NCBI GenBank assembly: GCA_963725665.1
Contig: CAVRZA010000011.1
Coordinates: 416,001 to 480,000, forward strand
Direction of reading: 5' to 3'
DNA length: 64,000 bases
From: an uncultured Actinomycetes bacterium
GTDB taxonomy: Bacteria; Actinomycetota; Thermoleophilia; UBA2241
Part shown: positions 1 through 64,000 of the stretch, piece by piece
Numbering within the stretch: position 1 is the stretch's first letter
How the letters are laid out: the number at the start of each line of letters is the position of its first letter
Notes under the pieces: generated by a model
The model's input: the letters and a program-made list of their open reading frames with translations, nothing else
What the model was told of the DNA's origin: nothing
Database searches by the model: none
Made by a program: the position numbers and the translations under genes

Positions 1-81
1 CGGGGTGAGCGTCGCCGCCGGCCTCGGTGGGAACCCTGCGACTACAGGTATACCATTGGACTCCATCCCCAGGGAGGCGAC

Positions 82-2355
82 GTGGAAAGCCCGGATGGGT
101 CTCATACGCGGGTGGGTGAGCAGCAGCCGGCCGCCGGCGCCGAAACGGTGGTCGCGCCGTCCCCCGACGCCGACGCCCAGCCGGAGATGGAGACAGTCCC
201 GAGCGCGGAGGCCGCCAGCGCGGTCGGCGACGAAGCGGGCGAACGAGCCGGCGCCGACCTGCGCGACCCCGCGCTCTTCCTCAACCGGGAGCTGAGTCTC
301 CTCAAGTTCCAGGCGCGCGTCCTCGACGAAGCGCGCGACCGGCGTAACCCGCTTCTCGAGCGTCTCAAGTTCCTCGGCATAGTGGGCTCCAACCTGGGCG
401 AGTTCTTCATGGTCCGCATCGCCGGTCTCAAGCAGCAGGTGCGCGCCGGCGTGACCGAGCCCTCCGGCGATGGCCGGACGCCGGCCGAGACCTTGGCGGA
501 GGCCCGTGAGGGAGCATTCGAGCTCATGAGGCAGGCTCGGGAGGTGTACGCCGATTTGCTGCCTCAGCTCAGCGACGCCGGCATCCACATCGTCGACTAC
601 GATCGGCTCGACGACGCAGCGCGGCAGGCGGCCGACGAGTACTTCAAAACCGTCGTCTTCCCCGTGCTCACGCCGCTGGCCTTTGATCCCGGCCGTCCCT
701 TCCCGCATATCTCGAACCTCAGCCTGAGCCTCGCCATCCTGCTGCGCAGTCCCGAGGGTGAGGAGCTGTTCGCTCGGGTCAAGATCCCCAAGGCGCTGCC
801 CCGGCTCGTCCCTCTCTGCCCGCCGGGAGCGGGGCAGGCGTGCGACTTCTCAGCGCCCGAGCTGCACCTGCTCTGGCTCGAGCAGCTCGTGGCCGCTCAC
901 CTCGACACGCTCTTCCCGGGCATGGAGATCATCACCGCCCATCCCTTCAGGATCACGCGCGACGCCGAGATGCAGATCCAGGAACTGGAGGCCGACGACC
1001 TGCTGGAGACTATCGAGGAGGGCGTGCGCCGGCGGCGGTTCGGCTCGGTCGTGCGTGTCAGCGTCGACACGACGATGCCCGAGCGGCTGAAGGGGATCCT
1101 CGTGGAGAACCTCCGCTTCGATCCCCGCGACATGATCACCCTCGAGCCGCCGCTGGGGATGAGCGGCTTCTGGGACATCTACGGCCAGATCGATCGGCCG
1201 GACCTCAAGGACCCGGCGTTCGTGCCGGCGCTCCCGGCCGCGCTGCGGGAGGAGGAAGAGCGCGACATCTTCTCCCTGATCCGGGAGCGCGACATGCTGG
1301 TCCACCATCCCTACGACTCGTTCCAGCCGGTCGTCAACTTCTTCCAGCAGGCCGCGCGTGACCCGGACGTCCTGGCCATCAAGACGACCCTGTATCGCGT
1401 CGGGCGCCGTTCGCCCGTGGTGCAGGCGCTCCTTGAGGCCGCCGCCAACGGCAAGGAGGTGGCCGTCCTGCTCGAGCTCAAGGCGCGCTTCGACGAGGAG
1501 AGTAACATCGAGTGGGCAAGGGCCCTCGAGGCCGAAGGCGTGCATGTGGTCTACGGCCTGTTGGGGCTCAAGACGCACTCGAAGATCGCCCTCGTGGTGC
1601 GCCGAGAGGGCGCGGGGATCCGGCGCTACCTCCACCTCGCCACGGGCAACTACAACGCCGTCACGGCGCAGCAGTACACTGACCTGGGGATGTTCACCTG
1701 CGACCTCGAGATGGGGGCCGACGGCTCCCAGGTCTTCAACTACCTGACCGGCTACGGATCGAGTGGCCAGTACCGCAAGTTCCTGGTCGCGCCGGTGAAC
1801 CTGCGCCGCGACTTCGAGACGCTGGTGCGGCGCGAGATCGAGCACCAGAAGGCGGGTCGCGGGGGACACCTGATCTTCAAGATGAACGCCCTCGTCGACC
1901 GGCCGATGATCCGCCTGCTCTACGAGGCGTCGCGGGCCGGTGTGCAGGTCGATCTGCTCGTGCGCGGCATCTGCTGCCTGCGACCGGGCGTACCGGGCGT
2001 GAGCGACAACATCCGCGAGATCAGCATCTTGGGCCGCTTCCTCGAGCACAGCCGCATCTACTACTTCCGCAACGGCGGCGACCCGACGATCCTGCTGGGC
2101 AGCGCCGACCTCATGCCGCGTAACCTCAACCGGCGTGTAGAGATCCTTTTCCCCGTTCAGGACGCGGGCATCAAGGCTCGTCTGCGCGAGGAGATCCTGG
2201 CCACGTACCTAGCGGACACGGGCAAAGCGCGCCTCATGTTCCCCGACGGGACCTACCAGCGGGTGATGCCCGCCGAGGGCGGCGAGCCCCTCGAGAGCCA
2301 GACGGCGCTCATCGCCGTGGCGGCGGCGCCACCCGAGGCGCCCACAGTCAGCTGA
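82..2355 (+). CDS. ppk1: polyphosphate kinase 1
   Basis: Motifs NRELSLLKFQARVL, HHPYDSF, ELKARFDEE, LKTHSK, GRFLEHSR, GSADLMPRN. Start codon uncertain. Confidence 0.96.
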   Translation: MESPDGSHTRVGEQQPAAGAETVVAPSPDADAQPEMETVPSAEAASAVGDEAGERAGADLRDPALFLNRELSLLKFQARVLDEARDRRNPLLERLKFLGIVGSNLGEFFMVRIAGLKQQVRAGVTEPSGDGRTPAETLAEAREGAFELMRQAREVYADLLPQLSDAGIHIVDYDRLDDAARQAADEYFKTVVFPVLTPLAFDPGRPFPHISNLSLSLAILLRSPEGEELFARVKIPKALPRLVPLCPPGAGQACDFSAPELHLLWLEQLVAAHLDTLFPGMEIITAHPFRITRDAEMQIQELEADDLLETIEEGVRRRRFGSVVRVSVDTTMPERLKGILVENLRFDPRDMITLEPPLGMSGFWDIYGQIDRPDLKDPAFVPALPAALREEEERDIFSLIRERDMLVHHPYDSFQPVVNFFQQAARDPDVLAIKTTLYRVGRRSPVVQALLEAAANGKEVAVLLELKARFDEESNIEWARALEAEGVHVVYGLLGLKTHSKIALVVRREGAGIRRYLHLATGNYNAVTAQQYTDLGMFTCDLEMGADGSQVFNYLTGYGSSGQYRKFLVAPVNLRRDFETLVRREIEHQKAGRGGHLIFKMNALVDRPMIRLLYEASRAGVQVDLLVRGICCLRPGVPGVSDNIREISILGRFLEHSRIYYFRNGGDPTILLGSADLMPRNLNRRVEILFPVQDAGIKARLREEILATYLADTGKARLMFPDGTYQRVMPAEGGEPLESQTALIAVAAAPPEAPTVS

Positions 2356-2370
2356 CCACGAGGGGGAGGA

Positions 2371-2877
2371 GTGCGCCTACTCTTTCTACGCCACGGCCAG
2401 GCCGAGCCGCGCGAGACGTGGACCGGGGCCGATGAGGGCCGTCCCTTGACGGCCGAGGGACGGTTGGCGATGGCGCGCGAGGCCACCACGATCGCGCGCC
2501 TCGGGCTTGCTCCTGACGCGATCCTCACGAGTCCCTTGATCAGGGCTCACGAGACGGCACAGATCGTCGCTGAGGGCCTCGGCATGGCGGATCGCCTGCG
2601 CCGCGATGTGCGCCTGGCGCCGGGCTTCGGCCCGGCGCAGATGGAAGCGATCCTCGACGAGCACCGGGAGGCGAGAACACTCATGCTGGTCGGTCATGAG
2701 CCCGACTTCAGCCTGATCATCGGTAGCCTCGTGGGAGGGGCGGCGGTGGTGTGCAAGAAGGGTGGCCTCGCGCGTGTCGACGTCGATCCCGAGTCTGGCG
2801 CGGCCGAGCTGGTCTGGCTCCTGCCGCCGAAGGTGCTGACCGTCTCGACGAGCAAGGGGGCGAGTGTTGGAGATTGA
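2371..2877 (+). CDS. sixA: SixA-like histidine phosphatase
   Basis: LRHG, RPLT..G, SPLIRA.ETA, LVGHEP motifs; GGAGGA RBS. Confidence 0.88.
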   Translation: MRLLFLRHGQAEPRETWTGADEGRPLTAEGRLAMAREATTIARLGLAPDAILTSPLIRAHETAQIVAEGLGMADRLRRDVRLAPGFGPAQMEAILDEHREARTLMLVGHEPDFSLIIGSLVGGAAVVCKKGGLARVDVDPESGAAELVWLLPPKVLTVSTSKGASVGD

Positions 2878-5071
2878 GGCCAAGTTCCGCGTGCCCGATG
2901 ACGAGACGTTCGAGCGGCTCGAAGAGACGGTCGAGCTGGGCAGCTTCGCGGTGAGCCCCGGGCGCCTCGTCGACCTCGACGACCGTTACCTCGACACGGA
3001 TGACTACCGTGTGCTCTCGGCGGGCTACTTCTGCCGCCGCCGCGAGTCGCAGGACGGCATCGTGATGACCTTCAAAGGCTTGAGCGACGGTGACGGCGCG
3101 GTGCACCGGCGTGAGGAGGTCAGCGTCGAGCTCGAAGTCGACGGGCCGCCTCCGAGCTGGCCCGACGGGCCGGCACGCGAGCTGGCTCTGCGGCTGGCGG
3201 GGGACCGGCCGCTCGAGACGCTCTTCGGGCTGCGTCAGCAGCGTCTCGAGCGGGCGGTCGCCCGCGGTGGCCGCACGGTGGCCGAGCTAGCCCTCGACAG
3301 AGTGACGATCGACACGCAAAGAGGGAGCCGGAGCTTCCTCGAGTCCGAGATCGAGCTGCGCCCTGGGGGTACGGAGCGCGACCTCGACGAGCTCATCGCG
3401 GTCGTGCGGGCGCGCTGGGGTCTCGAACCTGTCGCCCAGTCGAAGTTCGCCCGCGGCCTGGCGCTGGCAACGGGCGTGCCTTTGGATCGCACGGAGGATT
3501 GGCAGCGCGAGCTGCGGCGCCTGCGTGTGCAGCGGTGGGTGCGGCGGACGCGTTACGAGACGGGCGCGAGTACCGGGTACGTGACCGGTCCCGCGGCATC
3601 TGAGGGCAGTGGGGGACCGGCCAGCCGCCCGGCACCGCAGGAGCCCGAGTCGCACCTGGTCGAGTCCGCCGAGCGCGGCGAGCAACGCGCCGTGCCGCAG
3701 GTGTCCGTGTTGGCTGCGGTGGATCGGAGAGGCGCCGGTGGGGCCGAGAGCGAAACGTCTGAGGCCGAGGAACCGGAGGCGGCAGTTGCAGAGCCCGAGG
3801 AACCGCAGCCGGAAGCACCCGAGCCGGAAACGCCCGAGCCGACGACACCAGGGGCCGAGGAACCGGAGGCGGAGGTCGTAGAGTCCGAGGAACCGGAGGC
3901 GGAAGTCGCAGAGCCCGAGGAACCGGAGGCAGCGGAACCGGAGGCGCGTGAGCCCGAAGAGGCCGTAACGGAGGCGGAGGCGGAGGAACCGGAAGTCGCT
4001 GAAGCCGAAGCCGCCGCGGCTGGAGAGCCTGAGGAGGCCGAACACAAAGATGCCGCCCTCGAGGGCGACGCCGCGGAGGCGAAGAAGAAGGAGCGCGCGC
4101 GGCCGGGCATCGTGTCCGACGACACGATGGACGAGGCCGCGCGCAAGACGCTCCTCTTCCACTACGAGCGCATGCTGAAGCACGAGCCGGGCACCCGCGA
4201 GGGGGATGACGCCGAAGAGCTGCACGACATGCGTGTCGCCACGCGTCGCATGAGGGCGGCGCTGCGCGTCTTCGACGGCTATGTCGATCGCGCCACGATC
4301 AAGCCCTACCTCAAGGCGCTGCGGCGCACCGGCCGCACCCTGGGGACGGTGCGTGACCTCGACGTCTTCTACGAGAAGACGCAGCGCTACCTGCAGAGCT
4401 TGCCCGAGGGACACCAAGACGATCTCGAACCCCTGCTCGTCGCCTGGCGCGCGCGGCGCGACGAGGCGCGCGCCGTGATGATCGACTACCTCGACTCGGC
4501 GGCGTTCGCGCGCTTCACGCGCCGCTTCGGCGAGTTCCTCGACAGGCCCGGCGCCGGCGCCGTGGCGCCGTTCACCGCCGACGGCGGGCCGCTGCCGCGG
4601 CACGTTCGCGACGCGCTGCCGGTCGTTCTCTTCGAACGCCTGGCAGCCGTGCGGGCTTTCGACGAGTGGGTCGGTGGGCAGGACGTGCCGCTGACGCGCT
4701 ATCATCGCCTGCGCATCGCCTCGAAGGGGCTGCGCTACACGCTGGAGTTCTTCGAAGAGGTCCTCGGGGCCGGCGCCAATCCGCTGATCGAGCACGTGAA
4801 GACGCTGCAGGATCACTTGGGCGATCTACAGGATGCCGTGGTCGGCTGCGGCGTCGCCGGCGCCTTCCTCACCTGGGGCACCTGGCAGGCGCCGGGGGCC
4901 AAGTGCCGGGGGCCCGCTCACCCCGTGCTCAACGCTCCCGGGGTAGCGACCTACCTGGCGCATCGCCAGCAGGAGATCGCCACCCTGATCGAGACCTTCC
5001 CGCCCGTGTGGGAGAGGGTGGGTGGGCCGGAGTTCGCCCGCGGCGTCGCGGGACTGGTGGCCGGCCTGTAG
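2864..5071 (+). CDS. CYTH + CHAD domain protein with acidic low-complexity linker
   Basis: N-terminal EIEAK (ExExK) CYTH motif; C-terminal CHAD motifs LHDMRVATRRMR, HRLRIASKGLRY, LQDHLGDLQD. Confidence 0.88.
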   Translation: MLEIEAKFRVPDDETFERLEETVELGSFAVSPGRLVDLDDRYLDTDDYRVLSAGYFCRRRESQDGIVMTFKGLSDGDGAVHRREEVSVELEVDGPPPSWPDGPARELALRLAGDRPLETLFGLRQQRLERAVARGGRTVAELALDRVTIDTQRGSRSFLESEIELRPGGTERDLDELIAVVRARWGLEPVAQSKFARGLALATGVPLDRTEDWQRELRRLRVQRWVRRTRYETGASTGYVTGPAASEGSGGPASRPAPQEPESHLVESAERGEQRAVPQVSVLAAVDRRGAGGAESETSEAEEPEAAVAEPEEPQPEAPEPETPEPTTPGAEEPEAEVVESEEPEAEVAEPEEPEAAEPEAREPEEAVTEAEAEEPEVAEAEAAAAGEPEEAEHKDAALEGDAAEAKKKERARPGIVSDDTMDEAARKTLLFHYERMLKHEPGTREGDDAEELHDMRVATRRMRAALRVFDGYVDRATIKPYLKALRRTGRTLGTVRDLDVFYEKTQRYLQSLPEGHQDDLEPLLVAWRARRDEARAVMIDYLDSAAFARFTRRFGEFLDRPGAGAVAPFTADGGPLPRHVRDALPVVLFERLAAVRAFDEWVGGQDVPLTRYHRLRIASKGLRYTLEFFEEVLGAGANPLIEHVKTLQDHLGDLQDAVVGCGVAGAFLTWGTWQAPGAKCRGPAHPVLNAPGVATYLAHRQQEIATLIETFPPVWERVGGPEFARGVAGLVAGL
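3760..4045 (+). repeat. Imperfect coding repeats (gagccgaggaaccggaggcgg-like; EPEEPEAE) in the CYTH-CHAD linker
   Basis: Recurrent CCGAGGAACCGGAGGC units, some about 30 bp apart. Confidence 0.75.
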
Positions 5072-5095
5072 GCCAGCCGCACCCCCGCTGGCCCG

Positions 5096-6751
5096 TCAGC
5101 GCGCCGGACCCGACGCCGGCGGCGTGTCGGTCCGGCGCGTCTCGACGGCCAGGCTGCGCCCGAGCGCCTTCTCCACTGCCTCCTGGCGCGTTTGGATCCC
5201 CCACAGCTCCAGGTGACAATCGCCCGCGGTCGTGAGCTCGAGCACGGCCGTCGCGGCATCGATGCGCCCGAAGCGCGCGTTGCGCACGCACCCAGTGTGA
5301 CTGCGGTCGAGGCGTTCCGCCAGGCGCAGCAGGAGCGCGAGCATGCGCGTGGCGCGACGGTCCCCCGCGTCGAGCTCGGCCAGCTCCGGGTTGCGCGAGC
5401 CGGGCAGCGCCTTGCGGTGGAAGCGCGTGACGGCCGCGAGCAACTCGATCTCCTCCTGGTCGAAGCCCAGCAGATCGGCGTTGCGCACGAGGTAGGCGGT
5501 GTGCAGGTGGTGGTCGCGGTACGAGAGGAAGGTGCCGACGTCGTGCAGCAAGGCGGCGTAGCCGAGGAGCTCGCGCTCGCGCTCTCCCAGGTCGTGCAGG
5601 CCGGTCTCGTGGCCGCTGTCGAAGAGCGCGAGCGCGAGCTCCCTCACGTGCCGGGCGTGGGGCTCGTCGAACTTGCAGCGGCGGCCGAGCTGCACCACGC
5701 TGCGCTCGCGCACGTCGAGACCGCGCACGAGTCCGCGGTGTCGGCTGCGGCGCAGGTAGTCCATGAGCATGCCCTCGCGCACCCCGCAGTCGGCGAGGGC
5801 TACGATCTCGGGCAGGTCGAGCTCGGTCATGAGCGTCTCGAGGACGGCGGCGCCGGCGACGATGATGTCGGCGCGCTCGGGGTTGATGCCCGGCACCGAG
5901 CGACGCTCCTCGGCCGTCATGGCGCGCAGCGTCTTGGCCACCTTCCTGAGATCGCCGCGCGCAAGCGGCTGGTCGTGGGCAGGCGTCTCGTCGTGCAGCG
6001 TCTTGGCGGCGATGGCGGCCAGGTTGCGCATCGATCCCGACGTGCCGAAGGCGGCGTCGATGCGGAAGCGTTTGAGCTCGTGCACGACGTGCGCCGAGGC
6101 GAGACGCACGTGGCGCTGAACGGCCTCGTACTGGCGAGCGCTGACGCGATCCGCCCCTTGTCCCGGCACCTCCTCCTCGGTGACGCGGAGCGCGCCGAGG
6201 CGCAGCGACTCGAGATAGAAGTGCCGCCGGCGGTCGCCGATGGCGACCTCGGTGCTGCCGCCGCCGATGTCGACGACGAGCACCGTGCGGTCTCCGACGT
6301 GCACCCTGCCGAGCAGGCCGAGGTAGATCAGCCGCGCCTCCTCGCGTCCCGAGATCACGCGCACCTCGAGGCCGGCTTCGTCGCGCAGGCGATCGAGAAG
6401 CTCCGCCCGGTTCGCCGCCTCCCTGGTCGCCGACGTGGCCACGGCGACGATCTCAGAGGCGCCGTGTGAGCGCGCGAGGTCGGCGAAGCTACGGCAGACG
6501 AGCGTCGCCCTTTCGATAGCCTCGGGGACGAGACGCCCGCCACCGAACTCCCGCTCTCCGAGACGTACCGACTCTCGCTGCACGGAGATCACCGAGTAGG
6601 AATGGTTGGGACGGATCTCGACGAGCATCAGCCGCACGGAGTTGGTGCCGATGTCGACGAAGCCCACGACCTGGTCGCGTTCGGCGAGCGGCGCTGCCAC
6701 GGCTGGGGTGGTTCGTGACGAAGGCACGATGGAGATGATACCTCTAGCCAT
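5096..6751 (-). CDS. ppx: Ppx/GppA exopolyphosphatase with C-terminal HD domain
   Basis: DIGTNSVRL, ATSATREA.N, ISGREEARL, DIGGGSTE, ALLHDVG motifs. Confidence 0.93.
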   Translation of the reverse strand: MARGIISIVPSSRTTPAVAAPLAERDQVVGFVDIGTNSVRLMLVEIRPNHSYSVISVQRESVRLGEREFGGGRLVPEAIERATLVCRSFADLARSHGASEIVAVATSATREAANRAELLDRLRDEAGLEVRVISGREEARLIYLGLLGRVHVGDRTVLVVDIGGGSTEVAIGDRRRHFYLESLRLGALRVTEEEVPGQGADRVSARQYEAVQRHVRLASAHVVHELKRFRIDAAFGTSGSMRNLAAIAAKTLHDETPAHDQPLARGDLRKVAKTLRAMTAEERRSVPGINPERADIIVAGAAVLETLMTELDLPEIVALADCGVREGMLMDYLRRSRHRGLVRGLDVRERSVVQLGRRCKFDEPHARHVRELALALFDSGHETGLHDLGERERELLGYAALLHDVGTFLSYRDHHLHTAYLVRNADLLGFDQEEIELLAAVTRFHRKALPGSRNPELAELDAGDRRATRMLALLLRLAERLDRSHTGCVRNARFGRIDAATAVLELTTAGDCHLELWGIQTRQEAVEKALGRSLAVETRRTDTPPASGPAR

Positions 6752-6818
6752 GGTCCGTGAGCCGCCTATCGAGTAATCTGAGTGGCTGTGCGCAGCGCGC
6801 GGCTGGGGAGGAGGACTG

Positions 6819-7664
6819 TTGCCACGAGACGAGCGTCAACGTGACGAGAAGACGGACAAGGACGGGACGAGCGGCGAGCCCAAGGCCAAGCTCGACCGTG
6901 CGACCTACGAGAAGGCGCTCGGCAAGCTGCACTTCGAGCTCGTGAAGCTGCAGGAGTGGATCAAGCACGAGGGCCTCAAGGTCGTGGTGCTCTTCGAGGG
7001 ACGCGACGCCGCCGGCAAGGGCGGCACCATCAAACGCATCACCGAGCCCCTCAATCCACGCGTCGTGCGCGTGGTCGCGCTGCCGGCGCCGACCGAGCGG
7101 CAGAAGACGCAGTGGTACTTCCAGCGCTACGTGGAGGAGCTGCCGGCCGCCGGCGAGATGGTCCTCCTCGACCGCAGCTGGTACAACCGCGCCGGCGTCG
7201 AGCGTGTGCTCGGCTTCACCAGCGAGGAGGAGGTACAGGAGTTCTTCCGCACCTGCCCTGAGTTCGAGCGCATGCTGATCCGTTCGGGGACCATCCTCAT
7301 CAAGTACTGGTTCAGCGTCAGCGACGAGGAGCAGGAGCGCCGCTTCCAGGAGCGCATCAACGACCCTCTCAAGCGCTGGAAGTTCAGCGAGATGGACGTC
7401 GAGTCGCGTGACCACTGGGAGGAGTACTCGCGCGCCAAGGACGAGATGTTCGCCTTCACCGACACGAAGTGGTCGCCGTGGTACGTCGTCGAGGGTGACG
7501 ACAAGCGGCGTGCGCGCCTGAACTGCATCAGTCACCTGCTCAGCATGATCCCCTACGAAGACGTGCTGCCGAAGCCGTTCAAGCTGGCGGTGCGCAAGCC
7601 GCCGAGCAAAGGCTACGTCCGTCCGCCGATGAGCGAGCAGACGTTTGTGCCGCAAGTCTTCTAG
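6819..7664 (+). CDS. ppk2: polyphosphate kinase 2
   Basis: FEGRDAAGKGG, WYFQRY, DRSWYNR, DPLKRWK motifs; GGAGG RBS before TTG. Confidence 0.95.
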   Translation: MPRDERQRDEKTDKDGTSGEPKAKLDRATYEKALGKLHFELVKLQEWIKHEGLKVVVLFEGRDAAGKGGTIKRITEPLNPRVVRVVALPAPTERQKTQWYFQRYVEELPAAGEMVLLDRSWYNRAGVERVLGFTSEEEVQEFFRTCPEFERMLIRSGTILIKYWFSVSDEEQERRFQERINDPLKRWKFSEMDVESRDHWEEYSRAKDEMFAFTDTKWSPWYVVEGDDKRRARLNCISHLLSMIPYEDVLPKPFKLAVRKPPSKGYVRPPMSEQTFVPQVF

Positions 7665-7712
7665 CTGAGTGCGTCTGCGGCCCCGTGACGGCCTTGTTCT
7701 CTGCCGCCAGCG

Positions 7713-7749
7713 CTAACGTTTTAGCCCGGGTCCCCTAACGTGGTAAGAT
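7713..7749 (+). promoter_or_regulatory. Candidate PHO box (CTAAC at 7713 and 7735) and -10 TAAGAT
   Basis: Two CTAAC 22 bp apart; TGG-TAAGAT at 7741-7749. Confidence 0.55.
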
Positions 7750-7784
7750 ACCGCTCCCCTGAGGGAGTGGGAGGAACGTAGTCT

Positions 7785-8489
7785 GTGAACCTCGCCTTGC
7801 GCGAACACCCTGCGGCCGGCCTCGTGATGAACATGGCCGCGAACCTCGAGCGAGCTGCGTCGCTGCTTCCCGAAATGATGACCGGTGACGACGGGGCCTG
7901 CGGCTACGAGATCCTGGAGCGTGAGCGTGTCGGTGACGAGCTCATTCGGGATCTTCTCACATACCTCGAATCCGGCTCGCTCGCCACCGACGCGCTCGCG
8001 CGCGACGACGTGCGAGAGCTGGCCGGTGTGCTCGAGGATACGCTCGACGCCGTGGCGGCGGCGGCCGAAGGTGTGCGCCTCTACCGCCTTGACGATCCCG
8101 TGACCGAGATGCGCGAGCTGGTGCAGGGGGTGGCGCACGGAACAACTCTGCTGAGGCGGGCCGTTGCGTCCACGGAATCGTGTGGCGGTATACGCCGCTG
8201 CTGGCTCGAGCTCGCCCGGCTCGAGGACGATGGCGAGACGCTGGCTGCGACGCTGCGGGTCATGCTGCGCGACGAAGGAACTGCCGCTGCTGGGCGCTGG
8301 CGCGACATCGTCGACCTGACCGAAGAGGCTCTTCACGGCTGCCAGCACGCGGGTGCCATCCTGGTCGCTGCCGATGCTGCAGCCCGCCTAGCTCGCCTCA
8401 GTCCTCAGAGTCAGCACCGGACTCCCTGCTCGTGGTCGCGCTCGTGCCACGGGCGGGCGACGGTTGGCTCCCCGCGGCGCACACATTAA
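7785..8489 (+). CDS. DUF47/PhoU-like phosphate transport regulator (divergent)
   Basis: E..GD and R.D...LA..LED..D helical pattern; context; GGAGG RBS. Confidence 0.65.
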   Translation: MNLALREHPAAGLVMNMAANLERAASLLPEMMTGDDGACGYEILERERVGDELIRDLLTYLESGSLATDALARDDVRELAGVLEDTLDAVAAAAEGVRLYRLDDPVTEMRELVQGVAHGTTLLRRAVASTESCGGIRRCWLELARLEDDGETLAATLRVMLRDEGTAAAGRWRDIVDLTEEALHGCQHAGAILVAADAAARLARLSPQSQHRTPCSWSRSCHGRATVGSPRRTH

Positions 8490-8517
8490 TGAGACACTAA
8501 CAATCGATGGCTATAGT
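8486..8517 (+). promoter_or_regulatory. Candidate PHO box plus -10 of phoBR
   Basis: TTAAT (8486) and CTAAC (8497) 11 bp apart, then N10, then TATAGT (8512-8517). Confidence 0.65.
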
Positions 8518-8558
8518 GCCGCCCGCGGTCCTCCTCGACTTCTGACGCGGAGAGTGTG

Positions 8559-9257
<699 letters not shown>

Positions 9258-9261
<4 letters not shown>

Positions 9262-11060
9262 GGGCCATGCGACGCCCCCGTCTGCTCTGGAAGCTCTACG
9301 CGAGCTACCTCCTCATTGTCCTGGTGTGCATCGGAGCGGTCGGCTTCTTCGTCGCACGCTCGGCGCACTCGTTCTACATCTCTCACGTACAACGGGAGCT
9401 AGAGTCCCGCGCCCGCCTCGTCGAGGAGCAGGTCGCGCCGATCGTGGGGACGGACACCCCGGCCAGTCTCGAGGGTCTCGTGCAGCGACTCGGCGACGCG
9501 TCGGGAACGCGCATCACCATCATCTCGGCCGGGCCGTGGGCCGGCTCGTTGGGGACGGTGATGGCCGACTCCGAAGTCGCGCCCAGCACCATGGAGAACC
9601 ACCGCGACCGGCCTGAGGTCCAGAGGGCGCTTGGAGGAGGTGTCGGCCAGTCGATCCGCCACAGCAAGACGCTGGGGGTGGACATGATGTACGTGGCCGT
9701 CCCTCTGCTCGTGAACGGGCAGACCTACGCCGTAGTACGCACGGCCGTGCCCCTGACCGCCGTAGACCACGCCCTCTCCGCGCTGAATCAGCGTATCGCG
9801 CTCGCCGCGCTGCTCGCTGCCCTGGTGGCCGCCGGATTGGGGCTGTACCTTTCCCGACGACTCGTGGGGGACCTGGAACTCGTGAGAAAGGGTGCGGATC
9901 GGCTGGCGCACGGCGACCTGGGGCACACTGTTCCGGCCCCGAACACACGCGAGATCGGTGGTCTCGCCGACAGCCTCAACGCGATGGCGCGCGAGCTCGA
10001 CGAGCAGATCATCACGATCACCCACCAGAGGAATGAGCTGCAGGCCGTGCTGTCGAGCATGAGTGAGGGCGTCCTTGCCTTCGATTCGGAGCAGCGGGTC
10101 ATCAGTCTCAACGACGAGGCAGCGCGCCTGCTCGACGTCGACCCCGGCGAGGCGCGCCAGCGAACGATCCAGGAGGTCGTGCGCAATCCGGCTCTGCAGC
10201 GGTTCGTCGGCGACGCCCTGGCGGGGGGCGAGCCGGTTGAGGCCGACCTCGTCCTGCACACAAATCGTCTGGATCGACACATCCAGGCGCACGGAGCGGT
10301 GCTGCGCGACGCCGACGGCGTCGGCATCGGAGCCGTCGTAGTGCTGAACGACGTTACTCATTTGCGCCGACTGGAGCAAATACGGCGCGAGTTCGTGGCC
10401 AATGTGTCGCACGAGATCAGGACGCCGGTGACCTCGATCAAGGGGTTCACGGAGACGCTGCTCGACGGGGCGGATGACGACGCGGACGACCGGCACCGAT
10501 TCTTGACTATCATCTCCGGCCAGGCGGATCGTCTGGCTGCCCTGGTCGACGATCTCCTGAGCCTATCCCGGCTCGAGCGGGAAGCCGAGGAGCCGACGCT
10601 GGCGGTCGAGTTCGGCGACCTGTGCGCCCCGCTCCAGGTCGCCGTCGATGTCTGCGGTGTAAAGGCCGCCGACAAAGACATCACCCTCGCGCTCAAGTGC
10701 CCCGGGGCCGTCAAGGCGCGCTTCAATCCGCCCCTCATCGAACGCGCAGTCGTCAACCTGATCGACAACGCCGTGAAGTACAGCGAGCGCGGCGGCACCG
10801 TCGAGGTACAGGGCCTGGCGCGTAATGGCGAGGTGGTCATCAGAGTGCGAGACCAAGGCTGTGGCATCGCGGCCGAGCATCTTCCTCGGCTATTCGAGCG
10901 CTTCTATCGCGTCGACAAGGCGCGCAGCCGCGACATGGGCGGTACTGGTCTCGGTCTCGCTATCGTGAAGCATGTCGCCCAGGTCCACGACGGCTGGGTG
11001 ACGGTGCAGAGCGCGCCCGGACGCGGCAGCACCTTCGAGATCCACCTCCCCGCAAGCTAG
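9258..11060 (+). CDS. phoR: PhoR-like sensor histidine kinase (TM-HAMP-PAS-HisKA-HATPase)
   Basis: FVANVSHEIRTP, NLIDNAVKY, FERFYRVDKARSR, GGTGLGLAIVKH. Confidence 0.92.
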
Positions 11061-11231
11061 TCCTCACCGTTCCTTCTTCGGACAATCTCTCGCGACCATC
11101 CACCACGTCGGTATCCACATCGGTGCCGAGTTCATGATCCAGCCGCGCATACCGGAGACGCGTCGTGCGCGTGGCCCGCTCAACCCCGACTACTACGGCG
11201 CGGTCCGGCTTTGGATGTATCTCGCTTCTGG

Positions 11232-11274
11232 CTAACAGGAACCTAACGGTCCGCTAACACGGTATGGGTAGTTT
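11232..11274 (+). promoter_or_regulatory. Candidate PHO box (three CTAAC at 11-bp period) plus -10 of pstS
   Basis: CTAAC at 11232, 11243, 11254; N10; TAGTTT at 11269-11274. Confidence 0.75.
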
Positions 11275-11320
11275 CCTTCCCGGGTTGGAGCGGACCGAAC
11301 GGACCAAGGAAAGGATCCAC

Positions 11321-12442
11321 ATGAGACATGTCACGAGAAGAAGACCGGGGATAGCCGCCGCCCTTGTGGCGGGCCTGCTTGTTCTGGCCGTCGGACTGGC
11401 GGCGTGCGGGAGCAGCTCGAGCCCCGCCACCTCGTCGACCACCGGGAGCGCGCTGCCCTCGATGACGGCAGACACCATCGTCGGAGCGGGTGCGACCTTC
11501 CCGTTCCCGATCTACTCGAAATGGGGCAGCGACTACCAGGCGGCCCAGGGCATCAAGCTCAACTACCAGGCCATCGGATCGGGCGGCGGCATCTCGGCCA
11601 TCGAAGCCAAAACGGTCGACTTCGGCGCCAGCGACGCGCCCCTCAGCGCGTCGGACCTCGACACCAACGGTCTCGCGCAGTGGCCTCAGATCATCGGCGG
11701 CGACGTTCCCTCCATCAACGTGAGCGGCGTCCCTGCCGGCACGCTCAAGCTTACCGGTGAGGTCCTGGCCAACATCTTCCTGGGCCAGATCAAGACCTGG
11801 AACGACCCGGCGATCGCGAGCCTGAACCCCGGCGTCACCCTCCCCAGCGAACCCATCGTGACGGTCCACCGCTCCGACGGTTCGGGCACGACGTGGATCT
11901 TCACCAACTATCTGTCGGCGGTCTCTCCGACCTGGAAGTCGCAGGTGGGCGCCGACAAGGAGGTCAACTGGCCGACCGGCCTGGCCGGCAAGGGGAATTC
12001 GGGCGTCGCGGCCATCGTGCAGAAGACCGAGGGTGCGATCGGATACAACGAGTACGCCTACGTTCTGCAGAACAACATGAACTACGCCTTGGTGCAGAAC
12101 AAGGATGGCAAGTTCGTCTCTCCCTCGGTCGAGACCTTCGCGGCTGCGGCGGTCAACGCCGACTGGAAGGCGGCGGCGCCTTCGTTCGACATCGCTCTCG
12201 TGAACGAGCCCGGGGCCAACACGTGGCCGATCACCGGAGCCTCCTTCATCCTCATGCAGAAGGATCAATCCGACGCCACGCGCGCCAAGACGGCCCTGAG
12301 CTTCTTCGACTGGGCCTTCAAGAACGGCGCCGACTCGGCAAAGAGCCTCGACTACGTGCCGATCCCAGAGAAGGTCTACACACTGATCGAGCAGACCTGG
12401 ACGGAGCAGATCATGTCCGCGGGTACCCCGGTCTGGCCCTGA
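11321..12442 (+). CDS. pstS: Phosphate ABC transporter substrate-binding lipoprotein
   Basis: Lipobox LAAC; GAGATFP, GSGGG, FGASDAP, HRSDGSGTT motifs. Confidence 0.95.
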   Translation: MRHVTRRRPGIAAALVAGLLVLAVGLAACGSSSSPATSSTTGSALPSMTADTIVGAGATFPFPIYSKWGSDYQAAQGIKLNYQAIGSGGGISAIEAKTVDFGASDAPLSASDLDTNGLAQWPQIIGGDVPSINVSGVPAGTLKLTGEVLANIFLGQIKTWNDPAIASLNPGVTLPSEPIVTVHRSDGSGTTWIFTNYLSAVSPTWKSQVGADKEVNWPTGLAGKGNSGVAAIVQKTEGAIGYNEYAYVLQNNMNYALVQNKDGKFVSPSVETFAAAAVNADWKAAAPSFDIALVNEPGANTWPITGASFILMQKDQSDATRAKTALSFFDWAFKNGADSAKSLDYVPIPEKVYTLIEQTWTEQIMSAGTPVWP

Positions 12443-12526
12443 TCGATCGGGCTGATTGGGCCGCCTTCGCAAGGGGCAGAAAGCGGCTCACATGGGGTGA
12501 AACGGCTCACATGGTAGGGAGATGAC

Positions 12527-13513
12527 GTGAGCACAGTCGAAGCAGACACACGGGCCGGGGGCGCCGCGCTGCGCGCGGCGCCCCACCGCCTGCGCAGGTG
12601 GTTCGATCCCGCGTTCCACTGGGTGACGTTTGCCTGCGCCGCGCTCATCGTGGCTCTGGTCGCGGCCACCCTGCTGCTCCTCTTCAAGAACGCCTTGCCC
12701 TCGATCCGAGAGTTCGGCTTGTCGTTCCTCACCTCTGCAGTCTGGGACCCCAGCTCGGAGCAGCTCGGCGTCTTCACCGCCATCTGGGGTACGCTGCTGA
12801 GCACGGCCATCGCGCTCATCATCGCCGTGCCGCTGGCTCTCTGCATCGCGCTGCTGCTGGTAGAGCTGGTCCATCCCGTCCCGGCGCGGATCGTGGGGAC
12901 GGCCATCGAGATGCTGGCGGCGATCCCCAGCATCATCTACGGCATGTGGGGCTTCTTCGTCCTCGGACCGTTCATGGCTCTGCACGTGGAGCCCTGGATC
13001 AGCAGCAAGCTGGGGTTCATCCCTCTGTTCGCCAACGGTGGTGCTTCCGGCGGCTGGGACGTGTTCACAGGAGGCGTCATCCTCGCGCTCATGATCCTGC
13101 CCTTCATCACCGCGGTGTCACGCGACGTGCTGGAGATGGTGCCCGGCATCCTCAAGGAGGCCGGCTACGGCATGGGCTCGACGACGTGGGAGGTCACGCG
13201 CAAGGTGAGCCTGCGCTACGGCAGCGCCGGCATCGTCGGGGCGATCATCCTGGGGCTGGGGCGCGCCATCGGCGAGACCATGGCGGTCGCCTTCGTCATC
13301 GGCAGCTCGATGAACTTCAGCTGGTCGCTGTTCAACCCCGGCTACACGATCTCCTCGCTCATCGCCAACACCTTCGCGGAGTCGACGACGAAGCTCAACA
13401 TCGCGGGTCTGATCGAGGCCGGGCTGGTATTGCTCGTGATGACGCTCGTCGTTCAGGTGTTGGCACAAGTCTGGCTCAAGAGGGTGCGGGCGACGACGGG
13501 AGGCCGGGCATGA
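12527..13513 (+). CDS. pstC: Phosphate ABC transporter permease
   Basis: LAAIPSIIYGMWG, LGLGRAIGETMAV. Confidence 0.95.
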   Translation: MSTVEADTRAGGAALRAAPHRLRRWFDPAFHWVTFACAALIVALVAATLLLLFKNALPSIREFGLSFLTSAVWDPSSEQLGVFTAIWGTLLSTAIALIIAVPLALCIALLLVELVHPVPARIVGTAIEMLAAIPSIIYGMWGFFVLGPFMALHVEPWISSKLGFIPLFANGGASGGWDVFTGGVILALMILPFITAVSRDVLEMVPGILKEAGYGMGSTTWEVTRKVSLRYGSAGIVGAIILGLGRAIGETMAVAFVIGSSMNFSWSLFNPGYTISSLIANTFAESTTKLNIAGLIEAGLVLLVMTLVVQVLAQVWLKRVRATTGGRA

Positions 13514-14400
13514 GTGGTGAGGCCATCGTGGCACGCAAGCCGCTCACTCCCCGCGGTCAGACCGGCAGGCGCGTCGCCAACCTCATCATCAAGATCTTCG
13601 CCTGGGTGGCGGCGCTCATCGGCATCGCCGTCATGGCGTTCATCATCTACTACGTCGTGGTCAAGGGTGCGGCGACCATGTTCCGCTGGGGGTTCTTCAC
13701 GGAGCTGCCGCCGCCCCCTGGGGAAGGCACGGGCGGGCTGGGCAACGCGATCGTCGGCACCCTGATCCTCGTGGTGCTGGCGTCGCTGATCGGCATCCCG
13801 GTCGGGTTCCTCGCCGGCGTGTACCTGGCCGAGTTCGGGCGCACCAGCCCGATCGCCACGACCATCCGCACGGTGGCCAACATGATGGTCGGCATGCCGT
13901 CCATCATCGTCGGTGTGTTCGCCTACACGGCGCTCGTCTTGACGGTCGGACACTACTCGGTATGGGCCGGCGCATTCGCTCTGGCGGTCATCATGATCCC
14001 CGTGATGGCGCGCACCTCGGAGGACATCATGAACCTCGTCCCCAACGAGATGCGCGAGTCGGGGCTGGCGCTGGGCGCGGCGCGCTACAGGGTGACGCTC
14101 GGCGTCGTGGTCAAGGCGGCCAGGAACGGGCTTGTCACGGCGGGCCTGCTGGCAGTGGTGCGCGTGAGCGGAGAGACCGCACCGCTGCTCTTCACGGTGC
14201 TGAACAGCCAGTTCTGGCCCGACCTGAAGAACCTCAGCCAGCCTACTGCCAATCTGACGGTGAGCATTTACAACTTCGCGCTGAGCCCCTACCAGGACTG
14301 GATCGATCTGGCGTGGGGAGGAGCCCTTCTCATCATCATCGTCGTCCTCGGTATGAACATCACGACGCGCCTCCTGTTCAGCAGGCGCAAGGACTGGTAG
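13510..14400 (+). CDS. pstA: Phosphate ABC transporter permease
   Basis: ATGA overlap with pstC; PSIIVGVF, GETAPLLFT. Confidence 0.94.
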   Translation: MSGEAIVARKPLTPRGQTGRRVANLIIKIFAWVAALIGIAVMAFIIYYVVVKGAATMFRWGFFTELPPPPGEGTGGLGNAIVGTLILVVLASLIGIPVGFLAGVYLAEFGRTSPIATTIRTVANMMVGMPSIIVGVFAYTALVLTVGHYSVWAGAFALAVIMIPVMARTSEDIMNLVPNEMRESGLALGAARYRVTLGVVVKAARNGLVTAGLLAVVRVSGETAPLLFTVLNSQFWPDLKNLSQPTANLTVSIYNFALSPYQDWIDLAWGGALLIIIVVLGMNITTRLLFSRRKDW

Positions 14401-14406
14401 GAAGGC

Positions 14407-15276
14407 GTGAACGACATGAAGATAGACACGGACACGCCGCGAGTGGACGCGCAGAGCATCGCCCCGCCGCGTCTCGAGGTGTCGAGCCTCACGCGGACGG
14501 AGGAGACGAAGGCCTCGGAGCGGGCGGTGAAGGTGTCGGCGAGACACCTGGACTTCTTCTACGGCAAGAACCAGGCGCTCTACGACAACACGCTCGACGT
14601 CTACGAGAACCAGATCACGGCCATCATCGGTCCCTCCGGTTGCGGCAAGTCGACGCACATCCGCACCTACAACCGCATCTACGAGCTCTATCGCGACCAG
14701 CGGGCCACCGGTGAGGTGATCCTGGACGGGGAGAACATCCTCGCCCCGTCCACTGACCTGCTCAGCCTGCGCAAGCGCGTGGGCATGATCTTCCAGAAGC
14801 CGAGCCCCTTCCCTATGACCGTCTTCGACAACATCGCCTACGGCCTTCGTCAGCACTACAAGATGGGCCGCGGCGAGCTGCACGATCGCGTCGAGGACGC
14901 GCTGCGGCGCTCGGCGCTGTGGGAGGAGGTCAAGGACAAGCTGCACGAGCCGGGGTCCGCCCTGTCGGGTGGTCAGCAGCAGCGGCTGTGCATCGCTCGA
15001 GCTGTCGCCGCCGAACCCGAGATCCTGCTGATGGACGAGCCCTGCTCGGCCATCGATCCCGTGGCGACGGCGAAGATCGAGGAGCTCATGCTCGCTCTCA
15101 AGGAGAACTACACGATCGTGATCGTGACGCACAACATGCAGCAGGCCGCGCGCGTCTCCGACTTCACGGCGTTCTTCTTCCAGGGTGCGATCGTGGAGTA
15201 CGGGGAGACGAGGCAGGTCTTCGAGAACCCGGCGCAGAAGCGGACCGAAGAGTACATCACCGGCCGCTTCGGATGA
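14407..15276 (+). CDS. pstB: Phosphate ABC transporter ATPase
   Basis: [31 protein letters not shown]-terminus. Confidence 0.96.
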
Positions 15277-15298
15277 TCTTCAGGAAGGATTGAGAGCC

Positions 15299-16021
15299 AT
15301 GACCAGCCACCTCGAGCGCGAGATCGAGCGCCTGAAGAGGAAGATCCTTGCTTTGAGCGCGGTCGTCGAGGACAGCCTGCGCCAAGCCTTTGTGGCTCTC
15401 GAGCGCCGTGACGCGGCCCTGTGCATGCGTGTGATCGAAGGCGACGTAGAGGTCGACGAGATAGAGGTCGACATCGAGGAGGACTGCCTCAAGATCCTGG
15501 CGCTCTATCAGCCCGTGGCGCGGGATCTGCGCTTCATCGTCGCCGTCATCAAGATCAACCACCGTCTCGAGCGTCTGGCCGACCTGGCTGTGAGCGTGAC
15601 GAAGCGGACCTTGGCGCTCATCGAACACCCCTCCGTCCAGGTTCCGCCCGACTTCTTCGAGATGGCCGAGAAGTCGCGTGCCATGATCGCGCGCGCCCTC
15701 GATTCGCTCGTCAAGAGCGACACCACGCTGGCGAAGCTCGTCCTGGTCGCCGACGACGAGGTGGACAGCATGTACGTGAAGGTCCAGGAGGAGCTCAAGG
15801 ACGCCATCCGCCTGCGGCCGCAGGATCTGGATGCGCTCGTCGAGGTGTTCGCCGTGGCCCGCTACCTGGAGCGCATCGGCGATCACGCGACGAACATCGC
15901 CGAAGACGTGATCTACATGAACGAGGGCGAGATCGCCCGTCACAAGGCCGGCGTCTTCGAGTTCGACCGCGCGCCCGAGCCCAGCCCGACCGGGCGCGCG
16001 GCACGAGGAGAGACCGCCTAG
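15299..16021 (+). CDS. phoU: Phosphate signalling protein PhoU
   Basis: QPVARDLR, LERLADLA, YLERIGDHATNIAE. Confidence 0.95.
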   Translation: MTSHLEREIERLKRKILALSAVVEDSLRQAFVALERRDAALCMRVIEGDVEVDEIEVDIEEDCLKILALYQPVARDLRFIVAVIKINHRLERLADLAVSVTKRTLALIEHPSVQVPPDFFEMAEKSRAMIARALDSLVKSDTTLAKLVLVADDEVDSMYVKVQEELKDAIRLRPQDLDALVEVFAVARYLERIGDHATNIAEDVIYMNEGEIARHKAGVFEFDRAPEPSPTGRAARGETA

Positions 16022-16240
16022 CCGAAGTTCACGAGTTCACCCCTGGGGGACGCCCCTCCCCCGGCGGCCTTCAGCCCCGAAGGCTGCCCCCCCACTGCCC
16101 GGGTCCCCTACCAGCCCGGGCAGTGCCCTGCATAGGGATGTCTGCGGCACGGGGGGACCGATGGGCTTGCGGCGGTAGCGCGAACGACGCCAGGCCGAGA
16201 CCTCTGCTCGAGTGCGGCCCCTTCACCTGCGTCTGGGCGC

Positions 16241-16294
16241 CTCACACTATCCTAACGTCCGGCTTATGGTGGGCTAACGTCGGCTGGCAAAACT
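16241..16294 (+). promoter_or_regulatory. Candidate PHO box (four units at 11-bp period)
   Basis: CTCAC 16241, CTAAC 16252, CTTAT 16263, CTAAC 16274; N10; AAAACT. Confidence 0.65.
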
Positions 16295-16335
16295 CCTTGC
16301 GGAAAAGAGCGTAAGAGGTCTCGCTGGAGGTCGCT

Positions 16336-16527
16336 ATGATCACCCGTCGGATGCGTCGACGGCGCCGGCTGCTCGACACCTACGTGCGCGTTGAACTCGA
16401 GGACCCGGGAAGGTCGTTCGACGATCAGGCCCGCCGCTCGCAACAGGAGTCGCTGCGCCCCCGGCTGGAGGCCGGCGCTCTGGACCCCGGCGACGCTGAG
16501 GAGGCTCGAGAAAGGCGATCGGCGTGA
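16336..16527 (+). CDS. Small hypothetical protein (63 aa, Arg-rich N-terminus)
   Basis: GGAGG RBS 5 nt before ATG; lies downstream of a candidate PHO promoter. Confidence 0.45.
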   Translation: MITRRMRRRRRLLDTYVRVELEDPGRSFDDQARRSQQESLRPRLEAGALDPGDAEEARERRSA

Positions 16528-16663
16528 TCGACGGCACAGCGTCCCTGCGCTGACGAAGACCTCCAGCAGGGCTCGCAAACCTCTCCTGAAGACCGCGCTC
16601 ACCTTCCGCTGACAAAGGCGAGCGAGGATGCTTCCCGAAGTGATTGGCGAGACTGGGGAGCCG

Positions 16664-16963
16664 ATGACGGTGATCGATCTGCTGCACGAGCGCGCGGCAC
16701 GGGAAGCGCCCCGATACCTCGAGACTTTCGAGCACCAGGAGTCGCTCACGGCCGAGTTCGTCTTCTCCGGCGAGAGTCTGTCCCACGCCGTCGCCTTGGA
16801 GCTACGCCGCGAGATACGTCGCCGGGGGTTGGCCTACTCGGTGACGCGCCGCGGCAGGTGCGTCTTTCTCACCAACCACGCCCTCTGGGGCGATGTCGAG
16901 GACGAGCTCGCCCTGCTGCTCGACGGCCTCCTCAAACGCACGCGTTCCGTTGGCGAGACCTGA
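16664..16963 (+). CDS. Hypothetical protein (about 99 aa)
   Basis: GGGGAG before ATG 16664 (alternative start 16628); protein-like composition. Confidence 0.6.
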   Translation: MTVIDLLHERAAREAPRYLETFEHQESLTAEFVFSGESLSHAVALELRREIRRRGLAYSVTRRGRCVFLTNHALWGDVEDELALLLDGLLKRTRSVGET

Positions 16964-16981
16964 CGGCCACCGCCGAGTCCA

Positions 16982-17443
16982 TCAGGCGGTCTGCGAGGCG
17001 CCCTCCGCGGGCGCGGGTTGCCGCGCCCGCTGCGCGAGCCACTCGCACAGGCGCTGCTCGACAGCGTCGCGCACGTCGCGGAAGGCGGCGAGCCGCTCCT
17101 CCTCGGTGCCCTGCACTGCGGACGGGTCGGGAAGAGACCAGTGTAGGCGCGTGCCCACCCCGGGAAAGATCGGGCACTCCTTCTCGGCACGGTCACAGAC
17201 GGTGATCAGGACGCCGAAGTGCTGCCTGCCCAGGTACTCGTGCAGGCCCTTGGAGCGTTGGCCGCTGATGTCGATGCCGCGCTCCTTCATGACCGCGATC
17301 GTGAGCGGGTTGATGCCTCGCGGTTCGAGGCCGGCACTGTAGGCCTCGTACTCATCGCCGGCGAAGGTGCGCAGGAAGGCCTCGGCCATCTGACTGCGTG
17401 CTGAGTTGCCGGTGCAGAGAAAGAGCACCCTGGTCTTGCCCAC
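16982..17443 (-). CDS. arsC: Thioredoxin-type arsenate reductase (LMW-PTP fold)
   Basis: CTGNSARSQMAE (CX5R), ITVCD...ECP, HW...DP; AAGGAGG RBS before GTG. Confidence 0.9.
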   Translation of the reverse strand: MGKTRVLFLCTGNSARSQMAEAFLRTFAGDEYEAYSAGLEPRGINPLTIAVMKERGIDISGQRSKGLHEYLGRQHFGVLITVCDRAEKECPIFPGVGTRLHWSLPDPSAVQGTEEERLAAFRDVRDAVEQRLCEWLAQRARQPAPAEGASQTA

Positions 17444-17476
17444 ATCAACCTCCTTTGGCCACAACGATGCCCTGGC

Positions 17477-17508
17477 ACCATACCCGCCTCGTGTTAGGAA
17501 TCGGTTAC
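17477..17508 (-). promoter_or_regulatory. Candidate PHO box plus -10 of arsC
   Basis: Minus strand GTAAC-N6-CTAAC-N10-TATGGT. Confidence 0.6.
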
Positions 17509-17690
17509 GGTGCTGCCGGGGCGATGGAGGCCACTCCAGTCGGGCAACAAAGGAAGTCACGGCTGGCCGTGCCGGAAGAGTGGCGAGACTGGGCGCGGCG
17601 GTCCTCGCGGGAGAGAAAGCACGGTGTCCGGCGACGGCACGGTTCGGCTTGGCGCTACGCCCGGCGGTGGGCGGAACGGGGAGTTGGGAT

Positions 17691-19544
17691 TCAGCCGACG
17701 GTCACGACGACCGCGGGGCTCGCCGCCGTCAGCAGCCCCGTCGTCGCCGGGATGCGCACGCGCAGGCTTACGTTTCCGCTCGTCGTGGGCGCGGTCCAGG
17801 TGAAGGAGTAGCTGCTCGTGGCGTCGAGCTTGACGCTGGCCACGTCGCTCCACTTGTCAGCGCTCTTCGTCTGCAGGTGGACGGCCGTCCCGGCGAGGGC
17901 CGGCTTGACCTTGCCGGTGAAGGTGACCGTGCCACCGCCGGCGACGGACGTCGCCGACGCGGAGAGCGTGAGCACCGGCTTGACCGAGATGGTCGTCTCA
18001 GGCGTACGAGCCCCGTCGCTGCCGTAGCTGACGTAGTAGCGCGTCGTGAGCGGCGGCTTGGCGATCCGTGTGTAGGCGGAGTAACCGGCCGTGCCCGCCG
18101 GCAGGCTGGTGGTGCCGCGCGTCGTCGCCAGGGTCTGCGTGTGCCAGGCGCCGGAGCGGTAGAAGTGCAGCGTGACCGTCGCGCCGCTGGCGAGCGCCGG
18201 GTAGGTCCTCCCCGAGAGGGTGGCGGTGGCACCGAACGCAACCACCTTGTGCGTGCTCTGCGAGGGCGAGATTGACATGCTGCGGAAGTAGATCCAGGTG
18301 TCGCGCAATCCCAGGTTCGCGCGCAGCGTCGCACCGGAGATGGGGTGGATGCCGGCGCTGCCGACCACGTAGGCGTTGATGACCCGCGGGGAGGTCCCTC
18401 TCTTCGTCACATAGATCGTCTTGAGAAGGCCGTCGACGCCGCTCGGGTTGGCCGCCGAGTACGTGCCCAGCTTGGATCGGACCGAGCTGGCGCTCATCGT
18501 GACGGGGTCCCAGATGTGGTACGGGCTGGCGCCGTCGTAGGGGTCGGTGACGCCCTTGAGGTAGGGGACGGGGGCGGCGCTGCCCCAGACTTTCTCGATG
18601 TTCTCGGTGTGCCCGCCCGAGGTGGAGAAGTAGTAGGCGACGATCGGCTTGCCGCCGTAGGTGGCGACGACTCCCGCCGTGTCCTTGACCGCCTTGGTCG
18701 TGCTCGGCTCTTCGCCGTGGCCGGCATCGAGGCCGCCGTAGTACTGGCTCGCCGTCGTGCAGTACACGTCGAAGGCGCCCGTCTTGCGCGTGGCGAGCGC
18801 GTAGGAGCGAGCGGCGACGGCCTGGCAGCGCAACGCGGTGGCCGGCCACGAGGCGGGGGACTCGAACGGCACCACACCGTAGAGGTAGCTCTCGAGCGGC
18901 AGGACGTTCACGACCATCAGCCCGGCGGTGAGGTGGACGACTCGTAGCTGTCCGCGGTAGTGCACCCCGGCGGAGCCGTTCTGGTTGGCGTTCACCAGCT
19001 TGAGGTACGACGCGCCCGGCTTGAAGACGACGGGGGTCGCGAAGCGATACGTCGCGGAGCCGGCCACGACCTTGTAGGGGTTGGTGCCGCCGACCCAGGT
19101 GACCTTGGCGACGACGCCGCCGGCGATCGTCTTGGACGTCGAGCCGCTGGTCGCCTTGAAGGCCGTCGTCGCGGTGGCGCTCACCGCGCTCAGACCGGCG
19201 TTCAGCATCACCCTGATAGGCGGGTTGCCCGCGTTGCCGAAGCCGATGCCGGTGTAGTAGTGCTGCAGGATCTGCTTGTAGGTGAGGTCGCTGTGCGTCG
19301 CGTAGCCGTAGGCGCCGTACTGGCTCATGCCGATGCCGTGGCCCCAACCGCGGCCCTTGATGGTGAAGTTGACGGCGCTTGCGGCGCGCGCGGCCGGCGC
19401 GAGCCAGGCGAGCAGCAACAGCATGGCGACGAGGGTGGCGAGCGCGAGCCGCGCGCGCCGCTCACCGGCGCACACTAGCCAAGCGCGCTGCCACGCGGAC
19501 GCGGTTCTCTCTCCAAGGGGTTGTCTGCGGCGGGTGGCATACAT
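17691..19544 (-). CDS. SpoIID/LytB-domain secreted peptidoglycan hydrolase with C-terminal beta-rich domains
   Basis: GRGWGHGIGMSQYGA, LESYLYGVVP.E, QAVAARSYA, FSTSGGHTE. Start codon uncertain. Confidence 0.88.
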   Translation of the reverse strand: MYATRRRQPLGERTASAWQRAWLVCAGERRARLALATLVAMLLLLAWLAPAARAASAVNFTIKGRGWGHGIGMSQYGAYGYATHSDLTYKQILQHYYTGIGFGNAGNPPIRVMLNAGLSAVSATATTAFKATSGSTSKTIAGGVVAKVTWVGGTNPYKVVAGSATYRFATPVVFKPGASYLKLVNANQNGSAGVHYRGQLRVVHLTAGLMVVNVLPLESYLYGVVPFESPASWPATALRCQAVAARSYALATRKTGAFDVYCTTASQYYGGLDAGHGEEPSTTKAVKDTAGVVATYGGKPIVAYYFSTSGGHTENIEKVWGSAAPVPYLKGVTDPYDGASPYHIWDPVTMSASSVRSKLGTYSAANPSGVDGLLKTIYVTKRGTSPRVINAYVVGSAGIHPISGATLRANLGLRDTWIYFRSMSISPSQSTHKVVAFGATATLSGRTYPALASGATVTLHFYRSGAWHTQTLATTRGTTSLPAGTAGYSAYTRIAKPPLTTRYYVSYGSDGARTPETTISVKPVLTLSASATSVAGGGTVTFTGKVKPALAGTAVHLQTKSADKWSDVASVKLDATSSYSFTWTAPTTSGNVSLRVRIPATTGLLTAASPAVVVTVG

Positions 19545-19668
19545 CGTGCCGGCCTCACCTCATCGTCGCGGGCTCGTTTCTTACCCGAGGATACGGATCG
19601 CTGGTCGAGGGGGCAACCTGGGTCCCCTCGGGTCCGCCGTTCCCCGACACCGCCCTTCTCTTCTTCTG

Positions 19669-19753
19669 CTATCGGCAGCGTCCTCTTTTTCATAAACGTC
19701 GCCGGAGGCCGATCCTTGACCGCGCTCAAGGGATCTCACGCGGCGTCCGATAG
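19669..19753. promoter_or_regulatory. Back-to-back sigma28/WhiG-like promoters
   Basis: Minus: TTATG-N14-GCCGATAG (19669-19695). Plus: TCAAG-N15-TCCGATAG (19726-19753). Confidence 0.5.
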
Positions 19754-19810
19754 CGAGAGAGACGGCGCAGATACTGCCCGACGGCATCGATTGGCTGCGC
19801 CCGAACGGCG

Positions 19811-21016
19811 ATGAAGGCCTTCACCAGGACACTGCACCTGTCGGCGGCGGTCACTCTCGTGACCGCGCTCGCGGCGCTGGCCGCGCCGGTCGCCCGAGCC
19901 CAGACCTACCCCGACGTCCCCAAGGGCATGTGGGCGCGGGCCGCCATCGACTGGGCGACCGACCAGGGACCGGCCGGCAACAAGCTCCTCGACGACTACG
20001 ACGGCGTCGCCTTCAAGCCGGATCGGGCGATCACGAGGGCGCAGCTGGCGCGCGCCCTCGTGATCGCCTCCGGGCACGCGAGCGACGCTCTCACCGAACC
20101 CAAAGTCCTGGCGGACACGCCGCCCCAGCACCCCTACTACATCGACGTCGAGTTGGCCGTGAGACTCCATCTCCTCGGCACCTACCGCGACGGGTTCCGC
20201 CCCGATGTCCCGGCAACGACGACGCAGGTGAACAAGGCGATCGTCAGGATGCTGCGCCAGCGCAATGCGGGCCTCGACTGGACTATGCTGGCGGCCCTCT
20301 CGCCCGCGAACTGGGAGCCCAACCCGGGCTGGAAGACCGGAGCCCCGACGACCCTGCCCTTCGAAGTAGCGGCGCACTTCTTGAACCTGCGCTACAACCA
20401 TCCTTCGGGCACCGACGCCCAGGAGATCTCGCCCCTCGAGCCGATAGGCCGCGACGAGGTCGCCTATAGCCTCTACCAAGCGTCCCATCTGAGCTCGTGG
20501 CAGCTCAGCTCGCTCTCGTGGTACGACGCCGTCGTCCTGCCCAAGCTCACGACGAGGCAGAAGCAGATCGTCTCGTTCGCGCTCAAGTACGTCGGCTACC
20601 CGTACGTCTGGGCCGGCGAGTATCCGACGAAGAGCTCGCCGTACGGCGCGCAGGCCCACGGGGGCTTCGACTGCTCGGGCTTCGTGTGGTGGGTGATGAA
20701 GATCAGCATGCACTACCCGATCCCCGACTCGCAGCGCACCGCGGCCGCCATGGCGGCCGCCGCCAAACCGCGCATCACGCGCAGCCACCTCGTGCCCGGC
20801 GACATCATCTACTTCGGCCCCAACGGACCCAAGTCGACGGCGGCGTCGGTCTATCACGCGGCGGTCTACCTGGGCCGAGGCTGGTTCATCCACTCGAGCG
20901 GCTACGCGGCGAACGGCGTCAACCTTGCCTCCCTCAACTGGTCGGGCTGGAGCTGGCAGAGCGACTTCGCCTGGGGACGGCGCGTCCTGAAGAAGGGCGA
21001 GTTCATAGCCCCCTGA
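19811..21016 (+). CDS. NlpC/P60 peptidase with N-terminal SLH-like repeats
   Basis: Signal peptide; YPDVP..WA..AI and FKPD.AITRAQ; GYPYVWAG, FDCSGFV, HAAVY.G..FIHS. Confidence 0.88.
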   Translation: MKAFTRTLHLSAAVTLVTALAALAAPVARAQTYPDVPKGMWARAAIDWATDQGPAGNKLLDDYDGVAFKPDRAITRAQLARALVIASGHASDALTEPKVLADTPPQHPYYIDVELAVRLHLLGTYRDGFRPDVPATTTQVNKAIVRMLRQRNAGLDWTMLAALSPANWEPNPGWKTGAPTTLPFEVAAHFLNLRYNHPSGTDAQEISPLEPIGRDEVAYSLYQASHLSSWQLSSLSWYDAVVLPKLTTRQKQIVSFALKYVGYPYVWAGEYPTKSSPYGAQAHGGFDCSGFVWWVMKISMHYPIPDSQRTAAAMAAAAKPRITRSHLVPGDIIYFGPNGPKSTAASVYHAAVYLGRGWFIHSSGYAANGVNLASLNWSGWSWQSDFAWGRRVLKKGEFIAP

Positions 21017-21092
21017 GACCGGCCCGTCGCGGCCGGTGCGCTGGGCCCCGGATGCACGCCGCGAGCGAACTGGGATACAATCAGTCCGCATC

Positions 21093-22703
21093 ATGAGACG
21101 TAGTACGTACGCACTTCTCCTCGCCACGCTGACGATCGGCGCCGTCTTCGGCTTCGTCGCTCAGGCTCGCTCCGCGGACCCCGTCTCCGACCCCACCCCT
21201 CCGGTGGGCAAGGTCTCTTTGCCGGCCGCGGTGAACACTTCCGAGGTCACCGTCACGCTCGATCTCGGCGACCCCGAGTCGGGTCTCGTCGCCGTCAGGG
21301 TGAGCAACGACGGTGCGACCTTCGGGGAGTGGACCACTCCGCCGAGCCCAGCGGCCGGCGGCACCGCGAGCGTCATGCCGTGGGTCCTCAGCGACGGCGA
21401 CGGGCCCAAGACCGTGACCGTCGAGGCGCGCAACGACGGCGGCGCGGTGTCGAGCTTCACGGCGACCACCGTTCTCGACACCGCGCCGCCGCTCGTCACG
21501 GGCAGCGAACCGCCGAGCGGCGCGGCGCTCGCGACGCCGCCCACCCTGATCGTGGTGCACTACTCCGAGCCGCTGGCCACATCGCCGCTGCCGACGGCTG
21601 TGATGCCCGGCGGGCCCCTCTTCACGGTCACGGTGAGCGGCGCCGACGTGAAGCTCAAGCCGCGCAAGGCCATCGTGCCCGGAGCCGCCTACCAGTTGAC
21701 GCTCGACGGTGCGCGCGACCTGGCGGGCAACGCGGCGGCGCCGGCGCAGGTCGACTTCACGGTCGACCAGGGGGCGACGACGCTCACGGCGTCCGCCTCA
21801 CCGACGACGGTCGTGTACGGCAAGCTGACGATCATCAAAGGCAGGCTCAGCAGGGCCGGCGCGCCCGTCGTGCTCTACCGCCAGAAGGCGGGCGAGACGA
21901 CCTTCACGCGCATCGCCGGCAAGACGAGCTCGGCGACCGGCGCCTTCACCTTCCGGCGCACGCCGGTCGCCGCCACGACCTACCGCCTCGAGTACGCGGG
22001 CGACGAGCACTGGCTCCCGGCGGCGACTGAGGTGACGGTGAGGGTGAGGCCAAAGATCACGCTGAGGGCTACACCGCAGGAGTTCTTTCTCGGCAGGCGC
22101 ACCGTCCTGAGAGGCGTCGTCGCGCCCGCTCACCCCGGCGCCACGGTGGTCGTGCAGCGCCCTGTGGGGGGAACGTGGACGGACTGGCGTACGCTCACGC
22201 TGGACGACTCGTCGGCGTTCTCGACGAGCTTCAAGCCGAAACGCTGGGGCTTGCGCTACTTCCGCGTGCGCATCGCTGCCGACGCCGACCACGCGGCCGG
22301 CCTCAGCCCCAGGCTGCGGGTGGTCGTCGACAACCCGAACCCGCACCACATCTCGATGCTCTTCAAGCACTTCATCGTGATCGACATCAGCGAATGTCAC
22401 CTCTACTACTACGAGACGGGACGAGTGCTGCGGCGCATCGACGTGGTGATCGGCAAGCCGTCGACGCCGACGCCCAGGGGCCAGTGGGCCGTCTACACGA
22501 AGTCGGCGCACCCGGGCGGGCCGTTCGGGGCCTACGTGATGTTCTACTACCGCGGCTACGGCATCCACGGCACCAACGAACCTTGGCTCCTGTCGCTCTG
22601 GCCGCGGTACTACTCGCACGGCTGCTGCCGCATGTCGAACGCCAACATCACCTGGCTCTGGCCGCAGTGTCCCATCGGGACGCCGGTGCGCAACGTCTAC
22701 TAG
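21093..22703 (+). CDS. L,D-transpeptidase (YkuD) with Ig-like domains
   Basis: TPTPRG, GIHGT...SHGCCRM; signal peptide. Confidence 0.88.
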   Translation: MRRSTYALLLATLTIGAVFGFVAQARSADPVSDPTPPVGKVSLPAAVNTSEVTVTLDLGDPESGLVAVRVSNDGATFGEWTTPPSPAAGGTASVMPWVLSDGDGPKTVTVEARNDGGAVSSFTATTVLDTAPPLVTGSEPPSGAALATPPTLIVVHYSEPLATSPLPTAVMPGGPLFTVTVSGADVKLKPRKAIVPGAAYQLTLDGARDLAGNAAAPAQVDFTVDQGATTLTASASPTTVVYGKLTIIKGRLSRAGAPVVLYRQKAGETTFTRIAGKTSSATGAFTFRRTPVAATTYRLEYAGDEHWLPAATEVTVRVRPKITLRATPQEFFLGRRTVLRGVVAPAHPGATVVVQRPVGGTWTDWRTLTLDDSSAFSTSFKPKRWGLRYFRVRIAADADHAAGLSPRLRVVVDNPNPHHISMLFKHFIVIDISECHLYYYETGRVLRRIDVVIGKPSTPTPRGQWAVYTKSAHPGGPFGAYVMFYYRGYGIHGTNEPWLLSLWPRYYSHGCCRMSNANITWLWPQCPIGTPVRNVY

Positions 22704-22715
22704 GTCCAGCCGCCC

Positions 22716-23717
22716 TCAGGCGAGCCCGCGGTACTGCGCCGCGTAGTACTGCCTCCACTCGCCGGACTTGATCTTGCCCCACCACCATTCGTTCTCCGCG
22801 TACCACCGCACGGTGGCCGCAAGACCCTCGTCGAACGGGATGCGCGGTGTCCAGCCCAGACCGCGGAGACGCGAGCAGTCGAGCGCGTAACGTCGGTCGT
22901 GCCCCGGTCTGTCGTTCACGAAGCGGATCAGGTCATCGCCCTTGCTCAGGAGCCGTAGCACCTGCCGGATAAGAGTGAGGTTGGTGCGCTCGTTGCCGCC
23001 CCCGACGTTGTAGATCGTACCCTCGTGGCCTCGCCGCAGGATCAGGTCGATGGCGCGGCAGTTATCGTCGACGTGGATCCAATCGCGTGTCTGCAGGCCG
23101 TCCCCGTACACCGGCAGGAGCTGGTCTGCGAGGGCGTTGGTGACGAAGAGCGGGATCAGCTTCTCGGGGTACTGGTTGGGGCCATAGTTGTTGGAACTGC
23201 GCGTGATGAGGACGGGTAGACCGAAGGTGGTCGCGGCGGCCAAAACGAGCATGTCGGCGCCCGCCTTGCTGGCCGAGTAGGGGCTCGAGGGCTTCAGGGG
23301 GTCTGCTTCGCTGAAGGCGCCCTCGTCGATCGACCCGTAGACCTCGTCGGTGGACACCTGTAGGTACCGCGCCACCCCGTGCCGGCGAGCCGCCTCGAGG
23401 AGCACGTGCGTGCCGAGCACGTCGGTGCGGATGAAGTCCTGCGGACCTGTGATCGAGCGATCGACATGGGTCTCGGCGGCGAAGTTCACGACCGCGTCGG
23501 CGCCGCGGACGACGGCGTCGACGACCTCGGGGTCGCAGATGTCGCCCTTGACGAATGTGTAGCGCGCCTCGCCCTCGACGTCGCGCAGGTTGTCGAGGTT
23601 GCCGGCGTAGGTGAGCTTGTCGAGGTTGACCACCTCGTCGTCGGGGTGCTCGCGCAGGAGGAGGCGGATGAAGTGCGAGCCGATGAAGCCCGCGCCGCCG
23701 GTGACCGTGATCTTCAC
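22716..23717 (-). CDS. rfbB: dTDP-glucose 4,6-dehydratase
   Basis: VTGGAGFIGS, AAETHVDRS, STDEVYG, SPYSASKA, DRPGHDRRY. Confidence 0.96.
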   Translation of the reverse strand: MKITVTGGAGFIGSHFIRLLLREHPDDEVVNLDKLTYAGNLDNLRDVEGEARYTFVKGDICDPEVVDAVVRGADAVVNFAAETHVDRSITGPQDFIRTDVLGTHVLLEAARRHGVARYLQVSTDEVYGSIDEGAFSEADPLKPSSPYSASKAGADMLVLAAATTFGLPVLITRSSNNYGPNQYPEKLIPLFVTNALADQLLPVYGDGLQTRDWIHVDDNCRAIDLILRRGHEGTIYNVGGGNERTNLTLIRQVLRLLSKGDDLIRFVNDRPGHDRRYALDCSRLRGLGWTPRIPFDEGLAATVRWYAENEWWWGKIKSGEWRQYYAAQYRGLA

Positions 23718-23790
23718 GTCCCCCTCCCCTTTCTCAGGCGCCAAGCGGACGGACGCGCGCGGGCATCGTCGCGGTCCGCGCGGCCCGCCT

Positions 23791-24651
23791 TCACGGCAGC
23801 TCGGCGAGCAGTTCGTCCATGACCGCGCGCACGCCCTCAAGCCAGTGCGGCAGGGAGGGCACGTCGCGCTCGCTGCGCAGAGCCGAGTAGGCGGGCCGCG
23901 CCGCGGCGCGGCCCGCCTCACTCGTCGTGATCGGCACCACCGTAACGTCGAGGCCGGCCAGCTCGACGACCTCGCGCGCGAGGTCGCACCACGTGCACTC
24001 GCCGGCACCGGCCATGTGGACGATGCCGGGGTCGAGGCCGTGCCAGAAGGCCTGCTGCACGGCCTCAGCGAGGTGGCCGGCGTAGGTCGGCGAGCCCACC
24101 TGGTCATCGACGACCCGCAGCGGCTCCGATGAGCCCGTCTTCGCGCGCCGGCGGGCCTCGCTCAAGATCGTCGTGACGAAGTTGCGGCCGGTGGCCGAGA
24201 AGAGCCACGCCGTGCGCACGACCGTGCCGCGCACCCAGGCGAGCGCCTCACGCTCGCCGGCGAGCTTGGTGCGCCCGTAGGCGTTCACTGGATCGGGCTC
24301 GTCGTGTTCGACGTACGGTGAGTCCTTCGTGCCGTCGAAGACGTAGTCGGTCGAGAAGTAGACCACGTGCGCCTTGGTGCCGCGCACGGCCTCGATCACG
24401 TTGCGGGTCCCGAGCGAGTTGACCGCGAAGGCCGTCTCTTCGTCGGCCTCCGCACCGTCGACGTCCGTGTAGCCAGCCGTGTGCAACACGACGTCGGGGG
24501 CGAAGCCGCGCACGGCGGTGGCGACGCCGCGCGCGTCGCGGATGTCGAGCGCCGCCTCGCGGGCGATGAAGACATCGCCCGCGAGGCGGCGCTCGAACTC
24601 CGTCGCCAGCTGGCCGCCACCGCCGGTCACGAACCAGCGCGTGAGGCTCAC
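23791..24651 (-). CDS. rfbD: dTDP-4-dehydrorhamnose reductase
   Basis: TGGGGQL, STDYVFDG, YGRTKLAGE, DDQVGSPT, RPAYSAL. Confidence 0.94.
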   Translation of the reverse strand: MSLTRWFVTGGGGQLATEFERRLAGDVFIAREAALDIRDARGVATAVRGFAPDVVLHTAGYTDVDGAEADEETAFAVNSLGTRNVIEAVRGTKAHVVYFSTDYVFDGTKDSPYVEHDEPDPVNAYGRTKLAGEREALAWVRGTVVRTAWLFSATGRNFVTTILSEARRRAKTGSSEPLRVVDDQVGSPTYAGHLAEAVQQAFWHGLDPGIVHMAGAGECTWCDLAREVVELAGLDVTVVPITTSEAGRAAARPAYSALRSERDVPSLPHWLEGVRAVMDELLAELP

Positions 24652-24697
24652 GCGGCGCGCCCTGTGCTCGGCGGCGCGAATGTCTGCCCCGACGCGC

Positions 24698-25153
24698 TCA
24701 GCGGAACTTCACCCCCCAGTCGTAGGGGATCTGCGGCGTGTCGGGCGGCAGCTCCTCCTGATCGGGCTGCTCGTAGTGATAGACCTCGGTCGGCGCGTTG
24801 ACGATGAACGCTTCCTCCGTGCCGACACACTTCCAGCCATGGTAGACGCCGGGCGGCACGCGCACGAGCAGCGGCCGCTGCTCGCCCAGGAAGTGCTCCT
24901 CGAGAGCGCCGTTGCTGGGCGAGCCCTCACGGGCGTCGTAGAGCACGAGCTTGATCATGCCGCTGACGCAGACGATGTTGTCCCACTGCACGCGGTGCAG
25001 GTGCCAGCCCTTCACGACACCGGGGTACGTGGTGGTCATGTAGAGCTGGCCGAACTTGATGAAGAGCTCGTCGTCGGAGCGCAGGCACTCCATCAGACGA
25101 CCCCGCTCGTCGGGAATCACCCGCAACTGCTTGGTCATCACGCCCTCGATCAC
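24698..25153 (-). CDS. rfbC: dTDP-4-dehydrorhamnose 3,5-epimerase family protein
   Basis: DERG, PGVVKGWHLH, VPPGVYHG (cupin). Confidence 0.88.
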   Translation of the reverse strand: MIEGVMTKQLRVIPDERGRLMECLRSDDELFIKFGQLYMTTTYPGVVKGWHLHRVQWDNIVCVSGMIKLVLYDAREGSPSNGALEEHFLGEQRPLLVRVPPGVYHGWKCVGTEEAFIVNAPTEVYHYEQPDQEELPPDTPQIPYDWGVKFR

Positions 25154-25220
25154 CCGCCTGCCTCCTCGTCACCTGGGATCGCGCGGGACCTCGGGGCCGC
25201 TTTCGATCTCCCGGTGGGCG

Positions 25221-26285
25221 TCACAGGACGCCGATCTGACTCGACTCGCCGACCATGAAACGGTAGGCGACCGGCCGCGCATCGGAGCGGCCGATGGTGC
25301 AGTTCTTGCCGATCAGGCTGTCGGCTATCCGTGCGTTCAGGCGCGCGATGTGGCTGCCGGCGAGGACAATGGAGTGCTCGATCTCGGCGCCCTCGATGAC
25401 GACTCCGCAATCGATGGCCGTGTAGGGTCCGATGAAGGTGTCCGCGATGACGCAGTCGGCGCCGATGACGGCCGGCCCGCGCACGGTGCAGCGCTCGAGG
25501 CGCGTCCGCTCGGCGATGACCACCTGGCCCTCCAGCTGCGTGTCGATGAGCTCGCCCCTGACGTCGCTCTCGATGGTGCTCAGGATGAGTCGGTTCGCCT
25601 CGAGGATGTCCTCGAGCTTGCCGGTGTCCTTCCACCAGCCGCTGACGATGTGCGACTCCACGCGCAGGCCGCGATCGACCATGTCCTGGATGGCGTCGGT
25701 GATCTCGAGCTCCCCGCGGCTCGAGGGTCTGATCGCCTTCGCGCTGGCGAAGATCGCGCTGGTGAACAGGTACACCCCCACCAGCGCGAGGTCGCTGCGC
25801 GGCTGCGCCGGCTTCTCGGCCAGCCGCGTGACGACGCCCTCGGGGCTGAGCTCCGCGACGCCGTAGGACTGCGGGTCGTCGACCTTCTGCAGGAGGATGA
25901 GCGCGTCGGGTCGGCTCTCGGCGAAACGCTCGACGAAGCGGACGATGCCCTCCTTGAGCAGGTTGTCGCCGAGGTACATGACGAAGGGCTCGTCGCCCAG
26001 GAAGTCCTCGGCGATGAGGAGGGCGTGGGCCAGGCCCAGGGGCGCCTCCTGGGGGATGTAGGTGACCTGCAGCCCCCAGCGGCTGCCGTCGCCCACGGCG
26101 GCCTCGATCTCGGCGCGCGTGTCTCCGACGACGACGCCGACCTCGCGGATGCCGGCGTCGCGCATCGCCTCGAGGCCGTAGAAGAGGACCGGCTTGTTGG
26201 CCACGGGGACGAGCTGCTTGGCGGACGTGTGGGTGATGGGGCGCAGGCGCGTCCCCGCCCCGCCGCTCAGGATGAGACCCTTCAC
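25221..26285 (-). CDS. rfbA: Glucose-1-phosphate thymidylyltransferase (long form)
   Basis: LSGGAGTRLRPIT, KQLVPVANKP, PLGLAHA, RGELEITDA, WKDTG. Confidence 0.95.
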   Translation of the reverse strand: MKGLILSGGAGTRLRPITHTSAKQLVPVANKPVLFYGLEAMRDAGIREVGVVVGDTRAEIEAAVGDGSRWGLQVTYIPQEAPLGLAHALLIAEDFLGDEPFVMYLGDNLLKEGIVRFVERFAESRPDALILLQKVDDPQSYGVAELSPEGVVTRLAEKPAQPRSDLALVGVYLFTSAIFASAKAIRPSSRGELEITDAIQDMVDRGLRVESHIVSGWWKDTGKLEDILEANRLILSTIESDVRGELIDTQLEGQVVIAERTRLERCTVRGPAVIGADCVIADTFIGPYTAIDCGVVIEGAEIEHSIVLAGSHIARLNARIADSLIGKNCTIGRSDARPVAYRFMVGESSQIGVL

Positions 26286-26336
26286 GCCAGCCCCCCTATC
26301 TCAGCGGTCGCGGGTAACGGAGAGAGGCCTCGCGGC

Positions 26337-26612
26337 CTAGATGGACTCGTAGTCGTCGAGCTCCTCGTCGCTCTCGGTGGAGATCAGATCGAGGACGTTC
26401 TCCGCGTCGACTGCCTTGCCCATGAACACGACGCTCGGCCCGGCGTAGACGGTCACCTTGTCGCCCGGCTTGAACACGACGGGGGCGCCGGCTCTCCTGA
26501 CGTTGGTCAGGGTGGAATGGTCGAGATCGCGCACGACCTCGCAGGAGTCGATCTCGAACGGCTCGTCGTCGTCGATCTGCAGACGGGGCTCTCTGTCCTT
26601 CTCGATGAGCAC
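26337..26612 (-). CDS. Small acidic hypothetical protein
   Basis: High-GC3 codon usage; TATAAT 9 nt upstream of GTG. Confidence 0.7.
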   Translation of the reverse strand: MLIEKDREPRLQIDDDEPFEIDSCEVVRDLDHSTLTNVRRAGAPVVFKPGDKVTVYAGPSVVFMGKAVDAENVLDLISTESDEELDDYESI

Positions 26613-26852
26613 GATGGCGGGATTATAGCAGTCGCACCGTTCGCGCCCTGTTCCGGTGATGCGGTCGGGGAGTGCGGGTCGTCAAAGGGACGGAGTCATG
26701 AGTCGTCGCGTGTGCGCGAAGATGGACTCCAAACCCTCGATAGGTATCATTGAGGGCCAAGGCGGGGTCGAGCGCGCCGGGGACGGCGCCCGCTGGAGCT
26801 GGCGGTCCGTCCGCGCTCCTCCCGTTGCCGCAGGGACGACAGGAAAGGGGGT

Positions 26853-28736
26853 ATGGGGATCATGCGGAGTCTGCTTCGTCCGCACGAGGGCCGCCGACGT
26901 TGGGCACTGCTGCTCGTGGTGCCGCTTCTGCTCACGGCGGGTCTGCTCTGGGGTCTGACCAGCGCTCTCGCCGAGAGCGCCAGCCCGTCACCGGCGGCTG
27001 GCAAGGTCGTGCTGCACGTCGGCATCGCCAGCAGCAAGTTCGACACCCTCAATCCATTCACCGGCTACGCGACGCCGTCCTACGAGGTCTGGCACCTCAA
27101 CTACGACATGCTCTACGGTTACTCGGCGAAGGACCTCGCGCCGGTCCCCGAGCTGGCTGCCGAGATGCCGCAGGTCTCGCCCGACGGCAAGACGGTCACG
27201 GTCAAGTTGCGCTCCGGTGTGAAATGGCAGGACGGCGTGCCCTTCACGGCCAAGGACGTGGCCTTCACCTACAACTACGTCATCGACAACCACCTGGGCT
27301 ACGTGAGCGGCTACACGCTGCTCATCAAGAGCGTCGAGGCGCTCGACGACACGACGGTGGTCTTCCACCTGAGCAAGCCGAAGGCCAACTTCGAGCGCAT
27401 GTGGGTCGTCATCCTGCCCGAGCACATCTGGAGCAAGGTACCGCCCAAGGCGGCCGCGAACACGTTCGCCAACAAGCCGCCCATCATCGGCACGGGGCCC
27501 TTCGAGACCGTGCGTACCGAGGGCGGCCTGCAGACCGTCGTCATGGACGCCAACCCGGACTACTGGCGCGGTCGCCCGAAGATCGACGAGATCGTCTTCA
27601 ACGTCTACGAGAATCCCGACAACATGGTCGCCGACCTGCGCTCCGGCGCCATCGACGTCGCCTACGGTGTGCCACCGGCGCAGATGCCCGGCCTCAAGTC
27701 CGACTCGAACGTGGCGGCGATCGCATACGTCACCAGGACGTTCAACTACCTGGGCATGAACTGCTACGCGAAGCCCACGTCGTTGGGCAACCCAGTACTT
27801 CGCGATCCGCGGTTCCGGCAGGCGCTCAACTGGGCCGTCGACAAGCAGCGCCTCATCCAAACGGCGGAGATGGGGTTCGCCGTGCCTGGCGACACCGTGG
27901 TCGTCGGGGCGAAGTATGGGAGCATCGACTACCACTACACCGTGCCGAACGACCAGAAGTTCACGTTCGACCTCAATAAGGCGAAGGCGGCCCTCGACGC
28001 GGCCGGCTACACCGACACCAACGGCGACGGCATACGCGACTACAAGGGCAAGGACATCGAGCTGCGCCTCTGGGCGCGCAATCAGTCGGACTACAGCCAG
28101 AAGGTAGGCCGGCTGCTGACGGGCTGGCTCGAGAGCATCGGTCTCAAGATCGACTTCTCCGTCATGGACGAGGGGGTGATCAACGACCGCCTCTACAACA
28201 CGACGAAGTCCGGCGCCTACGCGCCCGACTACGACGTGTACATCTGGGACTGGTTCGGCTACGCGGACCCCGGTGACACGCTGGTCTCGTGGACTACCCA
28301 GCAGATCTACAACGGCTGGAACGACGCCTGCTGGTCGAACCCGCAGTACGACACGCTGTTCGACCAGCAGCAGTCGATGGTCGACCTGCAGACCGGCGCC
28401 TTCGACAACGTCCCCAGGCGCGACGTGGTCTGGCAGATGCAGGACATCTTCTACAAGGACAGCCCCTACATCGTCCTCGACTACCCGCAGACCCTCGAGG
28501 CCTACAACACCTCCAAGTGGGAGGGCTGGGTGCGGCCTAGCAACGAGGGCGTCGTCATGCTCAACGACAACATCGACACCTACCTCTCCGTCCATCCCAA
28601 GACCGCCGCGGCAACGACGGGAGGCGGCAGCAACACTGCCGCCATCGTGGGCGGCGTCATCGCCGCCGCCGTAGTCGTCGGTGTGATTGTTTGGCTGGTG
28701 CGTCGCCGTCGCGGGCCGAGGGCTGAAGAGGTGTGA
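26853..28736 (+). CDS. Orphan family-5 (peptide) ABC substrate-binding protein with C-terminal TM anchor
   Basis: LNPF, KWQDGVPFTAKDVAFT, IGTGPF; hydrophobic C-terminus followed by RRRR. Confidence 0.9.
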   Translation: MGIMRSLLRPHEGRRRWALLLVVPLLLTAGLLWGLTSALAESASPSPAAGKVVLHVGIASSKFDTLNPFTGYATPSYEVWHLNYDMLYGYSAKDLAPVPELAAEMPQVSPDGKTVTVKLRSGVKWQDGVPFTAKDVAFTYNYVIDNHLGYVSGYTLLIKSVEALDDTTVVFHLSKPKANFERMWVVILPEHIWSKVPPKAAANTFANKPPIIGTGPFETVRTEGGLQTVVMDANPDYWRGRPKIDEIVFNVYENPDNMVADLRSGAIDVAYGVPPAQMPGLKSDSNVAAIAYVTRTFNYLGMNCYAKPTSLGNPVLRDPRFRQALNWAVDKQRLIQTAEMGFAVPGDTVVVGAKYGSIDYHYTVPNDQKFTFDLNKAKAALDAAGYTDTNGDGIRDYKGKDIELRLWARNQSDYSQKVGRLLTGWLESIGLKIDFSVMDEGVINDRLYNTTKSGAYAPDYDVYIWDWFGYADPGDTLVSWTTQQIYNGWNDACWSNPQYDTLFDQQQSMVDLQTGAFDNVPRRDVVWQMQDIFYKDSPYIVLDYPQTLEAYNTSKWEGWVRPSNEGVVMLNDNIDTYLSVHPKTAAATTGGGSNTAAIVGGVIAAAVVVGVIVWLVRRRRGPRAEEV

Positions 28737-28787
28737 GCCTCCGCACGCAGCGGATTCCAGCGCCCTCGAGGTCTGGGGAAGGGGCGT

Positions 28788-28837
28788 GAACGAGCGGGGC
28801 GGCGGCCCTTCCTGAAGGGCCGCCGCCCCGCTCGTTC
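28788..28837. terminator. Long perfect GC hairpin between convergent genes
   Basis: GAACGAGCGGGGCGGCGGCCCTT / AAGGGCCGCCGCCCCGCTCGTTC, 23-bp stem. Confidence 0.8.
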
Positions 28838-28857
28838 GTCTCTCGCGCTACGCTAGG

Positions 28858-29367
28858 TCAGGCGAGCCCTGCCGCGAATGAGAGGTAGGGGCGCCAGGAG
28901 TCGTGGACGTCGTCGACCTGCAGCAGGATGAAGCCGAACGGCCCCGGCGTGCGCGGCGCGCGCCGAAGAGTCATGTTGGCGGCGTGAGGCAGCCGGTCGC
29001 CTTTGCGCAGGTTGCAGGGCGCGCATGAGGTGACGACGTTCTCCCAACTGTCGTCGCCGCCTTTGGAGCGCGGGACCACGTGGTCGACCGTGAGGTGCTT
29101 GTCGCTGCCGCAGTACTGGCAGCGGTAGCGGTCGCGGGCGAAGACGGCGCGACGCGAGATGCGCTTGCTGGCCGCCCGCGGCACGTGCACGTAGTGACGC
29201 AGTCGGATGACGTGCGGGACGGCGTAGGTGCAGCGCTCGGAGCGGTAGTGGGTGCCGGAGCGCTCGAGGGTCTCCGCCTTGTCCTTGAGCAAGAGGACGA
29301 GGGCGCGCCTGGCCGAACACACGTTGAGCGGCTCATAGGTGGTGTTCAGCACCAAGACCTTCGACAT
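28858..29367 (-). CDS. HNH endonuclease
   Basis: VLVLN.TYEPL, RD.YRCQYCG, LTVDHVVPRSKGG, CAPCN.RKG. Confidence 0.93.
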   Translation of the reverse strand: MSKVLVLNTTYEPLNVCSARRALVLLLKDKAETLERSGTHYRSERCTYAVPHVIRLRHYVHVPRAASKRISRRAVFARDRYRCQYCGSDKHLTVDHVVPRSKGGDDSWENVVTSCAPCNLRKGDRLPHAANMTLRRAPRTPGPFGFILLQVDDVHDSWRPYLSFAAGLA

Positions 29368-29536
29368 CGCCACGAAATGATACCATCCGCGGCGCGATCG
29401 GCCTTGGGGGAGGGCGGGCGCGTCGGCGTGCCGGAGACGTTGGCGGCCCGGCGGGCGTCGCCCCTGTGAGCGCGGCGATGGCCCGGACCGGCGTGGGTCG
29501 TGTGAGCGCGGCGAAGGCGAGGGATACACTAGCCCC

Positions 29537-30904
29537 GTGCGCCCGAACCTCTTCGACACTCCCGACGAGCGGCGCGCGGCCGAGGCGCCGCTCGCGGCGC
29601 GCATGCGGCCGCGCGTCCTGTCCGAGTTCGTGGGACAGGAGGGCATCGTGGGAGCCGGCAGCGTGCTTCGCGCCGCCATCGAGCGCGGGGAGCTCTTCTC
29701 GATGCTCTTCTGGGGCCCGCCGGGGACGGGCAAGACGACCCTCGCGCGGGTGATCGCGGCCGAGACCGACGCGCGTTTCTCGCAGCTCTCGGCGGTGAGC
29801 GCCGGCACGGCCGACGTGCGCGCTGCCATCCAGGCCGCGCGCGAGGCGCGCGGCCTCTCGGGGCAGCGCAGCATCCTCTTCATCGATGAGATCCACCGCT
29901 TCAACAAGGCGCAGCAGGACGCCGTGCTGCCCGCGGTGGAAGACGGCGACGTCTACCTCATCGGGGCGACCACGGAGAACCCCTACTTCGAGGTCAACTC
30001 CGCCCTGCTCTCGCGCTGCCAGCTCTACCGCTTCGAGCCCCTGGGGCCGGAGGAGGTCGAGCTGCTCGTGCGCCGGGCGCTCGAAGAGCCCGAGCGTGGC
30101 CTCGGCGGCCTGCCGCTGAGCGTCGGCGACGAAGAGGTCGCCTTCCTCGTCGAGGTGGCGCACGGTGACGCGCGCGTGGCGCTCAACGCCCTCGAGGCCG
30201 CCGCGCGCGCCCGCGGCGCGGCGCGCGGCGGTCCCGTCGTCGTCCTCACGCTCGACGACCTGCGCGACGCCGCCCAGAAGAGCCCGGTGACCTACGACCG
30301 CGAGGACGCCCACTACGACACCATCTCGGCCTTCATCAAGTCGATGCGTGGCAGCGACCCCGACGCCGTGGAGTACTACCTCGCCTCGATGCTCGCCGGG
30401 GGCGAGGATCCCAAGTTCATCGCGCGCCGCATCATCATCTTCGCCAGCGAGGACGTCGGAAACGCCGATCCCCGGGCCCTCGAGGTTGCCGTGGCGGCGG
30501 CGCGGGCCGTGGAGTTCGTCGGCATGCCCGAGTGTCGCATCAACCTGAGCCAAGCGGCCTTGTACATGGCGCTGGCGCCCAAGAGCAACGCCGCCTACAC
30601 GGCGATCGACGCGGCGCTCGCCGACGTGCGCCGCGAGGGCAACGAGCCGCCGCCCATCGATCTGCGCGATGCTAACTACCCCGGTTCGAAGAAGCTCGGC
30701 CACGGCGCGGGCTACAAATACCCGCACTCGTTCGGCGGCTGGGTGCAGCAGCAGTACCTGCCCGACAAAGCCGCCGGGCGGCGCTACTTCGCTCCTCGAG
30801 CCGGGCGCGAGATGGAGATGGCTCGCCGGCTCGAGGAGCTCAAGCGCCGCCTCCAGCCAGGCTCAGAGGCTAAAGCGGAGCCGCCCGACAGCCGAGACAA
30901 GTAG
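29537..30904 (+). CDS. rarA: Replication-associated recombination protein A
   Basis: PLAARMRP, GPPGTGKTT, DEIHRFNKAQQD, ISAFIKSMRGSDPDA. Confidence 0.96.
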   Translation: MRPNLFDTPDERRAAEAPLAARMRPRVLSEFVGQEGIVGAGSVLRAAIERGELFSMLFWGPPGTGKTTLARVIAAETDARFSQLSAVSAGTADVRAAIQAAREARGLSGQRSILFIDEIHRFNKAQQDAVLPAVEDGDVYLIGATTENPYFEVNSALLSRCQLYRFEPLGPEEVELLVRRALEEPERGLGGLPLSVGDEEVAFLVEVAHGDARVALNALEAAARARGAARGGPVVVLTLDDLRDAAQKSPVTYDREDAHYDTISAFIKSMRGSDPDAVEYYLASMLAGGEDPKFIARRIIIFASEDVGNADPRALEVAVAAARAVEFVGMPECRINLSQAALYMALAPKSNAAYTAIDAALADVRREGNEPPPIDLRDANYPGSKKLGHGAGYKYPHSFGGWVQQQYLPDKAAGRRYFAPRAGREMEMARRLEELKRRLQPGSEAKAEPPDSRDK

Positions 30905-30909
30905 CCGGG

Positions 30910-31308
30910 ATGGGCAGCATGGTCGCTATCTGGCTGGCGTTCTTCGCCGCTGCCGCGGTGGCGCTCTGCGTCGTGTGGTGGCTGGCTGGGCGTGCCAAGC
31001 GCAAGCTCGACGCAGACAGCAAGAACGATCGCCGCCACCTTATCTCCGACCTCGACGTGCCGCCGGCGATCGCCAGCCGGCTGGCCGAGTTCACTCCGGA
31101 GCCGATCTTCCTCAAGCAGGGCGACGACGGCGTGCGCGTGCAGCTCGAGAACAAGCCGTTCATCCCGCTCCACTTCCTGACCGACCAGGGCACCGCCGGC
31201 GCGATGCGCCAGGTCGCGCTTGCCGTCAGCCAGCGGTTCGGACCGCGCTGGGCATGCCTGGTGACCGCGCGTCCCGACGGCAAGGTGACCATTCGCCGCC
31301 TGACCTAG
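30910..31308 (+). CDS. Hypothetical protein with N-terminal TM helix
   Basis: ORF directly follows rarA; typical codon usage. Confidence 0.7.
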   Translation: MGSMVAIWLAFFAAAAVALCVVWWLAGRAKRKLDADSKNDRRHLISDLDVPPAIASRLAEFTPEPIFLKQGDDGVRVQLENKPFIPLHFLTDQGTAGAMRQVALAVSQRFGPRWACLVTARPDGKVTIRRLT

Positions 31309-31479
31309 CCGCCTCGCCCGATTGCGGCCGCCTCACCTGAGAGGGCAAGTCCTTCCCGTCTCGTATACAGGACTGTACACGGCTCAAGAATCCTGTAGAT
31401 TCTGTCGAAGAACACGAGGCTGGCCGGGCCGACGTCTGGCGACATGTGAGAAGCGCTGGGGAGCGCTCAAGGAGGCACG

Positions 31480-33129
31480 ATGAGACGGCTACTGAGATTC
31501 CTGTTCGGTGCTGCGCTGGGGGCGTCCGTCGCCATGCTCGCGACACCCAAGACCGGCCGCGAGCTGCGCGAGCAGCTCCTCGGCCCCGAAGCGCGCAAGC
31601 TGATGCCGGCGCGGCTGGCCGAGCTCATCGCGCCGCCCGAGGCGGGGCCCGCGTGGCCTGAGGAGCGCGTCGGCGAGGGCTACGAAGAACGTGTCTACGT
31701 CGCGCCTGTGGTCACGCCCGCTCCTCCCATCGAGGAGCCTGAGCTGGCCGCGTGGAGTGGAGATGCCGCGGAGACGGCGGTCGAGGAGGCGCCCGTCGAG
31801 GTCGTCGAGGCCGAGGGGCCGGCCGTCTTCGAAGAGGATCTGCGTGCGCGTATGGACGAGACCAAGGCGGCCATCGTCAGCGAGATCGACCGGCCGTTCG
31901 AGGCCGCACCGGGTGCGGTGGCGGCGGGGGTCGTAGCCGAAGAGGCCGTCGCCGAGGCCGAGGTCGCCGACGAGGTCGCCGAGGAGGCCGTCGCCGAGGC
32001 CGCCGTCGCTGAGGACGTCGCCGAAGAGGCTGTGGCGGAAGCCGTGCTGGCGGAGGACGTCGCCGAAGAGGCTGTGGCGGAAGCCGTGCTGGCGGAGGAC
32101 GTCGCCGAAGAGGCCGTCGTGGAAGCCGCCGTCGCTGAGGAAGTCGCCGATGAGGCCGTGGCGGAAGCCGTGGTGGCCGACGAGATCGCGGTCGACGAGG
32201 GTACCGCCGAGGCTGAGATGGTCGCTGAGGAGGCCGAAGCCGAAGCCGAAGAGGCCGTCGTGGAAGCCGCCGTCGCTGAGGAAGTCGCCCAAGAGGCTGT
32301 AGTGGAGGCCGTGGTGGCGGAGGAAGTCGCCGATGAGGCCGTGGCCGAAGCCGTGGTGGCCGACGAGGTCGCCGAGGAGGCCGTCGCCGAGGCCGAGGTC
32401 GCCGAGGACGTCGCCGAAGAGACCGTGACCGAGGCGGAGGAGAGCATCGGCGTGGCCGAGGAGGCCGTGTGGGCCGAAGCCGCCGAAGAGGCCGTCGCCG
32501 AAGAGGCCGTCACCGAAGAAGCGGTTGCGGAGGAGGCGCTCGCCACAGAGGAAGCGGCTGTGGAGCCGGCGGCCGCGGCAGAGGTCGACGAAGAGGCCGT
32601 GTCCGAGACGACTCCGATTGAGGAAGCCATAGCGTTTGGCGCTGCGGGCGCTGCACTGGCCGCTGAGGCGGCGATGGCAGAAGCCCCGGCCGCGGCCGAG
32701 CACGCGCCGTGGAGGATCACTGAGCCGGCCGTCGAGGAGACCGTCGCAGAGGCTGAGGAAGCGGCCGAACCCGTCGCCGAAGAGGCCACTGCTTACGAAC
32801 CCGCGGTCGAGGAGCCGGTCGCGGAAGAGCCGGTGGCGGAAGAGGCGCCGGCAGCGGTCGCCGAGGCTGAGGAAGTGGCCGAGCCGATTGCCGAGGAGGA
32901 GGAGGCGGGCGCAACCACAGGAGGCATCGATCAGGCCGAGATGAGGCGTCGCATCGAGGAGACGCGCGCGCGCCTCAAGGCCAAGGCGTTCGACGCCATG
33001 ATGAGCGGGGAGTCCGCGCTCCTCTCGCGCGACACCGGAGAGAAGCCGGTCCCGCGCGCCGCCGACGTAGATGTCGAGCCCGAGATATCGAGCAGCCTCG
33101 ACGAGTCGCTCTCGCAGGAAGACTACTGA
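31480..33129 (+). CDS. YtxH-domain protein with long Glu/Ala/Val repeat region
   Basis: FLFGAALGA..MLATPKTGRELRE; AAGGAGG RBS. Confidence 0.8.
   Translation: MRRLLRFLFGAALGASVAMLATPKTGRELREQLLGPEARKLMPARLAELIAPPEAGPAWPEERVGEGYEERVYVAPVVTPAPPIEEPELAAWSGDAAETAVEEAPVEVVEAEGPAVFEEDLRARMDETKAAIVSEIDRPFEAAPGAVAAGVVAEEAVAEAEVADEVAEEAVAEAAVAEDVAEEAVAEAVLAEDVAEEAVAEAVLAEDVAEEAVVEAAVAEEVADEAVAEAVVADEIAVDEGTAEAEMVAEEAEAEAEEAVVEAAVAEEVAQEAVVEAVVAEEVADEAVAEAVVADEVAEEAVAEAEVAEDVAEETVTEAEESIGVAEEAVWAEAAEEAVAEEAVTEEAVAEEALATEEAAVEPAAAAEVDEEAVSETTPIEEAIAFGAAGAALAAEAAMAEAPAAAEHAPWRITEPAVEETVAEAEEAAEPVAEEATAYEPAVEEPVAEEPVAEEAPAAVAEAEEVAEPIAEEEEAGATTGGIDQAEMRRRIEETRARLKAKAFDAMMSGESALLSRDTGEKPVPRAADVDVEPEISSSLDESLSQEDY
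31935..32430 (+). repeat. 42-bp (14-aa) tandem coding repeats EEAVAEAxxAEDVA
   Basis: About ten imperfect units; two adjacent copies near 32011-32094 are identical. Confidence 0.85.
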
Positions 33130-33148
33130 TCTTGATCTCCCCAGCATG

Positions 33149-33196
33149 AGGCGGGCGGGGCGGCCTTGACGGCCGCCCCGCCCGCCTTTGTCTTTG
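33149..33196 (+). terminator. Intrinsic terminator
   Basis: 17-bp stem AGGCGGGCGGGGCGGCC, loop TTGAC, T-rich tail. Confidence 0.85.
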
Positions 33197-33216
33197 CCGA
33201 GCCCGCCCGACCTTCG

Positions 33217-35004
33217 TCAGCCCTGGCGATCCCCGTTCGACGGCTGCACCGTGACCGTGATGGCCGCGACGCCCTCTTCGAGGCGGTCGACGGGCTCATC
33301 GGGCGGCGGCGGCTCCTCTTGCGGAGGAGCCGCCGCCGCCTCATGAGCGCGCAGCGCCCCGGCCAGCATGAACGCCGCGGCGAGCAGGGCCATCGACGCC
33401 ACTGCCACGGGGACCGGAACGGTCCCGTTCTCGAGCAGGACGAAGAGGTACCACCACGACGAGAGACCGAGGTGGAGCTGTGCCGCGTACACGATGAGCA
33501 CCGCGGCGAACGCGGCGAAGCCGAGGCAGACGGGCAAGAGCGAGCGCTGCCACGCGCCTGGCCGGGCCAGCGGCCACAGGACGGCTGCCGGAAGGAACAG
33601 GATGAGCGAGAAGGGGTTCACGAGGAACGTGACCAGACCGGCGGCGAGGAGTACCAGATGGGCGACCAACACGACGTCCTCGCGTGGGACGGCTGCGCGC
33701 CGCAGGTAGCGGCGGTCCGCCACGAGGGCGTAGCGGTAGGCGATCGCGGCGAGGATGAGAAGGACGACTACGGGCAGGAGGCGCGGGTGCTGGGCGGCCA
33801 TCGATTCTGGCGAGATGGCCGTCGCGTGCCCGCCCGGTAGAAGGCCGAGGAAGTTCGCCGCATAAGCGATGACGAGGAGCGCAAGCCAAGGTGCGTAGCG
33901 GAAGGCGAAGTGCGTCCAGGCCGGTCCCAGTGACGCCCTGCGCCGGCGCGCTTGCGCGAACAAGTCGATCGTCGTGGCCGCGAGCGGAAGCGCCAAGGCG
34001 AGCAGCGTGAGCACGACCAGCCTTCCCGACAGGGTGCGGTAGCGGGAGAAGAAGACCGTGGTGCCGCTCCGCGAGAGGGGCGAGGTCGAGGCGTCGATGC
34101 TGGCGAGCAGCGCTTGGCTGCCTCGCCCGACCCGGGCCAGCGTCTCCGCCGAGAGGGTCGAGACGATGTCGAGTTGCGCCGGCGGCCGGCGGCCGGCGCG
34201 AGTGATCGAGATCGCCGGCGCGCCGGCCTCGACGAACGGTGCCTGGCTGCCGGATCCCACGGGGGCCGCCAGGCGCAGCACTTGCACGAGCGCGTGGGGC
34301 AGGGGCGCCGCGAGACCGCTGGCGCTGCTCTGTGACGACGAGGTGAGGATCCATGTCCACGGCGGCGCCACGCGCGGCGAGGCGCTCCATCCGTCGAGCG
34401 AGACTTTGGTCAGATCGGCGCGACCGACGCGGCGCAGCGCCAGGGCTCCGATGATGGGGAGGCCGGTGTGACGGGCGACGAACGACTTGGCCCCGAGGTT
34501 GCCGTAGGCGTCGCCGTCGGTCCAGAGGAAGAGCAGCTCGTGGGCGTGCGTGGTCAGCGTAAAGACACGGGCCAGCTCGAGCACCGTGGCCACGCCGGAG
34601 GCGTTGTCGTCGGCTCCCTGGCTGTCCAGCGGCGGTGAGTCGCGGTTGGCCAGCACGACGATGTCCCCGCGTGTCTTGCCCGGTGAGGTCGCCCAGACGT
34701 TCTGCAGCGCCACGCTGCGTCCGTCGATGACCCCGGTGAAGGTGTTGATGTGCGGTTGCAGGCCGAGCTGCTTCAAGTGCTCGACGAGCCAGATGGCGGA
34801 GCGCGCGTCGGCGTCGGAGCCGGGCGTGCGGCCAGGAAACTGCTGCGCCAGCGTCTGCGCGTCGACGAGGGCGCGCTCGCCGTCGAACGAGGTGGGCTGA
34901 TCGGAGAGACTGGGCACGACGGGCGAGTGCAGAAAGAGGAGCGTGAGCAGTGCGACGACCGCCGGCACGATCCAAGCGCTCCTGTAGATCCTCAGGTTCG
35001 GCAC
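33217..35004 (-). CDS. M28-family peptidase-like membrane protein
   Basis: GADDNASGVA.VLELAR, LWTDGD; multiple C-terminal TM helices. Metal ligands appear partly degenerate. Confidence 0.75.
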   Translation of the reverse strand: MPNLRIYRSAWIVPAVVALLTLLFLHSPVVPSLSDQPTSFDGERALVDAQTLAQQFPGRTPGSDADARSAIWLVEHLKQLGLQPHINTFTGVIDGRSVALQNVWATSPGKTRGDIVVLANRDSPPLDSQGADDNASGVATVLELARVFTLTTHAHELLFLWTDGDAYGNLGAKSFVARHTGLPIIGALALRRVGRADLTKVSLDGWSASPRVAPPWTWILTSSSQSSASGLAAPLPHALVQVLRLAAPVGSGSQAPFVEAGAPAISITRAGRRPPAQLDIVSTLSAETLARVGRGSQALLASIDASTSPLSRSGTTVFFSRYRTLSGRLVVLTLLALALPLAATTIDLFAQARRRRASLGPAWTHFAFRYAPWLALLVIAYAANFLGLLPGGHATAISPESMAAQHPRLLPVVVLLILAAIAYRYALVADRRYLRRAAVPREDVVLVAHLVLLAAGLVTFLVNPFSLILFLPAAVLWPLARPGAWQRSLLPVCLGFAAFAAVLIVYAAQLHLGLSSWWYLFVLLENGTVPVPVAVASMALLAAAFMLAGALRAHEAAAAPPQEEPPPPDEPVDRLEEGVAAITVTVQPSNGDRQG

Positions 35005-35212
35005 GGCCCCCCTTCCTACTCAAACCCCACAGCGAGAGTCCCGAGCCTTGGCGCCGGAAGCAGGCGCGTTGCATCCTACCAGAAGCGGCCGCATCGACGG
35101 CACCTCGGGGCGCCGGGCGATCGTCCTGAGCGCCGCACGAGGTCGCCCCGGCACTGTTGCCCGGGTGCGCGTGCGTTTCGCGACGAAGGCCATCGTCTAT
35201 CATGGGATGGAG

Positions 35213-35902
35213 ATGACCACACGTGTTCTGCTCGTCGAAGACGAGGCCCGCATCGCCGAGGTCGTGCAGCAGTACCTCGAGCGCGAGGGCTACATGGTGG
35301 TGTGGCGGGCGACGGGCGAGGAGGCGTTGGCCGACCTCGCCCGTCGCCCGCCCGACGCCGTCATCCTCGACCTCGGTCTGCCCGGCATCCCCGGGGAGGA
35401 GGTGTGCCGCAGGGTGCGCGAGAGCTCGGACGTCCCCATCCTCATGCTGACGGCGCGCGACGCCGAAGAGGACCTCGTCGCCGGGCTGGCCCTGGGCGCC
35501 GACGACTACCTGACGAAGCCCTTCAGCCCGCGCGAACTCGTGGCGCGTCTGCGGGCGCTGCTGCGCCGCGCGCAGGGCGCGGCCGCGCCGCAGGCCGACG
35601 TGCTCGAGCGCGCCGGCGGACGTCTCGTGATCGACGCCCCCCGCCGGCGCGTGACCCTCGACGACCGCGTCGTGACGCTGACGGAGTCGGAGTACCTCCT
35701 GCTGACGACGCTGGCACGCTTCCCCGGCCGCGTGTACACGCGCTTCGAGCTCATCGACAAGGTGCGCGGCTACGACTTCGAGGGCTACGAGCGCACGATC
35801 GACGCGCACGTGAAGAACCTGCGCAAGAAGCTCGGCGACGATCCCCGCGCTCCCCGGCTGATCGAGACCGTGTTCGGGCGCGGCTACCGTTTTGCGGAGT
35901 GA
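35213..35902 (+). CDS. OmpR-family response regulator
   Basis: LLVEDE, LDLGLP, KPFSPREL, IETVFGRGY. Alternative start at 35207. Confidence 0.93.
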   Translation: MTTRVLLVEDEARIAEVVQQYLEREGYMVVWRATGEEALADLARRPPDAVILDLGLPGIPGEEVCRRVRESSDVPILMLTARDAEEDLVAGLALGADDYLTKPFSPRELVARLRALLRRAQGAAAPQADVLERAGGRLVIDAPRRRVTLDDRVVTLTESEYLLLTTLARFPGRVYTRFELIDKVRGYDFEGYERTIDAHVKNLRKKLGDDPRAPRLIETVFGRGYRFAE

Positions 35903-35926
35903 GGACCAGGCGGCCGTGAGCGTCTA

Positions 35927-37456
35927 TTGGGGACCGTTGTGAGATCGAGCCTCCGCTCCCGTCTCGCCCTGACGCATGCCGCGGTCGCGCTGGTGGCCAT
36001 CGTCGTCGTCGGCGTCACCGTCAACTTGGCCGTCTCACGCCGCTTCGACCAGTACGTGGCCGCGCAACAACGGTTGCGCGACCAAGCCGTGATCGAGCAG
36101 CTCGCGCAGACGTACGTGCCGGGGACGGGCTGGGACTCCCAGGCGATCTTCTCGGCCCAGCACCTGGCTGTGATGAACGACTTGGGCCTGCGCGTGTACG
36201 ACCCGTCGGGCAAGCTCCTGTTCGCCGTCGGCAGCGGCAACGGCATGATGGGCCAAGGGAGCCAGGGCGGCATGATGGGCCAGGGCGGCATGATGGGCCA
36301 GGGATCGAGTGCCCAGAGCGGGGCCGTAAGCGTCTACCGTCATCCGGTGGTGGTCAACGGGGCGACCGTGGCGCAGACCGAGGTCGTCCATCCTACCGGT
36401 GGCGTCGTGCCCCAGGATGCTGCCTACCGTCGCTCGCTCAACCTGTATCTCATCATCGCCGCTCTGATCGCGGGAGGCCTGGCGCTGGCGGTCAGCGTCC
36501 TCGTTTCGCGGCGAATCGCGCGCCCGGTGCTCGCTCTGACCGGCGCGGCTGCACAGCTCGAACGCGGCGACCTCGGCGTGCGCGTCCCGGCCGAGGGCGG
36601 CGACGAGGTCGCCGGTCTGGCTCACGCGTTCAACAGCATGGCGCAGGCGCTCTCGCGGCAGGAGGAGTGGCGGCGCACCATGACCGCCGACCTGGCTCAC
36701 GAGTTGCGCACGCCGCTGGCCACCATCCAGGCGAGGATCGAGGCGCTCGAGGACGGCGTGCTGCCGGCCACGCCCGAGAACCTCCGCGTGATCGGCGAGG
36801 AGGTCGAGCGGCTCGCGCGCCTGCTGGGCGAGCTCCGCAGCCTCAACGAAGTCGAGGCGGAGGGGTTCGTGCTGCGACGCGAGCCGCTCGACCTCGCCGA
36901 GGTAGCGCGCGACGCTGCGACGTCGGCCGACCCGGGCTTCGCGCGCAAGGGCGTGGAGCTGCGGGTCGCGGCGCAAGCGGTCGCGGTCGACGCCGACCGC
37001 GACCGCCTGCGCCAGGTGGTCGCCAACCTGCTCGACAACGCCCTGAAGTTCACGCCTGCGGGAGGCCACGTCGACCTGAGCGTCACGCCGGAGACTCCGC
37101 CGTCGCAGGGCCGGTCGGCGGTCGCGGGGGGCACGGTCGAACGGCGTGGCGACGGCGTCGCTGGGGGATACGCACTCCTCAGAGTGAGCGACGACGGTCC
37201 GGGCGTCGCGGCCGGCGATCTTCCGTACGTGTTCGAGCGCTTCTATCGTGCCGACGCGGCCAAGGGCACGCGCGGCGCCGGTCTCGGCCTCGCCATAGTC
37301 AAGCGGCTCGTCGACGCTCACGGCGGCACGGTCGAGGCCGCCGCCGGCGCCGCCGGCGGGGCCCTGTTCATCGTTCGCCTGCCGCTGCTCGCCGCGGCGG
37401 CGCCCGAACGGCTTGCCTCAGCGGTGGTGGGCTCCGAGGAGAGGACGGCAGGATGA
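35927..37456 (+). CDS. HAMP sensor histidine kinase with Met-rich GMMGQG repeats
   Basis: AHELRTPL, NLLDNALKF, FERFYRAD, GLGLAIV. Confidence 0.92.
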   Translation: MGTVVRSSLRSRLALTHAAVALVAIVVVGVTVNLAVSRRFDQYVAAQQRLRDQAVIEQLAQTYVPGTGWDSQAIFSAQHLAVMNDLGLRVYDPSGKLLFAVGSGNGMMGQGSQGGMMGQGGMMGQGSSAQSGAVSVYRHPVVVNGATVAQTEVVHPTGGVVPQDAAYRRSLNLYLIIAALIAGGLALAVSVLVSRRIARPVLALTGAAAQLERGDLGVRVPAEGGDEVAGLAHAFNSMAQALSRQEEWRRTMTADLAHELRTPLATIQARIEALEDGVLPATPENLRVIGEEVERLARLLGELRSLNEVEAEGFVLRREPLDLAEVARDAATSADPGFARKGVELRVAAQAVAVDADRDRLRQVVANLLDNALKFTPAGGHVDLSVTPETPPSQGRSAVAGGTVERRGDGVAGGYALLRVSDDGPGVAAGDLPYVFERFYRADAAKGTRGAGLGLAIVKRLVDAHGGTVEAAAGAAGGALFIVRLPLLAAAAPERLASAVVGSEERTAG

Positions 37457-38418
37457 ACGACGCTCCGACGTGGACCGGCGTGCTGCACGCCGGCATCCAC
37501 GGCTTCTTGCGCTCCCCGGTCGTTCGTCCCGACACGGGCGAGCTTGCGGCCGCGAAGGCCACCCATGCCGTCTACGGCATCCCCTTCGACAGCACCACCC
37601 TCTACCGGACGGGGTCGATGCACGGGCCCAAGGCGGTGCGCGACGCCTCGGCGCAGTTCGTCTCCTACCACTACGACTACGACCTCGACCTGGCGGAGCA
37701 CATCCGGCTGGTCGATTGCGGCGACGCCGCCGCCGTGCCGGGCAACGCGGCGCGCACTCTCGCCCTCGCGCAGGTTGACCTCGAACAGATCCACGCGGCG
37801 GGCGCGATGCCGATCGTCCTCGGCGGCGAGCACACGGTGACCATCGCGGCCACGCGCGCCTTGGCGGCTCAGCGCCGCGGCGCGCTGGGTCTGGTCGTCT
37901 TCGACACGCACCTCGACACGGCCACCGACATCGGCGGCGAGGAGCTCACCTACTGCGCTCCCGTGTCGCGGACGCTCGACCTCGACGCCTTCGCGCCGGG
38001 CAACGCCACCATAGTCGGCGTGCACGGGCCGGCCAACCCGCGCGAGGAGCGCCGCTGGGCCGATGAGCACGGCGTGCGCGTGTTCTCCATCGCCGAGATC
38101 GAACGACGCGGCATCGTGGATGTCACGCGGGAGGCCATGGCGATCGCCTGGAAGGGCACGGGCGGCGTCTACGTCTCGATCGACATCGACTGCCTCGACG
38201 CCGCCTACAACCCCGGCGGTGCTCCGGAGCCGGGCGGGCTCACCAGCCGCGAGCTGTTCGCCGCCTTGCGCGAGGTGGCCGCCGCCGGCTACAGCGCCTT
38301 CGACGTCGTCGAGGTGGCGCCCCAGTACGACCCCGCCGGGATCACGGCGACCACGGCCTGCCGAGTGATCCTCGACCTGCTCGCCGCGGCGGTCGCAGGC
38401 CGCGCCGGCTCACTCTGA
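37453..38418 (+). CDS. Agmatinase/ureohydrolase family protein
   Basis: GIPFD, GGEH, DTHLD, SIDIDCLD, PEPGGL, DVVEVAP; ATGA overlap with the kinase gene. Confidence 0.9.
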   Translation: MNDAPTWTGVLHAGIHGFLRSPVVRPDTGELAAAKATHAVYGIPFDSTTLYRTGSMHGPKAVRDASAQFVSYHYDYDLDLAEHIRLVDCGDAAAVPGNAARTLALAQVDLEQIHAAGAMPIVLGGEHTVTIAATRALAAQRRGALGLVVFDTHLDTATDIGGEELTYCAPVSRTLDLDAFAPGNATIVGVHGPANPREERRWADEHGVRVFSIAEIERRGIVDVTREAMAIAWKGTGGVYVSIDIDCLDAAYNPGGAPEPGGLTSRELFAALREVAAAGYSAFDVVEVAPQYDPAGITATTACRVILDLLAAAVAGRAGSL

Positions 38419-38448
38419 TCGGCGGGTACAGCCGAGCACCTGGATGTG

Positions 38449-38466
38449 GTAGCATCAATATGCTAC
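38449..38466 (+). promoter_or_regulatory. Palindromic TA operator overlapping a -10 (TAGCAT)
   Basis: GTAGCAT-caat-ATGCTAC inverted repeat upstream of the antitoxin. Confidence 0.65.
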
Positions 38467-38489
38467 AGCCCTGCTTCACGGGAGGAACC

Positions 38490-38717
38490 ATGACTCGCGA
38501 ACTGAAGCTCCGCCAGGCCGGAGGCTCGATCAGCGCGACGCTACCCAAGGACATGGCCGAGCGGCTCCACCTCTCAGCCGGCGACACGGTGCTGGCTGTG
38601 GAGACCGAGCGCGGCATCCTGCTGACGCCCTACGACCCTGAGGTCGAGGAGGCGCTGGCCATCGCCAGCAGGGTCGCGGGCGCATACCGCAACGCCCTGC
38701 GCGAGCTTGCCAAGTAG
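38490..38717 (+). CDS. AbrB/MazE-family antitoxin
   Basis: LRQAGGSISATLPK...L.AGD.V...GILLTPYDP; GGAGG RBS. Confidence 0.88.
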   Translation: MTRELKLRQAGGSISATLPKDMAERLHLSAGDTVLAVETERGILLTPYDPEVEEALAIASRVAGAYRNALRELAK

Positions 38718-38721
38718 CCGG

Positions 38722-39616
38722 TGTCGGAGCAGACGATTCAATCTTGACCCCTTTGTGACGATTCAAAGTTGACCCCCCTACGTCGCCGGCGTCGTGACGA
38801 TGCCGGCCTTCTTCCTGTCCTTCAGGCGGTAGCTCTCGCCCTTGATGGTGATCGTGGTCGAGTGATGCAGCAGGCGATCGAGGATCGCGGTGGCGATCAC
38901 CGCGTCGCCGGAGAACACCTCGGCCCATTCGCCGTAGCTCTTGTTGGAGGTGAGGACGATGGAGCCGCGCTCGTAGCGGCGGCAGACGACCTCGAAGAAG
39001 AGCGCCGCCTGCTCGGCGTCCAGGGGCAAGAAGCCGACCTCGTCGACGATCAGCAGGCGCGGGTAGGTGAAGGCGGCCAGACGGCGCGTGAAGGTGCCCG
39101 CGCTGCGTGCCTCGGCCAGCGAGGCGACAGCTTGGCCGCCGTCGTGAACTTGACGGCGTAGCGGCGCTTGGCGGCCTCCAGGCCCAGGGCGATGGCGATG
39201 TGGCTCTTGCCCACGCCCGGCGGGCCCGAGGAGCACCACGTTCTGGGCGCGCTCGACGAAGGCGCAGCTCGCGAGCTCGGTCACCTGCTTGCGGTTGATC
39301 GAGGGCTGGAAGGCGAAGTCGAAGCCCTCGAGGGTCTTCTTGGCGGGGAAGCCCGCCAGACGCACGATGGTCTCTGCAGCGCGCCGGTCGGCGGCCCCGG
39401 CGCAGGCTGCCAGCAGCGCCTCGGTGAAGTCGGCGAACGACCACTCCTTGGCGGCCGCCTCCTCGGCGAAGGCGGGCAGGAGCGCCGGCAGGTCGGGCAG
39501 CTTCAGGCGCTCGGCGAGGTGGCAGATCCTCTCCTCGGCGAGGCTCATCGGCAGGCCTCCTCGTAGACCGAGAGCGGCCGCTTGACGACGAGCGGCGCCT
39601 GCTCGAAGAGCGCGGG
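38722..39616 (-). mobile_element. Truncated IS21-family element (right end, istB, last ~24 codons of istA)
   Basis: TG-starting end with 20-bp subterminal repeats GACGATTCAA..TTGACCCC (38732, 38757); istB; istA tail VKRPLSVYEEA with ATGA overlap; no left end. Confidence 0.85.
38778..39548 (-). pseudogene. istB: IS21 helper ATPase IstB with two compensating frameshifts around Walker A
   Basis: FDFAFQP, LLIVDEVGF, TSNK, AILDRLLHH, GESYR. PGVGKSHIA is read in a shifted frame between about 39224 and 39128. Confidence 0.85.
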
Positions 39617-40021
39617 AGGGAGCCACGCTGGGTCGACCGCCTCGTCGTCGAGGCGGTGCAGTTCGACCTGATCCGCGAACACGGCGGCATGCCCGGGTTG
39701 GGCGACGAAAACGGCCTCGAGGCGGCTCTGGCACGGCCCCGGCAACGACGCGCCTACGAGCCTGAGGCCGATCTCGCTGAGCTGACCGCCGTGTACGGTC
39801 ACGGGTTGGCGGCAAGCCACCCGTTCCACGACGGAAACAAACGCATCGCGTTCGTGACCATGGCGGTCTTCCTTGGGTTGAACGGCTTCGAGGTCGCGGC
39901 GCCGGAGGCCGAGGTGGTCACGGTGATGCTGGCCCTGGCCGCCGGGGAGCTCGATGAGGATGGGCTTGCTGTCTGGCTCAGGTCGCGGATGATTGACGCG
40001 GCTGGTGGGGAGTCCGGCTAA
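39617..40021 (+). pseudogene. doc: Doc/Fic toxin lacking its original start codon (IS-interrupted)
   Basis: REPRWVDRLVVEAVQFDLIREHGG...HPFHDGNKR; separated from the antitoxin by the IS remnant. Confidence 0.85.
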
Positions 40022-40101
40022 CGACGGGGCTTTGAGCAGCGAGCGCTCACACCCGGTCTTGCTCAGGGCTTCTGCGAGTCTGCTCGAGCGCCTTGTCAGG
40101 C
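40016..40101 (-). mobile_element. Integron attC site 3 (somewhat degenerate)
   Basis: R'' GCCTGAC ... R' GTTAGCC; inner GAGCAG/CTGCTC pairing; 86 bp. Confidence 0.7.
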
Positions 40102-40590
40102 GCGTCCAGAGCAGACTCTTGCGGCGACCAGACCATGCTGCAGTAGGCGAAGGGATCGCCGGATGGCGGCACCTTCGTGCCTGTGCCGGTGATCACGAAG
40201 CCCAGACTCCGATGAGCACCCCAGGGCGCGCACATTGGATTGACGCACGTTCAGGCAAATGGAGTCGCCAGGAAACGCCTGGTGGAACTGAGCGATGCCG
40301 AGTCGAATCGCCGCACTGCCGATGCCGTGCCCGAAATCGGAAGCGCTGGCGAGGAACACGCCGAGCACAGCTCTACCTTCCCCCGAGAGACGTTCAATCC
40401 AGACGGTCCCGACCTCGCGACCATCCTCGATCACGAGGAACCAGAAGAGACCAGAGCTAGGATCGTGGTGATCGGCAAGGTCGGCGATGGGACGCGTCCG
40501 GGACATGAACTCACTGCTGCCGATATCCGAGGCCCAGCGATCAATCGTCGCGAGGTCCTCAGGTGAAACCGGCTGAAGCGAGATGGACAT
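40047..40590 (-). CDS. GNAT acetyltransferase gene cassette (+1 frameshift near 40215)
   Basis: FGHGIGS..I and NV..SN.RA..C(Y)RSLGF once one base is removed; C-terminus PDKALEQT reads into the attC. Confidence 0.8.
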
Positions 40591-40600
40591 CCTTGGAAAC

Positions 40601-40663
40601 CGCCAACGCCTGGCGCATGACCAGCGCCGCAAAGCGGCGTCTGGGTTCTTGCGCTTGTTGGGC
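40601..40663 (-). mobile_element. Integron attC site 2
   Basis: GCCCAAC aa GCGCAAGAACCCAG a CGCCGC ttt GCGGCG CTGGTCATGCGC caggc GTTGGCG; 63 bp. Confidence 0.85.
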
Positions 40664-40684
40664 GGCTGCGCCGCGGCTTGCACG

Positions 40685-41041
40685 CTATCCCGCGACGTGT
40701 TGCACGCCGTGCCGCGACGCGAGCTCGAAGAAGCGCTGCGCCTCCGCGGCGTCGCCGATCGCCTCGTATGCGCCGCCGAGGCTCACGAGCAGCGAACCCA
40801 TGAACTCAGTCGAGCGGCAGTCGAGACGGGCGCGCTCGAGCGCGATGATGTGCCAGCGCAGAGCCTCGTCGGGATCCGGCTCGAGATGAGCGACGTAGTG
40901 CGCGGCGATCGCCGCGTCGTAGTCATCGGCACGGGCATCCCATGCTGCCAAGAACAGGGCGTGGGCATCGCCGATCCGACGCTCAAGCTCGGCCTGGGTG
41001 CCCTGCATGCAGAGCTGTGCGGTGCGGCTATCGAGATTCAC
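40685..41041 (-). CDS. Hypothetical helical (TPR-like) cassette protein
   Basis: Single ORF between two attC sites; LVSLGGAYEAIGD..EA..FF..A pattern. Confidence 0.7.
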   Translation of the reverse strand: MNLDSRTAQLCMQGTQAELERRIGDAHALFLAAWDARADDYDAAIAAHYVAHLEPDPDEALRWHIIALERARLDCRSTEFMGSLLVSLGGAYEAIGDAAEAQRFFELASRHGVQHVAG

Positions 41042-41078
41042 GCGCCAACGCCCCCCTCAGTCCGGCGACTACCATTCC

Positions 41079-41165
41079 GCCCAACGCTGGGCGCGTAACC
41101 TGCGAGCGCCGCAGCCCCGCTTTGCCGCGACGCTCTGGCGAGTCAGGTTGACGCGCTTGTTGGGC
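41079..41165 (-). mobile_element. Integron attC site 1
   Basis: R'' GCCCAAC, L'' GCGCGT(C)AACCTG pairing with L' CAGGTTACGCGC leaving one extrahelical base, R' GTTGGGC; 87 bp. Confidence 0.9.
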
Positions 41166-41195
41166 GCCGTTCGGTTCACGCGACCCACCTACGAC

Positions 41196-41720
41196 TCACC
41201 TCCCTGACGTCAGCATCCAAGGCGCGAAGAACTGGACAACGAACGCCACGATGAGCAGCCGAGACGCGGCTACGGCCGAGGCGAGGCGGCGGTCACTGCC
41301 AGCCGCCGCCCGCACCAAGGCGACGGCCGCGAGAGGATAGACGAGCGCAGCCGCGACCAGGACCGGGACGGCGAACTTGGGCATCAGCTCGGTGAGGCCG
41401 GTGCGGAACACCTGGCGCAGGATGACGAGTGCCCCGGCGACGAGCAGCGCGAGCCCGACGCCGCGCAGCAGGCGCGACACCCGCCGCATCGCGAACAGGC
41501 CGCACACGAGCAAAGCCACTGGTAGTGCGAAGAGCACCGCGATGCCAATGGCGTACTCCCACAGCGCCGTCTCCGACCCGGCAGCCCCGCCGGTGGGCTC
41601 TGCGGCCGCGACCGCTGCGGCGACGAGAGACGCCGCGGCCAACCCCGCAAGCGACGCCGCTACACGTCGCGGCCGGGAGCCGCCCTGACGAATCGCCCCG
41701 CTGCTCATCCTGCCGTCCAA
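41196..41720 (-). CDS. Hypothetical multi-pass membrane cassette protein
   Basis: AAGGAG RBS before TTG 41720; about five hydrophobic segments; bounded by the attI-like site and attC1. Confidence 0.6.
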   Translation of the reverse strand: MDGRMSSGAIRQGGSRPRRVAASLAGLAAASLVAAAVAAAEPTGGAAGSETALWEYAIGIAVLFALPVALLVCGLFAMRRVSRLLRGVGLALLVAGALVILRQVFRTGLTELMPKFAVPVLVAAALVYPLAAVALVRAAAGSDRRLASAVAASRLLIVAFVVQFFAPWMLTSGR

Positions 41721-41757
41721 CCGCGCTCCTTCGCCTAGCGGATGCGCTCGCCAGTGC

Positions 41758-41862
41758 GCCCAACAAGGATTAGACAGTCTGCAGATGATGTTCGGCACAG
41801 ACTGTCCTTTTCTGCAGAAGACCCTAGCACCAGCCTAGACGGGTGTCATGGGCAGTCTGTGA
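41758..41862 (-). mobile_element. attI-like site at the head of the array
   Basis: TGTCTAA-tcctt-GTTGGGC core with no attC-type partner arm; upstream repeats CAGACTG (x3) and TCTGCAGA (x2). Confidence 0.5.
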
Positions 41863-41864
41863 GA

Positions 41865-41904
41865 GACGGGCGGGGAAGGCCCTCCGGCCTTCCCCGCCCG
41901 TCTT
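41865..41904 (-). terminator. Hairpin terminator downstream of trpB2
   Basis: GACGGGCGGGGAAGGC-ctccg-GCCTTCCCCGCCCGTC, 16-bp stem. Confidence 0.75.
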
Positions 41905-41996
41905 CGTCCGGCGGCGAGCTGAACGAGCCGCCGCCCTGGGTCGTCTCGACTGCGCAACGGTCAGAGCGGCCGCTGCGCGCGCGGTCTGTCCGGCCC

Positions 41997-43355
41997 TTAC
42001 ACCTGCGGCACGTGCTCGAGCGCCTCCTTGATCGACGCGCCGGGGTGCTCGTAGTCCTCGAGACTGCCGTCGAGGTAGGACTCGTAGGCGCCGAGGTCGA
42101 GGAGGCCGTGCCCGGTCAGGTTGAAGAGGATGGTCTTGGCCTCGCCCTTGGCCGCCGCCTCCTTGGCCTCATCGACGGCCACCAGGATGGCGTGCGCCGA
42201 TTCCGGCGCCGGCACGATGCTCTCGGACTGTACGAAGAGCCGCGCCGCCTCGAAGACCCTGCTCTGAGGCACGGCGACCGCCTCCATCAGGCCAAGATGG
42301 TAGGCGTGGCTGATGAGCGGCGCCATGCCGTGGTAGCGCAGGCCGCCGGCGTGGATGCCGGCCGGCACGAAGTCGTGCCCCAACGTGTACATCTTGAGCA
42401 GCGGCGTCATCTGCGCCGTGTCGCCGAAGTCGTAGTCGAAGACGCCCTTCGTGAGCGACGGACAGGCCGTCGGCTCGACGCCAACGAAGCGCGTCTTGGT
42501 CTTGCCTGCGAGCTTCTCGCGCATGAAGGGAAAGGCGATGCCGGCGAAGCTCGAGCCGCCGCCGACGCAGCCGATGACCACGTCGGGGTAGGCGTCGGCG
42601 AGAGCGACCTGCTCGAGGGCCTCCTCGCCGATCACGGTCTGGTGCAGCAGCACGTGGTTCAACACGCTGCCGAGCGAGTACTTCGACCCCGGGTGCGTCA
42701 CGACGTCCTCGAGCGCCTCGGAGATGGCGATGCCGAGACTGCCGGCCGAGTCGGGGTGCTCCTCGAGGACCTTGCGACCGAACTCGGTGTGCTCGGTCGG
42801 GCTCGGGTAGATCTCGGCGCCGTAGAGCTGCATCATCACGCGGCGGTAGGGCTTCTGGGCGTAGCTCACCTTGACCATGTACACGGTGAGATCGATGCCG
42901 AAGATGTCGCAGGCCATCGCCAGGGCGCTGCCCCACTGGCCGGCGCCGGTCTCGGTGGCGATGCGCCCGACGCCGTCCTCCCTGTTGTAGTAGGCCTGCG
43001 CCACCGCGGTGTTCGACTTGTGCGAGCCCGACGGGCTCACGCCCTCGTACTTGTAGAAGATGCGCACGTTGTCGGGCAGGCCGAGCTTGCGCTCGAGGTG
43101 GGCGGCGCGGATCAGCGGCGTCGGTCTCCAGATGCCGTAGATGTCACGGACCTCGTCGGGGATGTCGATGAAGCGCTCCATCGACGCTTCCTGCATGATG
43201 AGGCCCATGGGGAATATCGGCGCCAGGTCGTCGGGGCCCGCCGGCTGCTTGGTCCCGGGGTGCAGCGGAGGCGCGGGCGCCTCGGGAAAGTCGGGCGCGA
43301 TGTTGTACCAGCGCCGGGGGATCCTCTCTTCGTCCAACGTGTACTTCTTCGTCAT
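41997..43355 (-). CDS. trpB2: Stand-alone tryptophan synthase beta chain, type 2
   Basis: [51 protein letters not shown]; GGAGG RBS. Confidence 0.94.
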
Positions 43356-43521
43356 GACGCACCTCCTCTCGGATCGGTCACTCTCGTCTGGTCTGGTCGT
43401 CTCTCGGTCGGGGCGCCGCAACCGCGGCATCGCGCTGTTGGCGGGCGAGGCATTGGGCTTGAGGTCCGGGACTGATAAGCGACGTCACGCGTCGCGTGAG
43501 GGGTGGTGAGGTATGGGCGCG

Positions 43522-43596
43522 CTAGGCGCGCCAGAGCCAGCGGCGGCCCGAGGCGAAGCGGCCGCCGTGAAGAGCGCTGGTGTCGTCCACCGCCAT
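43522..43596 (-). CDS. Candidate Trp leader peptide MAVDDTSALHGGRFASGRRWLWRA
   Basis: Two TGG codons near the stop; -10 TATGCT at 43610-43615; about 165 nt upstream of trpB2. Confidence 0.6.
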   Translation of the reverse strand: MAVDDTSALHGGRFASGRRWLWRA

Positions 43597-43720
43597 CACA
43601 GTGGCGCGAAGCATACCCCGCCCGGGGAGCGAGCACAACCGTCCGCGTCGCGAGGCGTCTCGCTCGGGGCGGACGAAGGGTACGGCGGCGGTCTCCTGTT
43701 CGGGGATCATGGGCTGCGCC

Positions 43721-45412
43721 TCAGTCGCTTGCCAGCTCAGCAGGAGGCTTGCCGACCGGCACGCGGACACCGTGTCCCGGCTCGATCCTCTCCTGCAGGG
43801 GATACGGCGAACCCGGGTAGCCGAAGAGGAAGCCTTGTCCGTAGGGGATCTCGAGCTGGCGTAGGACCGCAAGCTGCGCCTCGGTCTCGATGCCCTCGGC
43901 GATGAGGGCGATGCCGGCCTCGCTGGCGAAGTCGCGCAGCGTCTTGACCAGCTTCTGCTTGACGTGCGAGTCGTTCACGCCACGGATCAGGCTGATGTCG
44001 AGCTTGATGAAGTCGGGCTCCGCCTCCACCACCGTGCGCAGCCCCGAATACCCCGCCCCGGCGTCGTCGATGGCGATGCGAAAGCCGTGCTGCCTGAGGC
44101 GCGAGACGACGTCGCGGAACTGCTCGAAATCCTCGATGATGCTCTTCTCGGTGATCTCGATGACCGTCTTGGCGCGCAACGGCTCGGGGGTGGCCGCGAC
44201 GAACTCCTCGACGAAGAGGTCGCTCTTGCCGCGCATGAAGAGGCTCACCGGCTCCGTGTTGACGAAGCGCAGCAGCGCTTCGGGCAAGCTCGAACTGCTG
44301 CGTGAGGCCATCAAGCGGCAAAGGAGGTCGAGCTCCTGCACGCGGCCCTGGTCGCGCGCCACCTCGAACAGCATCTCGGGAGCGTGCAGCTCGCTGCTCT
44401 GCGGGCCGCGCGCGAGTACCTCGTAGCCAATGACCGTGTAGTCCTCGAGATCGACGATGGGTTGGTAGACGCAGCTGATCTGCTCCTCGGCCAGCACGCG
44501 GTCGAGCTCGTCGACGAGCAGTGTGTGGCTGGCGCTGCGCTCGTACTGGATGGCCTGCATGGCGTTCTCGATCGACTGCAAAAGAGCCCGTTTGAAGCGC
44601 ACCTTGGGCGACTGCGAGAGCGTGGAGAAGCCCACGTACAGCCTGACCTTCGCCAGCAGCTTCTGCTCGACCTCAGCCTCGAGCTGCTGCACGAGGTTCG
44701 CTTCGAGCCGCTCCTTGATGCGGCGCAGGTTCTCCTCGCTCACGCACTGCTGCTGGCGCGGCGCCGAGAGGACGACCAGGAAGGCGTTCCCGAGGCTCGA
44801 GATGGCGACGAACTCCTCCTCGCGCAGGAGGTTGCCCTTCGACTCCACGAGCTTCTGGCCCACGGTGCGGAAGACCTCGTCGCAGACCTCGAATCCCTGG
44901 ATCTGCTCCAGGCCGTAGACACCATCGAGGCTGATGTACAACAGGCCGAGCTCGGTGCGGTCGAAGAGCTGTCGCTGGATCTCGACCTGCACGTTGGCCA
45001 GCGTGGGCAGGCCGGTGATCTCGTCGTAGTGGACCGAGGCGTCGCGCAGCACGTCGCGCACCGTCTGCACGAGGTGCTCGACGCGGAAGGGCTTGGCGAT
45101 GAACGCCGACGCTCCCGAGCGGCTGGCCTCCATCATCGAGGCGAGCTGTGTCTTGGCGGTGAGGAAGACGACGGGGATGTCCTTGGTGTAGCCGAACTGC
45201 AGCTCGCGGCAGACCTCGTACCCGTCCATCCCCGGCATCATCACGTCGAGGAGGATCAGATGCGGGTGCTCGGTGAAGGCCAGCTCGAGGCCGTGCTCGC
45301 CGCTGTTGGCCGCGAGGACCTCGTAGCCCTGCGCCTCGAGGACGTCGCGGACCATGTTCGTGAGGTCGACGTGATCGTCGATGACGAGGATACGGATCTT
45401 GGTGTCGGCCAT
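43721..45412 (-). CDS. REC + degenerate GGDEF + EAL c-di-GMP phosphodiesterase
   Basis: ILVIDD, LDVMMP; DEITGLP; YQPIV, EVLAR, IEITE, IDDAGAGYS, IAEGIET, QGF. Confidence 0.9.
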   Translation of the reverse strand: MADTKIRILVIDDHVDLTNMVRDVLEAQGYEVLAANSGEHGLELAFTEHPHLILLDVMMPGMDGYEVCRELQFGYTKDIPVVFLTAKTQLASMMEASRSGASAFIAKPFRVEHLVQTVRDVLRDASVHYDEITGLPTLANVQVEIQRQLFDRTELGLLYISLDGVYGLEQIQGFEVCDEVFRTVGQKLVESKGNLLREEEFVAISSLGNAFLVVLSAPRQQQCVSEENLRRIKERLEANLVQQLEAEVEQKLLAKVRLYVGFSTLSQSPKVRFKRALLQSIENAMQAIQYERSASHTLLVDELDRVLAEEQISCVYQPIVDLEDYTVIGYEVLARGPQSSELHAPEMLFEVARDQGRVQELDLLCRLMASRSSSSLPEALLRFVNTEPVSLFMRGKSDLFVEEFVAATPEPLRAKTVIEITEKSIIEDFEQFRDVVSRLRQHGFRIAIDDAGAGYSGLRTVVEAEPDFIKLDISLIRGVNDSHVKQKLVKTLRDFASEAGIALIAEGIETEAQLAVLRQLEIPYGQGFLFGYPGSPYPLQERIEPGHGVRVPVGKPPAELASD

Positions 45413-45440
45413 CGCCAGCGTCCTCCCTTCCGCGTATCCC

Positions 45441-45468
45441 CTATCGGCGGTCGCGCCGCTCGACATGA
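45441..45468 (-). promoter_or_regulatory. sigma28/WhiG-like promoter
   Basis: TCATG-N15-GCCGATAG, 28 nt upstream of the ATG. Confidence 0.5.
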
Positions 45469-45725
45469 ATCGTGCGCAGGTCCAGACGGGGTTCATCGTA
45501 GCGGTCCGTCGTCTGGATTGACAACGTTGCCGGCGCGAGGGGGTGCGGGATGGCGACGGGTGTGGCGCTGCACAGCGACGGGCGTGCGGTGGGCGTGGCG
45601 CCGGCGGAGAGTGCGGCGTGATGACGGTGCTGCAGTGCGGCATAATGGCGGGCGAGGCGGGCAGCACGTTGACGACGAGGTAGGCGGTGCGCCACGCCGC
45701 CAGGGACGCGAGAGGAGAGCCGCCG

Positions 45726-46670
45726 ATGAGCCAGCCACGCGAAGAACCCGAGGTGCCGCGCTTCGCTGGCATCGATACCTTCTTGCGTCTACCGTTCGAC
45801 CCGCAGGTGGGAGCAGCCGACGTCGCGTGCCTCGGTCTGCCCTTCGACGGCAGCGCCACCTACCGTCCCGGCGCCCGTTTCGGCCCCGCCGCCGTGCGCC
45901 GCGCCTCCGCGCGTCTGGCGGCGGCGAGGTATAACGCCGCGCAGCGCGTCGCCGTCTTCGACCGCCTGACGGCGGTCGACGCCGGCGACGCGCCGGTCAT
46001 GCCCAGCAGTGTCGAGCGTACGCTGCCCCTCCTCGAGGAGGCCGTCGCGCGCGTGCACGAGGCGGGGGCCGTGCCGCTCTGCCTGGGAGGCGACCACAGC
46101 GTGACCTTGGCCGAGCTGCGCGCCGCCGCGCAGCGGCACGGGCAGCTCGGCCTCGTGCTCTTCGACGCTCACCCCGAGACGTGGGACGAAGAGTACGGCG
46201 AGCGCTACGGCCACGGCACCTGGCTGGCCCGCGCACTCGAGGAGGAGCTCGTCGACGCGCGTCGCTCAACGCTGCTCGGCTTGCGCGCCGAGCTCGGCCT
46301 CGGCGATCTCGAGGATCTGCGCGAGCGGGGGTTCGCCGTCTACCCGTTCGACGACCTCATGGCGCTGGGCACGGGCGCGGTCGCCGGGGCTGTTGAGCAG
46401 GCGGGGGGCAAGGCATTCCTCTCGTTCGACATCGACTTCGTCGACCCGGCGTTTGCCCCCGGCACCGGCTGCTTTGAGGTGGGCGGCCCGACGTCGGCCC
46501 AGACGCTCGCCCTCGTGCGCGCCTGTCGCGGCCTCGACCTCGTCGGGGCCGACGTCGTCGAGGTGGCGCCCGACCTCGACCCCACGGACCTGACGGCGAC
46601 CCTTGCCGCGACCATCGCCTACGAGATCCTCACCCTGATCGCCGCCGAGCGCCCCGAGCGGGGGGCATAG
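45726..46670 (+). CDS. Agmatinase/guanidinobutyrase-like ureohydrolase
   Basis: RPGARFGP, GGDHS, DAHPE, HGT, SFDIDFVDP..APGTG. Confidence 0.9.
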   Translation: MSQPREEPEVPRFAGIDTFLRLPFDPQVGAADVACLGLPFDGSATYRPGARFGPAAVRRASARLAAARYNAAQRVAVFDRLTAVDAGDAPVMPSSVERTLPLLEEAVARVHEAGAVPLCLGGDHSVTLAELRAAAQRHGQLGLVLFDAHPETWDEEYGERYGHGTWLARALEEELVDARRSTLLGLRAELGLGDLEDLRERGFAVYPFDDLMALGTGAVAGAVEQAGGKAFLSFDIDFVDPAFAPGTGCFEVGGPTSAQTLALVRACRGLDLVGADVVEVAPDLDPTDLTATLAATIAYEILTLIAAERPERGA

Positions 46671-46783
46671 ACCGGGCGCGCGGAGAGGGCCCCGGGCTGG
46701 GGCGAGTAGATGGCTGCGTTGCGCAGCCAGGCTGGTCCCGAGCGGACGGCTCCGGCCGGACAGCGAGCGAGCTGGCGTAGGGT

Positions 46784-47665
46784 CTAGACGATGTCCTGCG
46801 CGCGGCGCCGGCGGTGGTCAAGCACGAACGCGACGACCATGCCCACGACCAGGCCGACCAGGAGGCCGGCGGCGGCGCTGAGCTTGAGGGGCGGCTCCTG
46901 CGCCTGAGAAGGCTGCACGGCAGGGGTCAGCAGCTTCGGCTGCTCGACCCCCTTGACGGTCTGCACCATGAGCTCGTTCAGGCGCTTGTCGCTCAGAAGC
47001 GGCTGACGCTGCGTGGCGGCGGCCTGCGCGATGGCCACGTAGGGCGTGCTGGCGAGGGACTTCTGGGCGTCGGTGCCCGGACCGCGGGCGATGGCGGCGA
47101 GCGCCCTCTGCGCCGCGGCCGACCGGGCGTCGAGCGTCGCCAGCTCGGCGTCATCCCGCTTGATCTGCTCCTGTAGCAGCGCGAGCTTGTCTTTGGCGAA
47201 ACCGGAGATGCGCTCGATGAGGATGCCGCCGAGCACGTTGGCCGCCTTGGCTGCCCGGGCGCCCTTGGCGTCGGTCACCGTGATGGTGATGAAGTTCACG
47301 GGGGAGGTCGTGCCCTTCACGGTCAGTGAGGGGGTGTTGACGACCAGGCCGTCGCGCAGGTTGCGCACCGTCTCACCGTCGCCGACCAACCTCGCCGCCT
47401 GCTTGAGGGTCGCCTCGCTAGTGACGATCTGCTGAGCCGCCTTGGGGTTGGAGTTCACTCCCGCGATGGCGTTGCCGTTGGCGTCGGTCGGCTGCCCGAG
47501 GTAGACGGAGCTCTGGGCGCTGTAGGTCTTCTCCTGCAAGAAGGTGATGCCGCCGGCCGCGATCGCGCCCACGGCCGCGCAGGCGATGAGCAGCCACCAG
47601 TAGCGCGCCAGAGTGCGCAGGTACGATTCCACGTCGACTTCCAGCTCGTCCTTGGCCACCGTCAC
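46784..47665 (-). CDS. Wzz-like polysaccharide chain-length determinant
   Basis: YLRTLARYWWL TM, coiled middle region, C-terminal TM. Confidence 0.7.
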   Translation of the reverse strand: MTVAKDELEVDVESYLRTLARYWWLLIACAAVGAIAAGGITFLQEKTYSAQSSVYLGQPTDANGNAIAGVNSNPKAAQQIVTSEATLKQAARLVGDGETVRNLRDGLVVNTPSLTVKGTTSPVNFITITVTDAKGARAAKAANVLGGILIERISGFAKDKLALLQEQIKRDDAELATLDARSAAAQRALAAIARGPGTDAQKSLASTPYVAIAQAAATQRQPLLSDKRLNELMVQTVKGVEQPKLLTPAVQPSQAQEPPLKLSAAAGLLVGLVVGMVVAFVLDHRRRRAQDIV

Positions 47666-48882
47666 CTCGTCTCGCGCGCCTCGTGCCCGTCCGCTTGGGG
47701 GGATCGCAGCGCGGCGCGGATCTCGTCCGCCCGCTCGGGCAGCGACAGTATACAGTCCGCTACTTGCTCGATTTGACGCTCACTCAGGGCACCGTAGATC
47801 GGCAGGGTGAGGACCTCGTCGCAGAGGGCGTCGGTCTCGGGAAGCCGCCGCTCGTAGCCTCGGCCGATGGCGGCGAAGGCCCTCATGCGGTGCGCGGGAG
47901 GCACGTAGTAGGCGCGCGTGGCGACGCCTTCGGCGTCGAGCGCGCGCGCCACCTCGTCGCGGTGCAGGCCGAACTCGGCGGCCCGGATGCGGATCGAGAA
48001 GTCCTTGTAGGAGGAGCGGTCGCCGAGCCTGATGCGCTGCAACGTGATGCCCGGCGCGCTTTCGAGGGCGCGGCGGTAGACGGCCGCCAGGCCGTTGCGC
48101 CGCCGCGCCTCGCCCTCGAGGAGCTCCAAGCTGGCCAGCCCGAACAGGGCGCCCATCTCGGAGAGGCGCGCGTTGAAGCCGGCGAAGGCGGGGTCGTAGT
48201 CGCCGGCGTTGCCGTACTCGCGGCCCGTCCTTAGGTGAGCCGCGAGCTCGTCGTCGCCGGTCGCCACGACCCCGCCTTCGCCCGTGACCAGCAGCTTGGT
48301 CGGCGACGTGCTGAAGATCTGGGCGAGACCGGCGCCGCCGACCGGATGGCCGTCGTGCAGGGCGCCGAAGCCGTGTGCGGCGTCGTAGACGACGGCCACC
48401 CCGCGGCGGCGCCCTATCCTCTCGAGCGCCTCCTGATCGGCGGGTGCGCCGAAGACGTGCACGGGCACGATGAGGCGCGTGCGCTCGTTCAGCCCCTCCT
48501 CGACGCTCTTCGGGTCGAGCGTCCAGGTCTCGGGGTCGATGTCGCAGAAGACCGGCGTCAAGCCGGCCCAGGCGGCTGCCGTGGCCGTCGCCATGAAGGT
48601 GAAGCTGGGCATGATCGCCTCGCCGCCGCGGAAGCGGTCGAAGACGAGCATGAGGCCGGCCGTGCACGACGAGACGGCGACGGCGTGGCGCACGCCCAGG
48701 TGCTCCGCCAGCCGCCGCTCGTACTCCTCGAGCGCCGGCCCCTTGGTGACCATGCCGCTGGCGAAGGCGTCGCGCAGGCCGGGCTCGAGCGCCTCGAGCG
48801 GCGGCAGCGTCGGCCGCAGCAAGCGCAGGCCGTCGGGGAAGGCGGGCAAGCCGCCGAGGATGGCGGGTGTGCGGGGAGTCAT
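47662..48882 (-). CDS. DegT/DnrJ/EryC1/StrS aminotransferase
   Basis: AVSSCTAGL, PSFTF.AT, DAAHGFG, STSPTKLLVTGEGG, LTLPI. Confidence 0.93.
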   Translation of the reverse strand: MTPRTPAILGGLPAFPDGLRLLRPTLPPLEALEPGLRDAFASGMVTKGPALEEYERRLAEHLGVRHAVAVSSCTAGLMLVFDRFRGGEAIMPSFTFMATATAAAWAGLTPVFCDIDPETWTLDPKSVEEGLNERTRLIVPVHVFGAPADQEALERIGRRRGVAVVYDAAHGFGALHDGHPVGGAGLAQIFSTSPTKLLVTGEGGVVATGDDELAAHLRTGREYGNAGDYDPAFAGFNARLSEMGALFGLASLELLEGEARRRNGLAAVYRRALESAPGITLQRIRLGDRSSYKDFSIRIRAAEFGLHRDEVARALDAEGVATRAYYVPPAHRMRAFAAIGRGYERRLPETDALCDEVLTLPIYGALSERQIEQVADCILSLPERADEIRAALRSPQADGHEARETR

Positions 48883-48939
48883 CTGGGACATCCTACCGTA
48901 GTCGGGGATTGCGCAGGAATCGAAACGAACAGGACCGCC

Positions 48940-49121
48940 TGACGCACGACGAGTGTGTTGCGCCCCGGCTTCGCGACCGACAACCCCGCCATGCTGGTTG
49001 CCTTGACGTAGAAGCGATAGCTCCCCTTGGGCAGGCGACAGATGAAGCTCGCCGAGACAACCTTGGCAGAAGAAGCAAGGAAGGTCGCCGTTCGTCGCCT
49101 GTCTTGGACCGAGTGGCGCAC
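48940..49121 (-). pseudogene. Possible remnant of a secreted-protein C-terminal beta domain
   Basis: FICRLPKGSYRFYVKATSMAG...GRNTLVVR with no credible N-terminus. Confidence 0.35.
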
Positions 49122-49214
49122 TCGATGACTTCGCTAACTCGGGCTGGCGCTGAGAGCCGAGGGCGTCTACGGAGCCTGGAAGGGATGCGGTGGGTTGGCC
49201 GGCCCTGTCTGGGC

Positions 49215-50309
49215 TCAATCCGAGGCGACGGCCGTCGGCAGCGGCGCCCGATAGGCCGGGAAGAACCCCGCGCGCGCCACCGGGCCGCGCGCTTCGCGCG
49301 CCGCGGTGGCGCGCGCGTAGGCCTCCTCGTCGTGCACGCGCTTGCCGATGCAGAAGCGTGCCCGCAGCGGCGAGAAGCCGGCCTTGAAGCGGAAGAGGTC
49401 GTCGTTGGCCTCGTACCCGCTGCCGAGGTGCAGGGCGCTGCAGCCCAGGCTGCAGCCCCACTTCATCGCCTCGAAGAAGAGCAGGTTGGTGGGCCGCAGC
49501 TCGAGGTACTCGGGGTCGGCGCCGCCGAGGTGGTAGTGCACGAACTCGGGGGAGCGCAGGAAGAGGCCGGCGGCGATCATCTTCTCGCCGTGGCGCACCG
49601 AGAGGAGGGACTGCATCGGGCCGAGCAGCTCCCGGATGTCTCTGAAGTAGCGCTCGCTGAATGAGTCCTCGAGCCCCCCGCCTCGCCGTTCCGCGGTATG
49701 CCGGTACAGCTCGACGAAGCTCTCGTAGGCGTCCTCGCTGGACTCCTGCTGGAAGGTCAAGTCGCTGCCCAGAGCGCGGCGTACATTGCGTCGCGTCGGC
49801 GGGCTGAGGGTCTTGAAGCGCTCTTCCTGCGAGCAGTCGAGACGACACCAGACGGTGGTGTTGACGGGCGAGCACTCGACGTAGTGCTGCATGGCGAGCT
49901 CGGTGTCGAGCAGTGGATGGAAGCGCACGAACTCGCTCACCACGCGGTTCTTGGCGCACCAGCGGTCGAAGGCGTGACGAAACGTCTCCATGGCATGCTC
50001 GTCGCCGCGTCGCTTGTGGACCAGTGCGCCGCCGTAGCCGAAGGGGGTGGTCACGTCGTGGTAGCCGGCGTACTCCTCGCCCAGGTGGGGGAGCGTGGTG
50101 AGCTCGCGCAGGACGAACGGGTAGAGCACGACGGTCTCGCCGTGTGAGAAGAGGGCGCCCATCGCCGTGCCCTCGCCGAGACGCTGGGAGAGCAGGAGGT
50201 AGGGACTGGTGAAGTAGACGTCGCGCAGGCGTGCGGGTAGTTGCGCGAGCGCCTCGTCCCACCGTGGCGCCGCCTCATCGAGGGCGATCACTTCGAATCC
50301 CACCGTCAC
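49215..50309 (-). CDS. GNAT/FemAB-like acyltransferase
   Basis: PFGYGG, SEFVRFHP, HYHLGG, LHLGSG, LFRFKAGF. Confidence 0.85.
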   Translation of the reverse strand: MTVGFEVIALDEAAPRWDEALAQLPARLRDVYFTSPYLLLSQRLGEGTAMGALFSHGETVVLYPFVLRELTTLPHLGEEYAGYHDVTTPFGYGGALVHKRRGDEHAMETFRHAFDRWCAKNRVVSEFVRFHPLLDTELAMQHYVECSPVNTTVWCRLDCSQEERFKTLSPPTRRNVRRALGSDLTFQQESSEDAYESFVELYRHTAERRGGGLEDSFSERYFRDIRELLGPMQSLLSVRHGEKMIAAGLFLRSPEFVHYHLGGADPEYLELRPTNLLFFEAMKWGCSLGCSALHLGSGYEANDDLFRFKAGFSPLRARFCIGKRVHDEEAYARATAAREARGPVARAGFFPAYRAPLPTAVASD

Positions 50310-52300
50310 CCCTTTGCCGGAGAAACCGCCTGCGCGGCGTCTTCGGCCTCGAACCGCGCCGCGATGAGGTCTTCGATGAAGTCCTCACTCACGTCGTCGG
50401 TCGATCCTCGCCTCAGGAGCACGCTCGGCACCGTCTCGAGCACGATCTTGACGTCGTTCTTGAAGCTCAGGGTGGCGACGTAGTACTCGTCCCACCTGAG
50501 CATCTCGGAGCGCCGCAGCCGGTTGCGGCCGCGTATCGCCACCAGCCCGGTTATGCCCGGTTTGACGCGAAGGACACGTTCGTAGTGTTCGCGGTACTCG
50601 TCGACGACCAAGGACAGGTTCGGCCGCGGCCCCACCAGGCTCATGTCGCCCTTGAGGACGTTGAAGAGCTGCGGCAGCTCGTCGAGGCTGAAGGCGCGCA
50701 TCCAGCGGCCCGCCCACGTGATGCGCGCGTCGTTCTCCTCGAGGTAGTAGCCGGGCCCGTGCTGCACGGCGTCGGGGATCATGGTGCGGAACTTGTAGAT
50801 GAGGAAGGGCGCGCCGTCGCGGCCCACGCGCTCCTGGGTGAAGAGGACGGGCCTGCCGCTCGAGGCGTAGACGACGGCCGCCAGGCCAGTCAGCAGCGGC
50901 GCGGCCAGCAGGGTCGCGGCGCCGCCGGCGGCGAGATCGAAGAGGCGCTTGCCGCGGCGGCCGTAGAAGGAGTGCACGGCCGCCGCCTCGAGGGCCGCAC
51001 TCTCGGCGATCGTCGGGGCGCGGTCGGGCATGCGGAAGCGGGGCGGCGCCGCAGACAGTCCGTCCGTTAGGCCGGGCGCGGCCGCCTCTTCGAGCGTGGC
51101 CAGGAGCCGCTCAGCCATGGCGTCGCGGTCGAACTCGCGCTCGGCGAGGCGGCGCGCGTTGGCCCCCAGCCTTTTCACTGCCTCCGGCTCGTCTGCTAGA
51201 GCGGCCATCGCGGCGGCCAGCGCGAGGGGGTCGCCGGGCGGCGCGTAGAGACCCGTGCGCTCGTCCTCCGCCAGGCGGCGGAGCCAGCCGTCGACGTTGA
51301 CGATGACCGGCTTGCCGGCCGCGAGACCGTCGAAGAACTTGTTGGGCGAGTTCGCGCTGAAGACGGGAATGTCGGCGAAGAGGGTCAGCATGGCGTCGGC
51401 GGCGCCGACGATGCCCGCCAGGCGCTCCTTGGGCACGGGCGGGAGGAAGAGGATGTTGCGCAGGCCGAGCTCGCGCGCCTGGGCCTCGAGTCGCGCTCGC
51501 TCCGACCCGTCGCCGATCACGACCACCGCGACGCGCTCGTCCCCCAGGCGCGCGAGCTCGGCCGCCGCCTCGACGAGGCAGTCGAGGCCGTTGGCTCTGC
51601 CCACGGCGCCGGTGTAGAGGACGACGAACTTGTCCTGCAGGCCGTGCTCGGCGCGGAAGCCCTGGTCGACGTTCGTGGGCCGGAACAGGTCGAGATCGCT
51701 GGCGTTGGGGATGAAGACGATCTTCTTGTCGGGGACACCGTCGCAAAGCAGGGCCTCGCGGGAGCCTTCGCTGAGGACCACGACGCGTTCCGCTGCGTCG
51801 TAGAGGGTGCGCTCGAGGCGGCGCGCCGCGGCCACGGCGGCCGGGTTCTTGAGGGCGCCCATGGCGATGGGCACCGCCGGCCAGAGGTCGCGCAGCTCGA
51901 AGACGAAGGGCCGCCGGTGGCGGCGCGCCGCCAGCAGCCCGGGGATGCCGATGGTGAGCGGCGTCGAGGTGGCGAACACCACGTCGGGCCGGCGCGCGGT
52001 GAGGCCGGCCAGGCCGGCGGCCAGGGTGAAGGCGGCGAACGAGGCCAGGCGAACCGGGTACGGGAAGTGGTTGGAGTACGGGACGTTGACGATCACCAGG
52101 TCGATGCCCTCGACGGTGCGGCGGGCCACGAGGTGACCGGAGGCGAGACGCCCGGCGTCGCCCTGCAGCCGCGTCGTGTCGGCGGTGACCACGGTCACCT
52201 CGTGGCCCGCCGCGACGAGCCGTCGCGCGAGCTCGAAGGAGCGCGTCGCCGAGGCGCCCTCGCGGGTGGCGAAGTACTGGTGGAAGTAGAGGATCCTCAT
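50306..52300 (-). CDS. GT4 (WbuB-like) glycosyltransferase fused to a phosphoglycosyl (initiating) transferase
   Basis: MRILYFHQYF, ELRDLWP, PNKFFD; then KRLFD, KFRTM, LDELPQLFNVLKGDMSLVGPRP, KPGITG. Confidence 0.88.
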   Translation of the reverse strand: MRILYFHQYFATREGASATRSFELARRLVAAGHEVTVVTADTTRLQGDAGRLASGHLVARRTVEGIDLVIVNVPYSNHFPYPVRLASFAAFTLAAGLAGLTARRPDVVFATSTPLTIGIPGLLAARRHRRPFVFELRDLWPAVPIAMGALKNPAAVAAARRLERTLYDAAERVVVLSEGSREALLCDGVPDKKIVFIPNASDLDLFRPTNVDQGFRAEHGLQDKFVVLYTGAVGRANGLDCLVEAAAELARLGDERVAVVVIGDGSERARLEAQARELGLRNILFLPPVPKERLAGIVGAADAMLTLFADIPVFSANSPNKFFDGLAAGKPVIVNVDGWLRRLAEDERTGLYAPPGDPLALAAAMAALADEPEAVKRLGANARRLAEREFDRDAMAERLLATLEEAAAPGLTDGLSAAPPRFRMPDRAPTIAESAALEAAAVHSFYGRRGKRLFDLAAGGAATLLAAPLLTGLAAVVYASSGRPVLFTQERVGRDGAPFLIYKFRTMIPDAVQHGPGYYLEENDARITWAGRWMRAFSLDELPQLFNVLKGDMSLVGPRPNLSLVVDEYREHYERVLRVKPGITGLVAIRGRNRLRRSEMLRWDEYYVATLSFKNDVKIVLETVPSVLLRRGSTDDVSEDFIEDLIAARFEAEDAAQAVSPAKG

Positions 52301-53462
52301 CGCCGGGCGCGCGGTCGGGGGCCGACGGCCCTGCGTCCGCAAGGAGCGCTTCGTAGAAGTCGAGCAGCCGACCCTCGATCGCCTCCCAGCAGTAGCGCTC
52401 GCGCACGGCCGCACGCCCGCGCCGCCCCATCGCGGCGGTGATCTCGCGGCGCTCGGCGAGCTCGAGGACGCCGGCGGCGTGGCCGACGACCGTGGCCGGA
52501 ACAACAAGGCCGCAGCGCTCCCCGCGTACGACGTCGCCTTGCCCCGGCAGGTCGGAGACCAGCGCCGCGAGGCCCGCGGCGAGGCCTTCGAAGACCTTGT
52601 TGGTCGAGATACGCCGCCGCCCGTAGACGTCGGCCGGCCAGGGCGACCAGACGACGTCGGCTGCCGCCAGGTGGCGCGGTACCTCGGTCGGCGGCACGCG
52701 CCCGAGCAGGGTCACGCAGCCTGACAGCTCGGCGACCTCGGCGCGCACGCGGCGCTCGTACTCGGCGTCGGGGAACGGTCCGCCCAGCGTGAGCGTCGCC
52801 CGGTCGCCGACCTCGCGCATCACCGCGAGCATCAGAGACACGCCGCGGCTTTCGGCGAGCGTGCCGATGTGGACGAGCCTGAGGCGGCCGTCGCCGACGG
52901 CGACGGCCGCCTCAGGCTCGTCGGCGAAGCGCGAGAAGCGGGGGTAGTTGGGCAGGACGGTGCGCAGGGCCGGCCGCTCGCCCCAGCCGGCGTACTGGTC
53001 CTCGAGCACGGCGACGACGCCGTCGGCGCGCGCGGCCAGGGTGCGCTCGGCGACGCCCACGGTCGCGGCCAGCGGCGGCCGCGCCAGGGCCGGCACGTAG
53101 TGCCTGGTCTTCACGGCGTCGGCGAGGTACTCGTGCATGTCGTAGACGAAGCGGCGTCCGAGGGCCTTGACCGCCGGCAGCAGCGTCAGGAGCTCGGAGT
53201 CGTGCACGTGCACGACGTCGGGCCGCGACTGGCGCACGGTGGAGAGGATGGCTGGGCCGTGCCGCCAGCGCTCGGCGCGCGGGCGCATCGGCAACCGGAG
53301 CAGTGTCACGCCGTCGCGCTCGCCGCCGTCGGCGCCGGGGGCGAGGTAGGCGACCTCGTAGCCGGCGGCGGCCAGCGAGCGGCACTCGCGCTCGAAGATG
53401 CGCGGGTCGTCGGGCCGGTGGACGACGGAGACGTGAAGGACGCGGACGGGGTCGCTGCTCAC
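52297..53462 (-). CDS. GT4 glycosyltransferase (no in-frame stop at the expected end; probable indel near 52320)
   Basis: VH...DPRIF.RE..SL, HVHD.ELL, YDMHE, NKVFE. Confidence 0.8.
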
Positions 53463-53585
53463 GGGCCAGCGATTATACCACCGGGCCGGTCCGGGTCTGG
53501 TACGCTGAAGGTCAGACGGCGCCCGTCGACTGCTGGCGTGCGACGACGGGCGAGCGCAAGAGCGACGTCAGCCGAGGGAGAGAAG

Positions 53586-54271
53586 GTGACGGCTCAGCCG
53601 GGACCGAAGGTCGGGCAGCTGGAGAGCGCTGTGCGCGGCGGCGGCCTTGTGATCGTGGGGGCCGGCGGCTTCGCGCGTGAGGTGCACGCGCTGGTCAAGG
53701 ACCTGGTGCGCGCCGGCGACGCCTGGGAGGTGCTCGCCTTCCTCGGGCGTCCTCCGGACCCGATCGGCACGCAGCTGCACGGCCTGCCGCTGCTCGAGAC
53801 GCTGCCTGACGACCTGCGCGGGCGGGTCGCCGCCGGCGTGGCCGCCGTCGGCGACCCGCCGGCGCGGCGCCGCGAGGTCGAGGCGCGCACCGGCGAGGTG
53901 CCTGCGTGGGCCCCCTGGTCCACCCCACCGTCACCTTCGACCCCGACACCGTGCTCATCGGTCCCGGGAGCGTGATCTGCGCCGGCGTCAGCCTGACCGC
54001 AGACCTGACCCTGGGGCAACATGTCATCCTCAACCTGCACTGCACTATCGGGCACGACTGCGTGCTCGAGGACTACGTCGCCTTGATGCCCGGCTGTCAC
54101 ATCTCGGGCGGAGCGGCTCTGCGCGAGGGCGCCTACCTGGGCACCGGGGCCGTAGTGCTCCCGTCGATCGAGGTCGGCGCCGGCGCCGTCGTCGGCGCCG
54201 GCGCAGTAGTCACGCGCGACGTGCCGCCGGGCGCGACCGTCGCCGGCGTGCCGGCGCGCACCGTCGGCTGA
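53586..54271 (+). CDS. NeuD/PglD-like sugar acetyltransferase (frameshift near 53912)
   Basis: IVGAGGFARE, AVGDP; LVHP followed by hexapeptide repeats, IGHD, GVPAR. Confidence 0.85.
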
Positions 54272-54341
54272 GCGTCGGCTGCCCGGTGGGCTAACGGTGC
54301 CGGCGCGCGCCGTCGGTTGACGGCTTCGGCGAACGGCGTCC

Positions 54342-55896
54342 TCAGGGACTGACGGCGGCGCGCCACTGCGCCACGACGTCGCCGGCCGAGGTCGCGACGC
54401 CACCGTTTGCCAGCGTCCACTCGATCAGATCCCAGTAGACCCGGCCGTAGCCGCGCGAGACCAGCGGGTCGAGGCGCGTGTTGTGCCAGAGGACGGCTGC
54501 GGCGCCGCCCACTTCGCGCACGGCGGCGAGGACTCGCTGCGCCGCGGCCCGGCCTTCGTCCACGGGCAGGTCGCGGTAGTGGCGGTCCTGCAGGGTGCCG
54601 TCCATGATGACCAGGGGCAGCTCCACGAGGTCGAGCGGCCTGTCCTCCGCGAGGGAATAGGGCCTGAAGGGGAACGACAGCCCGCAGCGCGGTCCTTCGC
54701 GAGCGCCGAACGCGATGCTGGAGTCGTAAGCGAGCCCCGCCGCCTCGAGCAGGGGTAGCGTCTCGTGGTAGAGGCAGCGCAGGTAGTGGAAGCGGATGCC
54801 CTCGACAACGCCCGCGGTCATCTCCTTCAGGCGCGACCTGTCCTCCGACAGGACGGCGAGGTCGACGCGGTCGCGCGAGTTGCCGTGCAGACCGGTCTCG
54901 CGTCCCGCGCTGGCGCAGCAGACGCAGGAGGGCCGGCAGCCGACGGTGGTAGTTCGCGGCGTCGACGCCGTCGAGGCGCTCGCGATGGCTGGCGATGACG
55001 AAGAAGGTGGAGTCGGCGCCGAGCCGGTCCTCGCGCTCGATGAGCGCGGGGAAGGTCCAGTAGGGGTCGGAACCGGCCGGCAGGTGGTCGGTCAAGGCGC
55101 GTAGCAGGCACTCGAGCTCCCAGCGCGCGGTGGCGAAGTCGCCGGCGCGGGTCTCGAGCGCGGCGCGACGCAGTGAGCCCGCGACGGCGCGCGCCGTCCA
55201 GCGCCGCAGGTGGTCGACGTCGTGGGTCAGGGCGATGGCGAAGGCGGCGTCGGCGGAGTGCGCGGCCGGGGCGCCTCCGCCGCGTGGGGCTGGCGTCGCC
55301 CCGCCATCGTGCGCGGCTGCGGCGGCGTTCGCCGCCGCGAAGGATCGCCCGGTCCTGGGCTTCCAGCGCGGAGGCGTGAGGTCGCGCGTTTGCGAGAGGA
55401 GGCGGCGCAACACGCGGACGTACCCGTCTAGCGGCGGGTCGGCCGCGTCGAGCGCCGCCTCCGTGGCGAAGAAGCTGAGCTCGTACGGGAAGCGCCCGTG
55501 CTGGTCGCGCTGCGGCCTGGTGTGTTCGTCCCAGGCGGCCAGGATGAGGAAAGCCGATGCCACGAGGTCGAAAGGCATGGCGAAGCCGGGGTCCGCGACT
55601 GGAAAGGCGCCGACGAGGGGGGCGGGCTCGTCGAAGCTCGTGAACGAGCCCGCCGGCACGTCGGCGCCGCCGGCAATCGCCGCCGCGGCCTCGGCCGAGA
55701 CCGGGATGGTCGGCACCCCGGCGACGGGCTGGGGCGCATACGCCAGGGAGGCGCCCTGCGAGAGCTCGCGGTCACGCACGACCTCCAGACGGCAGCCGGC
55801 CGCGTCGCAGAGCGTCCGCAGGACCCAGGCCGCTTTGCGCGCGAGATGGTCGGGGACGTCGACGAGCAGGCGCGCCGTCGGGCGTGGATCGCTCAC
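54342..55896 (-). CDS. Polysaccharide deacetylase family protein (frameshift near 54905)
   Basis: LTHDVD, STFF, GLHG, RFHYLR, YDSS, ELPL..MD, LWH. Confidence 0.82.
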
Positions 55897-55960
55897 CGCT
55901 CGACCCTTCTCGCTGCCGGTAGCTCGCTCACTGCCGGCTCCTCCGCGTCCGGCGGCCTGC

Positions 55961-57527
55961 TCACAGCTCGTCCTCGCCGGTGCGACGCCGCCAGCGGCGC
56001 GCGAGGGTGCCGGCGCTGCAGAGCAGCGCCCCCCGCTCGCGCGCCCAGTCCACCAGCGACCAGTACGCCTCGCCGTAGCCGCGCCCGACGTACGGGTGGA
56101 AGTGGTTGTGATGCCACAGGATGCTGACCCCGCCTCGCGAACGCTTGACGCGCTCGAGGACGGCCCGCGCGGCCGCGGCGGCCTGCTCGGGAGCGAGGGC
56201 GCGATACTTGGGCGCCAGCAGCGTGGTGTCCATCACGGCCAGCGGCAGCTCGAGGAGCGCCAGGGGCTCGTCCGTTCTGAGGTCGTAGGGATGGAAGGGG
56301 AACGCCGTGCCACAGCGGAAGCCCTCGTGCTCGGCGAAGGCGAGGCTTGTGTCGTAGGCGAAGCCGGCGCGCTCGAGGAGCGGCAGCGTCTCGTGGTAGA
56401 GGCAGCGCAGGTAGTGGTAGCGCATCCCCTCGACCGTGGTCGCGGCCTCTTCGGCGAGGCGGCCGCGGTCTTCGCCTGAGCGCCTCGAGGCCGAGGCGGT
56501 CGCGGTCGTTGCCGTGCAGGGCGATCTCGCGTTCGGCACGGCGCAGCAGGCGTAGCAGGTCGGGCAAGCGCCGGTGATAGACGGCCGGCGAGCTCCCGTC
56601 GAGGGGGTGGCTGTGGCTGGCGATGATGAAGAACGTCGAGTCGATGCCGAGGGCGTTCTCCCGCGCCAGCAGCTCGGGGAAGGTCCAGTAGGGGTCGACG
56701 CCGCGGGGCACGTCGCGCGTCGCGTGGTAGGCGAGCAGGCCGACCTCGAAGCGAGCCTGTGGCAGGTCGCCGGCCCTGAGCGCCCGGACGCCGCGCTTGC
56801 CGGCGGCCGGCCAGGCGCGCGGGATCCAGCGCGGCAGGCCGTCGACGTCGTGCGTCAGAGCGACGGCGAACGGGCTGCCGCCGTTGTCCCACACGGGCGG
56901 CTCGAGCGGCGGGCGATGCAGAGCCGCGAGGCGCTCGGCGATGATGCTGCCCAGCAGGCGCCCGTAGGCGTCGACGGCCGGCTCCTCGACGGCGAGCGCC
57001 GGGTTGGACGCGAAGACGCTGGCCGCGAAGGGAAAGCGGTCTTGCGCGTCGCGCGCGTCGCTCGTGTGCTCGTCCCAGCAGGCGAGCAGAAGGAAAGCGG
57101 AAGCGATGAGGTCGGCGGCGACGGCGAAGCCGGCGTCGCCGACCTCATCGCCACCCGCTCGCGCGCCGACGTCACCACGCCGCCTCGGGCCGCCATCGCC
57201 GCCCGCCCGCAAGCCACCAGCGTCGCCAGTGACGGGGAACGCCGCCACGAGCGTCTCGCCGCGCGCCTCGAGCGGCGCGAACGACCCCTCGGGCAGCGGT
57301 CTGTCGGCCGGGATGAGGTCGTGGGCCGCGCGTGAGGCGGGGATGGTCGGCACGCCGGGCACGGGTGCCGGCGCGTAGGCGAGCACGCAGCCGGGCGCCG
57401 CTGGGCGCTCGCGCACGAGACGTGCGCGAGCGCCCAGCGGCGCCAGCATCGTCTGCAGCGCCCAGGCAACCTTGGGGACCATGTGGTCGGGCACGTCGGC
57501 GAAGACGTCGAGCACGGGCGGCTTCAC
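55961..57527 (-). CDS. Polysaccharide deacetylase family paralogue (frameshift near 56478)
   Basis: LTHDVD, ALHG, RYHYLR, YDTS, GFRCG, LWH. Confidence 0.82.
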
Positions 57528-57530
57528 GTT

Positions 57531-58763
57531 CTAAAGCTCCACGTCTTCGCGCCGCGCCTCGCGCCGCCGCCGCAGACGCCGCCACACGAGGCGCGACCAG
57601 TGGGCCGTGTTGACGAGGCCGGGCAGCGGGTCGTCGAGGGCGAACACGCCGTCGACGCGCGTGGCGCCCAGCGAGCCCAACCACGACCCGGCGGTGAGCT
57701 CGCCGCGGCGAATCTCGAGGAGGCTGTCGGCGGTGTCCTTGAGGGTCAGGATCCAGCGCGCGCCGTCGCTCTGCGGTGGGCTCACCGACGGCTCGCCGAC
57801 GGCGTCGCGGTAGGCGGCCAGCGACAGGTTCACGCCGCAACGGGTGGCGAGCGTGTGCCAGAGCCAGTGGCGCGCGTTCACTTCCATGAGCTTATAGTGG
57901 CCGTCGCGTGGGTCGCGCTTGAACTCGACCTGCGAGACGCCGTGGAAGCGCAGCTCGGCGAGCAGGCGCACGGCCGCGTCGGCGAGGTCGGGGAGCCACA
58001 CGCTCTCGGCGAAACGGCTGGTCCCGAAGGTGCGCGGATGTTGCCGCAGCTTGCGCCCCGTGAACACGGCCAGGGGGTGTGACTCCGCGTCGAGGTAGGA
58101 GCCGACGGTGTACAGCTCGTCGTCCCCGCCGGGCACGATCTCCTGCAGCATCAGGGTGCCGCAGTCGTCCACGCGCCGGTAGACTTCGCTGAGCTCGTCG
58201 CGCGAGGGTATGACTAGCACGGGGCGGCCGAAGCGGCGCTTGAAGGCCAGGGAGGCCACGGGCTTGAAGATGGCGGGGAAGGTGGTGCGCGACGCCGCCT
58301 CCTCGAGGCTGGCGGCGTCGCGCACGAACTGGGTGGCCGGCGTGTCGACGCCGACGCGCCAGGCGGCGCGCAGCTGTTCCTCCTTGTCGGCAACCCAGCG
58401 CATCGTCTCCCAGCGCGCGAAAGGGATGCGGAACAGGGGCTCGAGACGCTCGGCGTGCCGCGACACGGCCCACACGTACTCATCGTGGGTGGGGAAGACG
58501 ACCGGCCGCTGGGGCAGCTCGCGTCCCAGCGCCTCGAGCCCGGCGACGAACTCCTCCTCGTCGTCGGCGGGGTCGGGCACGACGACGCCGGCGGCGTAGC
58601 GCGACATGAAGCCCAGAGCGCGCCGGTTGGGGTCGGCCGCCAGTACGGGTACGCCCTCGCGTCCCAGGTCGCGGATGACGCCGAGCCCGTTGGCGAACGA
58701 GCTCTGCAGCACGAGGGCCGGCGGGGTCGTGCGCGCCAACTCTATGAGGCGCTCGAACCTCAT
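57531..58763 (-). CDS. ATP-grasp carboxylate-amine ligase (D-aspartate ligase-like)
   Basis: GLGVIRDLG, FPTHD, KP, QEIVPG, EFKRDPRDG..KLMEVNAR. Confidence 0.85.
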   Translation of the reverse strand: MRFERLIELARTTPPALVLQSSFANGLGVIRDLGREGVPVLAADPNRRALGFMSRYAAGVVVPDPADDEEEFVAGLEALGRELPQRPVVFPTHDEYVWAVSRHAERLEPLFRIPFARWETMRWVADKEEQLRAAWRVGVDTPATQFVRDAASLEEAASRTTFPAIFKPVASLAFKRRFGRPVLVIPSRDELSEVYRRVDDCGTLMLQEIVPGGDDELYTVGSYLDAESHPLAVFTGRKLRQHPRTFGTSRFAESVWLPDLADAAVRLLAELRFHGVSQVEFKRDPRDGHYKLMEVNARHWLWHTLATRCGVNLSLAAYRDAVGEPSVSPPQSDGARWILTLKDTADSLLEIRRGELTAGSWLGSLGATRVDGVFALDDPLPGLVNTAHWSRLVWRRLRRRREARREDVEL

Positions 58764-60073
58764 GTCGAAGGCTCCGCAGCGTCGGGCACGATGGCGTCGC
58801 CCTCCGGCAGGGCGAGCGCACGGCGGTAGATGTCGAGCTGGCGCCGGGCGTTGGCCTGCCAGGTCAGGCCGGCGACCGCCGCGCGGCCGGCTGCGCCGAC
58901 GGCCGCGGCGGTCGCCGGCTCGGCGAGCAGGCGCGCAAAGAGCGCGGCGAGGGCCTCGTCGTCGTGAGCCGGCACGAGGAAGCCGCTGACGCCGTCCTCG
59001 ACGAAGTCCGCGAGGCCCTCGCCGTGGCAGCCCACGACGGGCGTGCCCTGCGACATCGCTTCGGCGTAAACGAGGCCGAACGCCTCGTCCACGCTGGGCA
59101 AGACGAACAGGTCGGCCGCCTTCATCAGGCCCAGCACCTCGGCGTGCTCGCGGCGTCCCACCAGGTGCACGTGCCGATCGATGTCGAGGCGGCGCGCCGT
59201 TTCCTGCAAGCGACCTACCAGAGGGCCGTCGCCGGCCACCACGTAGGCCGGCCGCTTCGCCACGGGCAGGCGGGCCAGGGCGCGCAAGACGGTCTCGTGA
59301 CCCTTTCGCTCGATCAGGTAGCCCACGGAGAGGACGAACGGACTGCCGCCGGGGATTCCGGCGGGCAAGAGCGATGATGTTTCGCCGGCCCGCCCGTCCG
59401 TCGGCCGAAGGCTCACGGGCGACTGGGCTTCCGGTGACCCGTCGCCGGGCGTATCGGCAACGTCATCGCTGCCGGCACGGCCATCCCTTGCGAAGCCGTT
59501 GAGGTTCACGTGGAGACGCTCAGGGGCGACGACGCCGTCGAGCGCGCGCGCCACTGCGCTAGACACGCAGACCACGGCCGCCGCGTTGCACAGCACGAGC
59601 GCCGTGGCGCGCGCGAGGGCGTCGCCGCCCCTGAGGTTGTGGTAGGCGTCGCGGCCGTGCACGGTCACTACGTAGGGCACGCCGAGGGCCGAAGCGAGCG
59701 CACGCGCCGCCGCCCCGTCGGGAACCGCCTGATGGGCGTGGATGAGGTCGATCCCGGCGCCGCGGAGCGCTGGCACGGACCGCCGCAAGGAGGCGTAGTA
59801 GAGGTCGCCGGCGTGCGACGCGAGGAACATGCCCGGCAGTACCGGCACGCGAGGGTACTCCACGAAGATGCCGTTGCGGACCGCGCGCGCGGGTGTCTCT
59901 CCCCTGCTGCGCATTCTCGGGACCGCCCACAGCACGCGCGGCGCGTACCCGGTCGGTGACAGCACCCGTACCCGCACGCCGAGAGCCGTCAGGGCTCTGG
60001 CTTGGTCCTCGACGAAGAGGTGCCGCTCATACCCCGGAGAGGGGTAGAGGTGCGAGACCACCAACACCTTCAT
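58760..60073 (-). CDS. GT4 glycosyltransferase
   Basis: MKVLVVSHLYP, VGYLIERKG, PSVDEAFGLVYAEAM. Confidence 0.9.
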   Translation of the reverse strand: MKVLVVSHLYPSPGYERHLFVEDQARALTALGVRVRVLSPTGYAPRVLWAVPRMRSRGETPARAVRNGIFVEYPRVPVLPGMFLASHAGDLYYASLRRSVPALRGAGIDLIHAHQAVPDGAAARALASALGVPYVVTVHGRDAYHNLRGGDALARATALVLCNAAAVVCVSSAVARALDGVVAPERLHVNLNGFARDGRAGSDDVADTPGDGSPEAQSPVSLRPTDGRAGETSSLLPAGIPGGSPFVLSVGYLIERKGHETVLRALARLPVAKRPAYVVAGDGPLVGRLQETARRLDIDRHVHLVGRREHAEVLGLMKAADLFVLPSVDEAFGLVYAEAMSQGTPVVGCHGEGLADFVEDGVSGFLVPAHDDEALAALFARLLAEPATAAAVGAAGRAAVAGLTWQANARRQLDIYRRALALPEGDAIVPDAAEPST

Positions 60074-61596
60074 GCCGCGGCCTCGCCGCGCAGATCCGGT
60101 AGCGCACGGTGTCCAGACTGCCCCTCCTCGAGCCGCTCGGCGCGCAGCACCACGGCGAGGCCAAGCCCGAAGAGGACCCACATGGGCGGGAAGTCGAACA
60201 CGGAGCTTGGTCCCCAGCAGCCGATCACGTAGCCGGCGACGGCGATCGAGGTCGCCGTCCCTAAGAAGCGCAGCTGGGGGTCGGCACTGTCGCGTCCGAT
60301 CCTCCACAGGGCGACGAACAGGCCTACGTAGAAGAGCAGGTAGAAGACAAGGCCGGGCAAGCCGCCGTCGACGAGGACCTCCATCCACCAGTTGTGGAGG
60401 TTCGCGAGCTCCCCGAGTCTATCGGGTTGCTGCTTTACCAGTCCTTCGGCGTTGCCCGGGCCCGCGCCGGCGAGGTCGTACTGCAGGGCCGCGTGCCATC
60501 CCGCCCGTAGAAGCGCGACCCGGGAGCCACCCGAGCCGCTTCCCGACTCCACCTGCTGGGTCACGACACTCAGCTGGAACTGGTCGAGAAGGTGAGACTG
60601 CGAGCTGTTGAAGGCGAGGAAGGCCAGCCCGGCGAGCAAGGCGACGCCGATGACCACGATGGCGCCGCGATGCCTCACCCTGCCGCGCGCGAAGAGCACG
60701 GCCATGACGAGGAGCGTCTCGAAGCCGATCGCCACGAGCGCCACACGCGACCCCGTGTGGAGCAGGGCGTAGGCGCTGAGGGCGAGCCCGAGCAGGGCGA
60801 GCGCCTGGAGCGACGCGCGTCGTGTGAGGAAGAGACCAACGAGGAGAAAGGGCAGACACATGGCGAGGTATGTGGCCAGGTCGTTGGGGTTGAAGAAGAA
60901 ACCCGTCGCGAAGCGGGCGATCCTTTGCCCTCCGTATGCCGAGCTTGGCAGGTGCAGTCCGAGCGTGCCCTCTGCAGTCGCGACGAGCAGGTTCAGCGCC
61001 AAGGCGATGCCGAGCACGACGAGCAGGGTGTGCAGGCGCTCACGGGTCGTGCCCCAGTAGGTCGTCGCGACGAGCACGACGACCATGAGCGCCAGCAGCG
61101 CCAGGTAGCGGAAGCCGGCCGTCTTGTCGGGCGCCCAGAGGAGGCTGAGCAGAAGCCAGCCGAGCCAGGCGGCCAGCCAGGCGATGAGGCTGAGCGGCGC
61201 GACACGCAGCCGCGGCCGCGCGAGCAGGGCCCACGTAAGGGTGCCGAAGATGAGAACGGCGACGAGCACGCGAAAGGCGAAGACCTGGCGCGCCTGGGGC
61301 AGGGCGACGGCAGGCCCGAGGAGTGCGGCGAGGACGACGAGCAGGGCGAGGAAGCGCAGAGCCCTGCGCAGCGGCAGACGCAGTAGGCGCCGTCCGGCGA
61401 CGAGGACGAGCGCGACGATGACGAAGAGCCCGAGGCCGAAAACGGTGCGTCGTGGGTGAACGTGCAACGACCAGACGATGAGCACGGTGGCCAGCGTGCC
61501 GGCGAGCAGCGCCAGTACCGTCGGCCACCTTGGGGCCCACCGGCTCCTTCCGCCGCCTGAGGCGGACGGCAGCTTACCAGGCACGGCTGGGCTCAC
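60070..61596 (-). CDS. O-antigen ligase/polymerase (Wzy_C) family membrane protein
   Basis: Many TM helices; FFNPNDLA, TGSR, LHNWWMEVL.DGG. Confidence 0.85.
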   Translation of the reverse strand: MSPAVPGKLPSASGGGRSRWAPRWPTVLALLAGTLATVLIVWSLHVHPRRTVFGLGLFVIVALVLVAGRRLLRLPLRRALRFLALLVVLAALLGPAVALPQARQVFAFRVLVAVLIFGTLTWALLARPRLRVAPLSLIAWLAAWLGWLLLSLLWAPDKTAGFRYLALLALMVVVLVATTYWGTTRERLHTLLVVLGIALALNLLVATAEGTLGLHLPSSAYGGQRIARFATGFFFNPNDLATYLAMCLPFLLVGLFLTRRASLQALALLGLALSAYALLHTGSRVALVAIGFETLLVMAVLFARGRVRHRGAIVVIGVALLAGLAFLAFNSSQSHLLDQFQLSVVTQQVESGSGSGGSRVALLRAGWHAALQYDLAGAGPGNAEGLVKQQPDRLGELANLHNWWMEVLVDGGLPGLVFYLLFYVGLFVALWRIGRDSADPQLRFLGTATSIAVAGYVIGCWGPSSVFDFPPMWVLFGLGLAVVLRAERLEEGQSGHRALPDLRGEAAA

Positions 61597-62966
61597 GGGC
61601 CGGTTCCGCCCCGTCGGTCGCGCATCTCATCCAAGAGAGCCGCAAGCTCGCCGGTGAGGCGGCGGCCATCGTAGCGGGCCACTTTGTCGGGGGCGGGCGG
61701 CGCGATCGATCCCGATCGCGCCGCCCGCACGAACTCGGCCAGCCGCTCGGCCAGCGTCTCGTCCGGCATGAGCGACCGGCCTCCGCCGATGTCTGCCAGT
61801 AGCTGAGCGGCGGCGGATTCGGGCGACGTCAGGGCGACGATGGGGCGGTCGGCGGCTATGTACTCGAAGATCTTGGAGGTGAGCGACTCCGGGGCCACTC
61901 CCGGGATGAGGAGGAGCGCGTCGGCCGCGCGCTGGTAGCCACGCGCGACGGCGCGTGGTGCGAGGGGCTTCACCTGCACCCGGTCGGCGATCCCCAGCTC
62001 GGCGGCGCGCGCGTGCAGCAGCTGTCCCTCGACCCCGAGGAAGAGCGCCTTGACGTTGTGGGGCAGGTCAGCGAGCGCCTCTAAGAAGCGCATGACGTGC
62101 GGCACGCGTATCCCGTACAGGCGGCCGGTGTAGACGATCCAGAAGGACTCGCGAGGGAGCTCGATCGGGGCGACCTCCTCCTGGGGGTCGAAGCCGTTGG
62201 GGACGACGTGCACCGGCGGGGCCGCACCGGGGTAGCGCCGCCGCAGGTCCTCGGCGATCGGCTCGTTGATGGCGGTGGCGGTGGCGGCCTGCGCGAGAGC
62301 CAGTCGCTGAAGTGAGGAATGCGCCCAGCGGTGCAGTGGCGTCGGCGGCCGCATCGACTGAGGCACGGGCCACGGGTCACGGTAGTCGGCCAGCCAGGGC
62401 AGCCCGCTCTCGTACGCGAGCCGGGCGGCGATGAGGTGCGTGCTGGCGACGGGGAAGCTCGAGAAGATGGCATCGTAGCGCTCTTCGTGCAGCAGGCGCC
62501 GCCCCAGCATGATGCCGGGCAGGATCCAGCCTATGTACGGGTCGGGGACGAACAGCCAATCGTTGATGACTTCGCGGCGCAGCAGCCGGCGTGGCGGCCT
62601 TCCCGCGTTGGTGTGGGCCTCCGCCTGCGGCGGTCGCGAGGCGGCCTGGCCTTGATCGACCGTGTCGCCTCCTCCTCCGCCGCTACTCGCGGTGCGCCCG
62701 CCACGGCGAGCCTGAGAGGCTGTCGCGAGGAGTCTGCCACCGAACGCGTAGAGTCCGTGCGGTCTCGGTGCCGCCGCGCGCACGATGCGGACTCCCGGCG
62801 GGTCGGGCACCGGTCCGGTCAGGCGTGCTGAGAGCACCACGGGTTCCCAGCCGAACTCGGGAAGGTAGCGGATGAAGCGAAGCTGGCGCGCGTTGCCCCC
62901 GGTGGCGAGGGGCGGGAAGTAATTGGCCACCATCAGCACTCTGCAGGGCGGTCGCCGTTCGCTCAC
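61593..62966 (-). CDS. GT4-like glycosyltransferase
   Basis: YFPP, VPDP..GW, DYRDPW, PNGFD, SKIFEY. Confidence 0.85.
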   Translation of the reverse strand: MSERRPPCRVLMVANYFPPLATGGNARQLRFIRYLPEFGWEPVVLSARLTGPVPDPPGVRIVRAAAPRPHGLYAFGGRLLATASQARRGGRTASSGGGGGDTVDQGQAASRPPQAEAHTNAGRPPRRLLRREVINDWLFVPDPYIGWILPGIMLGRRLLHEERYDAIFSSFPVASTHLIAARLAYESGLPWLADYRDPWPVPQSMRPPTPLHRWAHSSLQRLALAQAATATAINEPIAEDLRRRYPGAAPPVHVVPNGFDPQEEVAPIELPRESFWIVYTGRLYGIRVPHVMRFLEALADLPHNVKALFLGVEGQLLHARAAELGIADRVQVKPLAPRAVARGYQRAADALLLIPGVAPESLTSKIFEYIAADRPIVALTSPESAAAQLLADIGGGRSLMPDETLAERLAEFVRAARSGSIAPPAPDKVARYDGRRLTGELAALLDEMRDRRGGTGP

Positions 62967-63086
62967 GAGCGACCCTGCCTGCGGCTACGTTGGATGTGAG
63001 GGTTCCGGCCGGTCACAAGCCGGGGATTCTACCATCAGGGGTGCTTGCCGGACGGGTGGGCAAGCGGGGGCTGCGGCCGGCGCTCG

Positions 63087-64000
63087 TCACGTCCCCAGTT
63101 CCTCCCCAGGACGTATGCCCAGCCGCTCGGCCGTCTCCACCTCCTGCTCCTCGGCGTCCCGCAGCTCGTCGAGCGTGAGCTCGGCGAGCTCCTCTTGGTC
63201 GGCACTCGTCGCGACCCCGGTTGGTGTCCGCTCCCGCTGCGCGTCCGGCTGCGCCGCCGCGGGGGTGGGCGCCGCCACCATCGGTCGCTCCGCCGCGGCA
63301 GCTGGTGTCGTCTCCGCGGCGGCCTTCTCGGCCTGAGGCAGCGGCCTGCGCTGCCGCGCTTCGCGCGCCAGACGCAAGGGGTGGAGAAGCTGCAGCGCGA
63401 TGCGCTTCAGCGCCGGCAGCTCGCCGGGCGTGAAGAAACGGAGCGCGAGCAGCGTGGCCGGGAAGAGCGCCAGCGCCGGCAGCTTGTAGAGCTGGTCTAG
63501 CGCGAGGGTGTCGATCGGCGCGTAGACGGATTCGCCGCTGACCTTCGCGATGAGCCAGGCCGCGACGAGGGTCGCGGCCGTCGCCGCCGAGATCTTGACC
63601 AGCCTCCCGAGCTCGTGGGAGATCCTGTAGTAGTGCTGTGACACGGCGCGCATCAGGAACGTCAGCACGGCGAACCCGATGAGCGTCGACCAGGCGGCGG
63701 CGATGTAGCCGTAGCGAGGGATGAAGACGATGTTCAGGCCGACGTTGAGAAGGGCGGCGGCGGTGACGGCCACTGGGATCAGGCGGTTCTTCTTCATCAC
63801 GTTGGCGCCCACCGCCATGATGTAGTACGCACCGAAGAAGAGTGTCGAGAAGGCCAGCACGAGGGTGGCCGGCCCCACCGACCAGTAGTCGGGTTTGCGC
63901 AGCAGCAGGCGCACCCACACCGGCATGAAGACGCCCAAGACGACGATGATGCTCACCGAGAGCAGACAGAAGTAGGTGAAGCCGCGGGCTACCAGCCGTT
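63087..64000 (-). CDS. Wzx-like flippase, 3' part (runs off the window)
   Basis: LNVGLNIVFIPRYGYIAAAWST; multiple TM helices. Confidence 0.8.
   Translation of the reverse strand, partial: RLVARGFTYFCLLSVSIIVVLGVFMPVWVRLLLRKPDYWSVGPATLVLAFSTLFFGAYYIMAVGANVMKKNRLIPVAVTAAALLNVGLNIVFIPRYGYIAAAWSTLIGFAVLTFLMRAVSQHYYRISHELGRLVKISAATAATLVAAWLIAKVSGESVYAPIDTLALDQLYKLPALALFPATLLALRFFTPGELPALKRIALQLLHPLRLAREARQRRPLPQAEKAAAETTPAAAAERPMVAAPTPAAAQPDAQRERTPTGVATSADQEELAELTLDELRDAEEQEVETAERLGIRPGEELGT

Follow-up and report, generated by a model that had tools for sequence, protein, structure and literature searches.

Does the interval between a ureohydrolase gene and trpB2 in this actinobacterial genome hold a true integron cassette array, and if so, where is its integrase? 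A first-pass annotation of the window (the whole 64-kb stretch of DNA analysed) had placed there an integrase-less array of three palindromes. The two flanking genes are as it named them: an arginase-family ureohydrolase gene ending at 38418 (+) on the left and trpB2 (41997–43430, −) on the right. The genome is a metagenome bin (12 contigs, 97.5% complete, 5% estimated contamination), and its host, rightly taken to be actinobacterial, belongs to a family of the Thermoleophilia. The nearest matches of trpB2 are from this class (77% and 73%), and one top-match genome is itself a member of our family sample (same contig, coordinates and score). The array is a genuine small integron cassette array, of a kind already known, in an unexpected phylum.

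The three palindromes are co-oriented and lie within 1 nt of where they had been placed. Read along the minus strand, they comprise S1 (41078–41166, 89 nt; 91 bits, E = 6e-24, with our covariance model R3), the short-form S2 (40600–40664, 65 nt; 29.4 bits, E = 5e-6) and S3 (40015–40102, 88 nt; 62.8 bits, E = 1e-15), the last of the array. On the plus strand the 5′ boxes are of RYYYAAC type (GCCCAAC, CGCCAAC and GGCTAAC for S1, S2 and S3) and the 3′ boxes read GTTGGGC, GTTGGGC and GTCAGGC; outer AAC…GTT triplets thus frame all the sites, S3 having GTC for GTT in one box. The inner L helix spans 12 bp; on the plus strand its 3′ arm has a single unpaired base (two to three in S2), and the spacer is asymmetric, 5 nt versus 2 nt. 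The annotated RYYYAAC-like and GTTRRRY-like ends and inner boxes with extrahelical bases are therefore all in place. The position of the unpaired base and the asymmetry of the spacer identify the plus strand as the attC bottom strand and the minus strand as the top strand, which is also the strand of the cassette ORFs. Classical attC sites have two or three extrahelical bases; R3 models a single one in the L helix. S3 has three non-standard pairs in its R helix (in the R3 alignment), and its R′ box (GGCTAAC on the plus strand) holds the stop codon of the neighbouring doc gene.

Folding of the single strands, a check that the annotation had proposed for the bottom strand, favours two of the sites. 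S1 folds better than its shuffles (z = −2.3 for the plus strand, −3.0 for the minus strand), as does S2 (−4.5 and −3.7), but S3 folds no better than shuffles (−1.3 and −0.7, not significant). The unconstrained minimum-energy structure of S3 does not have the attC shape; a closed attC-type fold lies 0.7 kcal/mol above it.

R3 was trained on 86 sites beside bona fide intI genes in 10 relatives, none from the window's own genome, although the model lineage (R1 to R2 to R3) starts from that genome's sites, which leaves the selection of sites from relatives partly dependent on them. When every position of the window was scored on both strands, nothing but S1, S2, S3 and S1 read on its reverse strand (26.8 bits) passed 18 bits, the best unrelated match reaching 17.8. 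All three sites are thus recovered in the covariance-model check that had been suggested, run here with our own models R1–R3. Across the 86 aligned sites, 90.5% of paired cells can pair, against 77.9% after shuffling and 28–40% with slid partners, and double-change cells number 226 versus 78.7 ± 10.4, pair counts that rest on an alignment fitted to the model. Compensatory change is seen in 13 of 20 pairs; in the L helix 94.7% of cells pair, with such change in 8 of 12 pairs. The covariation score on the same model-fitted alignment is 0.361 (0.144 in shuffles), a value reached in none of 500 shuffles. The AAC/GTT triplets are near-invariant (80, 83 and 85 of 86 family sites), and the 89-nt consensus is kept even in the loop. 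Site lengths across the window's own genome range from 65 to 107 nt.

Could the palindromes simply be ordinary intergenic hairpins, terminators or REP-like elements, with AAC and GTT ends by chance? Each lies just past a stop codon, as terminators do, but the stems are not followed by a T-run. A crude motif-plus-stem scan, finding six matches in the genome and three in the reversed genome, separates poorly from chance by itself; set against this are the compensatory changes that preserve the helices between unchanging AAC/GTT ends. An Rfam search of the window, palindromes included, gave no match, and we know of no attC family in Rfam. The R3-type sites of the genome (about a dozen) are clustered at four loci, not spread over intergenic regions, the array begins with a homologue of the relatives' attI (below), and at 10 of 10 family loci the 89-nt type forms arrays only 3′ of IntI genes. 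We accordingly regard chance hairpins as having next to no probability. The annotated attC and gene-cassette architecture is borne out, the same attC type also building arrays next to genuine IntI genes of family members.

As had been claimed, a single short ORF directly precedes each site. Cassette 1 (41085–41763, −, 679 bp; boundaries deduced from the R boxes) carries a predicted membrane protein ORF (41196–41708, −, 170 aa), with S1 29 nt after it; its one Pfam match is weak (DUF998, 17.4 bits, below cut-off). Cassette 2 (40607–41084, −, 478 bp; placed from the ORF and R boxes) carries a TPR-like ORF (40685–41041, −, 118 aa; TPR_12 and TPR_7 matches, both below cut-offs), with S2 20 nt after it. 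Of 80 other family genomes, 4 have homologues, at five loci in all, one of which has an attC match (R3 E ≤ 0.001, within 1.5 kb). Cassette 3 (40022–40606, −, 585 bp) carries a GNAT acetyltransferase ORF (40096–40590, −, 164 aa; Acetyltransf_3, 26.7 bits, over cut-off) that overlaps S3 by 7 nt. Here the association of gene and attC recurs in arrays of other genomes: 8 of 10 relatives' loci with a GNAT homologue have an R3 match (E ≤ 0.001) within 1.5 kb, and another homologue is the first cassette of the genome's own array on contig C4. GC3 is 0.68–0.84 for the cassette genes (0.68 for GNAT, 0.84 for the membrane protein gene) versus 0.93–0.94 for the flanking genes (0.94 for trpB2).

Ahead of cassette 1 lies an attI-like site (41758–41871, −), delimited by blastn and by alignment with relatives' post-intI sequence. 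It contains three CAGACTG-type motifs, one of them inverted, and ends in an R box, GTTGGGC, at 41764–41758; the crossover would fall between 41764 and 41763. By blastn, the site matches sequence that overlaps or immediately follows the stop codon of intI at three relatives' loci (L097, L101 and L104), being homologous to the segment between that stop and the first cassette; the same search matches two further copies in its own genome, on contigs C2 and C4. It aligns with six relatives as far as a common ...CAGACTGTCTAATCCTTGTT motif, and over its outermost ~45 nt it can be aligned, in three relatives, with the 3′ terminus of the intI ORF. We know of no earlier description of an attI that overlaps intI in this way. 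From its position, 41758–41871 may function as attI. Similarity to relatives' integrons ends at a G+C-rich hairpin (41868–41900, detected as an inverted self-match) between the site and trpB2. With the attI-like site retained, the array goes beyond a simple cluster of attC sites. This site is absent from the first-pass annotation, as are the MazE/Doc pair and the IS21 remnant in the left third of the interval it described.

At the distal end, a doc toxin gene of the Fic/DOC family (39656–40021, +, 121 aa; Pfam Fic, 49 bits) abuts S3, convergent with the cassettes. Its antitoxin partner is a mazE/AbrB-type gene (38490–38717, +, 75 aa; MazE_antitoxin, 35.5 bits), preceded by a palindrome (38449–38466) with a similar counterpart at relatives' locus L106. 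Both genes are over Pfam cut-offs and opposite in orientation to the cassettes; they are adjacent in relatives, whereas here 0.9 kb of an IS21-family remnant (38722–39621, −) separates them. The integron loci L098, L101, L106 and L112 have MazE–Doc within or next to them. Doc is 72% identical (aa) to the Doc at the far end of the L101 array, and MazE is 89% and 83% identical (aa) to the copies in L101 and L106. The IS21 remnant retains an intact istB (38778–39548; IstB_IS21, 223 bits, 236 of 238 profile positions covered) and a right end bearing a pair of direct sub-terminal repeats; neither istA nor a left end is present, and the element has no second copy in the genome. L101 is contiguous across the insertion point, and in one contig from run X2, 38731 is joined to 39613. 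As the toxin–antitoxin pair has no attC of its own, the array's distal end is not a canonical cassette.

None of the trpB2 loci in eight relatives contains anything from 37450–41990; in six of the eight, trpB2 is followed after 137–193 nt by a homologue of the window gene at 33220–35019. Gene content here thus differs from that of all eight relatives, a comparison that the annotation had called for, and the interval is a lineage-specific insertion. The annotation had also named a chimeric join as a way in which its claim could fail. The DNA does come from a metagenome bin with an estimated 5% contamination, but the window sits inside a 671-kb contig whose flanks on both sides of the interval are syntenic with the eight relatives of the family (47–81% aa identity), which argues against such a join. 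The attC and attI types are moreover those of the host family, and the GC of the cassettes (0.63–0.72) compares with 0.69 for the window. An assembly chimera or contaminant from another phylum is hence barely credible.

The host family is rich in integrons. Of the genomes sampled, 53 of 401 in the class (TIGR02249, 265-bit cut-off) and 44 of 79 in the family (TIGR02249, E ≤ 1e-40) encode IntI, compared with none of 14 control genomes; the five IntI reading frames that we read share a KYP...W.WQWVFP patch. The attC type of the window occurs in 72 of 80 family genomes. At all 10 fetched family loci, intI is followed on its 3′ side by the array, whose top strand runs in the direction of intI. The annotation had proposed a native cassette-capture platform in a lineage where integrons are poorly described; the first half holds, by the family's own attC and attI types, but the lineage is not integron-poor.

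The window's own genome differs in this respect, with no IntI over the TIGR02249 cut-off in 3.73 Mb (97.5% complete). The best match, 85.9 versus 265 bits, is to XerD/XerC-like genes on contig C3, and the genome's 14 tyrosine-recombinase-like matches all lie on contigs other than the window's. The reported lack of a tyrosine recombinase in the window therefore extends to a lack of detectable IntI in the genome-wide search that had been recommended. A tblastn search with the IntI of L101 (E up to 10; the one inspected of five IntI queries run) gave no match near any array. attC sites in a genome without IntI make this a CALIN, reportedly an IntegronFinder category owed to Cury and colleagues in 2016, or, put more precisely, an intI-less array headed by attI. 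Passages in PMC13674405 and 10.1101/2024.05.13.594038 define a CALIN as an attC cluster lacking an integron integrase. As in the CALINs so defined there, at least two co-oriented attC sites (here three, spanning 1.15 kb on one strand of a contig free of IntI) each follow one short ORF, with no IntI nearby or in the assembly; unlike them, the window array keeps its attI-like head, bringing it closer to an integron that has lost only intI.

Three further small arrays are present in the genome, making at least four, and two of these (on contigs C2 and C4) are also attI-headed; the attI-headed arrays on C2, C4 and the window's contig C11 lie at unrelated chromosomal loci, all without intI. Would these be live satellite arrays, still serviced in trans by an IntI encoded elsewhere, on a plasmid, on incoming mobile DNA or on an unassembled or unbinned piece of the chromosome? 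The bin is not closed, so an intI on such a piece is possible, and some relatives (G208 and G335) have two IntI each. The attI-like site is complete to its outermost motif, S1 is a near-consensus attC at 91 bits, and its boxes are nearly identical to those of a site on contig C1 (72943–73031). Set against this, neither IntI nor a fragment of it was found in the 3.73 Mb, and decay is suggested by the IS remnant within the toxin–antitoxin pair and by an IS110-family transposase gene that splits the attI-like copy on C4. The arrays are also short, with two to three sites each versus up to 17 or more within 10 kb in IntI-bearing relatives, and 15 IntI-negative family genomes (among the matches listed) likewise hold a few sites of this attC type. 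We consider servicing in trans improbable; of the annotation's two options, "served in trans or orphaned", orphaned fits better.

The three attI-like copies (window, C2 and C4) share one outer edge, which lies beyond the outermost CACAGACTG motif by a few bases and, in relatives, falls inside the 3′ end of intI. Such a common edge is not explained by simple loss of intI at the window locus. A tentative and rather unlikely reading is that blocks of attI plus a few cassettes have themselves been copied or moved in the lineage, seeding platforms without an integrase that are serviced in trans.

The interval is, very probably, the remnant of a chromosomal "inverted integrase" integron native to this Thermoleophilia family, from which intI has been lost. 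On the minus strand, the order is attI-like site (41871–41758), three one-gene cassettes with their attC sites, then MazE–Doc. In relatives, an attI of this kind is immediately preceded by intI, which points as the cassettes do; in the window the place of intI is taken by the trpB2 terminator. Following established integron behaviour, IntI would have inserted the cassettes at attI, recombining the folded attC bottom strand (here the plus strand), marked by the extrahelical base and the asymmetric spacer, with crossover at AA|C of the R box. We infer that IntI was once active at this locus and that the array is now inactive. Without IntI the array would be frozen, with no excision, reordering or addition of cassettes unless an integrase were supplied in trans; the cassette genes could still be transcribed. 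The toxin–antitoxin pair probably once stabilised the array, and the 0.9-kb IS21 remnant now separates doc from the mazE promoter. The locus as it stands is small and partly decayed.

Inverted-integrase integrons occur in Treponema denticola and other non-proteobacterial lineages. The relatives' arrays share their arrangement, 3′ of and co-oriented with intI, and the order of attI and cassettes in the window fits it; the window differs in lacking intI, and three relatives in having an attI that overlaps the intI 3′ end. The sedentary chromosomal integrons of Vibrio have homogeneous attC sites of VCR type and toxin–antitoxin cassettes. The family's integrons are similar in their lineage-specific homogeneous attC, small cargo (mostly of unknown function) and toxin–antitoxin modules inside or at the ends of arrays, but here the arrays are tiny and lie scattered among four loci or more, in a high-GC Gram-positive host, and the toxin–antitoxin pair has no attC of its own. 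Sedentary chromosomal integrons are mentioned in the abstract of 10.1101/2024.07.02.601686. A further parallel is with the Delta-attI-type cassettes described in PMC12901181, in which resistance cassettes of class 1-type mobile integrons contain a partial attI. These likewise place attI-derived sequence away from an intI gene; unlike those cassettes, the full-length attI-like sites here head small chromosomal arrays.

These results touch on the question of why whole phyla lack integrons. The view that integrons are scarce in Actinomycetota, as the annotation held, agrees with surveys that found no complete integrons in Actinobacteria among complete RefSeq genomes (PMC9024848). The host family itself is IntI-rich: a single family of the Thermoleophilia carries an attC type and an attI of its own, and IntI genes are widespread in it, though the phylum is described as nearly lacking integrons. 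If blocks of attI and cassettes do move, this would be a way to seed cassette platforms without an integrase, in a lineage commonly endowed with native integrons, at odds with the picture of the Actinomycetota as devoid of integrons. The window's genome is a case of integrase loss with several arrays left over, and the family offers a natural system for integron function in a high-GC Gram-positive background and for the fate of arrays after intI is lost.

The three cassette-like genes lie on a 671-kb contig, of which the window is bases 416001–480000, in a 3.73-Mb assembly (12 contigs, 68–69% G+C, with completeness estimated at 97.5% and contamination at 5%). Protein families were assigned from Pfam. 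Read down the − strand, the locus opens with trpB2 (41997–43430, −), whose product is closest to proteins labelled Thermoleophilia (77% and 73%), the better of them from a genome of the window's own family, and a G+C-rich hairpin recognized in the sequence (41868–41900). There follow ORFs for a predicted membrane protein (41196–41708, −; cassette 1), a TPR-like protein (40685–41041, −; cassette 2) and a GNAT acetyltransferase (40096–40590, −; cassette 3). Beyond these lie doc (39656–40021, +; Fic/DOC, 49 bits), istB (38778–39548, −; IstB_IS21 profile matched over 236 of its 238 positions), a mazE/AbrB-type antitoxin gene (38490–38717, +) and an arginase-family ureohydrolase gene ending at 38418. 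Third-position G+C is 0.68–0.84 in the cassette genes versus 0.93–0.94 in the flanking genes.

Each cassette gene is followed by an attC-type site, and the three palindromes reported in the first-pass annotation are all present at its coordinates to within one base: S1 (41078–41166; 3′ end box GTTGGGC), S2 (40600–40664; GTTGGGC) and S3 (40015–40102; GTCAGGC). On the + strand each opens with an RYYYAAC-type box. The extra base on the 3′ arm is taken to mark the + strand as the attC bottom strand; the top strand is therefore the − strand, which is also that of the ORFs. ORF and site are 29 nt apart at S1 and 20 nt at S2, and overlap by 7 nt at S3. As single-stranded DNA, S1 and S2 fold with the outer boxes closed, a spacer of 3–5 nt on one side only, and bases left unpaired on the 3′ arm of the inner helix (fold z-scores of −2.3 to −4.5). 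The minimum-energy fold of S3 departs from the attC shape, and forcing its outer boxes shut raises the energy by 0.7 kcal/mol.

Rfam returned no match across the whole window; it is not known to include an attC family, so this result is uninformative. A hand-made motif-plus-stem scan was set aside as too crude to count as evidence, finding six matches in the genome against three in the reversed genome and missing S2 and S3. We rely on covariance models built from the host lineage's own sites. The initial model (R1), made from S1–S3 and two similar sites on another contig of the genome (C1), found additional sites on contigs C2, C1 and C4, and was searched against 20 kb around 12 intI genes of relatives (10 loci from the same family, two from another). 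Arrays of sites were found at 10/10 same-family loci, and weak matches only at the two other-family loci; R1 gave 109 hits in all at E ≤ 0.5, 79 of them in relatives at E ≤ 1e-5. At every same-family locus (10/10) the array lies 3′ of intI and its top strand coincides with the strand that encodes intI, the 'inverted integrase' layout.

A further model, R3, was rebuilt from 86 sites of relatives only and scored at every window position. It gives 91 bits for S1, 62.8 for S3 and 29.4 for S2, and 17.8 for the next, unrelated match in the window, confirming the palindromes of the first-pass annotation as matches to attC models. Across the 86 aligned sites, 90.5% of cells are base-paired, against 77.9% after shuffling and 28–40% with slid partners; two-sided changes occur in 226 cells (78.7 ± 10.4 for the control), compensatory change is seen at 13 of the 20 pairs, and the AAC/GTT pairs are nearly invariant. 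The alignment is model-fitted, biasing the pair counts towards structure; that fitting affects neither the slid controls nor the location of the sites next to IntI.

No integron integrase was found for the array. The integron-integrase profile TIGR02249 has no match reaching its 265-bit cut-off in the window's own genome, where the best score (85.9 bits) belongs to two XerD/XerC-like genes. A tblastn search (E up to 10) with IntI of L101, one of the relatives' loci, gave no match near any array in the one of five query result sets that was inspected. Among 401 genomes sampled from the class, TIGR02249 passes its cut-off in 53; at E ≤ 1e-40 it matches 44/79 same-family genomes and 0/14 control genomes. 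A second family of the class carries IntI genes too (L107 and L108; matches in 14/61 genomes), with weak adjoining attC-model matches of 19–29 bits; its attC sites are probably of a different type.

At the trpB2 locus of relatives intI is absent, and the two genes lie far apart or on separate contigs. Genes upstream of intI were placed for nine of the ten relatives' loci queried (L102 gave none). Their counterparts fall in at least six places in this genome, with no place adjoining one of its arrays and a shared place for L104 and L110 only. No common chromosomal position for the family's integron emerged; its location differs between genera (L100–L111).

The head of the array carries an attI-like site. 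Cassette 1 starts on the − strand at a GTTGGGC box (41764–41758), and the 114 nt at 41871–41758 (−) match the DNA overlapping or just past the stop codon of intI in L097, L101 and L104. This segment aligns with six relatives up to a common ...CAGACTGTCTAATCCTTGTT end and contains three motifs of the CAGACTG type, one in inverted orientation. The outermost ~45 nt correspond to the last intI codons in three relatives, where the intI frame runs into attI; in two others the site lies 60–130 nt past the intI stop. Similarity to relatives ends with the trpB2 hairpin; the trpB2 terminator thus fills the place expected for intI. From its position, 41758–41871 would act as attI. Assuming crossover at AA|C of each + strand box, the cassettes (all −) span 41763–41085 (cassette 1, 679 bp), 41084–40607 (cassette 2, 478 bp) and 40606–40022 (cassette 3, 585 bp), and the doc stop codon falls within the last box, that of S3.

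The far end of the array is occupied by mazE and doc. In L101 MazE–Doc is likewise inverted at the far end and adjoins the last attC exactly as in the window; the pair directly follows intI in L106 and lies near it in L098 and L112. An attC after mazE (38419–38489), which would make the TA pair a cassette, gave no match to the attC models. MazE–Doc thus closes the array and is not a canonical cassette. Between mazE and doc, where L101 is contiguous, the window has ~0.9 kb more (38722–39621), an IS21-family remnant with an intact istB and one IS end bearing two direct sub-terminal repeats, and with neither istA nor a second end. It stands between doc and the mazE promoter, and no second copy was found in the genome. 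One contig of a public sequencing run (X2) joins 38731 to 39613 without the remnant, a weak observation that may come from another organism.

To place the array in its chromosomal setting, the trpB2 locus was compared in eight relatives. In 6/8, trpB2 is followed after 137–193 nt by the homologue of the window gene at 33220–35019; in the other two a histidine kinase gene lies between them, joined in one by a response regulator. Nothing from 37450–41990 is found at this locus in 8/8 relatives; gene content is thus not invariant here, and the array is an insertion specific to this lineage within a syntenic part of the chromosome. In 22 more distantly related genomes, a search for sites around trpB2 gave nothing above 20.3 bits. 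The first-pass annotation had allowed that the segment might be a chimeric join from another organism; the synteny of the region with eight relatives argues against this. Ten public runs contain at most 0.12 of the sampled words, and the four that were compared with the window yielded short contig pieces, none crossing the array or its junctions, so that these pieces neither back nor question the assembly. The ureohydrolase gene (37450–38418) is also absent from the trpB2 locus in 8/8 relatives, three of which carry a paralogue elsewhere (34–37% identity); it lacks an attC, and its 5′ end overlaps the 3′ end of a histidine kinase gene.

A census of the genome with R2, the intermediate attC model, places the three sites of the window (contig C11; membrane protein, TPR-like and GNAT genes) among several others. 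Two sites lie at C1:72943–73673 (L009 9944–10674), where the cassette genes are DUF1801 and RibD_C-like; this array yielded no attI-like copy, and the surrounding DNA is visibly lower in G+C. Contig C2 has two sites (227246–227313 and 227974–228062, array 227246–228062) whose scanned ORFs lack a Pfam match, and C4:341442–342927 has three weaker ones (26.5–33 bits) with GNAT, methyltransferase and YoeB/ParE-like toxin genes. Single attC-type sites occur at C1:545235–545322 and at C11:669369–669434 (L124 9370–9435), the latter after a Gp49-like/HTH (HigBA-like) pair and 1.5 kb short of the end of its contig.

The C2 and C4 arrays are also headed by attI-like copies. That on C2 (226913–228062; L121 6914–8063) is a second attI-headed array without intI, its copy 81% identical to the window's over 104 nt, with TetR and MFS genes upstream; on C4 (338244–342927; L122 5245–9928) the copy is split by a 1.46-kb insertion with an IS110-family transposase gene. 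All three copies diverge at the same outer point (window 41860–41880, C2 ~226905, C4 ~338236), just outside the outermost CACAGACTG motif and, in relatives, inside the 3′ end of intI.

Of 80 other family genomes, 10 carry homologues of the window's GNAT, with an R3 match within 1.5 kb at 8/10 loci; in two genomes, G122 and G286, the homologue shares a contig with intI and is located ~10 kb downstream of it. The first cassette of the C4 array is a second GNAT copy, 51% identical to that of the window. The TPR-like gene has homologues in 4/80 genomes (five loci), one locus with an attC match. R3-type sites themselves are present in 72/80 other family genomes (E ≤ 1e-7; at most 54 candidates scored per genome), including 15 IntI-negative genomes among those listed; integrase-less arrays thus recur in the family.

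With three attC sites and no intI found, the window locus is a CALIN, a cluster of attC sites lacking an integron integrase, which supports the first-pass interpretation. Functionally it resembles the array of cassettes in a sedentary chromosomal integron with the inverted-integrase layout, and it differs from a complete integron in that intI was looked for and not found. A full-text literature search turned up no account of native integrons in Thermoleophilia (such elements may be listed in supplementary tables, e.g. of PMC9024848 and PMC13323075). The array is a further case of a known element type, notable for its phylum; the window locus itself is small and in decay, and its family has fuller examples.
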